A stretch of 5,577 nucleotides of DNA from Escherichia phage G4. The notes beneath the pieces are model-generated. The model saw nothing but the letters and a program-made list of their open reading frames with translations, made no database searches and had not been told where the DNA came from. Location of the stretch: the sequence record NC_001420.2; one strand, given 5' to 3'. Both the position numbers and the translations under genes were made by a program. This document shows positions 1-5,577 of the stretch, piece by piece; positions within the stretch are counted from its first letter, which is position 1; every line of letters begins with the position of its first letter.

Positions 1-3
1 TGC

Positions 4-33
4 TTGACTAATACTCAATCACCACTCTAATAT
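4..33 (+). promoter_or_regulatory. Candidate sigma70 promoter for gene A (PA): -35 TTGACT (4-9), 18-nt spacer, -10 TAATAT (28-33)
   Basis: Sequence match to -35/-10 consensus in the H-A intergenic region, where phiX174-type phages carry PA. The predicted start near nt 40 would give a leader containing the GGAGG SD for ATG 59. Prediction from the hexamers only. Confidence 0.4.
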
Positions 34-58
34 GCCTCCCATCAAACGGAGGCTTTTC

Positions 59-1723
59 ATGTTTAAAGTACATTCTGACTACTTCAGCAAACCTAACATC
101 GACGCAATCAAACCTCTCGTCGAAACTGCTGGTATGTCTGTTCTTACTCAATCTCCAAACCTCCGTATCTGGAAACAGTGCAATACTCGCATCAAATTAC
201 TGGAAGAAATCCTTGCTCACTATACAAATGGTATTCGCCGTGACGACAATGGTGACTTCTGGATGAATCCCAACTCTCAACTCGCAACTACTATTGCCTA
301 TCGTGCTCATCACAAAGGCCATAACCCTAAGTTCAAACAATACCCAGAAACCTTCACTCTGGACGACATTATTACTGGTAAACCAATCCCTCAAACTGCC
401 CCTGACGAATTACAACTCTCCGATGAAATCGTTGAAGACTATCGCCTTACAGTCCTCTCCATAATCGAAGAATTGCAAGAATGCTATGACGTGCTCGGAC
501 AACTTGATATTAATAACACTATAGACCACAAACCCCTCGGTAATGACCATTGGAACCTCCTCTATGAAAAACCCGTATACAAACATTGGTATCAGCTCGT
601 TTCAAATCGACCCCTTAAAGATATCCGCGCCGATTACAACTATGCAAAGGCTAAGGGTGTTAAAGATGAGTGCTCAAAAATCTTGGAGGAGTCAACTATG
701 AAGTCTCGACGTGGCTTTACCGTTCAAAGATTAATGAATGCTATGCGTACTGCCCATTCTAAGGGCTGGTATGTCGTATTCGATACTCTTACTCTAGCCG
801 ATGACCGCTTAAAGGATTTCTATGATAATCCCAATGCTCTTCGTGACTACTTCCGTGATATTGGTCGTATGGTGCTTACTGCCGAAGGTCGCTCGGTGCA
901 TGACTCATCTTCCGACTGCTATCAGTATTTTTGTGTGCCAGAGTATGGTACACAGCACGGTCGTCTACATTTCCACGCAGTGCATCTTATGCGCACACTT
1001 CCTCTGGGTTCTCTGCACCCTAACTTCGGTAAGCTGGTACGCATCAATCGGCAAATAAATAGCTTGCAAAACACGTGGCCTTATGGTTACTCTATGCCCA
1101 TCGCAGTCCGGTACTCCCAAGACGCATTCTCTCGCGCTGGCTGGCTCTGGCCTGTGGACTCAAAGGGTGAACCCCTTAAAGCTACCTCGTATATGGCTGT
1201 AGGCTTCTACGTTGCTAAATACGTTAACAAAAAATCAGATATTGACATGGCCGTAAAAGGCCTAGGGAATAAAGAATGGAACAATTCACTCAAAACCAAA
1301 ATCAACCTCATACCCAAGAAAGTGTTCAGAATACGAATGTCTCGCAATTTCGGAATGAAACTGTTATCAATGGCTCACCTGTCAGCGGAAACCCTGATGG
1401 AACTGACCCAAGTGGGTTACGACGTGACCCCGTTCAACAACATCTTGAAGCAGAACGCCAAGAAAGAGCTCAAATCGAGGCTGGCAAAGAAATCTGTCGC
1501 CGACGTTTTGGAGGCGCAACCTGTGACGACGAATCTGCTAAAATTCATGCGCAATTTGACCCGAACAATCGGAGCGTCCAACCTACAGAGTTTTATCGCT
1601 TCAATGACCACGAAATTAACAAGTACGGATATTTCTGATGAAACCAAAAACTACGTTGCTTCTGCAGGAATTGCTGTTGCTAACTTACGAATTAAATCGA
1701 AGTGGACTGCTGGTGGAAAATGA
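59..1723 (+). CDS. A: Replication initiation protein A (rolling-circle HUH endonuclease); 554 aa from ATG 59. The ORF track's upstream in-frame ATG at 32 would give 563 aa.
   Basis: Long ORF with HUH motif HFHAVH (nt 968-985) and the paired catalytic tyrosines in [15 protein letters not shown] (Tyr codons at 1208-1210 and 1220-1222), both typical of phiX174-type gpA. The C-terminal half aligns almost residue for residue with recalled phiX174 A (e.g. [29 protein letters not shown]). ATG 59 is preceded by GGAGG (48-52) at 6-nt spacing; ATG 32 has no Shine-Dalgarno (SD) and lies inside the candidate -10 element. Stop TGA 1721-1723 overlaps the gene C start (ATGA). Confidence 0.9.
510..539 (+). 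other. Origin of viral (+) strand rolling-circle replication; gpA recognition and nick site (conserved 30-mer)
   Basis: Exact match to the 30-nt origin CAACTTGATATTAATAACACTATAGACCAC, which is conserved among phiX174, G4 and relatives and lies inside gene A. In phiX174 gpA nicks between the G and A of CAACTTG^ATA, which corresponds to between nt 516 and 517 here. Confidence 0.88.
698..1723 (+). CDS. A*: A* protein, an in-frame internal initiation product of gene A (341 aa)
   Basis: In-frame ATG at 698 preceded by strong SD GGAGGA (685-690) at 7-nt spacing. The product begins MKSRRGF..., matching the recalled phiX174 A* N-terminus (MKSRRGFAIQRL...), and the 341-aa length equals phiX174 A*. 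Expression of A* from this genome is inferred, not seen. Confidence 0.6.
1276..1638 (+). CDS. B: Internal scaffolding protein B (120 aa), wholly nested in gene A in a different frame
   Basis: 120-aa ORF beginning MEQFTQNQ... and ending ...[45 protein letters not shown], closely matching recalled phiX174 B (MEQLTKNQ... [10 protein letters not shown]... FYRF...GYF). Same length as phiX174 B. Stop TGA 1636-1638 overlaps the K start (TGATG). Confidence 0.92.
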
Positions 1724-1808
1724 GGAAATTCAATCTCAACTTAAAAAACTCGAGGTCGTCTTACTTTGCAACCTTTCGCCATCATCTCAACGTGCTGGCA
1801 AAAACTGA
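1638..1808 (+). CDS. K: Protein K (56 aa), small non-essential protein overlapping the A/B end and the C start
   Basis: Not in the supplied ORF track because it is short. Hand translation from ATG 1638 gives [56 protein letters not shown], stop TGA 1806-1808. It matches recalled phiX174 K (…[20 protein letters not shown]…LLCDLSPS…) and has the same 56-aa length. It is in the third frame relative to A and C. Confidence 0.85.
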
Positions 1809-1974
1809 CGCCCTTGACGAGGAGAAATACTTAAATATGTTAGGTGCTCTCCTCAAGGACTGGTTCCGGTACGAAGAACATTTCGTGCATGGTAAACAAT
1901 CAATGCTTGACATACTGAAAGAACGTGGCCTATTATCCACATCGTCAACTGACACAAACCACAAAGGAAACTGA
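1720..1974 (+). CDS. C: Protein C (84 aa), involved in the switch to ssDNA synthesis and packaging
   Basis: ATG 1720-1722 overlaps the A stop (ATGA). Product [58 protein letters not shown]...ILKERGLL matches recalled phiX174 C ([42 protein letters not shown]...DWFRYESHFVHG...ILKERGLL). The ORF-track start at 1702 is a GTG extension and not the real start. Confidence 0.9.
1907..1936 (+). promoter_or_regulatory. Candidate sigma70 promoter for the late operon (PD): -35 TTGACA (1907-1912), 18-nt spacer, -10 TATTAT (1931-1936)
   Basis: Perfect consensus -35 and a 5/6 -10 inside the 3' end of gene C, about 40 nt upstream of the D start. This is the same relative position as the phiX174 PD promoter as I recall it. 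Confidence 0.5.
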
Positions 1975-1975
1975 A

Positions 1976-2434
1976 ATGTCTAAATCAAACGAATCTGCTG
2001 TAGCCTTTCAAACTGCTATCGCTTCTATCAAACTTATTCAAGCATCTTCTGTTCTTGACTTGACAGAGGACGATTTTGACTTCTTAACTCGCGACCGTGT
2101 CTGGATTGCTACCGACCGTTCACGCGCTCGCCGTGCTATCGAGGCTTGCGTATATGGAACACTGGACTTTGTCGGGTATCCTCGCTTTCCTGCTCCTGTT
2201 GAGTTTATTTCTGCCGTCATTGCTTATTACGTTCATCCCGTTAACATCCAAACCGCCTGTCTCATCATGGAAGGTGCTGAGTTTACCGAAAACATCGTCA
2301 ATGGTGTTGAACGCCCCGTTAAAGCCTCTGAACTGTTCGCCTTCACTCTTCTTGTTCGCGCCGGAAACAAAGATCTTATCGGTCACGCTGAAACAAACAT
2401 CCGTGAACAGTTACGCGCTCAAGGTGTCATGTAA
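1976..2434 (+). CDS. D: External scaffolding protein D (152 aa)
   Basis: ATG 1976 preceded by SD AAGGA (1964-1968) at 7-nt spacing. Product MSKSNESAVAFQTAIASIKLIQASSVLDLTEDDFDFLT...VWIATDRSRARR...ACVYGTLDFVGYPRFPAPVEFI.AVIAYYVHPVNIQTACLIMEGAEFTENI is near-identical to recalled phiX174 D, with the same 152-aa length. The track start at 1925 is a GTG extension. Confidence 0.95.
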   Translation: MSKSNESAVAFQTAIASIKLIQASSVLDLTEDDFDFLTRDRVWIATDRSRARRAIEACVYGTLDFVGYPRFPAPVEFISAVIAYYVHPVNIQTACLIMEGAEFTENIVNGVERPVKASELFAFTLLVRAGNKDLIGHAETNIREQLRAQGVM

Positions 2435-2444
2435 AGACCTTTGA
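2154..2444 (+). CDS. E: Lysis protein E (96 aa), nested in gene D in the +1 frame; single-gene lysis protein (MraY inhibitor class)
   Basis: ATG 2154 lies inside D in another frame. Product MEHWTLSGILAFLLLLSLFLPSLLITFIPLTSKPPVSSWKVL...LKPLNCS has the N-terminal transmembrane segment with the conserved LAFLLLLSL.LPSLLI.FIP core of recalled phiX174 E (MVRWTLWDTLAFLLLLSLLLPSLLIMFIP...). Stop TGA 2442-2444 lies 10 nt past the D stop. The track start at 2097 is a GTG extension. Confidence 0.85.
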   Translation: MEHWTLSGILAFLLLLSLFLPSLLITFIPLTSKPPVSSWKVLSLPKTSSMVLNAPLKPLNCSPSLFLFAPETKILSVTLKQTSVNSYALKVSCKDL

Positions 2445-2476
2445 TTTTATCGTCTTCACTTTTAAGGAGTTATGTA

Positions 2477-2554
2477 ATGAAAAAATCAATTCGCCGCTCT
2501 GGTGGCAAATCTAAGGGTGCCCGTCTCTGGTATGTAGGCGGAACACAATACTAA
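2477..2554 (+). CDS. J: Small basic DNA-binding/packaging protein J (25 aa)
   Basis: Not in the ORF track (too short). ATG 2477 preceded by SD AAGGAG (2464-2469) at 7-nt spacing. Hand translation gives MKKSIRRSGGKSKGARLWYVGGTQY, stop TAA 2552-2554. The C-terminus ARLWYVGG matches the phiX174 J C-terminus (…GARLWYVGGQQF), and the short 25-aa form is the G4-type J as I recall it. Confidence 0.85.
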   Translation: MKKSIRRSGGKSKGARLWYVGGTQY

Positions 2555-2562
2555 TCTTTTAT

Positions 2563-2587
2563 GTGGGACCGCGGTCCCACTCTATTT
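2563..2587 (+). terminator. Perfect 18-nt palindrome (GTGGGACCGCGGTCCCAC, 2563-2580) followed by a T-rich stretch (CTCTATTT); candidate partial terminator after gene J
   Basis: The palindrome is self-complementary over all 18 nt and would fold on mRNA as a GC-rich hairpin of about 7 bp. It sits in the J-F intergenic space, where phiX174-type phages have a leaky terminator. The downstream U-tract is short and interrupted, so termination would be inefficient. Confidence 0.45.
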
Positions 2588-2599
2588 AAGGATACAAAA

Positions 2600-3883
2600 A
2601 TGTCTAACGTTCAAACATCTGCGGACCGTGTACCTCATGACTTATCTCACCTTGTCTTTGAGGCTGGTAAAATTGGCCGCCTCAAAACTATCTCTTGGAC
2701 GCCTGGTGGTGCTGGTGACTCTTTCGAGTGTGATATGGTTGGCGCTATTCGTCTGTCCCCTCTTCGTCGTGGCCTCGCTGTTGACTCACGCGTTGATATC
2801 TTTCCTTTCTATATCCCACACCGTCATATCTACGGTCAGCAGTGGATTAACTTTATGAAGGATGGCGTTAATGCCTCCCCTCTTCCTCCTGTTACATGCT
2901 CCTCTGGTTGGGACTCTGCTGCTTATCTCGGTACCATTCCGTCTTCTACCCTTAAAGTGCCTAAATTCTTACATCAGGGCTATCTGAATATTTATAATAA
3001 CTACTTCAAACCGCCTTGGTCTGATGACTTAACTTACGCTAACCCATCCAATATGCCTTCTGAGGATTATAAATGGGGCGTACGTGTCGCTAACCTTAAA
3101 TCTATCTGGACTGCGCCACTTCCACCGGATACTCGTACATCTGAAAACATGACTACTGGTACATCCACTATTGACATTATGGGCCTTCAAGCCGCATACG
3201 CTAAATTACATACGGAACAGGAACGTGATTACTTCATGACCCGTTACCGTGACATTATGAAAGAGTTCGGCGGTCATACATCCTATGATGGTGACAATCG
3301 TCCTCTTCTGCTCATGCGCTCTGAATTTTGGGCATCTGGCTATGACGTAGACGGTACTGACCAATCTTCTCTCGGTCAATTCTCTGGTCGCGTTCAGCAG
3401 ACCTTCAATCACAAAGTCCCACGCTTCTATGTTCCTGAGCATCGCGTAATTATGACTCTGGCGGTTACTCGCTTTCCGCCTACTCATGAAATGGAAATGC
3501 ACTATCTTGTAGGTAAAGAAAACTTAACTTATACCGATATTGCTTGTGACCCTGCACTGATGGCTAACCTGCCACCTCGTGAAGTATCCTTAAAAGAATT
3601 CTTCCACTCCTCACCCGATTCTGCTAAATTCAAAATCGCTGAGGGCCAATGGTATCGTACACAGCCTGACCGTGTCGCTTTCCCATATAATGCTCTGGAT
3701 GGATTCCCGTTCTACTCTGCTCTCCCGTCCACGGAACTAAAAGACCGTGTACTGGTTAACACTAATAACTACGATGAAATCTTCCAGTCTATGCAGCTTG
3801 CACACTGGAATATGCAAACTAAATTTAACATTAACGTTTATCGTCACATGCCTACGACACGTGACTCAATCATGACCTCGTAA
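2600..3883 (+). CDS. F: Major capsid protein F (427 aa)
   Basis: Product MSNVQTSADRVPHDLSHLVFEAGKIGRLKTIS...SPLRRGLA.DS.VDIF.FY.PHRH.YG.QWI.FMKDGVNA.PLP...IDIMGLQAAYA.LHT.QERDYFM.RY...LPTTRDSIMTS is highly similar along its length to recalled phiX174 F. ATG 2600 is preceded by SD AAGGA (2588-2592) at 7-nt spacing. The upstream in-frame ATG at 2561 lies inside a palindromic hairpin, has no SD, and its 13-aa extension has no homology. Confidence 0.95.
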   Translation: MSNVQTSADRVPHDLSHLVFEAGKIGRLKTISWTPGGAGDSFECDMVGAIRLSPLRRGLAVDSRVDIFPFYIPHRHIYGQQWINFMKDGVNASPLPPVTCSSGWDSAAYLGTIPSSTLKVPKFLHQGYLNIYNNYFKPPWSDDLTYANPSNMPSEDYKWGVRVANLKSIWTAPLPPDTRTSENMTTGTSTIDIMGLQAAYAKLHTEQERDYFMTRYRDIMKEFGGHTSYDGDNRPLLLMRSEFWASGYDVDGTDQSSLGQFSGRVQQTFNHKVPRFYVPEHRVIMTLAVTRFPPTHEMEMHYLVGKENLTYTDIACDPALMANLPPREVSLKEFFHSSPDSAKFKIAEGQWYRTQPDRVAFPYNALDGFPFYSALPSTELKDRVLVNTNNYDEIFQSMQLAHWNMQTKFNINVYRHMPTTRDSIMTS

Positions 3884-3892
3884 CGCAACAAA

Positions 3893-3999
3893 GGCCGCCC
3901 CTCTACTGGTCAGATACCTGCCCAATGTGGGGCGGACCGTGCCTACGGAGATACTCGAGTCTCCGATACATGGACGGCGAAAGCCGCCGTCCCTACTGC
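3893..3999 (+). other. Cluster of three GC-rich stem-loops in the F-G intergenic region; candidate complementary (-) strand origin / primase recognition structure
   Basis: Stem-loop 1: CCGCCCC (3895-3901) pairs with GGGGCGG (3929-3935), 7 bp with a 27-nt loop. Stem-loop 2: CGGAGA (3946-3951) pairs with TCTCCG (3960-3965), 8-nt loop. Stem-loop 3: GGACGGCG (3972-3979) pairs with CGCCGTCC (3985-3992), 5-nt loop. A repeated motif GCCGCC..(C)CTACTG follows stems 1 and 3 (3894-3908 and 3983-3998). The G4 complementary-strand origin recognised by DnaG primase is known to lie in the F-G intergenic region and to consist of stem-loops. Confidence 0.6.
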
Positions 4000-4019
4000 A
4001 AAGCCAAAAGGACTAACAT

Positions 4020-4553
4020 ATGTTCCAGAAATTCATTTCTAAGCACAATGCTCCAATTAACTCTACTCAGCTTGCTGCTACTAAAACCCCAGCTGTAGCG
4101 GCACCTGTTTTATCTGTGCCTAACTTAAGTCGCTCTACTATTCTAATCAATGCAACAACCACAGCCGTTACAACTCATTCAGGCTTGTGCCATGTTGTTC
4201 GCATTGATGAAACAAACCCAACAAATCATCACGCTCTATCTATTGCAGGTTCGTTATCAAACGTCCCTGCTGATATGATTGCTTTTGCCATTCGTTTTGA
4301 GGTCGCTGATGGCGTCGTTCCTACTGCCGTCCCGGCCTTATACGACGTCTATCCAATCGAAACCTTCAATAACGGCAAAGCAATCTCATTTAAAGATGCT
4401 GTTACCATCGACTCACATCCCCGCACCGTCGGTAACGACGTTTATGCGGGAATCATGCTCTGGTCTAACGCTTGGACCGCCTCTACTATCTCTGGCGTCC
4501 TCTCTGTTAATCAGGTAAACCGTGAAGCAACCGTCCTTCAACCTCTGAAATAA
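4020..4553 (+). CDS. G: Major spike protein G (177 aa)
   Basis: Product begins [10 protein letters not shown] and ends ...LSVNQV.....LQPLK, matching the conserved N- and C-termini of recalled phiX174 G (MFQTFISRHN ... LQPLK) with internal motifs (YDVYP, VTID..PRT.GN.VY.G.M.WSN). SD AAGGA (4008-4012) at 7-nt spacing. Confidence 0.93.
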
Positions 4554-4563
4554 GGATTATCCT

Positions 4564-5577
4564 ATGTTTGGCTCTATCGCTGGCGGTATCGCCTCCGCAC
4601 TTGCCGGAGGCCTTATGGGTAAATTATTTGGCGGCGGTCAGTCCGCCGACTCTACCGGAATCCAAGGCAACGTCCTTGCTTCCGACAACAATGTTGTAGG
4701 TGCTAATGATGCTGGTATTAAATCTGCTATTCAGGGCTCTACTGTCCCTAACTCTCAGGAAGCTGCTCCCTCTGCTATCTCTGGCATCCTTGCCGACTCT
4801 GGCAAGCATGCGCTCTCGTCTCTTACCAATGCTGGTGCAAATAAACTCATGGAGGCTGTCGGCCTTTCTAAGTCTGCCTCTGACAAGGGCAAGGACACAA
4901 AAGACTATCTCGCCGCCGCATTCCCCGAGCTCAACCCATGGGAACGTGCTGGTGCTGGCGCTTCTAGTCCAGGCATGCAAGACGCTGGCTTCCAAAATCA
5001 GAAGGAGCTAACCAAGATGCAGCTTGACAACCAAAAGGAAATCGCTAAGATGCAAAACGAAACTCAGAAGGAAATTGCTGGGCTTCAATCTATTACATCA
5101 CGCGAAAATACTAAGGATACTGTCTATGCTCAAAATGAAATGCTCGCGTATAACCAAAAAGAGTCTATGTCACGCGTTGGCGCTATTCTCGAAAACACAA
5201 GCCTCACCAAACAGCAACAAACTTCTGAAATTATGCGGCAAATGCTTACTCAGGCTCAAACCGCAGGTCAATATTTTACAAATGACCAAATCAAGGAGCT
5301 TACGAGAAAAGTTGGTGCTGATATTGATGCTGTTCGCGCTAACACTGCACGCACCCATGTAGAAACCGACCGCTCAAAACAGGAAGTACAAAACTCCCGT
5401 TATGCCTCTTCTCAGGTAGGTAAAACCGCTAAGGACGTGTCCAATGCAATTACTGATACAGCTGGTTCTATTGTTGATTATTTTCGTGGTGCTGATCAAA
5501 AAGTGGCAGACGTTTACAACAACTATTTCAAAGATGGCAAATCGAAAGGAATAGAATCCAATCACCGCTCCAAATAA
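4564..5577 (+). CDS. H: Minor spike / DNA pilot protein H (337 aa)
   Basis: Product [26 protein letters not shown]...[24 protein letters not shown]...[77 protein letters not shown]...[31 protein letters not shown] is highly similar to recalled phiX174 H, with a glycine-rich hydrophobic N-terminus and a central coiled-coil-like region. SD AAGGA (4552-4556) at 7-nt spacing. Stop TAA is the last 3 nt of the window. Confidence 0.95.

Follow-up and report, generated by a model that had tools for sequence, protein, structure and literature searches.

In phiX174, complementary-strand synthesis requires the assembly of a PriA-type primosome. Unlike phiX174, phage G4 uses a primase-only origin composed of three hairpins in the F–G spacer (PMC6783573). 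A genome sequence of G4 has been available since 1978, and textbooks cover the genes, origins, and capsid structure of the phage. The sequence of Godson et al. (1978) is deposited as NC_001420.2, a circular, single-stranded genome of 5,577 nt (PMC3217949). Two laboratory stocks of G4 have been re-sequenced, Anc (AF454431.1) and G4_ancestral (GQ153923.1), and the wild isolates ID11 and NC13 are assigned to the same species, Gequatrovirus G4. The more distant phiX174 (J02482.1; genus Sinsheimervirus) has a genome of 5386 nt. Phages of the phiX174 type are filed under Bullavirinae in GenBank records and under Eubullaviridae in the 2026 NCBI taxonomy.

Here we analyze a stretch of DNA of 5577 nt (the window). 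Almost beyond doubt, the window represents a single complete turn around the circular ssDNA genome of the phiX174-type microvirus Escherichia phage G4 (species Gequatrovirus G4), given as the viral (+) strand, linearised by convention just past the H stop, and almost certainly the original reference of Godson et al. 1978 (EMBL V00657-type record / RefSeq NC_001420).

Identity with phage G4

By megablast, the window is best matched by AF454431.1, the circular 5577-nt record of G4 isolate Anc, which covers its full length (100%) at 99.6% identity, and positions 1–5577 of the window correspond to positions 1–5577 of the record. An ungapped comparison gives 21 mismatches, one of which is an N in AF454431, leaving 20 substitutions and 0 indels. 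GQ153923.1 is 99.4% identical to the window (36 substitutions, no indels). Both laboratory stocks have the same length, start, gene coordinates, and cis elements as the window. ID11 and NC13, also 5577 nt long, share the gene map and an identical 30-mer origin at ~96.8% identity, and their 181 and 174 substitutions, respectively, are mainly transitions and mainly synonymous. The species-level threshold of 95% is well exceeded against the G4 records, placing the window in species Gequatrovirus G4, strain Escherichia phage G4.

All ten distinct window proteins are found in an exact protein look-up and are identical to those of the G4 reference (CAA24011–CAA24021; NC_001420.2, YP_009497836–846), which has the same length of 5577 nt and the same single PstI site. 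No difference from the reference is detected in this comparison of proteins. The identity to the reference entry is established at the level of proteins, and the best nucleotide match in the phage collection is the 99.6% to AF454431. In particular, A, E, F, G, and H are residue-identical to the original EMBL and RefSeq entries (CAA24011–21 / YP_009497836–46). For E, G, and H, no accession beyond the CAA240xx and YP_0094978xx series is listed among the exact matches; for A and F, the sole additional entry is an unnamed UniParc identifier, and none comes from another isolate. The identity of these five proteins to the original entries indicates that the window is G4 proper and not merely "G4-like".

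An earlier sequence-only reading had described the window as a complete, unit-length genome of a G4-like microvirus. The completeness is borne out by the collinearity without indels with circular G4 records, the shared start, and the proteins identical to G4 entries. The label names the right group and is too loose, as the proteins place the window as G4 itself. The length it took for G4 agrees with both AF454431.1 (5577 nt) and NC_001420.2 (5,577 nt per PMC3217949). It had also proposed an alignment to G4 and relatives with a count of substitutions and indels, which yields the 20, 36, 174, and 181 substitutions given above and no large indels. WA13, which it named as a G4-like relative, is instead filed under Alphatrevirus.

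Circularity and the 5577/1 junction

The genome length fits the range of phiX174-type phages (about 5.4–6.1 kb), and the window has no terminal redundancy or terminal repeat. The terminator of gene H and the promoter of gene A lie across the 5577/1 junction from H, so the sequence is functionally sensible only as a circle. We infer from this, from the H-to-A junction lying inside the records of relatives, from the missing terminal redundancy, and from the absence of matches in E. coli genomes that the window is circular; single-strandedness and topology are taken from the record annotation and the literature (PMC3217949).

The junction is contiguous in two related phages. In phage lillemer, the H stop, a 58-nt spacer (the same length as in the window), and the A start are contiguous inside the record. 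The H-to-A junction is likewise internal to the phiX174 record, with a 63-nt spacer carrying the same hairpin. When a 500-nt probe across 5577/1 is compared with the phage collection by megablast, it is split into two halves in every close G4-group record. The close GenBank relatives are thus all linearised at the same base and bring no independent evidence on the junction. With blastn, three records, lillemer among them, cover at least 80% of the same probe. A junction 28-mer has no match in IMG/VR, and a junction 24-mer has none in metagenome contigs. The two IMG/VR contigs that match a junction 18-mer are chance matches with otherwise no blastn similarity to the window. A search for independently assembled contigs via protein C returns only GenBank records with the same start.

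We give practically no credence to the view that the window was cut at unit length from a larger replicon, be it an integrated prophage, a concatemer, or a cloned insert in M13 or a plasmid. G4 origin fragments are known to have been cloned in M13 (the M13Gori construct), but the window has exactly unit length, begins at the conventional start base of GenBank records, lacks a terminal repeat, and carries no integrase or other non-microvirus gene among its ORFs and Pfam matches. In addition, 5,426 complete E. coli genomes (20,395 replicon records, chromosomes and plasmids) contain no sequence matching the window. No relative of F is found in GTDB representative genomes, in a scan that rests on few exact peptide patterns from F and therefore reaches close relatives only. 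To our knowledge, phiX174-type microviruses are strictly lytic.

Genes, control elements, and replication origins

With coordinates from four annotated G4-group records, the 11 genes A, A*, B, K, C, D, E, J, F, G, and H each have an ATG start, a single terminal stop, and no internal stop. Every gene is encoded on the + strand, and their cyclic order is that of phiX174 J02482, whose proteins are 40–69% identical to those of the window. Each of the ten distinct proteins scores above the Pfam gathering score of its own Microviridae family (Phage_GPA, Phage_B, Protein_K, Phage_C, gpD, Microvir_lysis, Microvir_J, Phage_F, Phage_G, and Microvir_H). The genes are as follows.

59–1723, + strand: gene A, rolling-circle replication initiator, 554 aa (PF05840, 205 bits; identical to CAA24011.1 / YP_009497836.1)
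698–1723, + strand: gene A*, in-frame internal start in A, 341 aa (GGAGG upstream of the ATG)
1276–1638, + strand: gene B, internal scaffolding protein, 120 aa, overlapping A in a different frame (PF02304)
1638–1808, + strand: gene K, 56 aa (PF12283)
1720–1974, + strand: gene C, DNA maturation and switch to ssDNA synthesis, 84 aa (PF12025)
1976–2434, + strand: gene D, external scaffolding protein, 152 aa (PF02925)
2154–2444, + strand: gene E, lysis protein, 96 aa, embedded in D in a different frame (PF04517; identical to P03640 / CAA24017.1)
2477–2554, + strand: gene J, DNA-binding core protein, 25 aa; Shine-Dalgarno AAGGAG at 2464–2469 (PF04726)
2600–3883, + strand: gene F, major capsid protein, 427 aa; Shine-Dalgarno AAGGA at 2588–2592 (PF02305, 552 bits)
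4020–4553, + strand: gene G, major spike protein, 177 aa; Shine-Dalgarno at 4008–4012 (PF02306; identical to PDB 1GFF chain 2)
4564–5577, + strand: gene H, minor spike / DNA pilot protein, 337 aa; Shine-Dalgarno AAGGA at 4552–4556 (PF04687; identical to P03647 / CAA24021.1)

Chain 1 of PDB 1GFF begins at Ser2, confirming the ATG at 2600 as the start of F. Protein A has the features of an HUH rolling-circle endonuclease: the HUH motif HFHAVH (nt 968–985, aa 304), the two-tyrosine motif YVAKYVNK in a Y-x-x-K-Y arrangement (nt 1208–1231, aa 384), and matches to both PF05840 and PF23343. The product of gene E has an N-terminal hydrophobic segment with Pro21.

The genome is compact. At least two annotated genes code for 1392 nt (counting A*, which is nested in frame in A), and only 282 nt (5.06%) are non-coding, in six pieces (1–58, 1975, 2445–2476, 2555–2599, 3884–4019, and 4554–4563). 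Each piece holds a recognisable element, and together they contain a promoter-like site for A, the H terminator hairpin, the J–F hairpin, ribosome-binding sites, and the three-hairpin, primase-dependent complementary-strand origin. The sequence-only reading is upheld on several points: the 11 phiX174-family genes stand in canonical order on one strand with all 11 frames intact, the last triplet is the H stop (TAA at 5575–5577), position 1 opens the H–A spacer, and every stretch is coding or a recognisable cis element. Its view that nothing in the window looks like a novel system also stands. Scans with Rfam (at permissive E-values) and for tRNA and tmRNA find no match in the window.

Twelve of the 14 unannotated ORFs of at least 60 aa are open with the start codon kept in all 12 distinct relatives; at a divergence of only ≤ 3.3%, this test is without power, and nothing is inferred from these ORFs staying open. 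Better evidence for a complete 11-gene annotation comes from a phiX174 synthesis study, extrapolated to G4 (PMC6883844).

The candidate transcription signals are as follows.

1–58, + strand: H–A intergenic spacer (promoter-like site, hairpin, T-run)
4–33, + strand: promoter-like site, presumed PA, TTGACT at 4–9, 18-nt spacer, TAATAT at 28–33 (consensus match)
34–53, + strand: hairpin followed by a T-run, presumed H terminator (RNA fold z = −3.5)
1907–1936, + strand: strong promoter-like site, presumed PD, TTGACA, 18-nt spacer, TATTAT, 11/12 matches, inside C just upstream of D
2563–2580, + strand: perfect 7-bp GC-rich hairpin GTGGGAC-CGCG-GTCCCAC in the J–F spacer (fold z = −2.8)

The H–A spacer of phiX174 has the same promoter-plus-hairpin layout, with GCCTCC...GGAGGC and a T-run as in the window. 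The 3′ arm of the H–A hairpin doubles as the Shine-Dalgarno of gene A (GGAGG, 48–52). By analogy with what is known from the phiX174 and G4 literature, the promoter-like site probably drives A and the hairpin probably terminates transcription after H. The J–F hairpin may be a terminator-like or an mRNA-stabilising element. Matches to the promoter consensus (10 vs 8.0 ± 2.8) and the terminator consensus (6 vs 4.4 ± 2.0) are no more numerous than in shuffled sequence, so we give meaning only to sites homologous in position to known phiX174/G4 signals. No B promoter is located in the window.

Both replication origins are recognisable.

500–529, + strand: viral (+) strand origin inside gene A, the 30-mer CAACTTGATATTAATAACACTATAGACCAC, identical to phiX174 4299–4328
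3884–4019, + strand: F–G intergenic region, the G4 complementary-strand origin, G4oric (fold, primer layout, conservation)
3893–3938, + strand: G4oric hairpin III (DNA fold)
3946–3965, + strand: G4oric hairpin II (DNA fold)
3972–3992, + strand: G4oric hairpin I (DNA fold)
3977–3984, + strand: mini-hairpin GCGAAAGC in hairpin I (motif matching PMC13037366)
3970–3997, + strand: template of the 28-nt primer (layout as in PMC6783573)
3996–3998, + strand: CTG primase start signal, on the 3′ side of the three hairpins

The 30-mer recurs without a mismatch in each of the 15 related microvirus loci examined, comprising lillemer and 14 G4-group genomes, and the annotated rep_origin of phiX174 J02482, at 4306, falls within its copy. 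The nick by protein A is presumed to lie between G506 and A507. The F–G spacer folds as DNA into three hairpins (−29.1 kcal/mol, z = −4.7) and is nearly invariant among relatives. In the 28-nt primer, the first C would occupy position 9 and the next 18 nt would lack A; this composition, like the position of the CTG, agrees with the description of G4ori (PMC6783573). The region thus carries the sequence features of a G4-type primase-dependent origin, from which priming by DnaG with SSB is predicted.

These elements can be placed in a life cycle whose steps are established knowledge for G4 and phiX174; the window is found here to contain the sequence features that they require. On the incoming, SSB-coated ssDNA, the F–G hairpins (3893–3992) would stay clear of SSB and be bound by host DnaG primase, which would start primer synthesis opposite T3997 in the CTG signal and make up to 28 nt, and Pol III would then finish the replicative form. 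Transcription would proceed on a single strand only, from the promoter-like sites before A (4–33) and D (1907–1936), and hairpins behind J and behind H (34–53) would act as leaky terminators. Protein A, with its HUH motif and two tyrosines, would nick the + strand in the 30-mer (500–529, G506/A507), leading to rolling-circle replication. Protein C would redirect replication to ssDNA packaging into procapsids made of F, G, H, B, and D, and J would condense the DNA. Protein E, coded inside D, would bring about lysis.

Substitutions private to the window

Compared with 14 G4-group genomes, the window has 20 private substitutions, and all differences from Anc fall at these positions. Fourteen alter a residue of protein A, E, F, G, or H, so that 70% are non-synonymous, against 24–30% in natural divergence (p ≤ 7e-4). 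Transversions account for 45% of the private substitutions, and in four cases two of them lie within 3 nt of each other, one such pair being a TC/CT swap. The private residues include Gly-Gly in place of Val-Val at positions 36–37 of capsid protein F, Arg282 in F, and Thr26 in lysis protein E. The four private substitutions in F are contradicted by the sequence of the G4 crystal structure.

The window could in principle come from a distinct natural or laboratory isolate of G4 that departs from the other G4 stocks at 20 positions and has reference-identical proteins by coincidence. The phage collection holds no 100% nucleotide match, and DNA synthesised to the Godson sequence is reported to give plaques (PMC3217949), which amounts to a claim that a phage with the 20 states is viable. 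However, each of A, E, F, G, and H carries variants of its own and still matches the CAA240xx / YP_0094978xx entries exactly, with no entry from another isolate, which makes coincidence implausible, and the 20 differences are unlike natural divergence in their amino acid changes, transversions, and close pairs. We therefore regard a distinct isolate as highly improbable.

With the window read as the original reference sequence, the about 20 private bases are probably reading errors of 1978. It is unlikely, taking the two possibilities jointly, either that the private positions are true alleles of Godson's 1970s G4 stock or that some unannotated ORF, for example the 123-aa ORF antisense to H at 4624–4995, is functional.

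The practical value of the analysis is curation, as a genome scan should identify the sequence as that of a reference phage. About 20 of its bases are at odds with every re-sequenced G4-group genome examined, which matters for synthesis templates, structural modelling, and the ancestors used in experimental evolution. If the private positions were true alleles after all, G4 would tolerate radical substitutions at sites where the 14 other G4-group genomes in the comparison show no variation.

Match of the window to phage G4

A megablast search with the window, 5577 nt without ambiguous bases, against 50,697 phage records returns 568 records with a match. The top match, Escherichia phage G4 isolate Anc (AF454431.1; 5577 nt, annotated circular), aligns in a single piece on the + strand (window 1–5577 to record 1–5577, 99.6% identity). 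Because the window and the compared records are equal in length, we compare them without gaps. The window has 21 mismatches to AF454431 (one being an N in AF454431), 36 to GQ153923 (G4_ancestral, like Anc a re-sequenced laboratory stock), and 174 and 181 to the wild isolates NC13 and ID11, respectively, and none of these four comparisons contains an indel. Thus, the alignment to G4 and the count of substitutions and indels, proposed as a check in the sequence-only reading, give the outcome predicted there. WA13, named there as a G4-like relative, is filed under Alphatrevirus.

A collection of about 15 billion proteins, searched for exact sequences, contains all ten distinct window proteins. 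Five of them (A, E, F, G, and H) carry window-specific residues. These five are identical to CAA24011.1, CAA24017.1, CAA24019.1, CAA24020.1, and CAA24021.1, members of the set CAA24011–CAA24021, the original EMBL protein entries of phage G4, as well as to their RefSeq copies (YP_009497836-846) and Swiss-Prot P03640, P03644, and P03647. In the same collection, E, G, and H match no accession beyond the original G4 entries, the sole additional entry for A and F is a UniParc identifier, and none of the five has an exact match listed from any other isolate. PMC3217949 identifies the Godson et al. 1978 sequence as NCBI NC_001420.2 and describes it as 5,577 nt, circular and single-stranded. From the exact protein matches and this identification, we infer that the window is G4 proper and almost certainly the Godson reference record itself, which the phage records searched by megablast appear not to include, hence the lack of a 100% nucleotide match. 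The label "G4-like" is therefore correct for the type of genome but too weak, as the proteins equal the original G4 entries.

By every criterion open to testing, the window belongs to the species Gequatrovirus G4. G4 is classified under Microviridae/Bullavirinae, order Petitvirales, in GenBank records and under Eubullaviridae/Bullavirales/Microviricetes in the 2026 NCBI taxonomy dump. As the earlier statement that nothing looks novel had it, no feature distinguishes the window from the known G4 reference, and the finding is already known.

Private substitutions

The 20 real differences from AF454431 are all private: none of the window bases is shared by any of the other 14 full-length G4-group genomes, which represent 12 distinct sequences and some of which are about 3.3% diverged.

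Positions of the private substitutions
87, 432, 761, 775, 1016, 1044, 1045, 2230, 2706, 2709
2804, 3418, 3443, 3586, 4097, 4098, 4966, 4969, 5214, 5492

These substitutions do not look like natural divergence. Fourteen of the 20 (70%) change an amino acid, compared with 24–30% of the differences that separate Anc from wild isolates (Fisher p = 7e-5 to 8e-4), and nine are transversions, compared with about 20% (p = 0.008–0.05). Eight form four pairs whose members are at most 3 nt apart, among them a TC/CT swap at 1044–1045 and an AG/CA change at 4097–4098. At its four private positions, F of the window has Gly-Gly, Pro, and Arg, whereas the G4 capsid sequence deposited with the crystal structure (PDB 1GFF chain 1) matches the re-sequenced genomes, with Val-Val (residues 36–37), Ser69, and Gly282; chain 2 (protein G) equals the window sequence. 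The outgroup phiX174 shares the re-sequenced residue at five of the 14 amino-acid sites and the window residue at one. In particular, residue 26 of E is Thr in the window, and Met in phiX174 and every other G4 genome compared.

The simplest reading is that the 20 private bases were probably misread in the manual sequencing of 1978. It is less likely that they are idiosyncrasies of the 1978 stock. DNA has been synthesised to the Godson sequence, and the hosts (DH5alpha and BL21) and the reported particle size (about 50 nm) of that work are unusual for G4. The plaques claimed from this DNA, whose sequence was called "accurate enough" (PMC3217949), count against lethality of the private states and are treated with caution on account of these hosts and this particle size.

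Genes and intergenic signals

The 11 coding sequences have identical coordinates in four independent G4-group records, and each frame in the window has an ATG start, a length that is a multiple of three, and one terminal stop.

Coding sequences of the window
59-1723, +, gene A
698-1723, +, gene A*
1276-1638, +, gene B
1638-1808, +, gene K
1720-1974, +, gene C
1976-2434, +, gene D
2154-2444, +, gene E
2477-2554, +, gene J
2600-3883, +, gene F
4020-4553, +, gene G
4564-5577, +, gene H

The cyclic gene order is that of phiX174 (J02482), with all genes on the + strand. Each of the ten distinct proteins passes the Pfam gathering threshold in the corresponding microvirus family (Phage_GPA, Phage_B, Protein_K, Phage_C, gpD, Microvir_lysis, Microvir_J, Phage_F, Phage_G, and Microvir_H), and protein A has the HUH motif HFHAVH at residue 304 and the paired tyrosines YVAKYVNK at residue 384. 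The H stop codon TAA occupies 5575–5577, the final three bases. The intact frames, Pfam matches, and gene order bear out the claim of all 11 phiX174-family genes in canonical order on one strand, and the window does end exactly on the H stop codon, as had been read.

The DNA outside the annotated genes amounts to 282 nt (5.06%) in six pieces.

Non-coding pieces and their elements
1-58, H-A spacer; sigma-70-like site at 4-33 (TTGACT, 18-nt spacer, TAATAT)
34-53, within the H-A spacer; GC-rich 6-bp hairpin followed by TTTT, presumed H terminator
1975, C-D gap of one base
2445-2476, AAGGAG of J
2555-2599, J-F piece; perfect hairpin GTGGGAC-CGCG-GTCCCAC at 2563-2580, and AAGGA of F
3884-4019, F-G piece; three single-stranded DNA hairpins
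4554-4563, ribosome-binding site of H

The earlier claim that coding sequence or a recognisable element accounts for every stretch holds for these pieces, and Rfam (E ≤ 1) and ARAGORN scans of the window return nothing further. The 3′ arm of the 34–53 hairpin is GGAGG, 6 nt upstream of the ATG of A. This hairpin overlaps the region just 3′ of the promoter-like site of A, and its GGAGG doubles as the ribosome-binding site of A, so that three signals fall within about 25 nt. The H-A spacer of phiX174 has the same layout (GCCTCC...GGAGGC and T-run). Another sigma-70-like site lies inside gene H (5024–5051, +; TTGACA, 16-nt spacer, TAAGAT; 10/12), with no gene start nearby. It is probably due to chance, as promoter-like sites in the window do not exceed the shuffle expectation.

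Genes A and F have upstream in-frame ATGs at 32 and 2561, nine and 13 codons before the annotated starts. Each adjoins a spacer hairpin on its 5′ side, beginning 2 nt before the 34–53 and the 2563–2580 hairpin, respectively. The A start is at 59 in all records and Swiss-Prot, and the F start at 2600 is supported by a crystal-structure chain beginning at Ser2 of the annotated protein. F codon 379 (3734–3736) encodes Glu in the window and, with the same bases, in AF454431, whereas 1GFF chain 1 has Asp (PSTELK versus PSTDLK), possibly a variant of the deposition or of the stock.

The longest unannotated ORF (123 aa, TTG start, 4624–4995, − strand) is antisense to gene H. Of the 14 unannotated ORFs with 60 aa or more, 12, this one among them, are uninterrupted and retain the start codon in each of the 12 distinct G4-group relatives, a conservation that carries no weight because divergence is 3.3% or less. 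In phiX174, 71 of 82 conserved cryptic ORFs were disrupted in a phage that was still viable, and the annotation of 11 genes was concluded to be complete (PMC6883844). By extrapolation, the unannotated ORFs of the window are unlikely to be genes.

Topology, replication origins, and life cycle

No direct repeat of at least 8 nt is shared by the two ends of the window, whose length and first base are those of records annotated circular. Close relatives give no independent evidence on the junction because all are linearised at the same base. Lillemer (MN850599), a more distant microvirus assembled from wastewater, has the H-A junction in mid-record (H stop at locus position 1750, A start at 1809), with a spacer of 58 nt, equal to window 1–58, and a single blastn piece over 98% of a 500-nt junction probe. 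The phiX174 record also holds this junction internally, with the H stop at 3917, a spacer of 63 nt, and the A start at 3981. By analogy with phiX174, the H terminator hairpin and the A promoter would lie across the 5577/1 boundary from H. Exact junction words are absent from IMG/VR and metagenome contigs, save for the 18-mer CAAATAATGCTTGACTAA in two IMG/VR contigs (L016, 705–722; L017, 4219–4236) that have no other similarity to the window; these are chance matches, indicating that 18-mers can match by chance in a collection that large.

The 5,426 complete E. coli genomes searched contain no copy of the window, a scan of GTDB representative genomes with a small number of F peptide patterns, able to reach only close relatives, confirms no F relative, and no integrase or other non-microvirus protein is present among the window proteins. 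The interpretation of the window as a complete G4-type genome is supported, with indirect support for its circularity. GC skew is negative in every 500-nt interval, and the cumulative skew declines from −0.31 to −2.83 without a turning point, consistent with a single-stranded genome that codes on one strand and replicates as a rolling circle.

When folded as single-stranded DNA, 3884–4019 forms hairpins at 3893–3938, 3946–3965, and 3972–3992 (−29.1 kcal/mol, z = −4.7; none of 200 shuffles folds as well). The complementary-strand origin G4ori consists of three stem-loops, and synthesis of its primer (28 nt, first C at position 9, then an 18-nt A-free stretch) begins at the T of a 5′-CTG-3′ located 3′ (PMC6783573). 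In the window, CTG is at 3996–3998, and AGTAGGGACGGCGGCTTTCGCCGTCCAT, the reverse complement of 3970–3997, has all the published primer properties. At 3977–3984 lies the mini-hairpin GCGAAAGC, which PMC13037366 reports for the site of G4 priming. In the G4-group relatives, the origin region differs from that of the window at no more than three bases. For the viral strand, the 30-mer CAACTTGATATTAATAACACTATAGACCAC inside gene A (500–529) is identical to phiX174 4299–4328, which spans the annotated origin at 4306, though the A proteins share only 63% identity.

The cycle of G4 and phiX174 starts with SSB and primase priming at G4oric, the same complementary-strand origin, to give the replicative form. 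Nicking by protein A and rolling-circle replication follow. C then mediates a switch to packaging, with J, into F/G/H/B/D procapsids, and E finally brings about lysis. What the window demonstrates of this cycle is only that the sequence features needed for it are present and intact.

Follow-up and report, generated by a model that had tools for sequence, protein, structure and literature searches.

Gene A of phage G4, which encodes the replication initiation protein, could begin at either of two ATG codons, and the question is which of them is the start and why the other is there. In the window, i.e. the whole 5,577-nucleotide stretch of DNA that was analysed (NC_001420.2), ATG 32-34 and ATG 59-61 stand in the same frame of the plus strand, 27 nt apart and without a stop between them. 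The open reading frame 32..1723 (+) codes for 563 aa and opens with the peptide MPPIKRRLF, and the form starting at ATG 59 has 554 aa. A sequence-only reading of this DNA had reported both ATGs, with coordinates that are all correct and a frame that is indeed open between them, and had favoured ATG 59. We conclude that gene A very probably starts at ATG 59, downstream of a conserved cassette (nt 4-57) comprising the promoter P_A, a T_H-like hairpin (34-53) with its U-tract, and the SD sequence in the 3' arm of that hairpin. The upstream ATG is a by-product of this packing: it arises where the final AT of the -10 hexamer meets the initial G of the hairpin, and its apparent codons (MPP...RRLF) are what the two hairpin arms spell in triplets.

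Translation signals at the two candidate starts

The GGAGG at nt 48-52 is separated from ATG 59 by 6 nt, in agreement with the suitable spacing claimed for it, and an anti-SD complement is found within the 5-10 nt upstream of this codon. The duplex formed with the anti-SD has an energy of -9.5 kcal/mol, which is the best value of the 11 genes and falls in the top 1.7% of the 118 plus-strand ATGs. By contrast, ATG 32, which had been described as lacking an SD, shows no ribosome-binding signal of its own, as its anti-SD pairing amounts to +2.6 kcal/mol and ranks at the 99th percentile, at the worst end, of the same 118 ATGs; this gap between the two codons is far from chance. ATG 32 (nt 32-34, +) also overlaps the -10 hexamer TAATAT (28-33), as had been pointed out, the overlap being 2 nt: the codon consists of the last two bases of the -10 and the first G of the hairpin, and we consider it a non-functional start. 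Because of this overlap ATG 32 would, by geometry, be excluded from P_A transcripts; RNA that reads through from gene H contains it. The preference for ATG 59, i.e. for the 554-aa form, is thus backed by the SD energies and by the -10 overlap of ATG 32 and, as described below, by curated annotations and comparative data.

Two further candidates were rejected. A start downstream of ATG 59, where the next in-frame ATG is codon 26, is excluded because residues ~13-25 of the gene A product are conserved as protein across genera, with the IEAIKPLVE-AG block beginning ~12 residues in. A leaderless mRNA starting at A32 is rejected because no -10-like hexamer lies at the required distance upstream. 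It should also be noted that extra in-frame ATGs with no stop between them and the start are nothing unusual; in G4 itself, gene F carries one (2561 versus 2600), in an arrangement that is not conserved. Our literature search found no N-terminal protein data for G4 gpA and no direct evidence for the N-terminus of phiX174 gpA, the fMet peptide reported for A being internal (PMC6883844) and the proteomics of phiX174 infection giving no N-terminal data (PMC8125068).

Promoter and hairpin upstream of gene A

A promoter scan placed the P_A -35 hexamer TTGACT at nt 4..9 (+) and the -10 hexamer TAATAT at nt 28..33 (+), with an 18-nt spacer that lies within the 16-18 nt range and a 9/12 match. This match alone is at chance level, as 10 such sites occur in the genome versus 8.0 +/- 2.8 in shuffles. 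A -35 of the form TTGAC(A/T) stands at the same place in G4-, ID18-, ID2-, lillemer-, phiX174- and alpha3-like genomes, together with a -10 adjoining the hairpin in all lineages. The two G4 hexamers are homologous to the phiX174 pA -35 (3927-3932) and to TTTCAT (3950-3955), both of which are mutation-sensitive by saturation mutagenesis (10.64898/2026.07.25.740675). By analogy with phiX174, P_A would act as a promoter in G4. With σ70-RNA polymerase the +1 falls 6-9 nt past the -10, which puts the predicted start of the G4 P_A transcript at about nt 39-42, likely at A41. A literature search by sequence string and by topic found no published +1 for pA of phiX174 or G4; the in vitro phiX174 pA RNA presumably has the 5' end pppAAAUCUUGG, within the hairpin.

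Adjoining the -10, the terminator scan revealed a GC-rich hairpin at nt 34-53, GCCTCC-8 nt-GGAGGC, followed by TTTT. The sequence-only reading had overlooked this terminator-like hairpin and T-run between the two ATGs, of which the SD is the 3' arm. The stem comprises 6 bp, 5 of them GC pairs, with an 8-nt loop, and is followed by TTTTCATGTT; its energy is -11.7 kcal/mol (z = -3.16), and the U-tract is short (4 T, then C). The 5' arm GCCTCC (34..39, +) abuts the P_A -10 and is 100% paired with nt 48-53 in 13 distinct sequences. The loop CATCAAAC (40..47, +), in which the P_A start is predicted, varies freely in sequence between lineages. The 3' arm GGAGGC (48..53, +) includes the gene A SD GGAGG, and in the T-run of the T_H-like intrinsic terminator (54..57, +) TTT is invariant in 13/13 aligned sequences. 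On the other side, the annotated gene H stop TAA (5575..5577, +) adjoins the element across the circular junction; since the genome is circular, read-through transcripts from H enter the element after this stop.

No family was matched by an Rfam search of nt 1-200. From its position and arm sequence, nt 34-57 is the putative G4 counterpart of the phiX174 T_H terminator, whose hairpin, overlapping the gene A RBS, has been mapped by saturation mutagenesis (10.64898/2026.07.25.740675). T_H is the strongest terminator of the phiX174 genome (PMC11527146, PMC3335065), with an efficiency of ~90% (PMC11527146).

The accessibility of the gene A RBS was computed on the RNAs that could carry it. In read-through contexts the SD is 0% unpaired, and making the RBS accessible requires 11.7 kcal/mol on read-through RNA versus 4.0 kcal/mol on RNA starting past the 5' arm. 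Weak alternative structures still engage part of the SD on P_A-like RNA, where its unpaired probability is ~0.2. The cassette would most likely work as follows. RNAs entering via gene H from strong upstream promoters would carry the whole hairpin and most of them would end at the U-tract, and those reading through T_H would have the gene A SD locked in the stem. P_A transcripts would start ~6-9 nt past the -10, after the 5' arm; lacking this arm, they would form no hairpin, so that they would escape termination and keep the SD free. As P_A RNA alone would be both immune to the terminator and free at its SD, gene A would be insulated from late-gene transcription and its expression set by the weak P_A.

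Conservation of the leader among relatives

Leaders were aligned from the first base of the hairpin. They include loci from a metagenome scan (78 loci, mostly phiX174 spike-in, one being a 328-kb concatemer), which was the source of L026, L078, L091, L093 and L096; an IMG/VR scan gave 6 loci only. Within the G4 group the 61-nt leader is identical in 360/363 records. The hairpin is kept in all 18 leaders examined, with energies of -11 to -18 kcal/mol, and ends 5-9 nt before the annotated ATG, a post-hairpin ATG being present at this distance in 18/18 relatives. Pairing is complete among the 13 distinct sequences (78/78 cells), and two of the six pairs show compensatory changes, one from U-A to C-G, for which L091 has the U-G intermediate, and the other from C-G to U-A. 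The observed covariation score was matched by 0/500 shuffles, and slid controls pair at most at 67%. Together with the positional homology to phiX174 T_H, which has the same arm sequence, this covariation points to selection on the hairpin.

The upstream ATG behaves otherwise. It is missing in 7 of the 12 distinct lineages (lillemer, WA13, phiK, L091, L093, L096 and L007), being replaced by ATA in lillemer, where the position is 29 nt upstream and out of frame, by ATC in L007, and in alpha3-like phages by an out-of-frame TTG mostly followed by a stop. Its spacing to the start is 27 or 30 nt in the lineages that have it (G4, ID18, ID2, L026 and phiX174), in all of which the frame matches and is open. 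The would-be extension peptides differ (MPPIKRRLF, MPPNQRRLFY, MPPNHRRLSY, MPPNLGGFF and MASINFGGFF, MPPNLGGFF being that of phiX174) and track the hairpin arms between lineages, the arms being in a different frame in L026. The comparison of the first nine codons that had been proposed earlier thus shows that neither the upstream start nor the extension is conserved. The 27 nt between the two ATGs show the compensatory changes of an RNA stem and do not evolve as codons; the upstream ATG persists across several lineages because it is held by the overlapping -10 and hairpin.

Annotation and database status

That gene A starts at ATG 59 is already known, and it has been so annotated since 1978. 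The window is 99.6% identical to G4 AF454431, in which A is annotated at 59..1723 (+; 554 aa plus stop), and the exact 554-aa protein is CAA24011.1 / YP_009497836.1; the ambiguity of the start was therefore already closed by the original G4 (CAA24011.1) and RefSeq annotations. Gene A begins at the post-hairpin ATG in all curated annotations, namely 14 G4-like records, phiX174 and the alpha3-like phages.

There is only weak backing for the suggestion that automated callers favour the longer form. It holds to some extent for phiX174, of which the homologous long form (522 aa) is found in 240 contigs versus at least 1000 for the short form, and a phiX174-type long form is also called in Salmonella phage SP14 (WYA77335.1). 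For the G4-like phages it fails: a collection of ~15 billion proteins contains neither the exact 563-aa G4 form nor the ID18 and ID2 long forms, and the automated JGI/IMG and Logan calls are of the short form. These results confirm the standard 554-aa annotation of G4 gpA and explain the tempting longer ORF, a point of little importance beyond annotation hygiene. They also indicate that an over-extended phiX174 gpA (522 aa) has reached public protein databases via automated annotation of spike-in contamination.

Discussion

The elements of the cassette have already been described for phiX174. The arrangement, a promoter that would fire inside a terminator whose 3' arm is an RBS, has some teaching value, and it bears on quantitative models of phiX174 expression: in the cassette picture only promoter-proximal transcripts would be both immune to the terminator and translatable, and at least one phiX174 expression model assumes that T_H cuts off pA transcripts.

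We consider it unlikely that the main role of the G4 hairpin at nt 34-53 is that of a translational operator or of an RNA-stability element, e.g. a 3'-end protector of H-containing mRNAs or an SD-sequestering switch, and not that of a terminator. Such a role would fit the U-tract of only 4 T and the reported stabilisation of upstream phiX174 transcripts by terminator hairpins (PMC3335065). It would also fit the mutagenesis of phiX174, in which the 3' stem overlapping the gene A RBS is the mutation-sensitive arm and the 5' stem is largely tolerant, 3/23 mutations being detrimental (10.64898/2026.07.25.740675); given this tolerance, termination as such seems to be weakly selected in the laboratory. 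However, hairpin and T-run are conserved together, with TTT invariant in all lineages, and no terminator of phiX174 is stronger than the homologous element. Moreover, terminator and operator or stability roles are not mutually exclusive, and the conclusion on the start codon is the same in either case.

It is very unlikely that ATG 32 is used beside ATG 59, yielding a minor 563-aa gpA on T_H read-through RNA by way of ribosomes that unwind the hairpin, with the frame maintained for a functional A. The idea draws on the frame of the upstream ATG, which is open and in phase in 5/5 lineages having one, at 27 or 30 nt, and is kept despite single-nt differences in stem, loop and spacer (phiX174 versus G4; the ATG of L026 is shifted by 1 nt); in addition, the upstream ATG is gone from lillemer, the sole close relative in which this position (29 nt) is out of frame. 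If the upstream ATG is a by-product, its being in frame is left only to chance (roughly 1 in 9) or to weak selection against an out-of-frame ATG. However, the frame statistic corresponds to about two independent events (p around 0.1), the difference between 27 and 30 nt can partly reflect a shift of the true start, an event that necessarily preserves the frame, and gene F of G4 displays the same geometry by chance. Gene A RNA of phiX174 may be noticeably read-through in origin (0.29-fold net current, as against the ~90% termination of PMC11527146), and the SD is fully sequestered on such RNA, but initiation at ATG 32 would have to proceed without an SD (+2.6 kcal/mol), with a hairpin of about -11 kcal/mol filling the downstream mRNA channel of the ribosome, and 31 nt past the H stop, a long way for termination-reinitiation. 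The extension peptide is not conserved, the ATG is missing in seven other lineages that keep the hairpin, and the 5' stem of phiX174 tolerates all but 3 of 23 mutations (10.64898/2026.07.25.740675).

We also regard as highly improbable the proposal that the frame of the upstream ATG is preserved for a purpose, ATG 32 (3954 in phiX174) yielding, on the minority of RNAs that read through T_H, a gpA with 9-10 additional residues. If this were true, G4- and phiX174-like phages would have in the extended isoform a second way of making the replication protein, one that does not depend on the promoter; a confident observation of the peptide MPPNLGGFFMVR, from the 522-aa form of phiX174, would support the existence of two isoforms.

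Finally, the probability that ATG 32 is the sole true start, with a gpA of 563 aa, is negligible: the open reading frame has no earlier ATG and some pipelines call the phiX174 long form (240 contigs; SP14 WYA77335.1), but ATG 32 has no SD as opposed to the strongest SD of the genome at ATG 59, its overlap with the -10 of a conserved promoter would keep it off P_A transcripts, the downstream ATG and not ATG 32 is conserved across Bullavirinae and taken by all curated annotations, and the intervening 27 nt change as an RNA stem, not as codons.

Comparison with known systems

With ATG 59 as the start, the long form of G4 gene A resembles a generic longest-ORF artefact, in which, as in G4 gene F, an in-frame upstream ATG without RBS lengthens the ORF. 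It differs in that two functional elements, the -10 and the hairpin, overlap at the upstream ATG of gene A and pin it in place.

The alpha3-like phages (Alphatrevirus: WA13, phiK, L091, L093 and L096) share with G4 a -35 (TTGACA), a -10 (TATATT) adjoining a GC hairpin, and a 3' hairpin arm with GAGG followed by a T-run and an ATG. Their stem, by contrast, is GCCCTC/GAGGGC, i.e. it carries compensatory changes, and has a longer inner part; the element lies at the end of a ~750-nt H-A intergenic region, and no upstream ATG is present, the junction being a TTG located 35 nt upstream, out of frame and usually followed by a stop.

The closest parallel is the pA/T_H/gene A RBS region of phiX174 (H-A intergenic, nt ~3927-3983); function has been measured for the phiX174 cassette only. 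The phiX174 stem has 8 bp with a 3-nt loop and is followed by TTTTTT, as compared with 6 bp, 8 nt and TTTTC in G4; the -10 is TTTCAT with a TATG extension instead of TAATAT, and the promoter spacer is 17 nt instead of 18 nt. Nevertheless, the order and packing of the elements are the same in both phages, from a TTGAC(A/T) -35 and a -10 ending in AT, through the adjoining GCCTCC...GGAGGC with its GGAGG RBS arm, to the T-run and the ATG, and in phiX174 as in G4 an in-frame ATG occurs 27 nt before the start (3954 versus 3981).

Gene A starts at the ATG that follows a terminator-like hairpin

The window aligned over its full length with AF454431 at 99.6% identity and represents the complete phage G4 genome. 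Gene H ends with the TAA at 5575-5577 and, since the genome is circular, nt 1-58 form the H-A intergenic region. Two ATGs lie in the same frame of the plus strand, at 32-34 and 59-61, 27 nt apart with no intervening stop; mechanical ORF listing returned 32..1723 (563 aa), and ATG 59 gives 554 aa. The protein from ATG 59 is an exact match to CAA24011.1 and YP_009497836.1, the G4 A proteins of the original and RefSeq annotations, and in all curated records examined gene A begins with the ATG 3' of the hairpin described below. The start question is already settled by the original G4 annotation. A start 3' of ATG 59 was excluded by the protein alignment, in which conservation sets in at about residue 13 of the 554-aa protein. 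Within the first 95 nt, the sole difference from the G4 isolate Anc (AF454431) is at nt 86 (G86A), so that residue 10 is Ser in the window but Asn in Anc and every other G4-group genome.

The sequence-only reading had favoured ATG 59 for its GGAGG Shine-Dalgarno (SD) sequence (48-52, 6 nt 5' of the ATG) and disfavoured ATG 32, which lacks one and shares two bases with a candidate -10 hexamer, TAATAT (28-33); all these elements were found where it placed them. A -35 hexamer, TTGACT (4-9), lies 18 nt 5' of TAATAT. By itself, this promoter match, assigned to the gene A promoter P_A, is not significant (score 9/12; 10 promoter-like sites found versus 8.0 +/- 2.8 in shuffles). Ribosome-binding strength was scored by pairing the 17 nt 5' of each plus-strand ATG (118 ATGs) with the 16S rRNA tail. 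At -9.5 kcal/mol, ATG 59 outranked the starts of all other annotated genes (11 in total) and fell in the top 1.7% of the 118 ATGs, whereas ATG 32 scored +2.6 (99th percentile), which means no pairing whatever.

A terminator scan showed that the space between the two ATGs is occupied by a terminator-like site, GCCTCC-CATCAAAC-GGAGGC at 34-53, followed by TTTTCATGTT, with a folding energy of -11.7 kcal/mol (z = -3.16 against dinucleotide shuffles). The 5' arm directly adjoins the -10 hexamer and has the G of ATG 32 as its first base, and the 3' arm is the gene A SD sequence; the M-P-P ... R-R-L-F 'codons' are therefore the stem arms read as triplets. The hairpin is the reason for the existence of the upstream ATG.

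The promoter-hairpin layout is conserved in Bullavirinae

Gene A leaders were gathered from 18 Bullavirinae: 8 G4-group genomes; ID18, WA14, EMCL318 and L078; ID2, FL68 and ID204; lillemer and L026; phiX174; the alpha3-like WA13, phiK, L091, L093 and L096; and L007, a distant relative (gpA identity 52-55%). All share a -35 TTGAC(A/T) and a -10 hexamer; 0-1 nt later comes a GC hairpin (-11 to -18 kcal/mol), then a T-run, and 5-9 nt separate the stem from the annotated ATG. In an alignment of 13 distinct sequences, the outer 6-bp stem was paired in 78/78 cells, and both partners have been replaced in two of the six pairs: one went from U-A to C-G, L091 carrying the U-G intermediate, and the other from C-G to U-A. 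In 500 shuffles, neither the pairing nor the covariation score of the real alignment was reached, and pairing fell to 31-67% when the partner was slid by 1-3 columns. It should be noted that both covarying pairs trace mostly to a single split between clades (alpha3-like versus the rest), so that few evolutionary events are involved. The 61-nt leader is identical in 360/363 records of the G4 group, whose genomes differ by ~3%.

The P_A spacer, from -35 TTGACT to -10 TAACAT, is only 15 nt in ID18 and WA14 (L008 1-35 and L019 1-35), and three extra bases make it 18 nt in their close relatives EMCL318 and L078 (L023 1-38; L078 about 905-940). This natural variation should alter promoter strength markedly.

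The upstream ATG is less conserved than the stem

An upstream ATG was found in the G4, ID18, ID2, L026 and phiX174 lineages. The leader comparison revealed none in lillemer (ATA at the site) or L007 (ATC), nor in the alpha3-like phages, whose TTG, 35 nt before the start, is out of frame and in most cases has a stop after it. Wherever present, the ATG is made up of the final two bases of the -10 (TAATAT, TAACAT, TATCAT, TTTCAT or TCTAAT) and the next G. Comparison of the first 9 codons across relatives, a check suggested by the sequence-only reading, showed that the would-be extension peptide varies between lineages, with the versions MPPIKRRLF, MPPNQRRLFY, MPPNHRRLSY and MPPNLGGFF; in L026 the ATG is one base farther from the stem, so the stem arms are read in another frame (MASINFGGFF). 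Selection thus acts on the stem and not on an extension peptide. Together with the curated records and SD energies, the non-conserved upstream ATG upholds the 554-aa form that this reading preferred.

L026 and lillemer are close relatives in which loss of the ATG and loss of frame coincide: the L026 junction (2259-2291) reads TCTAAT-G-GCCTCC, with the ATG 30 nt away and in frame, and that of lillemer (L024 3320-3350, minus strand) reads TCTAAT-A-GCCTCC, with no ATG, at 29 nt and out of frame.

In all five lineages having it, the upstream ATG is in frame and open (27 or 30 nt) and persists despite single-nucleotide differences in stem, loop and spacer lengths; the out-of-frame lillemer has no ATG. 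This pattern might point to a real minor long gpA isoform made from read-through transcripts. However, it reduces to about two independent in-frame events (phiX174 versus G4; L026), roughly 1-in-9 by chance, and the 27-to-30 shift between G4 and ID18/ID2 can result from a move of the true start, which must stay in frame. Moreover, gene F of G4 has the same geometry by accident: its ORF opens at ATG 2561, 39 nt before the annotated start 2600 and in the same frame, and the J-F terminator-like hairpin (2563-2580, GTGGGAC-CGCG-GTCCCAC) begins with the G of that codon. This ATG is not conserved in ID18, phiX174, WA13 or phiK, where in-frame stops lie 3-12 nt before the F start. For these reasons, we consider a minor long isoform very improbable.

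Long forms in protein databases

The prediction that automated callers would favour the longer form holds only occasionally, because the long form was seen for phiX174 and not for G4, ID18 or ID2, whose exact long forms were absent from a collection of ~15 billion proteins; JGI/IMG and Logan automated calls for G4-like phages give the short form. For phiX174, the long form (522 aa, MPPNLGGFF..., P0017) occurred in 240 contigs, versus at least 1000 for the short one. Entries for the long form bear bacterial or eukaryotic names, for example 'DNA replication protein [Neisseria gonorrhoeae MU_NG26]' or Enterococcus faecalis, and Salmonella phage SP14 has it as its A protein (WYA77335.1). Such entries look like automatically annotated spike-in contamination combined with a start-codon miscall. 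Elsewhere, metagenome contig FUFK010037421.1 (L027-L098; 327,964 nt) is made up of ~60 head-to-tail phiX174 genome copies spaced by exactly 5386 nt, presumably a sequencing spike-in concatemer or assembly artefact.

A formyl-Met peptide, fMQGVEFDNGDMYVDGHK, has been cited in support of the annotated phiX174 start and was detected only in the recoded kleenX174 genome (PMC6883844 Table 1). It begins at the internal Met62 of gpA, after ..SFR, and is no documentation of the gpA N-terminus; internal initiation or an artefact of chemical formylation might explain it.

Proposed mechanism and comparison with phiX174

Sigma-70 RNA polymerase initiates 6-9 nt past the -10. On this basis, G4 P_A transcripts are predicted to start at about nt 39-42, past the hairpin 5' arm; the in vitro 5' end of phiX174 pA RNA, which we take to be pppAAAUCUUGG, lies inside the hairpin and is consistent with such a start. 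Because they would begin after the 5' arm, P_A transcripts would lack ATG 32, could not form the hairpin and would thus be immune to the H-A terminator T_H, and would leave the SD comparatively free. RNA arriving through gene H would include the full hairpin, and most of it should end at the U-tract. In the folding ensemble, the SD is never unpaired on read-through RNA, and opening the ribosome-binding site (RBS) region costs 11.7 kcal/mol versus 4.0 kcal/mol on RNA beginning past the 5' arm, a difference of the same direction in most relatives. Gene A would thereby be insulated from late-gene transcription.

The architecture of this cassette is already described for phiX174, where, as in G4, an upstream ATG (3954) lies in frame 27 nt before the start (3981). 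A 2026 saturation-mutagenesis preprint (10.64898/2026.07.25.740675) assigns the pA -35 to 3927-3932 and the -10 (TTTCAT) to 3950-3955, with the T_H 3' stem, which overlaps the gene A RBS (GGAGG, 3969-3973), mutation-sensitive and the 5' stem largely tolerant. T_H is the most stable terminator hairpin of the phiX174 genome (PMC3335065), its efficiency is given as ~90% (PMC11527146), and the net transcription change across the combined element was measured as 0.29-fold. A recent phiX174 model assumes truncation of pA transcripts at T_H, which the promoter-hairpin geometry makes unlikely. To this known architecture, the present analysis adds the hairpin as the reason for the upstream ATG, a comparative and covariation test and a protein-database check.

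Follow-up and report, generated by a model that had tools for sequence, protein, structure and literature searches.

The viral-strand origin of Escherichia phage G4 is already known, since the late 1970s, and papers from 1978 to 1982 reportedly describe G4-specific nicking. The literature of the 1980s, which reportedly also describes the cleavage of G4 RF DNA by phiX174 gpA, divided the origin in three, with an AT-rich spacer set between a recognition sequence and a binding ('key') sequence. Many other HUH rolling-circle replicons have hairpin origins, as do the CRESS-DNA viruses and geminiviruses, which carry a nonanucleotide in the hairpin loop, and the pT181-type plasmids. According to a review, these systems have in common a site-specific nick by a tyrosine of an HUH-type or related initiator, a covalent 5'-phosphotyrosine and a double-strand origin with separate 'bind' and 'nick' parts. 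The closest described system is that of phiX174, for which the mechanism is established. The phiX174 record J02482 contains the origin 30-mer CAACTTGATATTAATAACACTATAGACCAC at 4299-4328 and a rep_origin annotation ('origin of viral strand synthesis') at 4306. A 2026 saturation-mutagenesis preprint on phiX174 places the nick at G4305/A4306 and names Y343/Y347 as the catalytic tyrosines of gpA and H263/H265 as its HUH residues.

Our analysis covers a window of 5,577 nucleotides, which is the whole stretch of DNA presented here. A megablast search of the phage collection matched it to AF454431.1 (Escherichia phage G4, which is placed in the Microviridae, Bullavirinae) with 99.6% identity across 1-5577 and a shared start coordinate. 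The window shows 21 differences from this record (G4 isolate Anc), none of them near the origin; among them are two swapped pairs of neighbouring bases (TC/CT at 1044-1045 and AG/CA at 4097-4098). The pattern of these differences would fit an older G4 sequence record.

The phiX174 30-mer is found in a single copy in the window, at 500-529 on the + strand and with 0 mismatches. A search allowing up to three mismatches still returned this match only, and at the same threshold no match was obtained in any of 200 dinucleotide-preserving shuffles of the window. The original prediction had placed the origin at 510-539, which is shifted by +10. The interval 510-539 reads TTAATAACACTATAGACCACAAACCCCTCG, and is composed of TTAATAACACTATAGACCAC (origin positions 11-30) and AAACCCCTCG (530-539), ten bases for which none of the comparisons showed conservation. 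It leaves out CAACTTGATA, and hence the recognition decamer and the predicted nick site. Since the part with the cleavage site is missing, the error matters for the plasmid cloning experiment that was proposed along with these coordinates. Once they are corrected to 500-529 the interpretation is supported, and we consider it almost certain that 500-529 (+) is the G4 viral-strand (stage II/III) rolling-circle origin. The coordinates of the features are collected in Table 1.

Table 1. Features of the G4 viral-strand origin and its initiator gene, in window coordinates
Feature	Position	Strand	Basis or remark
Viral-strand origin (ori+), phiX174 type, CAACTTGATATTAATAACACTATAGACCAC	500..529	+	Unique exact match; phiX174 identity; top-ranked gene A window
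Recognition/cleavage decamer CAACTTGATA	500..509	+	Invariant in 14/14 lineages; unique in window
Predicted nick	between G506 and A507	+	Homology with phiX174 G4305/A4306; bases 506/507 are G/A
Spacer TTAATAA, origin positions 11-17	510..516	+	A+T-only in G4; sequence varies, length fixed
Second invariant block CACTATAGAC, origin positions 18-27	517..526	+	Invariant in 14/14 lineages
Last codon of the 30-mer, CAC (His)	527..529	+	Least constrained part; AAG in Mimer, CAA in L025
Gene A, gpA (rolling-circle initiator acting on the origin in its own coding sequence)	59..1723	+	AF454431 annotation; Pfam
A* (internal in-frame start)	698..1723	+	AF454431 annotation
HUH metal-binding motif His-Phe-His (HFH), codons	968..976	+	Aligns with phiX174 H263-F264-H265
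Two catalytic tyrosines, YVAKY codons	1208..1222	+	Align with phiX174 Y343, Y347
Differences from AF454431	87, 432, 761, 775, 1016, 1044/1045, 2230, 2706, 2709, 2804, 3418, 3443, 3586, 4097/4098, 4966, 4969, 5214, 5277, 5492		

The G4 site resembles the phiX174 origin in all 30 nucleotides, in its gene A position upstream of the A* start, in its reading frame (phiX174 Q107-H116) and in its strand. The exact conservation relative to phiX174 that had been claimed holds against J02482 4299-4328. The initiators belong to the same family, with their HUH and YxxxY motifs aligned, and only the context differs, as the N-terminal region of gpA is longer in G4 and the flanks are only ~47-49% identical. 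Four marks of a phiX174-type origin are found here, namely the 30-mer, the gene A location upstream of A*, a Phage_GPA initiator with HUH and YxxxY motifs, and synonymous constraint. The origins of the Alphatrevirus phages alpha3, St-1, phiK and WA13 have the same gene A location, frame and spacer length, although their gpA is only ~43-45% identical to that of phiX174. They read CAACTTGATAaTAgTAACACTATAGACCAC, which is identical to G4 at positions 1-10 and 15-30 and differs at two spacer positions (T11 to A and A14 to G), both changes altering the encoded amino acids (QLDNSNTIDH). Of the alignment that was originally suggested, with phiX174, alpha3 and St-1, the identity holds for phiX174 and fails at positions 11 and 14 for the other two. 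With the CRESS-DNA virus, geminivirus and pT181-type origins, the G4 origin would have the nick chemistry and the bind/nick division in common. The stem-loop of the CRESS-DNA virus, geminivirus and rolling-circle plasmid origins is not seen in G4, where the 30-mer is predicted to be unpaired, and the G4 origin lies inside the coding sequence of its own initiator whereas the hairpin-type HUH origins are intergenic. The + strand carries all 11 genes annotated in AF454431 as well as the origin in the orientation that is nicked, which identifies it as the viral (packaged) strand, as had been claimed.

For the analysis of conservation inside gene A we took the origin-containing open frames from nine genomes, aligned their proteins and back-translated the alignment to codons. 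The 30-mer corresponds to ten whole in-frame gene A codons in every one of the nine genomes, at 500-529 in G4, so the description of the origin as embedded in the gpA coding sequence is correct. The conserved block in the codon alignment begins and ends exactly at the 30-mer boundaries. Gene A of G4 and phiX174 is 69.7% identical at the nucleotide level overall, 47% and 49% in the 150-column flanks and 100% in the site, in agreement with the heavy divergence elsewhere that had been noted. Between G4 and alpha3, identity is 93% within the site and 31-48% in its flanks, with 54.8% over the whole of gene A. No other 30-nt stretch of gene A scores as high as 500-529, whether two, three or eight genomes are compared.

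It might be asked whether this block is conserved for the sake of a peptide that is essential to gpA, in which case the constraint would act at the protein level and the DNA would not be a cis site. The block does consist of exactly ten codons in frame, and 8/10 of the encoded residues are identical in G4, phiX174 and alpha3. The third codon positions tell otherwise: among these three phages all ten are invariant in the origin, compared to 76/335 (22.7%) in the remainder of gene A that precedes the gene B overlap (P ~4e-7). Where a degenerate amino acid is conserved, its codon is the same in 8/8 cases in the origin and in 32/121 cases elsewhere (Fisher P = 5e-5). Every natural change that we observed in the origin is non-synonymous (I to N and N to S in alpha3, N to L and N to G in the uncultured contig L025, and in the last codon H to K in Pectobacterium phage Mimer or H to Q), the reverse of the pattern expected from selection on the protein. 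The segment is also wholly absent from A*, which starts downstream of the origin, so that the residues encoded by the origin are present in gpA only. The frozen third positions and codons, together with the non-synonymous natural changes, argue that the constraint acts on the DNA and not on the peptide, and we judge the protein-level explanation to be very improbable. The site serves gpA as DNA and at the same time supplies ten of its codons, which is why the synonymous positions of the origin are frozen. The DNA-level part of the dual constraint that had been proposed can therefore be demonstrated from the invariant third positions and identical codons.

The 2026 preprint provides experimental evidence from phiX174 that bears on the same question. 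Synonymous mutations were reported to be detrimental in the nine A codons Q107-D115, which was ascribed to ori+, and H116 is not listed. In our alignment Q107-D115 corresponds to window 500-526 and H116 to 527-529, so the 27 mutation-sensitive nucleotides coincide with the part conserved by Mimer and L025. The second invariant block, 517-526, falls within these 27 nucleotides. A full-text literature search for the origin sequence returned unrelated primer matches only.

The length of a conserved block alone is not diagnostic of a cis site, as blocks in the overlap of genes D and E tie with or exceed the origin. Window 2180-2209 is a 30-nt exact match to phiX174, equal in length to the origin, and 2177-2209 is a 33-nt exact match to alpha3, which is longer than the origin block. 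Double coding, of gene D together with the N-terminal membrane segment of E, is presumably the cause of this match, and not a cis site. The origin is set apart by its barely alignable, singly coding gene A surroundings, in which only its synonymous sites are frozen. Two further exact matches to phiX174 were observed, one of 29 nt at 1685-1713 (end of gene A, K overlap, just before the C start at 1720) and one of 28 nt at 912-939 (gene A, ~30 nt upstream of the HUH codons).

Another signal embedded in the gene could also have preserved the DNA, for example a promoter for sigma-70, a terminator or a DNA or RNA structure. By eye, TTGATA and TATAGA within the origin do look like promoter hexamers, but they are only 10 nt apart. 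Our scan found neither a promoter nor a terminator at the origin, and no promoter site in 300-750. A single-strand DNA fold of 470-560 showed no hairpin at the origin and left the whole 30-mer unpaired (MFE -4.3 kcal/mol, z = +0.18), so this region folds no better than its shuffles. The phiX174 annotation puts the origin at the homologous position and the transcription starts at other sites, 3962 and 4899. An embedded signal of another kind is thus extremely improbable, and we retain the viral-strand origin as the explanation.

The same scans and folds pointed to other elements of the window. Upstream of gene A there is a promoter-like TTGACT-18-TAATAT at 4-33, followed at 34-53 by a terminator-like hairpin (GCCTCCC...GGAGGC, then TTTT) that ends shortly ahead of position 59, where gene A is annotated to start. 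The gene A open frame extends over 32-1723, and an in-frame ATG at 32 precedes the start annotated in AF454431. This ATG is located at the -10 element of the promoter and is therefore unlikely to be the real gene A start. The J-F intergenic region contains a perfect hairpin GTGGGACCGCGGTCCCAC at 2563-2580, which is followed by a T-rich run and is terminator-like. In the F-G intergenic region, 3884-4019, the + strand folds as single-stranded DNA into three strong stem-loops (~3893-3938, 3946-3965 and 3972-3992), with an MFE of -29.1 kcal/mol and z = -4.69; 0/200 shuffles were as stable. We take this region to be the origin of the complementary strand of G4, which depends on primase and is distinct from the viral-strand origin.

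The distribution of the 30-mer among relatives allowed us to look at natural variation. A blastn search with the 30-mer alone found it exactly in 564 phage records, and those we sampled are phiX174-like and G4-like. We added uncultured relatives by pattern scans of IMG/VR and of a metagenome collection. One of these, contig L021, has a gpA ~52% identical to that of G4 and keeps the exact 30-mer; no other exact match between its genome and the window is as long as the origin block (31 nt). Mimer has ~49% nucleotide identity in gene A, and its first 27 origin nucleotides are unchanged, followed by aAg, with differences at positions 28 and 30. This 27-nt block is again its longest exact match to the window. 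The IMG/VR contig L025 is ~50% identical in gpA and 44% in gpF, and its origin reads CAACTTGATATattaggCACTATAGACCAa. In a comparison of 14 distinct Bullavirinae-like lineages, no variation was seen at positions 1-10, 18-27 and 29. Changes occur at positions 11-17, 28 and 30, and outside the 30-mer the flanks are not conserved.

An exact match of 30 nt amid 47-49% identity resembles a tiny gene-conversion tract, and recombination among the Bullavirinae is known in general. The identity with phiX174 could on these grounds be attributed to a recent horizontal exchange of a short patch instead of long-term purifying selection. Against this, the same block boundaries are found in every lineage examined, including those with ~50% gpA identity and different hosts (Mimer, L021 and L025), and the spacer variants are clade-specific and fixed within clades, as for ATAGTAA of the alpha3 type. 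Recent exchange is hardly credible in view of these observations; long-term purifying selection on the origin explains them better.

Mimer is a distant Bullavirinae-like phage that keeps 27/30 origin bases, and its gene A has an unusual annotation. In its record (L005, ON872163) gpA is annotated on the minus strand at 2389-4022 as two CDS, 3069-4022 and 2389-3021, and the origin-containing open frame is only 984 nt. Gene A of Mimer may genuinely be split, or the two CDS may reflect a frameshift or an error of sequencing.

The variation raises the question whether the universally constrained origin is really a 30-nt unit. It might instead be bipartite, with the two 10-nt blocks CAACTTGATA and CACTATAGAC exactly 7 nt apart, a spacer that is constrained in length but not strictly A+T, and three free bases at the end. 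This reading of the aligned sequences is based on four sequence variants, one of which (L025) is a metagenomic contig of unknown viability, and we offer it tentatively, as possible rather than probable. The decamer CAACTTGATA is unique in the window at full identity, the next-best sites carrying 2 mismatches. The spacer was exactly 7 nt long in 20/20 IMG/VR matches although 3-14 nt were allowed; variation in spacer length was rejected, as the search with this range returned the same 20 contigs. Its sequence is ATAGTAA in the alpha3 group and TATTAGG in L025. The ATAGTAA spacer is common to all 17 tabulated alpha3-type sequences and to four further metagenome contigs. In the metagenome scan, spacers with a base other than A at position 13 gave 0 matches, and those with a base other than A at position 14 gave only the four alpha3-type contigs and no new spacer variant. 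The pattern of natural variation is consistent with the older division into recognition sequence, AT-rich spacer and key sequence, and CACTATAGAC at 517-526 is presumably the part by which gpA binds the duplex.

The pattern scans also returned partial matches of 16-20 nt in the larger IMG/VR contigs L032-L042. We rejected these as chance matches, as the contigs have no nucleotide or gpA/gpF similarity to the Bullavirinae. Three of them (L036 at 2610-2629, L038 and L041; 10.7-30 kb) have a 20-nt match, TTAATAACACTATAGACCAC (positions 11-30), with identical flanks in common. In L036 the match is found in a small ORF adjoining an ORF that resembles, by eye only, a T4-type major capsid protein. 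We judged this match to be chance within one unrelated phage family.

The product of G4 gene A is a member of the Pfam family Phage_GPA (PF05840, E = 1.7e-60). It is 554 aa long compared to 513 aa in phiX174, the N-terminal region being longer in G4. Both His residues of the HUH motif are invariant in all compared genomes, and G4 gpA aligns with phiX174 also at E254 (Glu), R261 and T202/T204. On the evidence of these alignments G4 gpA is an HUH nuclease of the Phage_GPA family with all catalytic motifs present. Our PDB search found no solved structure of a gpA relative, which agrees with the statement in the 2026 preprint. From an AlphaFold 3 model, the authors of the preprint proposed that F455 and F471 of phiX174 gpA form a strand-separating wedge. 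The aligned G4 codons are at window 1544-1546 and 1592-1594. Both residues are F in G4 and phiX174; the pair is I, T, N or A with S in the alpha3 group, Q and F in L021, S and F in L025, and L and F in Mimer. Position 455 of gpA is thus poorly conserved across the subfamily despite the conserved origin. The alpha3 group, which has an altered spacer, has neither wedge Phe. We considered covariation between the spacer and the wedge residues and rejected it for want of a consistent pattern, since Q455 occurs with the canonical spacer in L021 and F471 with an altered one in L025.

Homology with phiX174 suggests how the G4 origin would work. Cleavage would take place in supercoiled RF between G7 and A8 of the 30-mer (G506/A507), leaving gpA linked to the 5' end. 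In the proposed order of events, gpA would bind to 517-526, the 3' invariant block, in supercoiled replicative-form DNA, and the spacer (510-516) would open and leave the 5' decamer (500-509) exposed as a single strand. The + strand would be cut between G506 and A507 by one of the two tyrosines (codons 1208-1210 and 1220-1222), assisted by Mg2+ bound to the HUH motif (codons 968-976). In this scheme gpA remains joined to the 5' phosphate of A507 and the 3'-OH of G506 primes the host polymerase. When synthesis has gone once around the circle and regenerated the site, the second tyrosine would cut it and ligation would resolve the first linkage, with a circular + strand released as the outcome.

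Beyond annotation these results matter little. The coordinates of the G4 ori+ are fixed at 500-529, with the nick predicted at 506/507, and + is confirmed as the packaged strand. The origin also illustrates neatly how a coding sequence can hold a frozen cis element, and any recoding or redesign of G4-like genomes must spare these codons. The comparative pattern, with two invariant 10-nt blocks, a fixed 7-nt spacer and an unconstrained 3' end, may help a little in finding the origins of uncultured Bullavirinae-like contigs. The bipartite reading only refines the old phiX174 mutational work, but if it is true, the AT-rich spacer would be mainly a ruler, and divergent Bullavirinae-like phages could share origin use, their origins being cross-compatible.

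Follow-up and report, generated by a model that had tools for sequence, protein, structure and literature searches.

Within positions 1276 to 1808 of the window, by which we mean the whole 5,577-nucleotide stretch of DNA analyzed here, four genes overlap one another on the plus strand. These are gene A (59–1723), which encodes the replication initiator and harbors an in-frame internal start that delimits A* (698–1723); gene B (1276–1638), which encodes the internal scaffolding protein and is wholly nested in A in another frame; gene K (1638–1808), which encodes a leucine-rich, nonessential accessory protein of 56 amino acids; and gene C (1720–1974), whose product of 84 amino acids underlies the switch from replication to the synthesis of single-strand DNA and its packaging. 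The coordinates of A, A*, B, K, and C are the same in the list of open reading frames (ORFs) and in the GenBank annotation of AF454431.1. A Pfam scan of five products (A, B, K, C, and D) returned matches that all exceed the curated cut-offs, namely Phage_GPA for A (1.8e-60), Phage_B for B (2.6e-49), Protein_K for K (1.7e-18, over the full length of the protein, residues 1–56 of 56), Phage_C for C (2e-38), and gpD for D (1.4e-82). The first ATG of the gene A ORF lies at position 32, and the GenBank start at position 59 is preceded by a GGAGG motif with a 5-nt spacer. Further along the window, the annotation of AF454431.1 places D at 1976–2434, E at 2154–2444, J at 2477–2554, F at 2600–3883, G at 4020–4553, and H at 4564–5577.

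Identity of the Genome

A megablast search against a phage collection aligned the window with AF454431.1 (Escherichia phage G4; Microviridae; Bullavirinae; Gequatrovirus) at 99.6% identity over 5577/5577 nt, and in the same search 370 further Bullavirinae records covered at least 80% of the window. The 21 substitutions that separate the window from AF454431.1 all fall outside 1046–2229, hence none affects the junction between A, B, K, and C, and the region 1200–2000 is 100% identical to another G4 record, GQ153923.1. From the point of view of the Bullavirinae A-B-K-C cluster, the locus displays the membership of the group, the four protein families, the architecture, and the conservation in relatives. 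With high confidence, the window is thus the complete genome of coliphage G4 and the cluster is its set of A/A*-B-K-C overlapping genes, with the anatomy mapped above, and nothing in the analyses that we ran contradicted this identification. The preliminary description, made from the sequence alone, had recognized here the classic gene overlap of phiX174-type phages, a reading borne out by the Pfam families and by the fact that the genome is that of G4 itself.

Anatomy of the Two Stop/Start Junctions

Two short motifs articulate the cluster on the plus strand. At the first, TGATG(A) (1636–1641), the TGA stop of B (1636–1638) shares its last base with the ATG of K (1638–1640), and a second in-frame B stop, also TGA, immediately follows at 1639–1641. 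At the second, ATGA (1720–1723), the ATG of C (1720–1722) overlaps the TGA common to A and A* (1721–1723), and the K frame passes through the junction as a third frame before running 86 nt into C. That TGATG (1636–1640) and ATGA serve as shared stop and start signals, as had been noticed from the letters, is agreed upon by the sequence, the ORFs, and the annotation. The start coordinates modulo 3 (A=2, B=1, K=0, C=1) imply that A, K, and C occupy three different frames and that B and C share the same one. Three-frame translation of 1630–1813 gave, in the B/C frame, a B product ending in YF before two consecutive stops and later the C product beginning with MRKFNLNL, in the A frame a terminal KSKWTAGGK before the stop, and in the K frame a product running from MKPKTT to AGKN with zero internal stops. 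No frameshift or stop therefore interrupts K or C.

The extent of the overlaps can be defined to the base. The proposal that A, K, and C all cover 1720–1723 in three frames holds provided that the A stop codon (1721–1723) is counted, since the four positions are common to the three genes only in that case; the single base 1720 is the only position that lies within three sense or start codons simultaneously. Likewise, the predicted meeting of A (with A*), B, and K occurs at 1638, the only position common to the three, where it belongs to the stop of B, the start of K, and a sense codon of A. An upstream GTG at 1702 was also considered as a C start (ORF 1702–1974) and was rejected, as no SD-like sequence lies upstream of it and no record annotates it.

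Taken on their own, the two motifs are not enriched genome-wide relative to shuffled sequence, be it TGATG (18 observed against 12.9 ± 3.3 expected) or ATGA (57 against 53.9 ± 7.2). They are meaningful here because they are placed at the ends of four family-matched genes and show conservation across 18 relatives. The A/B/K/C junction of G4 is real, conserved, and already known since 1978. Gene K is said to have been originally described by Shaw and colleagues in 1978 under the title "Gene K, a new overlapping gene in bacteriophage G4", and the gene arrangement of G4 reportedly by Godson and colleagues in the same year. The main value of the present analysis is accordingly one of confirmation, insofar as it recovers a founding example of overlapping genes, including the stretch that is read in three frames.

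Conservation of the Junctions in Bullavirinae

The junctions were compared across 18 distinct Bullavirinae genomes, comprising 12 G4-like phages (among which four IMG/VR contigs, ID2, ID204, and MG1), phiX174, and five alpha3-like phages of Alphatrevirus (alpha3, ID21, ID62, WA13, and NC29). As a search of IMG/VR with protein C retrieved 4 loci, the GenBank genomes were added by accession. The overlap between the B stop and the K start is kept in 18/18 genomes, as TGATG in 17 and as TAATG in ID21; the distance from the K start to the A stop is exactly 83 nt in each of them, and the A stop is always embedded in [AG]TGA. The identity of the first base of the latter motif divides the set: ATGA is found in 12 of 13 genomes from the G4-like phages (11/12) and phiX174, when GTGA is found in MG1 and in 5/5 alpha3-like phages. 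The K frame is open from the same start in all 18 genomes, which span three genera, with a protein identity of 42–61% and a length that varies from 50 amino acids in WA2 and ID204 to 54 in MG1, 56 in G4 and phiX174, and 53 or 62 in the alpha3-like phages.

The closest parallel to G4 is provided by phiX174 (MN385565.1), in which B (5075–51), K (51–221), C (133–393), and the end of A (136) are arranged around the same TGATG and ATGA junctions, with the same 83 nt between the K start and the A stop, and with a K of 56 amino acids that is 61% identical to its G4 counterpart. Unlike in G4, C and D of phiX174 also overlap by an ATGA (C end 393, D start 390), whereas in G4 one base separates the C stop (1972–1974) from the D start (1976). 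The alpha3-like phages share with G4 the overlap between the B stop and the K start, the 83-nt spacing, and a K gene spanning the end of A and the start of C (the K of alpha3 being 42% identical to that of G4). However, their GTGA at the A stop is followed by 18 extra nt, corresponding to an 18-nt indel, and their annotated C ATG lies 30 nt downstream of the A stop, behind a strong AGGAG SD. This detached start implies that A and C, as annotated, do not overlap in these phages and that no base is read there in three gene frames. It can be added that residues 2–4 of G4 C (RKF) align with the three codons located just upstream of the annotated alpha3 C ATG. A further refinement brought by these comparisons is that the ATGA junction is lineage-specific within Bullavirinae: on the basis of current annotations, the junction read in three frames characterizes the lineages of G4 and phiX174 and not all Bullavirinae.

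Initiation Signals and Translational Coupling

When the 20 nt that precede each G4 start (11 in all) are scored for anti-SD duplex energy, K comes out weakest and C second weakest. The only SD-like match upstream of K is a GGA on the plus strand (1627–1629, 8-nt spacer, −3.3 kcal/mol), which falls at the 28th percentile when all positions of the genome are ranked, and the one upstream of C is a plus-strand GGTGG (1712–1716, 3-nt spacer, −4.9 kcal/mol), when A, A*, and J reach −8.7 to −9.5 kcal/mol. Each junction therefore associates a same-strand stop/start overlap with a weak ribosome-binding site at the downstream start. Such weak SDs are expected for starts served by terminating ribosomes, and they fit plain low expression equally well. 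In gene pairs joined by ATGA or TGATG, strict translational coupling was reported in 13 of 14 tested cases, five from E. coli (Huber et al. 2019, PMC6728339). Like those of G4, the pairs of that study have −4/−1 stop/start overlaps and weak SDs upstream of the downstream genes; unlike in these pairs, the upstream frame in G4 still overlaps other genes and a third frame crosses each junction.

On this basis, the translational coupling predicted in the preliminary description can reasonably be inferred, as it fits both the conserved overlaps and the weak SDs. At the B/K junction, ribosomes reaching the B stop would terminate there, step back by one base, and initiate again, and this termination–reinitiation would be the main source of K, thereby tying a low K output to the translation of B on A- and B-promoter transcripts alike. 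Whether K is mainly translated in this manner appears to us evenly poised. At the A/C junction, where the SD is poor and badly spaced, part of the initiation of C would fall to ribosomes that have just finished translating A/A*, and such reinitiation would link C, an antagonist of A-driven replication, to the synthesis of A and A*. A substantial contribution of A-to-C coupling to the translation of C is proposed tentatively, the balance tipping somewhat against it.

The two putative couplings may also differ in the transcripts on which they could operate. The annotated B promoters of phiX174 (4798–4898) are located downstream of its A* start (4497), and phiX174 and G4 coordinates differ by the same 3799 at the A* start and at the B start. 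G4 mRNAs initiated at B promoters should thus, by homology, be devoid of A-frame ribosomes, so that A-to-C reinitiation would be restricted to A-promoter or read-through transcripts, that is, to transcripts carrying an A or A* start, and de novo initiation of C would have to contribute too. As for B-to-K reinitiation, it would be possible on all B-containing mRNAs.

Experimental data that bear on this question come from a decompressed phiX174 in which all overlaps were removed and in which protein C was about 6-fold lower, a drop that the authors suggested to result from the altered 5′ region together with the lost A/C overlap (10.1101/2020.06.10.143693). As support for coupling, this loss is confounded by the other 5′-UTR changes. 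A transcription-level model failed to reproduce the changes caused by decompression (PMC11527146), and our search of the literature on G4 and phiX174 found no experiment isolating coupling. The lineage-specific ATGA junction and the uneven constraint described below are useful points for the refactoring and redesign of phiX174 and G4 genomes, where the loss of C after decompression still lacks explanation.

An RNA structure hiding the K start was also sought. A candidate hairpin pairing AUUUCUG (1631–1637) with CAGGAAU (1665–1671) was rejected, with a z-score of −0.98 in the single-sequence fold of 1600–1760. The consensus fold of 10 genomes reached −1.85 kcal/mol with a compensatory change in 0/8 pairs, both arms of the hairpin are changed in MG1 with pairing not restored, and a search of the whole window against Rfam retrieved zero families. 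Coupling of the occlusion type, through a conserved RNA structure, is hence unsupported.

The most serious alternative holds that the stop/start overlaps are mere by-products of compression and overprinting, K and the tail of A having originated de novo on top of older sequence, with no role in expression, and that K and C are weakly initiated independently of the upstream genes, each from a weak ribosome-binding site of its own. ATGA and TGATG are indeed no commoner genome-wide than expected by chance, but the B/K overlap persists in 18/18 genomes of three genera, including through a change from TGA to TAA that preserves it. The alpha3-like phages do possess a C start that is independent, preceded by a strong SD, and located 30 nt beyond the A stop, whereas in G4 the weakest SDs of the genome are precisely those of K and C. 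If B-promoter transcripts should lack A-frame ribosomes, if K is nonessential, and if K and the C-terminus of A have been described as de novo overprinted (PMC8227390), it is also true that coupling was seen in 13 of the 14 overlapping pairs of the same type that were tested (PMC6728339) and that dismantling the phiX174 junction decreased C about 6-fold (10.1101/2020.06.10.143693). We regard this by-product explanation as plausible, a little short of an even chance.

One may further speculate that the ATGA overlap acts as a dosing device: C, as the inhibitor of A-dependent replication, would be produced for the most part by ribosomes that have completed A/A*, and the C:A ratio would thereby be fixed. 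The alpha3 lineage would then have broken the link through the 18-nt indel and compensated for it with a strong SD; or else its C would in fact begin at the GTG within GTGA, the annotation being off by 10 codons. This scenario seems to us rather unlikely.

Uneven Constraint across the A/K and K/C Overlaps

The overlaps had been expected to impose strong constraint on every nucleotide, and we quantified diversity by codon position in 17 G4-like genomes that are 82–97% identical to the window over positions 1 to about 2468, bearing in mind that these values and the allele counts below treat sites as independent and are uncorrected for shared ancestry. In the A/K overlap, the expectation stands: the diversity of A third positions, which amounts to 0.225 in A-only sequence and to 0.155 in the A/B overlap, falls to 0.042, a five-fold reduction relative to A-only sequence (Mann–Whitney p=9e-6) that 0/380 equal-size sliding windows of A-only sequence reach. 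The most variable class within this overlap is the first position of A, that is, the third position of K, with a diversity of 0.121. In the K/C overlap, the expectation does not stand, and the anticipated reduction of synonymous variability is essentially absent: the diversity of C third positions is 0.182, as against 0.237 in C-only sequence, a difference that is not significant (p=0.31). The same holds for the D/E overlap (0.282 vs. 0.327, p=0.31).

We then took G4 as the background and sorted all observed alleles by their effect in each frame. The 24 alleles of the A/K overlap comprise 5 that are nonsynonymous in both genes, 13 that are synonymous in K and change A, 5 that are synonymous in A and change K, and 1 that is synonymous in both. 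Given 61 possible K-synonymous and 58 possible A-synonymous changes, the 13 versus 5 observed point to an asymmetry in favor of K (Fisher p=0.07). In the K/C overlap, the 40 alleles comprise 14 that are nonsynonymous in both genes, 23 that are synonymous in C and change K, 3 that are synonymous in K and change C, and 0 that are synonymous in both; with 51 possible C-synonymous and 57 possible K-synonymous changes, the 23 versus 3 observed reveal a marked asymmetry (Fisher p=1e-6). Three of the K/C alleles introduce premature K stops (Q34*, Q51*, and K55*). The asymmetric selection between frames that is the mark of overprinting is thus found for K on both sides of the A/C junction, at these two levels of significance.

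Overall, constraint is uneven along the cluster, being strong and shared in the A/K overlap and dominated by C in the K/C overlap, where little holds the C-terminus of K. In the former, the leucine-rich N-terminal half of K is, if anything, better conserved than the tail of A; in the latter, C evolves much as in the rest of its length, when the C-terminal third of K drifts and is sometimes truncated. A review by Pavesi, which cites a paper by Fiddes and Godson (1979) about the three systems of overlapping genes found in G4 and phiX174, considers that K and the C-terminal part of A were overprinted de novo and reports K to be absent outside Bullavirinae (PMC8227390). The asymmetry measured in the A/K overlap fits this published view of the A C-terminus as a de novo extension. 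To the classical picture, our data thus add a modest refinement, namely that constraint is very uneven, with 30–40 nt almost frozen before the A/C junction and a K C-terminus that is nearly unconstrained.

These almost frozen nucleotides form an ultra-conserved plus-strand block (1685–1723) located upstream of, and including, the A stop/C start. Within it, G4 and phiX174 agree at all 29 nt of 1685–1713, the third longest exact match shared by both genomes after two blocks of 30 nt, one at the replication origin and the other in D/E. In the G4-like alignment, 1692–1713 is a 22-nt invariant run, second in length only to that of the origin (499–530). Over the whole block, 38 of 39 nt are the same in G4 and phiX174, and the last ~32 nt ahead of ATGA are almost invariant.

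One may wonder whether this block is conserved mainly as a cis-acting signal, be it the ribosome-binding region of C or an internal promoter, with dual coding being secondary. Between G4 and phiX174, its conservation equals that of the 30-nt replication origin, but both peptides that it encodes are conserved between these phages as well (the A peptide and, in K, LNRSGLL.EN), and of 237 possible changes a single one leaves both frames silent, such that nearly any substitution affects one protein or the other, or both. The block stops at the C start and includes the SD-like GGTGG, yet it is not conserved in the alpha3-like phages. The putative promoter btss49 (phiX174 129–155) lies at the homologous position, but the evidence for it was judged weak by the very modeling paper that discusses it (PMC11527146), and a promoter scan detected no promoter-like site in the block. 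A predominantly cis-acting role is therefore improbable in our view.

Status of Gene K

The notion that K is a chance 56-codon open frame lying across the A/C junction is already effectively refuted: its tolerance of nonsense mutations in phiX174 (10.64898/2026.07.25.740675) and the free evolution of its C-terminal part, truncated in some isolates, are outweighed by the fact that all 18 genomes, from three genera, keep the frame open from one and the same start, with 42–61% protein identity, by the full-length Protein_K match, by the excess of K-synonymous (13) over A-synonymous (5) alleles with the third position of K as the most variable codon position, and by the 3- to 6-fold effect on burst size that the ID204 record attributes to the absence of K.

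K is nonetheless dispensable. Natural truncations are found in WA2 and ID204, and in the complete mutagenesis of phiX174 fitness was impaired by no single-gene mutation of K (10.64898/2026.07.25.740675). Selection for a precise dosing of K is doubtful, this protein being dispensable.

The Start of Gene C in MG1 and in Alpha3-Like Phages

At the site where the A stop and the C start of G4 share ATGA (1720–1723), some other members of the Bullavirinae carry a GTG codon. For MG1, the A stop context is GTGA (1632–1635 of that genome), and because the C frame has no ATG beyond it until 117 nt downstream, GTG is probably the start codon of MG1 C. In the GenBank record of this phage, annotation is limited to five genes (A, D, F, G, and H), whereas A*, B, K, C, E, and J are missing. 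GTGA is likewise the A stop context in all five alpha3-like genomes, and in each of them the C frame is open from precisely this GTG (region 2242–2272 of L019, 2241–2271 of L020, and the homologous positions of L023, L024, and L025). Within the 10 codons that separate the GTG from the annotated C ATG, these phages moreover encode an RKF/RRF motif that aligns with residues 2–4 of G4 C. Either the C start of alpha3-like phages has been displaced by an 18-nt indel, with the former N-terminal codons turned into an AGGAG Shine–Dalgarno (SD) sequence, or their C begins at the GTG and its annotation is 10 codons too short.

The B Stop and the K Gene

Upstream of this junction, B is terminated by two consecutive stop codons in its frame, TGA TGA (1636–1641), and the corresponding T[GA]ATGA hexamer is found in all 18 genomes compared (12 G4-like, phiX174, and five alpha3-like), probably because the second codon of K begins with A and the A frame reads GAT GA[AG] there. 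G4 K itself harbors Cys44 (1767) and Asn56 (1803), where 15 of the 16 other G4-like genomes encode Arg44 and all 16 encode Asp56; neither difference changes the amino acid sequence of C.

Junctions Downstream of C

The C/D junction differs among G4-like phages: the two genes are separated by a 1-nt gap in G4 (TGA A ATG, 1972–1978), overlap by 4 nt in ID204 and ID2 (1971–1974 of L016 and L022), as in phiX174, and overlap by 14 nt in WA14 and ID18 (1982–1995 of L011 and L015), in which C is longer. Gene C also contains a sigma-70 promoter-like site that is close to the consensus (TTGACA, 18 nt, TATTAT; 11/12; 1907–1936). In phiX174, promoter D occupies a comparable position, likewise within C just upstream of D. 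Further downstream, the D–J spacer (2434–2477) is 37 or 48 nt shorter in WA3, WA2, ID12, NC6, and WA6 (L006, L009, L010, L012, and L014), in which the annotated E gene is longer, extending to 2465 or 2471, and thereby runs past the J start (2434 or 2440), an overlap that G4 itself lacks.

The A Start and the Replication Origin

Although the open A reading frame extends back to an ATG at 32, its start is annotated at 59 in all records except those of ID204 and ID2 (62), and a GGAGG at 50–54, with a 5-nt spacer, supports the start at 59. The 32 nt at 499–530 form the longest stretch without variation in the G4-like genomes and include 30 nt that are identical to the viral-strand origin of phiX174 (4299–4328 of that genome).

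Differences from an Annotated G4 Record

The window matches none of the records in the phage collection at 100% identity and may therefore represent the original G4 sequence of 1978. Relative to G4 isolate Anc (AF454431.1), it shows differences at 21 scattered sites (87–5492); among these, the adjacent swaps (1044/1045, TC vs. CT, and 4097/4098) and the close pairs (2706/2709 and 4966/4969) look like early sequencing differences.

What the first reader, a model, noticed from the sequence alone, without database searches (positions are those of the whole stretch)
2154..2444. Lysis gene E embedded out of frame in scaffolding gene D, extending 10 nt past the D stop
E encodes a single-gene lysis protein with an N-terminal transmembrane helix (LAFLLLLSLFLPSLLITFIP, with the conserved proline), the class that inhibits MraY. 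At 96 aa it is longer than the 91 aa of phiX174 E, and the C-terminal half differs. The E C-terminus is dispensable in phiX174, so the divergence is not surprising, but it is where host-range or lysis-timing differences could map.
Basis: partly seen in the sequence, partly recalled or inferred. Interest (0 to 1): 0.35.

Follow-up and report, generated by a model that had tools for sequence, protein, structure and literature searches.

The report
Phage G4 lysis gene E
The finding is the long-known lysis gene E of bacteriophage G4, read in a second frame inside scaffolding gene D, and it is correctly described but ordinary.

Summary
The window is the reference genome of bacteriophage G4: 5577 nt, 99.6% identical to AF454431. 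Positions 2154-2444 are the annotated E (cell lysis) gene, and the 96-aa product is exactly UniProt P03640. E sits in the +1 frame of D, starts 178 nt into D, and its TGA stop ends 10 nt after D's TAA. It has one N-terminal transmembrane helix with the invariant Pro21, and it is 96 aa against 91 aa in phiX174.

It matches Pfam PF04517 (87 bits; cut-off 25). It also matches the two E proteins solved in complex with MraY and SlyD (PDB 8G02, 8G01). The start codon and GAGG ribosome-binding site are conserved in three genera.

The five extra residues have a simple cause. A D-silent change (Val151 GTG to GTC) removes the phiX174-type stop. A 43-nt duplication-derived D-J spacer then supplies the next stop.

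Two caveats apply:
- Only residues 63 to the end are really divergent.
- "C-terminus dispensable" is too simple.

G4-E has already been cloned and tested in slyD knock-outs.

Two side notes:
- Thr26 is unique to this 1978 sequence.
- G4 E natively carries His3 and Phe19, the phiX174 slyD-bypass substitutions.

Verdict: already known, low interest.

The parts
2154..2444 (+). Gene E, lysis protein, 96 aa plus TGA stop
   Evidence: Translation. Annotated at the same coordinates in AF454431, GQ153923 and AY751298. Identical to UniProt P03640. Pfam PF04517 6.7e-25. PHROG 1472 'lysis' 2.3e-41. PDB 8g02_B 2.9e-21.
1976..2434 (+). Gene D, external scaffolding protein (152 aa). It hosts E in its +1 frame.
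   Evidence: Translation. Pfam PF02925 gpD 1.4e-82. Annotation.
2141..2144 (+). GAGG Shine-Dalgarno for E, 9 nt before the ATG
   Evidence: Sequence. GAGG is conserved at the same distance in G4, ID11, NC6, FL68, phiX174, ID21 and phiK. Its function as a ribosome-binding site is inferred.
2178..2240 (+). Coding region for the transmembrane helix (E residues 9-29), including the Pro21 codon CCG at 2214-2216
   Evidence: Hydropathy maximum 2.61 at residues 9-27. Residues 10-18, 20-25 and 27-29 are invariant in 10 E proteins. D silent sites are nearly frozen here, with 1/19 differing from phiX174.
2229..2231 (+). E codon 26, ACG (Thr). Of the 10 E proteins aligned, only the window's has Thr here; the other nine have ATG (Met).
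   Evidence: C2230 against T in G4-Anc, G4_ancestral and ID11, and silent in D. Met26 is present in 9 of 10 aligned E proteins, the window being the exception.
2427..2429 (+). E codon 92, TCA (Ser). It is homologous to the TGA stop of phiX174 E, and its middle base is the wobble base of D Val151.
   Evidence: Codon-by-codon comparison.
2435..2476 (+). D-J intergenic spacer holding the last 10 nt of E, including the stop TGA at 2442-2444. It corresponds to a 43-nt insertion relative to NC6, ID52, phiX174 and FL68.
   Evidence: Alignment A1. A 17-nt direct repeat at 2421-2437 and 2464-2480, 82% identical and spaced 43 nt, flanks it.
1907..1936 (+). Promoter-like site TTGACA-18 nt-TATTAT inside gene C. 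It is homologous to the phiX174 D promoter, which drives the D/E transcript.
   Evidence: Best sigma-70 match in the window, 11 of 12. Its TTGACA aligns with phiX174 nt 319-324, the positions of the published D-promoter mutations (PMC4825663 Table 1). Activity in G4 is inferred.

Best explanation
Positions 2154-2444 are gene E of bacteriophage G4, a single-gene lysis protein translated from the D/E mRNA in the +1 frame of scaffolding gene D.

Shown here:
- The ORF, its frame and its coordinates.
- Its identity with the annotated G4 E protein.
- Its homology to phiX174 E and ID21 E.
- A conserved start codon and ribosome-binding site.
- One N-terminal transmembrane helix with the invariant Pro21.
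- Purifying selection on that helix, visible as frozen D-silent sites.

Inferred from the phiX174 and ID21 homologues, whose complexes with E. coli MraY and SlyD are solved (PDB 8G02, 8G01): the helix inserts into the inner membrane and lies in the groove of MraY next to helix 9, blocking lipid I synthesis. The segment after the membrane (about residues 30-65) is held by the cytoplasmic chaperone SlyD. Growing cells then burst at the septum.

The 96-aa length has a simple origin. A change that is silent in D (Val151 GTG to GTC) turned the phiX174-type TGA at E codon 92 into TCA. E therefore reads five more codons, to a TGA in a 43-nt spacer created by duplication of the D-stop/J-start junction.
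For: - The window is 99.6% identical to G4 AF454431 over all 5577 nt.
- E and D are annotated at identical coordinates in three records.
- The protein is exactly UniProt P03640.
- Pfam PF04517 scores 87.2 bits against a cut-off of 25, and gpD scores 275 bits.
- PHROG 1472 (lysis) matches residues 1-90 of 91 profile positions.
- PDB 8g02_B 'Lysis protein E' gives 2.9e-21 over residues 3-90, and 8g01_B gives 5.3e-19 over residues 1-73.
- ATG and GAGG are conserved in 8 phages of 3 genera. In ID21 and phiK a stop lies 4 codons upstream, so no longer N-terminus is possible there.
- Invariant residues include W4, L10-L18, L20-I25 with P21, and F27-P29.
- D-silent-site divergence from phiX174 is 61% in the D-only part, 26% under E1-35 and 5% under the TM core.
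- Stop-codon and spacer anatomy.
- Literature: E inhibits MraY by occupying its active site in the MraY-E-SlyD complex (PMC12506998; PMC11812184). In the close relative ID52 E, P21A abolishes lysis and mraY overexpression suppresses it (PMC11126076).
Against: No functional test can be run here. Inhibition of MraY by the G4 protein itself rests on homology. The one paper that used a G4-E plasmid does not state the G4 outcome in its text, and its figures are not held.

The window's E has Thr26 at a position that is Met in the other nine of the 10 E proteins aligned. If that residue is real, its effect on activity is unknown.

ORF length by itself is weak evidence (P about 0.02-0.03).
Confidence: 0.94

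Rival explanations
1. The +1-frame ORF is a chance by-product of D's T-rich third codon positions and is not expressed as a functional protein in G4.
For: ORF length is only modestly unusual under synonymous shuffles of D (P about 0.02-0.03). Gene H carries an unannotated 101-codon off-frame ORF of similar size. D-silent sites under E residues 36-92 diverge about as fast as in the D-only part (21/44 against 28/46, p=0.29).
Against: Strong homology to experimentally characterised E proteins. The ATG and Shine-Dalgarno are conserved across three genera. The TM segment is invariant, with D-silent sites nearly frozen there at 1/19.
Confidence: 0.01
2. E starts upstream, at GTG 2097, giving a 115-aa protein instead of starting at ATG 2154.
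For: The frame is open for 22 codons upstream of ATG 2154 in the G4-like phages, FL68 and phiX174. The ORF listing reports the 115-aa GTG-started ORF. Many machine-called phiX174-like proteins in public data start upstream (for example P0047 and P0075).
Against: In ID21 and phiK a stop codon lies 4 codons upstream of the same ATG. GAGG lies 9 nt before ATG 2154 in all eight phages. Family profiles and the solved chains begin at this Met. All curated records annotate 2154.
Confidence: 0.02
3. G4 E lyses cells by oligomerising into a transmembrane tunnel through the envelope (the older 'E tunnel' model of the bacterial-ghost literature), not by enzyme inhibition.
For: Bacterial-ghost papers, including the one that used G4-E and ID52-E, still describe 'transmembrane tunnels' seen by electron microscopy (PMC11126076; PMC8622331 abstract).
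Against: mraY resistance alleles, biochemical inhibition, and the solved MraY-E-SlyD complex for two E homologues that match G4 E at E-values of 1e-19 to 1e-21. mraY overexpression suppresses lysis by the close relative ID52 E. The holes can be a consequence of septal rupture.
Confidence: 0.03

Closest known systems
phiX174 lysis protein E (91 aa; PDB 8G02 chain B, MraY-E-SlyD 'YES' complex)
   Same: Same position and +1 frame inside D, with the same 178-nt offset, GAGG-ATG start and TM helix with Pro21. Identity is 56% over 91 residues without gaps, 71% in residues 1-35.
   Different: phiX174 E stops at codon 92, inside D and 5 nt before D's end. G4 has TCA there and ends 10 nt after D. Residues 63-91 are only 31% identical. 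G4 has His3 and Phe19 where phiX174 has Arg3 and Leu19. The G4 C-terminal part is less basic, with net charge +5 against +9.
E of other Gequatrovirus phages: ID11 and NC13 (96 aa), ID8 (105 aa), NC6 and ID52 (103 aa), FL68 (91 aa)
   Same: Same gene, start and TM helix, with 72-90% identity for the G4 and ID52 groups. ID11 and NC13 share the 96-aa length and the stop in the D-J spacer.
   Different: NC6 and ID52 lack the 43-nt spacer, so their E runs 31 nt into gene J. FL68 E ends inside D as in phiX174. Only G4 proper has Phe19.
E of Alphatrevirus phages ID21 (76 aa; PDB 8G01 chain B) and phiK (75 aa)
   Same: Same nested position and frame. The TM region is 26/29 identical to G4.
   Different: Much shorter, ending 50-53 nt before the end of D. 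This shows that the tail beyond about residue 75 is not needed by the family.
Other single-gene lysis 'protein antibiotics' (Qbeta A2 on MurA; phage M LysM and PP7 Sgl on MurJ)
   Same: Small phage proteins that lyse by blocking a step of lipid II supply. Several are also overprinted on essential genes (bioRxiv 10.1101/2023.10.16.562596; PMC12506998).
   Different: Unrelated sequences and different targets. The resemblance is functional only, with no family relationship.

Membership tests
Microvirus lysis protein E (Pfam PF04517; PHROG 1472) | Sequence match above the curated family threshold | tested here: met
   PF04517 scores 87.2 bits against a cut-off of 25, E=6.7e-25, over residues 35-74. 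PHROG 1472 gives 2.3e-41 over residues 1-90.
Microvirus lysis protein E (Pfam PF04517; PHROG 1472) | Full-length homology to E proteins whose complex with MraY and SlyD is solved | tested here: met
   8g02_B (phiX174 E) gives 2.9e-21 over residues 3-90. 8g01_B (ID21 E) gives 5.3e-19 over residues 1-73.
Microvirus lysis protein E (Pfam PF04517; PHROG 1472) | Single N-terminal transmembrane helix carrying the conserved Pro21 | tested here: met
   Hydropathy maximum 2.61 at residues 9-27. P21 and 20 other positions between residues 10 and 29 are invariant in 10 sequences. P21A abolishes lysis in ID52 E (PMC11126076).
Microvirus lysis protein E (Pfam PF04517; PHROG 1472) | Gene overprinted in the +1 frame of scaffolding gene D, starting about 172-178 nt into D behind a GAGG Shine-Dalgarno | tested here: met
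   The offset is 178 nt in G4, NC6, phiX174 and ID21, 175 in FL68 and 172 in phiK. All are 1 mod 3, and all have GAGG 9 nt upstream.
Microvirus lysis protein E (Pfam PF04517; PHROG 1472) | Gene lies wholly inside D (the phiX174 'internal overlap' layout) | tested here: not met
   G4 E ends 10 nt after D. NC6 and ID52 E end 31 nt after D. This is a layout trait of phiX174, FL68 and the alpha3 group, not a requirement of the family.
Microvirus lysis protein E (Pfam PF04517; PHROG 1472) | Purifying selection on the E reading frame | tested here: met
   D-silent sites differ from phiX174 at 28/46 codons in the D-only part and at 9/34 under E1-35 (p=0.003), with 1/19 under the TM core. No footprint is seen under E36-92 (21/44, p=0.29).
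Type I single-gene lysis protein acting on MraY | Expression alone lyses growing E. coli | not testable with these tools
   An araC-ParaBAD-G4-E plasmid and its lysis curves are reported (PMC11126076, Fig. 8C and 8G and Fig. S3). The text does not spell out the G4 result, and the figures are not held.
Type I single-gene lysis protein acting on MraY | Lysis blocked by mraY resistance alleles or MraY overproduction, with direct inhibition of MraY | not testable with these tools
   Shown for phiX174 E (PMC11812184; PMC12506998). For ID52 E, only suppression of lysis by mraY overexpression is shown (PMC11126076). Not reported for G4 E in the papers held.
Type I single-gene lysis protein acting on MraY | Dependence on the host chaperone SlyD at natural expression levels | not testable with these tools
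   True for phiX174 (PMC3324380). For G4 the question is open. G4 E carries His3 and Phe19, the two phiX174 substitutions that bypass slyD. ID52 E was reported to be slyD-independent when overexpressed.

The most novel reading that the evidence does not exclude
G4 E may be a natural 'Epos' allele. It carries both substitutions (His3 and Phe19, with Ser79 in D) that phiX174 acquires in the laboratory to lyse slyD-deficient hosts. If so, wild G4 would lyse with little or no dependence on SlyD, and SlyD dependence in this family would be a tunable trait reached through changes that are silent or conservative in D. The evidence here neither shows nor excludes this. The phiX174 alleles are thought to act by raising E synthesis, which may depend on nucleotide context and not on the amino acids.
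Probability: 0.3. Interest if true: 0.3.

Novelty: already known. Interest (0 to 1): 0.07.

Why it matters
It matters little as a discovery. The gene, its overlap with D, its length and its likely mechanism have been in the literature and databases since 1978-79. The mechanism of the family was settled structurally in 2023.

The value of the check is mainly hygiene:
- It confirms that the first-stage reader can recover an overprinted gene from raw sequence.
- It corrects two overstatements: which part of E is divergent, and whether the C-terminus is dispensable.
- It flags that the reference G4 sequence carries 20 private differences, one of which (Thr26) alters the functional helix of E. Anyone synthesising 'G4 E' from the RefSeq record should know this.

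Tried and rejected
- Primary papers. I tried to read Orta et al. 2023 (DOI and PMC12747129), Tanaka & Clemons 2012 (PMC3429702) and Bernhardt et al. 2000 (PMC18234). None is held. Residue-level contacts of E with MraY and SlyD, and any published comment on G4 E or Met26, could therefore not be checked. Secondary sources were used instead.
- Wide protein search. It gave 372 hits, but most are unnamed 103-161-aa machine calls of phiX174-like E that start upstream in the open frame or run on at the 3' end (for example P0047 and P0075). They most likely come from phiX174 DNA in sequencing runs. They add no diversity and were not used.
- RNA folding of the E translation start in G4, relatives, phiX174 and phiX174 with the Epos changes. 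The predicted unpaired probability of the Shine-Dalgarno is 0.06 in phiX174, 0.24 with the L19F nucleotide change and about 0.31 in all G4-like phages, whether residue 19 is Leu or Phe. This is suggestive at most, comes from a 120-nt excerpt, and supports no conclusion.
- Minus-strand ORFs under E (88 aa at 2120-2386; 60 aa at 2038-2220). No PHROG match. Microviruses transcribe one strand only (my own knowledge, not tested here). Dismissed.
- Structure prediction. Not run, because two solved homologues match at 1e-19 to 1e-21.

Full report
**What the window is.** The 5577-nt window aligns end to end with Escherichia phage G4 isolate Anc (AF454431) at 99.6% identity. It also aligns with seven other G4 records at 99% or more, and with ID11 and NC13 at about 97%. 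The protein encoded at 2154-2441 is present verbatim in public databases as CAA24017.1 / YP_009497842.1 / UniProt P03640, 'Lysis protein, Escherichia phage G4'. The window is therefore the reference G4 genome.

**The observation.** The stretch from ATG 2154 to TGA 2442-2444 gives 96 residues: MEHWTLSGILAFLLLLSLFLPSLLITFIP.... D runs from 1976 to TAA 2432-2434 and gives 152 residues. E begins 178 nt into D, which puts it in the +1 frame, and its last base lies 10 nt beyond D's last base. GenBank annotates D at 1976..2434 and E ('cell lysis') at 2154..2444 in AF454431, GQ153923 and ID11 AY751298.

**Is it more than chance?** ORF length alone is weak evidence. In 5000 shuffles of D's synonymous codons, a +1-frame ATG-ORF of at least 96 codons appeared in 2.4% of cases, and a stop-free run of at least 118 codons in 3.2%. 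Gene H contains an unannotated 101-codon off-frame ORF. The case rests on three other lines of evidence.
- Homology. Pfam PF04517 'Microvirus lysis protein (E)' scores 87.2 bits against a cut-off of 25. PHROG 1472 (category lysis) gives 2.3e-41 over residues 1-90. PDB chains 8g02_B (phiX174 E) and 8g01_B (ID21 E) give 2.9e-21 and 5.3e-19.
- A conserved start. In G4, ID11, NC6, FL68, phiX174, ID21 and phiK, E starts at an ATG 172-178 nt into D, always in the +1 frame, with GAGG 9 nt upstream. In ID21 and phiK a stop lies only 4 codons upstream, which excludes the longer GTG-2097 reading.
- A selection footprint. E's second codon position is D's third. At codons where D's amino acid is unchanged, G4 and phiX174 differ at D's third position in 28/46 codons of the D-only part. 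Under E residues 1-35 the figure is 9/34 (Fisher p=0.003), and under the TM core (E10-29) it is 1/19. Comparison with ID21 gives the same picture (17/36 against 5/34, p=0.0045). Under E residues 36-92 the rate (21/44) does not differ from the D-only rate.

**Anatomy.**
- The Kyte-Doolittle 19-residue maximum is 2.61 at residues 9-27, against 2.79 for phiX174 E.
- In an alignment of 10 E proteins from three genera, the invariant positions are M1, W4-L6, L10-L18, L20-I25 (including P21), F27-P29, T31, W39, K40, K46, M50, L56, P58 and S62.
- The part after the helix is Ser/Thr/Pro-rich with net charge +5, against +9 in phiX174.
- T makes up 41% of D's third positions in the overlap, and so 41% of E's second positions, against 27% in the whole genome. 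This gives 22 Leu in 96 residues. It is the pattern Fiddes and Godson used in 1979 to argue that E was overprinted on D (PMC8227390).
- The best promoter-like site in the window is TTGACA-18-TATTAT at 1907-1936. Its TTGACA aligns with phiX174 nt 319-324, where the published D-promoter mutations lie (PMC4825663). It is therefore the likely G4 D/E promoter.

**Why 96 residues and not 91.** G4 and phiX174 E align without gaps. At codon 92 phiX174 has TGA and G4 has TCA. ID11 and NC6 have TTA. The middle base is the wobble base of D Val151 (GTG in phiX174, GTC in G4), so the change is silent in D. Reading continues Ser-Cys-Lys-Asp-Leu to the TGA at 2442-2444.

That stop lies in a D-J spacer found in G4 and ID11 but absent from NC6, ID52, phiX174 and FL68, where D's stop overlaps J's start (ATGTAATG). 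The spacer corresponds to a 43-nt insertion. It is flanked by a 17-nt direct repeat, 2421-2437 AAGGTGTCATGTAAAGA and 2464-2480 AAGGAGTTATGTAATGA, 82% identical and spaced 43 nt. The likely origin is a duplication of the D-stop/J-start junction. Where the spacer is absent but the stop is also lost (NC6, ID52), E runs 31 nt into J and reaches 103 aa. E length across the subfamily ranges from 75 to 105 aa.

**Mechanism.** This part is inferred from homologues. phiX174 E inhibits MraY, and the cryo-EM 'YES' complex of MraY, E and SlyD shows E occupying the MraY active-site groove next to helix 9 (PMC12506998; PMC11812184). The lytic determinant is the N-terminal membrane-spanning region (Buckley & Hayashi 1986, cited in PMC8227390; PMC5405515). 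Wild-type phiX174 needs host SlyD, which stabilises E (PMC3324380; PMC4825663). In ID52 E, which is 72% identical to G4 E, P21A abolishes lysis and mraY overexpression suppresses it (PMC11126076). G4 E shares the whole conserved helix, so the same mechanism is by far the most likely, though it has not been shown for the G4 protein in the texts I could read.

- Identity to phiX174 E is 71% for residues 1-35, 63% for 36-62 and 31% for 63-91. The Pfam model covers residues 35-74. The divergent part is therefore the last third, not the C-terminal half.
- 'Dispensable' is too strong. The solved complex orders E residues 1-65. C61S and F66C kill ID52 E, and G4 E has Cys61 and Phe66. The natural 75-76-aa E proteins of phiK and ID21 show that residues beyond about 75 are not needed.
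- The suggested cloning experiment exists. An araC-ParaBAD-G4-E plasmid was tested in slyD and dnaJ knock-outs of E. coli Nissle (PMC11126076, Fig. 8C and 8G). The text says only that lysis 'persisted' for panels A-E, without naming G4.

**Side observations.**
- All 20 resolved differences between the window and G4-Anc are private to the window, since G4_ancestral and ID11 agree with Anc. They include adjacent swaps at 1044/1045 and 4097/4098. This suggests errors in the 1978 sequence or changes in that laboratory stock.
- One of these differences, C2230, turns E codon 26 from ATG (Met) into ACG (Thr). Met is present in the other nine of the 10 E proteins aligned.
- G4 E has His3 and Phe19, and D has Ser79. 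In phiX174, G575A (E R3H) and G624T (E L19F, D A79S) are the 'Epos' mutations that restore lysis on slyD hosts (PMC4825663 Table 1; PMC3324380; codons). Phe19 occurs only in G4 proper, while His3 is common. Whether G4 is therefore less dependent on SlyD is untested.

**Verdict.** The finding is correct and is the textbook gene E of G4. It is already known and of low interest.

Noticed in passing
window 2229-2231 (E codon 26); also nt 87, 432, 761, 775, 1016, 1044-1045, 2706, 2709, 2804, 3418, 3443, 3586, 4097-4098, 4966, 4969, 5214, 5492: All 20 resolved differences between this reference G4 sequence and G4-Anc are private to the window, because G4_ancestral and ID11 agree with Anc. They include adjacent base swaps. 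This suggests 1978 sequencing errors or stock-specific changes. One of them makes E Thr26 where the other nine of the 10 E proteins aligned have Met.
   Followed up: partly
window 2160-2162 (E His3), 2208-2210 (E Phe19 / D Ser79): G4 E natively carries both residues that arise in phiX174 'Epos' mutants (R3H; L19F with D A79S), which lyse slyD-deficient hosts (PMC4825663 Table 1; PMC3324380). Phe19 is seen only in G4 proper, and ID11 has Leu19 with D Ala79. SlyD dependence of G4 is untested here.
   Followed up: partly
window 2421-2480: G4 and ID11 have a 43-nt insertion between D and J that NC6, ID52, phiX174 and FL68 lack. It is flanked by a 17-nt direct repeat (2421-2437 and 2464-2480, 82% identical), as if the D-stop/J-start junction had been duplicated. 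The second copy keeps AAGGAG just upstream of J's ATG.
   Followed up: yes
L004 (NC6) 479-790; L010 (ID52) 2163-2474: In NC6 and ID52 the E gene (103 aa) overlaps both D and the first 31 nt of J, so three genes share that short stretch of DNA.
   Followed up: partly
window 4700-5011 (+), inside gene H: An unannotated off-frame ORF of 103 aa (101 codons from its first ATG) lies in the +1 frame of H. It is as long as E. Its conservation was not examined.
   Followed up: no
window 2563-2580: A perfect GC-rich hairpin, GTGGGACCGCGGTCCCAC, followed by a T-rich tail, lies in the J-F intergenic region. It is terminator-like.
   Followed up: no
window 34-53: A terminator-like hairpin, GCCTCCC...GGAGGC followed by TTTTCATG, lies in the H-A intergenic region. 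Its 3' arm contains the GGAGG just upstream of the annotated gene A start at 59, so the hairpin may also mask A's ribosome-binding site.
   Followed up: no
window 2114-2233 compared with L006 (phiX174) 429-548: In folds of 120-nt excerpts, the E Shine-Dalgarno is predicted to be mostly paired in phiX174 (unpaired probability 0.06). It is more open with the L19F nucleotide change (0.24) and in all G4-like phages (about 0.31). This is a weak lead on how E synthesis is tuned.
   Followed up: partly
protein search hits P0009-P0121: Hundreds of unnamed 103-161-aa 'E-like' proteins in public read assemblies are phiX174-type E sequences called from upstream starts or with altered 3' ends. They probably derive from phiX174 control DNA in sequencing runs.
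   Followed up: partly

Follow-up and report, generated by a model that had tools for sequence, protein, structure and literature searches.

The hairpin between genes J and F of Escherichia phage G4 is very probably a lineage-specific allele of T_J, the leaky terminator and mRNA stabiliser of the Bullavirinae

In phiX174, the position between genes J and F holds the stem-loop GGGGC-UUCG-GCCCC, named T_J, which is one of four Rho-independent and deliberately inefficient terminators, together with T_F, T_G and T_H. As judged by RNA-seq, T_J cuts transcription by about 20-40%, and qPCR experiments indicated a read-through of 68% at 37 °C and 34% at 42 °C. In a mechanistic model, its efficiency was 0.34 when fitted to the qPCR data and near zero when fitted to the RNA-seq data. 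For T_J, Rho-independent transcript 3' ends about 7-9 nt past the stem are reported in the literature. Transcripts ending at T_J are the most stable transcripts of phiX174, and the shorter transcripts decay faster when the T_J structure is disrupted. An earlier paper on the J-F region, by Hayashi, Hayashi and Muller in 1983, is the work cited for this faster decay, and its title covers both phiX174 and G4. Only 14.6% of substitutions in the phiX174 terminators were detrimental, indicating that the element is not essential; substitutions directly 3' of T_J recur in phiX174 chemostat lines. No open transcript data for G4 were found in the literature.

A second described counterpart is present in ID11, whose published feature file lists 'J.term' at 2565-2578 and the F ribosome-binding site F.rbind given in Table 1 (PeerJ 2016;4:e2227). 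ID11 carries the same 18-mer as G4 at the same 5577-nt coordinates, with J.term lying inside 2563-2580, and differs from G4 there only in the 8-nt flank upstream of the stem. This pre-hairpin segment varies in close relatives (TCTCTTAT, TTACTTAT, which is the ID11 form, and ACTCTTAT, versus TCTTTTAT in G4). The element as such is therefore already known, as T_J in phiX174, as 'J.term' in ID11, and through the 1983 paper on this region of phiX174 and G4. What a comparison adds is that the hairpin is kept across three genera while its sequence has turned over completely, that two alleles exist within one species, and that published laboratory evolution data reveal selection on stem strength; it opens no new question.

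The window analysed here is the whole genome of Escherichia phage G4 (NC_001420.2; 5577 nt), which showed 99.6% full-length identity to AF454431 and is collinear with hundreds of G4, ID11 and NC13 records. Its J-F spacer is 45 nt long (2555-2599), starting after the J stop codon TAA (2552-2554), and the deposited G4 annotation enters no feature in it. The original prediction had described a perfect 18-nt palindrome at 2563-2580 of this spacer, and its coordinates, sequence and self-complementarity were all correct. The segment, GTGGGACCGCGGTCCCAC, consists of two 9-nt arms with 100% complementarity and no spacer between them, and contains a SacII site (CCGCGG). It was the only perfect palindrome with arms of at least 7 nt in the G4 genome. 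An arm of at least 9 nt appeared anywhere in 1.4% of 2000 dinucleotide-preserving shuffles, and the G4 case sits in a 45-nt non-coding spacer. The main origin of transcripts reaching the hairpin is the P_D promoter. We dismissed a promoter-like match on the minus strand (2606-2579, 9/12), as such matches were at chance level genome-wide (10 found versus 8.0 expected).

Table 1. Coordinates of the features around the J-F hairpin of G4
Feature	Position	Strand	Remarks
P_D promoter, TTGACA / 18 nt / TATTAT	1907-1936	+	Best sigma-70 match genome-wide, 11/12
ID11 annotation at the G4 P_D coordinates	-35, 1907-1912; -10, 1931-1936		D.pro
Gene J, 25 codons	2477-2554	+	GenBank annotation and sequence; TAA 8 nt ahead of the hairpin
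Pre-hairpin spacer TCTTTTAT	2555-2562	+	Holds A and T of the non-conserved ATG 2561
Hairpin 5' arm GTGGGAC	2563-2569	+	Pairing backed by covariation
Loop CGCG	2570-2573	+	UUCG or UACG in relatives, UGCG in NC19
Hairpin 3' arm GTCCCAC	2574-2580	+	Carries ID11 adaptive mutations 2574, 2575, 2577 and 2578
Interrupted U-rich tail TCTATTT	2581-2587	+	Terminator-like scan match; predicted zone for terminated 3' ends, by analogy
Gene F Shine-Dalgarno AAGGA	2588-2592	+	AAGGA or GAGGA in all spacers; ID11 F.rbind 2589-2592
Gene F, major capsid protein	2600-3883	+	Start ATG 2600

As RNA, 2563-2580 folded into a 7-bp stem with five G-C pairs and a 4-nt CGCG loop closed by C-G; the stem is not formed by the full 9 + 9 arms, because a real hairpin requires a loop. 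The folding energy was -13.1 kcal/mol for a 30-nt segment and -13.6 kcal/mol for the 45-nt spacer (z = -2.8). Since the hairpin ranked only eighth in stability among the local folds of the G4 genome, folding energy alone does not mark it out, and the evidence that the element is real is its conservation. An extended pairing of UCUUU (2555-2559) with AAGGA (2588-2592), which would mask the F Shine-Dalgarno sequence, was rejected, as it gained only 0.5 kcal/mol and was absent in ID11.

A scan for terminator-like patterns gave two matches on the plus strand, and the J-F hairpin with its tail TCTATTTAAG was listed first. The stem-loop is GC-rich and lies on the + strand downstream of P_D. The T-tract had been called weak in the original prediction, and this description holds: the tail UCUAUUU has five U in seven positions, is interrupted, and was accepted by a permissive scan. 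We also applied an approximate d'Aubenton-Carafa-type formula, whose scores can be used for relative comparison only; G4 scored -14.7, phiX174 T_J -10 to -22, and a canonical terminator +36. The low score, close to that of T_J, fits leakiness of the G4 hairpin. An Rfam scan of the whole G4 genome at E <= 10 gave no match at or near 2555-2599, and the G4 loop is not of the C(UNCG)G tetraloop type, as it is CGCG within a C-G closing pair.

Other hairpins were seen elsewhere in the G4 genome. The strongest local fold (GGACGGCG-AAAGC-CGCCGTCC, 3972-3992, -16.0 kcal/mol) lies in the F-G spacer; it includes GCGAAAGC, a known element that forms the 'mini-hairpin' in hairpin I of the complementary-strand (primase) origin of G4. 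Within the F coding region, a hairpin at 2657-2686 with 8-bp perfect arms (TTTGAGGC...GCCTCAAA, -13.7 kcal/mol) is stabler than the J-F hairpin. A terminator-like hairpin at 34-53 (GCCTCC-CATCAAAC-GGAGGC, then TTTTC) lies directly after the A promoter and just ahead of position 59, where the annotation starts gene A; the Shine-Dalgarno sequence of this gene forms the 3' arm of the hairpin (ID11 A.rbind 48-52). The hairpin resembles T_H of phiX174, an element that overlaps both pA and the ribosome-binding site of gene A. The program-made ORF list starts gene A at ATG 32, upstream of the annotated 59. The Shine-Dalgarno sequence and start codon of gene J are flanked by an 11-nt inverted repeat (TTGATTTTATC / GAAAAAATCAA, 2441-2451 and 2479-2489, 91% complementary), which could mask this ribosome-binding site. 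The left arm of the repeat belongs to a 32-nt E-J spacer that is missing from WA2-, ID8- and ID52-type genomes; there, J overlaps E and has its start at 2440 or 2434.

For the comparison with relatives, J-F spacers were gathered through anchors outside the hairpin, namely the F protein, the conserved J C-terminus, and the F Shine-Dalgarno sequence with the start codon, and named phage records were added. A first J-anchored pattern was too unspecific (119 matches, mostly chance), and a tighter pattern gave 5 metagenome and 17 viral loci. The resulting set comprised 29 distinct spacers from G4-like phages, alpha3-like phages, phiX174 and metagenomic contigs. All 29 contained a GC-rich hairpin of 4-7 bp, which started 4-8 nt past the J stop codon and ended 3-7 nt short of the F Shine-Dalgarno sequence; the order of J stop, stem and F Shine-Dalgarno was the same in every spacer, phiX174 included.

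Compensatory changes were observed directly in the hairpin kept at this position. The stems differed in sequence yet paired (GGGGC/GCCCC, GGGCC/GGCCC, GGGCCC/GGGCCC, GAGCCC/GGGCTC, GGGGGC/GCCCCC and the G4-type GTGGGAC/GTCCCAC), and one stem pair occurred as G-C, C-G and A-U among the relatives. Paired cells made up 95.7% of a MAFFT alignment and 96.5% of a covariance-model alignment, versus 18-76% when the partners were slid. The covariation scores were 0.20 and 0.29 versus 0.055 and 0.085 in shuffles, and none of the 500 shuffles reached the observed values.

The loop was UUCG in 21 spacers, UACG in three, UGCG in one (NC19) and CGCG in four, the last group being G4, NC13, ID11/WA2/ID8 and G4_WWN. 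UNCG loops are an RNA-specific stabilising motif, and their presence in 25 of the 29 spacers points to a role at the RNA level. Perfect two-fold symmetry was limited to four spacer variants of the G4 lineage and was absent from every UUCG and UACG allele; the G4 lineage has a perfect palindrome because the CGCG loop is itself self-complementary. Conservation in relatives, which the original prediction had offered as a check on the palindrome, was thus found for the hairpin and not for its perfect symmetry, which is lost in NC19, in evolved ID11 clones and in the UUCG and UACG alleles. Judging from these sequences, the conserved feature is the stem-loop, and exact palindromy is incidental.

Within the species Gequatrovirus G4, the hairpin exists as two discrete alleles, a G4-type and an ID52-type one, and none of the spacers examined had a form between the two. 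The ID52-type allele (GGGGGC-UACG-GCCCCC), present in ID52, ID12, WA6, NC10 and NC6, belongs to the same species-level group as G4, and has the same position and the same downstream flank ATTTAAGGATACAAAA; in contrast to G4, it has a 6-bp stem and a UACG loop. The F protein of ID52 is 98% identical to that of G4 despite the different hairpin allele. The natural isolate NC19 carries C2570T, which gives the UGCG loop, and C2576T, which turns a G-C pair into G.U; the palindrome is broken by these changes, and the RNA stem is kept. Changes forming G.U versus A.C were considered as a test of the selected strand and set aside, because they were too few and are confounded by the common C-to-T mutation bias.

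A donor of the G4-type stem was also sought. Among viral sequences, 4 stretches contained the 18-mer, as did 24 bacterial contigs, all with flanks unlike those of G4; the bacterial occurrences, against about 9 expected by chance, were judged to be roughly chance numbers. Import of the 18-mer from elsewhere therefore had no support. The exact 18-mer occurred three times, far above chance, in one unrelated 44.6-kb IMG/VR phage contig (L164 1742-1759; L165 1467-1484 and 1641-1658), and one of these copies, 13 nt past an ORF stop, precedes TTTTTTG. Terminator-like hairpins formed by this 18-mer were likewise seen in other genomes, Xenorhabdus among them (also L171, L172, L174 and L186), and none of these places has flanks in common with G4. 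Separately, the F-G junction of alpha3-like phages contains a near-copy of the J-F cassette, consisting of a stop codon, a GGGCC-TTCG-GGCCC hairpin, TTTAAGGA and the gene G ATG (L025 4282-4321, L140 2855-2894, L082 4356-4394, L144 4359-4397, L074 4360-4398 and L141 4668-4708; L006-L012 at about 2791-2817). The J-F and F-G stem variants (GGGGC or GGGCC) match within several of these genomes; concerted evolution or recombination may be the reason. G4 contains no second copy of the cassette.

The spacer also bears on the start of gene F. The ATG at 2561-2563 shares the reading frame of F, 13 codons ahead of 2600, and the palindrome starts with its G; from this overlap the original prediction had argued that it is not the F start. 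The overlap is real and the conclusion is right, and stronger evidence came from the relatives. Among the 22 spacers checked, an open in-frame upstream ATG was present only in the G4-type spacers and two alpha3-like ones; the other 17 either lack an upstream ATG, have one in another frame, or have one that a stop codon closes. No purine-rich Shine-Dalgarno sequence precedes 2561, whereas the AAGGA lying 7 nt ahead of ATG 2600 is conserved; every deposited record places the beginning of F at 2600. The true F start is ATG 2600.

Selection on the hairpin has been recorded in ID11; these experimental evolution data belong to ID11 and not to the G4 sequence itself. Nine first-step ID11 mutants were taken through 100 passages, and the "J terminator" was among the places where mutations concentrated (PeerJ 2016;4:e2227). 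The mutations in the 18-mer were 2563 G>C, 2574 G>A, 2575 T>C, 2577 C>T and 2578 C>T, of which 2577 C>T arose in six wells and was adaptive by all three of the authors' criteria (PeerJ 2016;4:e2227). Counting from the published table, we found 10 of 281 events in the 18-mer versus 0.9 expected (about 11-fold, P = 4e-8) and 5 of 112 distinct mutations versus 0.36 expected (P = 3.5e-5); the table contains none in the remaining 27 nt of the J-F spacer. The stem survived all five changes in weakened form, at -8.1 to -10.8 kcal/mol instead of -13.1 kcal/mol. In evolved ID11 clones, a G.U-forming change breaks the palindrome and keeps the RNA pairing, and C2577T was seen directly in GenBank clones from two differently named lineages. 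These mutations were selected for weakening and hence do not discriminate which strand is selected. Selection acts on the stem strength of the J-F hairpin. The change 2577cT co-occurred above chance with the P_D down-mutation 1910aG (PeerJ 2016;4:e2227); a weaker hairpin would pass more polymerase to F, G and H once the output of P_D falls, or, alternatively, would shorten the life of the D/E message.

We conclude that the G4 J-F hairpin is very probably the G4-lineage allele of T_J, the J-F intercistronic leaky terminator and mRNA stabiliser of the Bullavirinae. Its interrupted U-tract and negative terminator score could also indicate an element that only stabilises or processes mRNA, with little or no termination, either blocking 3' exonucleases on ends made otherwise or capping the 5' side of the F message. 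The near-zero termination at T_J in the phiX174 model fitted to RNA-seq agrees with this, as do the high stability of T_J-ended transcripts and their hastened decay upon disruption of T_J. We regard it as unlikely, since transcripts drop by 20-40% across T_J in phiX174 (qPCR, RNA-seq) and published mapping classes T_J as Rho-independent termination; moreover, termination and stabilisation are normally two functions of one hairpin. The distinction is a matter of degree and does not define another element. A role in translation, in which the hairpin would leave the F ribosome-binding site free of structure, serve as an insulator or standby site, or block ATG 2561, is improbable. The hairpin lies at a short, conserved distance of 3-7 nt from the Shine-Dalgarno sequence, the whole stop-hairpin-SD-ATG unit is repeated before gene G in alpha3-like phages, and the G of ATG 2561 is inside the stem; however, a compact genome alone accounts for short distances, most relatives have no upstream ATG yet always have the hairpin, and the only fold masking the Shine-Dalgarno sequence (UCUUU/AAGGA) is marginal at 0.5 kcal/mol and not kept in ID11.

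The palindrome could in principle act as DNA, by forming a cruciform within the replicative form, by serving as a site of protein binding or restriction (SacII, CCGCGG), or as a hairpin in the packaged single strand. The plus strand is indeed the packaged ssDNA, and as DNA the hairpin had an energy of -6.7 kcal/mol (z = -2.6) on either strand. Nevertheless, palindromy is not kept, as 25 of the 29 spacers have loops that are not self-complementary; the G.U-forming changes in NC19 and the evolved ID11 clones break the DNA palindrome and preserve RNA pairing; and UNCG loops stabilise RNA specifically. In addition, the ACTTGA motif of the phiX174 cleavage site is absent from G4, and the known DNA hairpins of G4, those of the complementary-strand origin, are in the F-G spacer. 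A DNA-level function is thus very improbable. Even less credit can be given to a chance palindrome without function. Its local folding energy is only eighth in the genome and the same 18-mer occurs in 24 bacterial contigs with about 9 expected, but a palindrome this long arose in few shuffles (1.4%), a hairpin lies at the same position with covariation in three genera, and ID11 adaptive mutations are enriched about 11-fold in the 18-mer. The comparative and experimental evolution data effectively refute this explanation.

With the hairpin taken as a T_J allele, its partial termination and mRNA stabilisation in G4 are inferred from homology to T_J of phiX174. RNAs initiated at P_B and P_D would pass through D, E and J, and the nascent RNA of 2563-2580 would fold into the GC-rich 7-bp stem with its CGCG loop, with the imperfect UCUAUUU behind it. 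A minority of polymerases would then stop a few nucleotides past 2580, and the majority would read into F, G and H. The 3'-terminal hairpin would shield the D-E-J mRNAs from 3'-to-5' exonucleases, and the net outcome would be to set the abundance of the scaffold, lysis and J messages relative to the capsid and spike messages. As the J stop codon lies 4-8 nt ahead of the stem (8 nt in G4), a ribosome ending J should briefly melt the 5' arm, which may add to the leakiness and would couple J translation to read-through. Given the near-zero fit to RNA-seq at T_J, the share of termination may be small relative to stabilisation. Lower F, G and H messages and stabilised upstream transcripts for the G4-type allele are indicated indirectly by the recurrent stem-weakening mutations of ID11 and their co-occurrence with the P_D down-mutation.

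The original prediction of a leaky terminator or mRNA-stabilising hairpin is supported, by analogy, through its match with phiX174 T_J and with ID11 'J.term' on identical sequence. The J:F ratio, which it had proposed as the tuned quantity, should be replaced: the balance is rather that between the upstream B-to-J transcripts, D and E included, and downstream F/G/H. The element would thus set the F, G and H message relative to the scaffold, lysis and J message in a genome without dedicated regulators, a role that is textbook knowledge for phiX174.

A more speculative idea, to which we give little weight, concerns the origin of the G4 allele, which may be more than a drifted T_J. It may have arisen by one-step intrastrand template switching, which would account for the mirrored insertions in both arms and the self-complementary loop; the longer palindrome might add a DNA-level property, as a hairpin or cruciform in the ssDNA or replicative form, and the strength of the RNA stem would serve as an evolvable rheostat. 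If this were true, laboratory evolution would repeatedly turn the rheostat down, rebalancing F/G/H after P_D down-mutations.

With canonical bacterial intrinsic terminators, the G4 element shares a GC-rich hairpin on the transcribed strand and the U residues after it. It differs in that UCUAUUU is interrupted and abuts a ribosome-binding site, and a low efficiency is expected; the same 18-mer precedes clean T-runs in unrelated genomes, for example in L165 and L171. The element also resembles phiX174 T_J. Both hairpins are preceded by the J stop codon and followed by the F Shine-Dalgarno sequence, and both have a short GC-rich stem, a 4-nt loop, an interrupted U-tract and similar predicted strength. 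Their stems are unlike, with the 7-bp GUGGGAC/GUCCCAC and CGCG in G4 and the 5-6-bp (A)GGGGC/GCCCC(U) and UUCG in phiX174, and phiX174 has the ACTTGA A/A* cleavage motif after T_J, whereas G4 has TCTATTTAAGGATAC there (2581-2599). By analogy, the behaviour expected of both is the same, namely partial termination together with protection of the upstream transcripts.

Follow-up and report, generated by a model that had tools for sequence, protein, structure and literature searches.

The 136-nt interval between genes F and G of phage G4, at positions 3884-4019 of the viral (+) strand, is almost certainly the G4 oric, the origin of complementary-strand synthesis. The window (the whole stretch of DNA that was analyzed) is the complete 5577-nt genome of this phage, and the feature within it is real, long known and well described, and is not new. 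The interval is non-coding on the + strand, contains three stem-loops, carries a CTG just 3' of stem-loop I and is homologous to the reference origins. A first-pass annotation made from the sequence alone had already named it as the G4 complementary-strand origin, and this identification holds, as the three stem-loops with a CTG on their 3' side are an exact match to the published layout of the G4 origin (PMC6783573) and the published stem-loops map here, not elsewhere.

The match of the window to the deposited G4 record AF454431 runs end to end with the same coordinates, with 21 differences over 5577 nt (99.6% identity over 3700-4200) and none within 3884-4019. Two further records, GQ153920 and JF719730, are 100% identical to the window over 3840-4060. 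The interval is bounded by the following features.

2600-3883, + strand: gene F (AF454431 annotation), with its TAA stop codon at 3881-3883
4008-4012, + strand: AAGGA, a Shine-Dalgarno-like sequence for gene G, read from the sequence
4020-4553, + strand: gene G (AF454431 annotation), with its ATG start codon at 4020

All 11 genes annotated in that record lie on the + strand. Because of this gene orientation, and as the packaged template strand of Microviridae is the + strand, the + strand of the window is taken to be the packaged template on which a complementary-strand origin acts. The F-G interval is the longest non-coding run of the genome, the remaining runs being 58, 45, 32, 10 and 1 nt in length, and its GC content is 58.1% compared to 45.7% for the genome as a whole. 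A GC content at least this high was found in only 49 of the 5577 overlapping 136-nt windows of the genome, the maximum of which begins at 3858. The earlier descriptions of the interval as the largest non-coding stretch and as more GC-rich than its surroundings are thus both borne out.

The interval had also been described as folding into three GC-rich hairpins, and folding it as single-stranded DNA returned exactly three, all of which are kept in the centroid structure. Stem-loop numbering here follows the literature.

3893-3938, + strand: stem-loop III (stem 1 of the first-pass annotation), a long imperfect hairpin, -11.6 kcal/mol when folded alone
3946-3965, + strand: stem-loop II, a 6-bp stem (CGGAGA/TCTCCG) with an 8-nt loop, -4.2 kcal/mol alone
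3972-3992, + strand: stem-loop I (stem 3 of the first-pass annotation), an 8-bp stem (GGACGGCG/CGCCGTCC) with the 5-nt loop AAAGC, -10.1 kcal/mol alone

The minimum free energy of the whole interval is -29.1 kcal/mol, compared to -17.1 +/- 2.6 kcal/mol for 200 dinucleotide-preserving shuffles of the same region (z = -4.7), none of which was equally stable. Across the genome, 136-nt windows average -11.7 kcal/mol (sd 4.6), and the five most stable ones, at -28.5 to -30.7 kcal/mol, all overlap the F-G interval, making it the most stable stretch of this length in the genome. As mirror-image hairpins must, the minus strand of the interval folds equally well (z = -5.0), and therefore the strand assignment rests on gene orientation and the CTG, not on folding. 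The second most stable single-stranded stretch of the genome lies at 4553-4720, where it spans the G-H junction and the beginning of gene H, which is rich in GC and in glycine codons; the stretch forms several short GC hairpins (-27.4 kcal/mol, z = -2.55, 1 of 200 shuffles equally stable) and has no similarity to the origin.

In the published description of the G4 origin, the three stem-loops have a 5'-CTG-3' on their 3' side, at whose T primer synthesis begins; the first C of the 28-nt G4 primer is at position 9, and the primer includes 18 consecutive nucleotides without adenine (PMC6783573). The corresponding elements of the window are listed below.

3996-3998, + strand: 5'-CTG-3', the primase initiation trinucleotide, with the primer starting opposite T3997; 3' of stem-loop I, four bases beyond it, and invariant in 19/19 variants
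3970-3997, - strand: template span of the 28-nt RNA primer AGUAGGGACGGCGGCUUUCGCCGUCCAU, computed as the reverse complement and copying stem-loop I
3977-3984, + strand: the mini-hairpin motif GCGAAAGC, which caps stem-loop I and is known for G4 from PMC13037366

In the predicted primer AGUAGGGACGGCGGCUUUCGCCGUCCAU, C first appears at position 9, and the longest stretch free of A covers positions 9-26, or 18 of 28 nt. A primer predicted to start at T3997 is therefore an exact fit to the published G4 primer, providing a test of the start site at the level of sequence. The mini-hairpin likewise agrees with the literature, in which GCGAAAGC is placed at the G4 priming site within hairpin I, with GCGTTAGC as its counterpart in St-1 and alpha3 (PMC13037366).

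Comparison of related phages shows which parts of the structure have been retained. The alignment of homologous sequences (A1) comprises 19 distinct variants of one conserved element, including those of alpha3, St-1 and phiK, with a mean column identity of 90%.

3890-4005, + strand: conserved origin cassette (AAAGGCC ... CTGCAAAGCC), which G4 shares with the alpha3, St-1, phiK clade

When searched against the G4 genome, an nhmmer profile built from this alignment found the cassette as its sole site (E = 1.4e-33). Within the G4 clade the sequence is near-invariant, as each of the 363 records that cover at least 80% of the 3840-4060 query does so with at least 95% identity. The evolved ID11 lines carry an extra mutation at 3864, which lies in gene F and outside the origin.

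Stem-loop I is 100% paired in 19/19 variants and includes one compensatory pair, which is C-G in G4-clade phages and A-T in those of the alpha3 clade. Two separate compensatory changes, both within the alpha3 clade, are seen in the outer stem of stem-loop III: columns 7/45 change from C-G to T-A in 4 sequences, and columns 8/44 from G-C to A-T in 2 sequences. The covariation score was above that of all 500 shuffles (500/500), and in controls with slid partners the pairing fell from 84% to 31-46%. An RNAalifold consensus computed with RNA parameters gave a competing inner hairpin (CTGCCC/GGGCGG) in place of the stem-loop III outer stem; as the main structure this was rejected, since it leaves unexplained the two double-sided changes for which the outer stem accounts. 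Across the 19 variants, pairing in stem-loop II extends to only 56% of cells. Most G4-clade members have it intact, ID52 and NC6 have a form weakened by mismatches in the 3' arm (TCTACG and TCTATG), and it is absent in the alpha3 clade, where there is no equivalent 3' arm and a 3-bp CGG/CCG stem remains. Given this lack of conservation beyond the G4 clade, stem-loop II is probably not required universally. All 19 variants nonetheless share the same 5' half, TACGGAGA, which points to a constraint on sequence rather than on structure at this position.

In hairpin I, all 19 variants fit GCGNNAGC or GCGNAGC, the mini-hairpin consensus of PMC13037366, and the forms observed are GCGAAAGC, GCGAAGC, GCGTAGC, GCGTTAGC, GCGTAAGC and GCGCAAGC. 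Loop length is 4 nt in NC19, ID52 and NC6 and 5 nt in the rest; because every variant fits the consensus while loop length varies, the constraint seems to be on the mini-hairpin motif and not on a particular loop sequence. Past the CTG, the C[A/T]AAGCC that follows is invariant in the 19 variants bar one clade-specific A/T position. In total, the comparison slightly sharpens the picture of what is under selection: the conserved parts are hairpin I, the outer stem of hairpin III and the CTG, and neither hairpin II nor the upstream repeat copy discussed below is conserved.

A homologous cassette of ~118 nt is present in alpha3, St-1, phiK, WA13, the ID and NC isolates and metagenomic microviruses, and its location differs between clades: it occupies the F-G gap in the G4 clade and the G-H gap in the alpha3 clade. 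Coordinates of the G-H copies are as follows.

4959-5076: alpha3 (L002)
4938-5055: ID62 (L005)
5146-5263: NC29 (L006)
4958-5075: St-1 (L014)
4955-5072: phiK (L009)

In the alpha3 clade the sequence AAAGGAG lies downstream of the cassette and precedes gene H. The cassette behaves as a module that can relocate and that brings along a ribosome-binding site for the gene after it, and from its occupying one gap in the G4 clade and another in the alpha3 clade we infer that its function would be independent of the neighboring genes. Two other non-coding features of these genomes were seen, a very long H-A region in the alpha3 clade (~758 nt; alpha3, L002 1-758) and an additional 233-nt C-D gap in NC29 (L006 2480-2712).

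Database searches placed the cassette within Bullavirinae. Exact-pattern scans of 185,579 species genomes and a metagenome collection with AGCCGCCNTCCCTNCTGCNAAGCC found two alpha3-like microvirus contigs (L029, L030), along with two matches lacking any flanking similarity (L027, L028) that were taken as chance. An exact-pattern scan of IMG/VR with a longer pattern found 12 contigs of 6.05-6.26 kb, all of which have the alpha3-clade form of the cassette. A blastn search with settings for distant similarity, using the 136-nt region against 72,556 plasmids, yielded only short chance matches (E >= 0.4). Together, the plasmid blastn search and the pattern scans of species genomes, metagenomes and IMG/VR gave no evidence of the cassette outside Bullavirinae.

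The first-pass annotation had further pointed to a repeated GCCGCC...CTACTG motif following stems 1 and 3, and had suggested that it may be part of the recognition element. GCCGCC occurs at 3894 and 3983 and CTACTG at 3903 and 3993, separated by spacers of CCT (3 nt) and GTCC (4 nt), respectively.

3894-3908, + strand: upstream repeat copy GCCGCC-CCT-CTACTG, in the 5' arm and interior of stem-loop III
3983-3998, + strand: downstream repeat copy GCCGCC-GTCC-CTACTG, covering the 3' arm of stem-loop I and the start site

The repeat exists, and its second copy does follow its stem, but the first copy lies inside the first hairpin, where C3903 and T3907 to G3909 are paired in the minimum-energy fold. 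Genome-wide, GCCGCC occurs 4 times and CTACTG 5 times. Two other exact 6-mer repeats are found in the region: AGATAC at 3912-3917 (loop of stem-loop III) and 3949-3954 (5' arm and loop of stem-loop II), and AAAGCC at 3980-3985 (loop of stem-loop I) and 4000-4005 (just past the CTG start). The two copies differ in their conservation. At the downstream hexamer, every G4-clade variant has CTACTG and every alpha3-clade variant has CTCCTG, and the block CT[A/C]CTGC[A/T]AAGCC shows no variation within either clade among the 19 variants. At the upstream hexamer, 5 of the 7 G4-clade variants have CTACTG (G4, ID11, ID52, NC6 and NC19), with CCACTG in WA6 and CTATTG in ID41; the alpha3 clade mostly has CTCCCG, with CTCTCG in NC29, CCCCCG in Lilleven and CTCCTG in phiK and NC28.

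That the two copies form a paired recognition element is improbable on this evidence. Chance seldom produces a colinear double 6-mer repeat, as one arose in 35 of 5000 shuffles that preserved the dinucleotides of the region, which is unusual without being overwhelming; two primases per origin have been reported (PMC6783573); and between the G4 and alpha3 clades the same hexamer position changes from A to C in both copies (CTACTG to CTCCTG downstream and to CTCCCG upstream). Against these points, the region as a whole is unremarkable in how many repeated 6-mers it holds (4, compared to 2.2 +/- 1.8 in shuffles), GCCGCC is simply a stem arm in both hairpins, and the upstream hexamer varies within clades, such that CTG is absent there in 10 of 19 variants, including ID41 and most of the alpha3 clade. 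In addition, the upstream copy lies within stem-loop III, whereas the SSB-free regions that bind primase flank the hairpin block (PMC6783573). A narrower proposal, that the upstream GCCGCC-CCT-CTACTG is a functional second primase contact, for instance for the zinc-binding domain of a second DnaG molecule acting in trans, or a back-up start exposed when stem-loop III melts, is decidedly improbable, though less firmly so for the G4 clade with its 5 of 7 CTACTG variants, and a requirement for it as a second contact is argued against by ID41, WA6 and the whole alpha3 clade. Because the upstream hexamer varies and sits in stem-loop III, and the published primase-binding regions flank the block, only the downstream copy is assigned a role. 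The idea of the repeat as a recognition element thus survives for the downstream copy, which holds the invariant CTG start and would matter through this start site and the 3' arm of hairpin I, and it does not extend to the upstream copy, for which any role is unlikely given its natural variation. Most likely, the upstream copy represents a GC-rich stem arm with a variable interior, or else is left over from a duplication.

Two further explanations concern the interval as a whole. It comes directly after the F stop codon, the gene G ribosome-binding site lies within it, the mRNA has the same sense as the viral strand, and the hairpins would form in RNA as well; they could then act mainly in mRNA, terminating or stabilizing the F transcript or regulating G translation. 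Phages related to phiX174 have weak terminators after their structural genes. However, none of the three hairpins is followed by a T-run, and stem-loop I, which is followed by CCTACTGCAAAG, lacks the hairpin plus T-run arrangement of an intrinsic terminator. A scan of 3700-4200 found no promoters and, on both strands, no terminators, and termination as the main function was rejected on the lack of any terminator-like site in this range; a search of the whole genome with the covariance models of Rfam 15 gave no match at E <= 1. In the alpha3 clade, moreover, the F-G gap has only a GC hairpin of 33-36 nt of its own followed by TTT, and the cassette is not tied to F because it follows gene G there. 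As origin function already accounts for the compensated stems and for the invariance of the CTG, a primary role in mRNA is very unlikely, and the hairpins may have a secondary one.

The remaining alternative, that the interval is a primosome assembly site of the phiX174 type, recognized by PriA, and not a primase-only origin, is of negligible probability. In its favor is position, as the F-G gap of phiX174, which holds its PriA recognition hairpin, is equivalent in location to the G4 interval. The G4 origin profile, however, had no nhmmer match in the F-G-H segment of phiX174, and the F-G regions of phiX174, ID2 and WA14 (alignment A2) differ from that of G4 in both sequence and architecture. 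The interval has no homology to the phiX174 F-G hairpin, with its AAATTTTAATTT loop and GGTTGAnCAAGCGAAGCGCG block, and a phiX174-type site is thereby excluded by sequence; furthermore, G4 needs only primase and SSB (PMC6783573).

The alignment with phiX174 also bears on two close relatives of G4. No G4-type cassette was found anywhere in the genomes of ID2 and WA14, which belong to Gequatrovirus as G4 does (best nhmmer E = 1.3). Their F-G gaps (L003 3830-3928 and L004 3837-3928, respectively) are homologous to that of phiX174 (L031 291-400), and all three have the AAATTTTAATTT loop, a long stem with compensatory changes and, without variation, the block GGTTGAnCAAGCG(C)AAGCGCGkTAG. This suggests that ID2 and WA14 use phiX174-type (PriA) priming, and because these gaps are of the phiX174 type and the genomes lack the G4-type cassette, complementary-strand origin modules appear to have been exchanged or relocated among Bullavirinae.

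With the interval read as the primase-only oric, the sequence features fit the mechanism described for the G4 origin. After infection, the circular single strand would be coated by host SSB, and the three hairpins would resist and phase SSB, leaving SSB-free DNA beside the hairpin block. E. coli DnaG primase would then bind this DNA and SSB without helicase or primosome, with two DnaG molecules per origin (PMC6783573). The RNA primer would begin opposite T3997 and copy stem-loop I for up to ~28 nt, after which DNA polymerase III holoenzyme would extend it around the circle. Published work attributes primer synthesis with primase and SSB only to the complex secondary structure of the G4 origin (PMC6783573), describes two SSB-free regions of ~30 nt that flank the stem-loop block and bind two primase molecules (PMC6783573), and reports both the sufficiency of DnaG with SSB and the exclusion or phasing of SSB by the hairpins (PMC6783573, PMC13037366). 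What was computed here is the sequence identity, the hairpins, the CTG, the predicted primer, the conservation and the covariation, and the biochemical steps (sufficiency of SSB and primase, SSB-free flanks and two primases) are drawn from secondary descriptions and general knowledge. The G4 origin is a classical minimal system for primase recognition of DNA and hand-over to DNA polymerase III, and it is still in use as an experimental template (PMC6783573, 2019). Its re-identification adds nothing new, and confirms that a structured DNA element of this kind was recognized from sequence alone.

G4-type single-strand initiation signals are also present on the plasmids R1, R100, F, R6K and ColE2. 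These are said to resemble the G4 origin in being primed by primase alone on SSB-coated DNA, and they differ from it in that no blastn similarity was found among the 72,556 plasmids, so that any relation is functional or confined to short blocks at most. The phiX174 primosome assembly site is likewise a hairpin origin and an entry point for complementary-strand priming on SSB-coated viral DNA, but it is unrelated in sequence and needs PriA, PriB, PriC, DnaT, DnaB and DnaC before primase (PMC5778457). Much closer are the origins of alpha3, St-1 and phiK, whose primase-dependent negative-strand origins were described by Sims, Capon and Dressler in 1979 (cited by PMC13037366). These have in common with G4 stem-loop I, the outer stem of stem-loop III, the invariant CTG and the AAGCC tail, and the alpha3 cassette is ~81% identical to those of the G4-clade phages NC6 and ID52. 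They differ from G4 in their G-H location, in a 3-bp mini-stem that replaces stem-loop II, in a hairpin I loop of GCGTTAGC, GCGTAAGC or GCGCAAGC, and in a start context of CTCCTG compared to CTACTG. Finally, the G4 oric itself, as described by Fiddes, Barrell and Godson in 1978, by Bouche, Rowen and Kornberg in 1978, and by Sun and Godson in 1993 and 1998 (all cited by PMC6783573), has the same sequence as the interval studied here, with the same three stem-loops, CTG, 28-nt primer copying stem-loop I and GCGAAAGC in hairpin I; between the two there is no difference, and the deposited G4 records differ from the window only outside 3884-4019.

What the first reader, a model, noticed from the sequence alone, without database searches (positions are those of the whole stretch)
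4975..5110. Heptad-like repeat in the pilot protein H
The protein segment [32 protein letters not shown] has repeating QKE(L/I) and KMQ units typical of a coiled coil. In phiX174, H oligomerises into a tube that delivers DNA across the cell envelope. The underlying AAG/GAA-rich DNA also creates the spurious basic ORFs seen in the other frames.
Basis: partly seen in the sequence, partly recalled or inferred. Interest (0 to 1): 0.25.

Follow-up and report, generated by a model that had tools for sequence, protein, structure and literature searches.

The report
Hendecad repeats of G4 pilot protein
The flagged repeat is real but already well known: it is the three 11-residue (not 7-residue) repeats that begin the coiled-coil tube which the pilot protein H of phage G4, like that of phiX174, builds to pass its DNA through the bacterial envelope.

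Summary
The window is the complete 5577-nt genome of Escherichia phage G4 (99.6% identical to AF454431). Gene H is 4564-5577 (+), 337 aa, and matches Pfam Microvir_H at E=2e-138. The quoted peptide is there, at H residues 144-175 (nt 4993-5088).

Its period is 11 residues, not 7. The units are [22 protein letters not shown] and [11 protein letters not shown] (nt 4999-5097). Lag-11 identity is 13 of 22 positions, reached by 1 of 5000 shuffles.

The segment is 30/33 identical to phiX174 H 151-183, which lies inside the crystallised decameric H-tube (PDB 4JPP/4JPN, E=1e-57). The literature names that stretch "hendecads 1-3", followed by a kinked transition and 11 heptads.

Across 16 H proteins, down to 32% identity, this part changes length only in steps of 11 residues. 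In 11 of the 12 where it could be measured, the downstream part differs from phiX174 by 0 or a multiple of 7. G4 itself carries two extra heptads.

The basic +1-frame ORFs are out-of-frame readings of the Q-K-E codons. They are no longer than synonymous-codon shuffles give, and their limits are not conserved.

Already known; low interest.

The parts
4564..5577 (+). Gene H: DNA pilot / minor spike protein, 337 aa plus stop
   Evidence: ORF. Pfam PF04687 Microvir_H, E=2.3e-138, 461 bits against a cutoff of 22.7. Annotated H at the same coordinates in G4 AF454431.
4564..4638 (+). Glycine-rich hydrophobic N-terminus ([25 protein letters not shown])
   Evidence: Read directly from the translation. 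A 12-nt tandem repeat lies at 4569-4592. Conserved in all close relatives. A role in membrane interaction and assembly is from the literature as quoted, not tested here.
4975..5436 (+). Central coiled-coil (H-tube) domain, residues 138-291, homologous to the crystallised phiX174 H 143-282
   Evidence: phmmer against PDB: 4jpp_A E=1.1e-57, query 138-291 against chain 1-140; 4jpn_A E=1e-33, query 138-216.
4999..5031 (+). Hendecad 1, residues 146-156, [11 protein letters not shown]
   Evidence: Identical to phiX174 hendecad 1, residues 151-161 (PMC7354561 Table 1).
5032..5064 (+). Hendecad 2, residues 157-167, [11 protein letters not shown]
   Evidence: phiX174 hendecad 2 is QKEIAEMQNET.
5065..5097 (+). 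Hendecad 3, residues 168-178, [11 protein letters not shown]
   Evidence: phiX174 hendecad 3 is QKEIAGIQSAT.
5098..5130 (+). Transition, residues 179-189, [11 protein letters not shown]; helical but kinked in phiX174
   Evidence: phiX174 184-194 SRQNTKDQVYA is labelled 'Transition'.
5131..5403 (+). Heptad part of the coiled coil, residues 190-280: 13 heptads in G4 against 11 in phiX174
   Evidence: Register table. Alignment to 4JPP and to phiX174. The distance from VYAQ to the R-Y anchor is 93 in G4 and 79 in phiX174.
5335..5376 (+). 14-residue insertion relative to phiX174 and alpha3-like H ([14 protein letters not shown], residues 258-271), equal to two heptads
   Evidence: Gap in the 4JPP alignment. 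Alignments. Coordinates. Shared by ID2, SECphi17 and P0001-P0019.
5024..5362 (+). Spurious +1-frame ORF: 112 aa, TTG start, pI 11.6. Its basic N-terminus [19 protein letters not shown] is the out-of-frame reading of hendecads 2-3
   Evidence: No longer than synonymous-codon shuffles give (1341 of 2000 reach the observed length). Its limits are not conserved in relatives.
4700..5011 (+). Spurious +1-frame ORF: 103 aa, GTG start, pI 12.0

Best explanation
Nt 4999-5097 of phage G4 gene H encode three consecutive 11-residue repeats (hendecads; 11 residues per 3 helical turns). They form the N-terminal part of the protein's long alpha-helical coiled-coil domain.

By homology with phiX174 H, ten H molecules leave the capsid at infection and assemble their central helices side by side. 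The result is a tube about 170 A long that spans the cell envelope, and the single-stranded genome passes through it.

In each hendecad, Q occupies positions 1 and 8. These six Q form a nearly straight polar stripe along the helix. I infer that this stripe faces the lumen, as part of the amide/guanidinium lining described for phiX174. I also infer that I/L at position 4 and M/L at position 7 pack against neighbouring helices.

The 11-residue period, rather than 7, sets the helix-crossing geometry of this end of the tube. After a kinked 11-residue transition the helix continues in heptads.

Shown here: the repeat and its period, homology to the solved tube, and conservation of the period with length changes in whole repeats. 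Inferred: decamer formation by the G4 protein, and which residues face the lumen.
For: - Identity of the locus: the window is G4 (99.6% over 5577 nt). H matches Pfam Microvir_H at E=2e-138.
- Period 11: 13 of 22 identities at lag 11, reached by 1 of 5000 shuffles. Lag 11 is the top lag in all six phage H proteins tested, including Pectobacterium phage Mimer at 32% identity. Among the 11 distant representatives it is the top lag in 4 and second in 2.
- Structure: PDB 4JPP/4JPN (phiX174 H 143-282) align to residues 138-291 at E=1e-57. The three hendecads are 30/33 identical to phiX174.
- Literature: PMC7354561 Table 1 labels phiX174 151-183 as Hendecads 1-3, 184-194 as Transition and 195-271 as Heptads 1-11. 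It describes a decameric tube 170 A long and 22-25 A wide, with 18 of 23 lumen-facing residues being N, Q or R.
- Polar stripe: the Q/N/R indicator in residues 146-178 has its spectral peak at 3.70 residues (11/3 = 3.67). Only 3 of 5000 shuffles reach the power at 3.67; 455 of 5000 reach it at 3.5.
- Quantised indels: the WER-to-VYAQ distance could be measured in 15 of 16 H proteins. It is 61 in 13, and 72 (+11, a fourth hendecad) in P0167 and P0175. Mimer lacks the VYAQ anchor but has an 11-column insertion. The VYAQ-to-R-Y distance is 79, 93 (+14), 72 (-7) or 51 (-28) in 11 of the 12 proteins where an anchor was found.
- Protein-level selection: identity between units lies at codon positions 1-2, not 3.
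Against: - No structure or oligomerisation data exist for the G4 protein itself. The decamer is carried over from phiX174.
- An AlphaFold2 monomer model was of low confidence (mean pLDDT 41). It supports no more than a continuous helix over residues 141-210.
- Hydrophobic periodicity in the 33 residues is not significant at either 3.5 or 3.67.
- The text copy of PMC7354561 loses the colour coding, so the lumen-facing residues of the hendecads are inferred, not read.
- In the downstream 'heptad' part, Kyte-Doolittle periodicity peaks at 3.72 rather than 3.5. I cannot explain this.
Confidence: 0.95

Rival explanations
1. A classical heptad (7/2, left-handed) coiled coil with a hydrophobic a/d core.
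For: Lags 4 and 7 give secondary identity peaks (5 and 6 identities). Heptads do occur in the same helix from residue 190 on.
Against: - Lag 11 gives 13 identities against 6 at lag 7.
- The Q/N/R stripe is significant at 3.67 residues (3/5000) and not at 3.5 (455/5000).
- Hydrophobic 3.5-residue periodicity is not significant (571/5000).
- Natural variants of this part differ by 11 residues, never 7.
- The published structure-based register calls the homologous residues hendecads.
Confidence: 0.03
2. The repeat reflects a DNA- or RNA-level element, or an overlapping gene in the +1 frame (the basic 112-aa ORF at 5024-5362), with the H-frame repeat as a by-product.
For: - A 116-codon stop-free +1 stretch overlaps the repeat, and its product is very basic (pI 11.6).
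- A sigma-70-like match, TTGACA-16-TAAGAT, lies at 5024-5051.
- Microviruses are known for overlapping genes.
Against: - The longest +1 open stretch (116 codons) is shorter than the mean of synonymous-codon shuffles (144); 1341 of 2000 shuffles reach it.
- The limits of the +1 open stretches differ among phiX174 (codons 46-250), NC28, SECphi17 and G4/ID2 (150-265).
- Identity between units lies at codon positions 1-2 of the H frame.
- There is no Rfam match, and the RNA fold z-score is 0.21.
- Promoter-like matches are no more frequent than in shuffles (2 against 1.3).
- In phiX174, simultaneous disruption of 71 conserved cryptic ORFs revealed no new gene (PMC6883844).
Confidence: 0.02
3. A recent tandem DNA duplication with no structural meaning.
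For: Three head-to-tail units share a similar sequence.
Against: - Third-codon-position identity between units is only 3-5 of 11, and TRF finds no DNA repeat.
- Where it could be measured, the spacing that corresponds to three units, or to four, is kept in H proteins down to 38% identity. The unit sequence itself has diverged in the most distant ones.
Confidence: 0.01

Closest known systems
phiX174 DNA pilot protein H, coiled-coil domain (H-tube; PDB 4JPP and 4JPN; Sun et al. 2014 Nature 505:432, cited through PMC7354561)
   Same: - Orthologous gene in the same genome position.
- The central domain aligns end to end at E=1e-57.
- The three hendecads are 30/33 identical, and the transition and heptad registers are kept.
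- The lumen-facing residues named in the literature are kept: phiX174 Q241, T244, Q247 and K254 correspond to G4 Q236, T239, Q242 and K249. M251 is L in G4 and E258 is D.
   Different: - G4 has three substitutions in the hendecads (K162 for E, L174 for I, I177 for A).
- G4 has a 14-residue (two-heptad) insertion at 258-271, so the helical part would be about 20 A longer (inference).
- phiX174 Q265 is E274 in G4. The literature notes that this position is acidic in two clades.
- No structure exists for the G4 protein.
Hendecad (11/3) coiled coils in general
   Same: An 11-residue sequence period with core-like positions spaced 4 and 7 residues apart (Q at positions 1 and 8).
   Different: The periodic stripe is polar (Q), not hydrophobic. 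The assembly is a hollow ten-helix barrel that conducts DNA, not a solid bundle.
H proteins of more distant microviruses (Pectobacterium phage Mimer; metagenomic representatives P0167, P0175)
   Same: The 11-residue period in the same place, between the WER motif and the VYAQ motif.
   Different: They have four hendecads instead of three, and the unit sequence has diverged (for example MxNETALxxTA in Mimer).

Membership tests
Microvirus H protein (Pfam PF04687, Microvir_H) | Score above the Pfam gathering threshold over the full profile | tested here: met
   461.3 bits against a cutoff of 22.7; profile positions 1-307 of 310.
Microvirus H protein (Pfam PF04687, Microvir_H) | Gene position after G and before A in a Bullavirinae genome | tested here: met
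   The G ORF is 4020-4553 and H is 4564-5577. A starts at 32 of the circular genome. The annotation is the same in AF454431.
H-tube coiled-coil domain (as in PDB 4JPP) | Sequence homology to the crystallised domain over its whole length | tested here: met
   E=1.1e-57; chain residues 1-140 against query 138-291.
H-tube coiled-coil domain (as in PDB 4JPP) | Three N-terminal 11-residue repeats followed by a transition and then heptads | tested here: met
   Lag-11 statistic. Register identical to PMC7354561 Table 1. Indels of 11 in the first part and multiples of 7 in the second across relatives.
H-tube coiled-coil domain (as in PDB 4JPP) | Lumen lined by N/Q/R side chains | tested here: inconclusive
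   The Q/N/R stripe has an 11/3 period (3/5000 shuffles), and the literature-named lumen residues of the C-terminal part are conserved. Which hendecad residues face inward could not be read, because the colour coding is lost and no coordinates were available.
H-tube coiled-coil domain (as in PDB 4JPP) | Assembly into a decameric tube | not testable with these tools
   Only a monomer prediction is offered, and it had mean pLDDT 41.
Canonical heptad-repeat coiled coil | 7-residue period with hydrophobic a/d positions (3.5 residues per turn signal) in the flagged segment | tested here: not met
   Lag 7 gives 6 identities against 13 at lag 11. Kyte-Doolittle power at 3.5 is reached by 571 of 5000 shuffles. 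No 7-residue length variants of this part were seen.

The most novel reading that the evidence does not exclude
Length changes in the H coiled coil occur only in whole structural repeats: 11 residues in the hendecad part, and 7, 14 or 28 in the heptad part. On this reading the G4 clade builds a tube about two heptads (roughly 20 A) longer than phiX174's, and some distant microviruses build one with a fourth hendecad. Tube length would then be an evolvable, quantised trait, possibly matched to the host envelope. The authors of the phiX174 length-altering mutagenesis (Roznowski and Fane 2016, which I could not read) have probably seen this pattern at least in part.
Probability: 0.6. Interest if true: 0.3.

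Novelty: already known. Interest (0 to 1): 0.08.

Why it matters
It matters little as a discovery. The H-tube, with its hendecad-then-heptad architecture, was solved for phiX174 in 2014 and dissected genetically afterwards, and G4 H is a close orthologue.

The useful outcomes are corrections and controls:
- The repeat period is 11, not 7.
- The periodic stripe is polar, so standard coiled-coil predictors are a poor test for it.
- The basic ORFs in the +1 frame are composition artefacts.

The quantised natural length variation is a tidy comparative confirmation of the published register. It could guide anyone engineering tube length.

Tried and rejected
- **AlphaFold2 on full-length G4 H** with a 10-sequence alignment gave mean pLDDT 41 and pTM 0.25. 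This is expected for a protein that folds only as a decamer. I ran no fold search on it, because a low-confidence model gives meaningless matches and the sequence match to 4JPP is already decisive.
- **Papers not held.** Sun et al. 2014 (PubMed 24336205) and Roznowski and Fane 2016 (PMC4988169) could not be read. The structural facts are therefore cited through PMC7354561.
I used lag-identity and Fourier tests with shuffles instead.
- **Kyte-Doolittle hydrophobic periodicity** did not separate 3.5 from 3.67 in the 33-residue segment.
- **DNA and RNA tests were negative:** TRF, Rfam at E<=1, RNA folding (z=0.21), and the promoter/terminator scan, which was not above shuffles.
- **Database noise.** Most of the 150 best hits of the representative-library search, and many 'src' hits of the homologue search, are fragments or chimeras of phiX174. 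I take them to be sequencing-control contamination. They were not used for the comparative test.

Full report
**What the window is.** The 5577-base window is a complete genome of Escherichia phage G4 (Microviridae, Bullavirinae, Gequatrovirus). It aligns end to end at 99.6% identity with G4 isolate Anc (AF454431), and at 96-97% with ID11 and NC13. The ORF at 4564-5577 (+) encodes 337 residues. It matches Pfam PF04687 "Microvirus H protein (pilot protein)" at E=2.3e-138. The G4 record annotates it at the same coordinates as H, the minor spike protein.

**Check of the observation.** The quoted peptide is present in the H frame at residues 144-175, nt 4993-5088.

The repeat is three head-to-tail units of 11 residues:

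| Unit | Residues | Sequence | Nucleotides |
|---|---|---|---|
| 1 | 146-156 | [11 protein letters not shown] | 4999-5031 |
| 2 | 157-167 | [11 protein letters not shown] | 5032-5064 |
| 3 | 168-178 | [11 protein letters not shown] | 5065-5097 |

Within these 33 residues, 13 of the 22 positions comparable at lag 11 are identical. Lags 4, 7 and 18 give 5, 6 and 4 identities, and other lags give 0-2 (lag 22, twice the unit length, gives 4). Only 1 of 5000 shuffles of the whole protein, and 0 of 5000 shuffles of the coiled-coil domain, reach 13 at any lag from 3 to 20. The lag-7 and lag-4 signals come from Q at positions 1 and 8 of each unit.

At DNA level the units are 16-20/33 identical. The identity is concentrated at codon positions 1 and 2 (5-9 of 11), not position 3 (3-5 of 11). 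Tandem Repeats Finder sees no DNA repeat here. The protein sequence is what is conserved; this is not a recent duplication.

**What it is.** A search of all PDB chains finds phiX174 "Minor spike protein H": 4JPP (E=1.1e-57, chain 1-140 against query 138-291) and 4JPN (E=1e-33, query 138-216). The three units are 30/33 identical to phiX174.

PMC7354561 (Roznowski, Fisher and Fane 2020) gives the structure-based register of phiX174 H in its Table 1:

| phiX174 position | Sequence | Label |
|---|---|---|
[quoted passage not shown] | 195-271 | (eleven 7-residue units) | Heptads 1-11 |

The table footnote describes these as "7,2 and 11,3 alpha-helices". The flagged segment is thus the hendecad part of the H-tube.

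**How it works (from the literature).** H is monomeric in the procapsid. At infection, ten copies leave the capsid and oligomerise. [quoted passage not shown] Eighteen of the 23 lumen-facing side chains are N, Q or R. The authors propose that these exert drag on the passing genome.

**Own tests of the period.**
- The Q/N/R indicator over residues 146-178 has its spectral peak at 3.70 residues (11/3 = 3.67). The power at 3.67 is reached by 3 of 5000 shuffles, and at 3.5 by 455 of 5000. The six Q therefore form a stripe that runs straight on an 11/3 helix. That they face the lumen is my inference.
- Kyte-Doolittle hydrophobicity shows no significant periodicity in this short segment at either value. 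The solved structure of a 91%-identical segment is far stronger evidence.
- Lag 11 is the best lag in the H proteins of phiX174, NC28 (alpha3-like), SECphi17, ID2 and Pectobacterium phage Mimer. Mimer is 32% identical overall, and its unit sequence has drifted to MxNETALxxTA.
- Length variation is quantised. I compared 16 H proteins: six phages, plus 11 divergent full-length representatives at 38-48% identity from the exhaustive search.
  - The distance from the conserved WER motif to the VYAQ motif could be measured in 15. It is 61 in 13 proteins and 72 in two (P0167, P0175). Those two have a clear fourth hendecad. Mimer lacks the VYAQ motif and shows an 11-column insertion in the alignment.
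  - Downstream, the distance from VYAQ to the R-Y anchor is 79 in phiX174, NC28, P0140 and P0183. It is 93 (+14) in G4, ID2 and SECphi17, 72 (-7) in four proteins, and 51 (-28) in one.
  - The single exception, P0209, carries a 22-residue triple repeat at that place.
  - Changes in steps of 11 in the first part and 7 in the second are what the published register predicts.

**G4 specifics.** Relative to phiX174, G4 H has a 14-residue insertion (residues 258-271, nt 5335-5376). It falls between the equivalents of heptads 10 and 11 and keeps the heptad phase. If helical, it would lengthen the tube by roughly 20 A; this is an inference. The low-confidence AlphaFold2 monomer does predict a helix through residues 240-276. 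The lumen residues that the literature names as conserved (phiX174 Q241, T244, Q247, K254) are conserved in G4. Q265 is E274 in G4, in line with the statement that it is acidic in two clades.

**The side claim about other frames.** The +1 frame of H holds two ORFs: 4700-5011 (103 aa, pI 12.0) and 5024-5362 (112 aa, pI 11.6; 26 K+R against 1 D+E). The basic N-terminus of the second, [19 protein letters not shown], is exactly the +1 reading of hendecads 2 and 3, since CAA AAG GAA read one base on gives AAA AGG AAA. The stretch is A-rich, with AAG and GAA enriched 2.5- to 2.9-fold.

Several results show the ORFs are spurious:
- The longest +1 stop-free run (116 codons) is shorter than the mean of synonymous-codon shuffles of H (144), and 1341 of 2000 shuffles reach it.
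- The limits of the open stretches differ between phiX174 (codons 46-250), NC28, SECphi17 and G4/ID2.
- In phiX174, disrupting 71 conserved cryptic ORFs at once uncovered no new gene (PMC6883844).
- Nothing at nucleic-acid level stands out. There is no Rfam match, and the RNA fold z-score is 0.21. One promoter-like match lies at 5024-5051, but such matches are no more frequent than in shuffles.

**Verdict.** The interpretation (coiled coil of the DNA-delivery tube, with spurious basic ORFs) is right, except that the repeat is a hendecad, not a heptad. This is an already known feature of a well-studied protein family; G4 adds only orthology. Interest is low.

Noticed in passing
window 5335-5376 (H residues 258-271): G4-clade H proteins (the window, ID2, SECphi17, P0001-P0019) carry a 14-residue insertion, [14 protein letters not shown], relative to phiX174 and alpha3-like NC28. 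It is exactly two heptads inside the coiled coil. The two halves look like a diverged heptad duplication (TARTHVE / TDRSKQE, 11/21 nt identical).
   Followed up: partly
P0064, P0069, P0106 and more than 20 other 317-aa clusters (phiX174 H): Many public phiX174 H sequences lack exactly one hendecad (QKEIAEMQNET, residues 162-172). Others lack stretches between other short repeats. They are probably assembly collapse or slippage in phiX174 sequencing-control reads, but real 33-nt deletion variants are not excluded.
   Followed up: partly
P0167 and P0175 (metagenomic H homologues); L005:532-1602 (Pectobacterium phage Mimer H): These distant H proteins have four hendecads instead of three. The WER-to-VYAQ distance is 72 instead of 61, and Mimer has an 11-column insertion.
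   Followed up: partly
P0209 (371 aa), about 69-135 residues after VYAQ: A 22-residue unit containing Q(T)xYISGAQT is repeated three times at the C-terminal end of the coiled-coil region. It is the only protein whose heptad-part length is not 79 plus a multiple of 7.
   Followed up: no
window 5131-5403 (H residues 190-280): In the part called heptads, Kyte-Doolittle hydrophobicity peaks at a period of 3.72 residues (155 of 5000 shuffles reach the power at 3.67), not at 3.5 (3926 of 5000). Yet length variants there are multiples of 7. Unexplained; it may reflect the two lateral interfaces of a ten-helix barrel.
   Followed up: no
window 5024-5051 (+): A sigma-70-like match, TTGACA-16 nt-TAAGAT (10 of 12), lies inside hendecads 1-2. 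The number of such matches in the region (2) is not above shuffles (1.3).
   Followed up: no
window 4569-4592: A 12-nt tandem repeat (2 copies, 83% matches) underlies the glycine-rich hydrophobic N-terminus of H ([14 protein letters not shown]). Lags 4 and 8 are the next-best protein lags there.
   Followed up: no
window 4624-4995 (-): A 123-aa minus-strand ORF overlaps gene H. To my knowledge all known genes of these phages are read from the + strand sequence, so I took it as spurious and did not test it.
   Followed up: no
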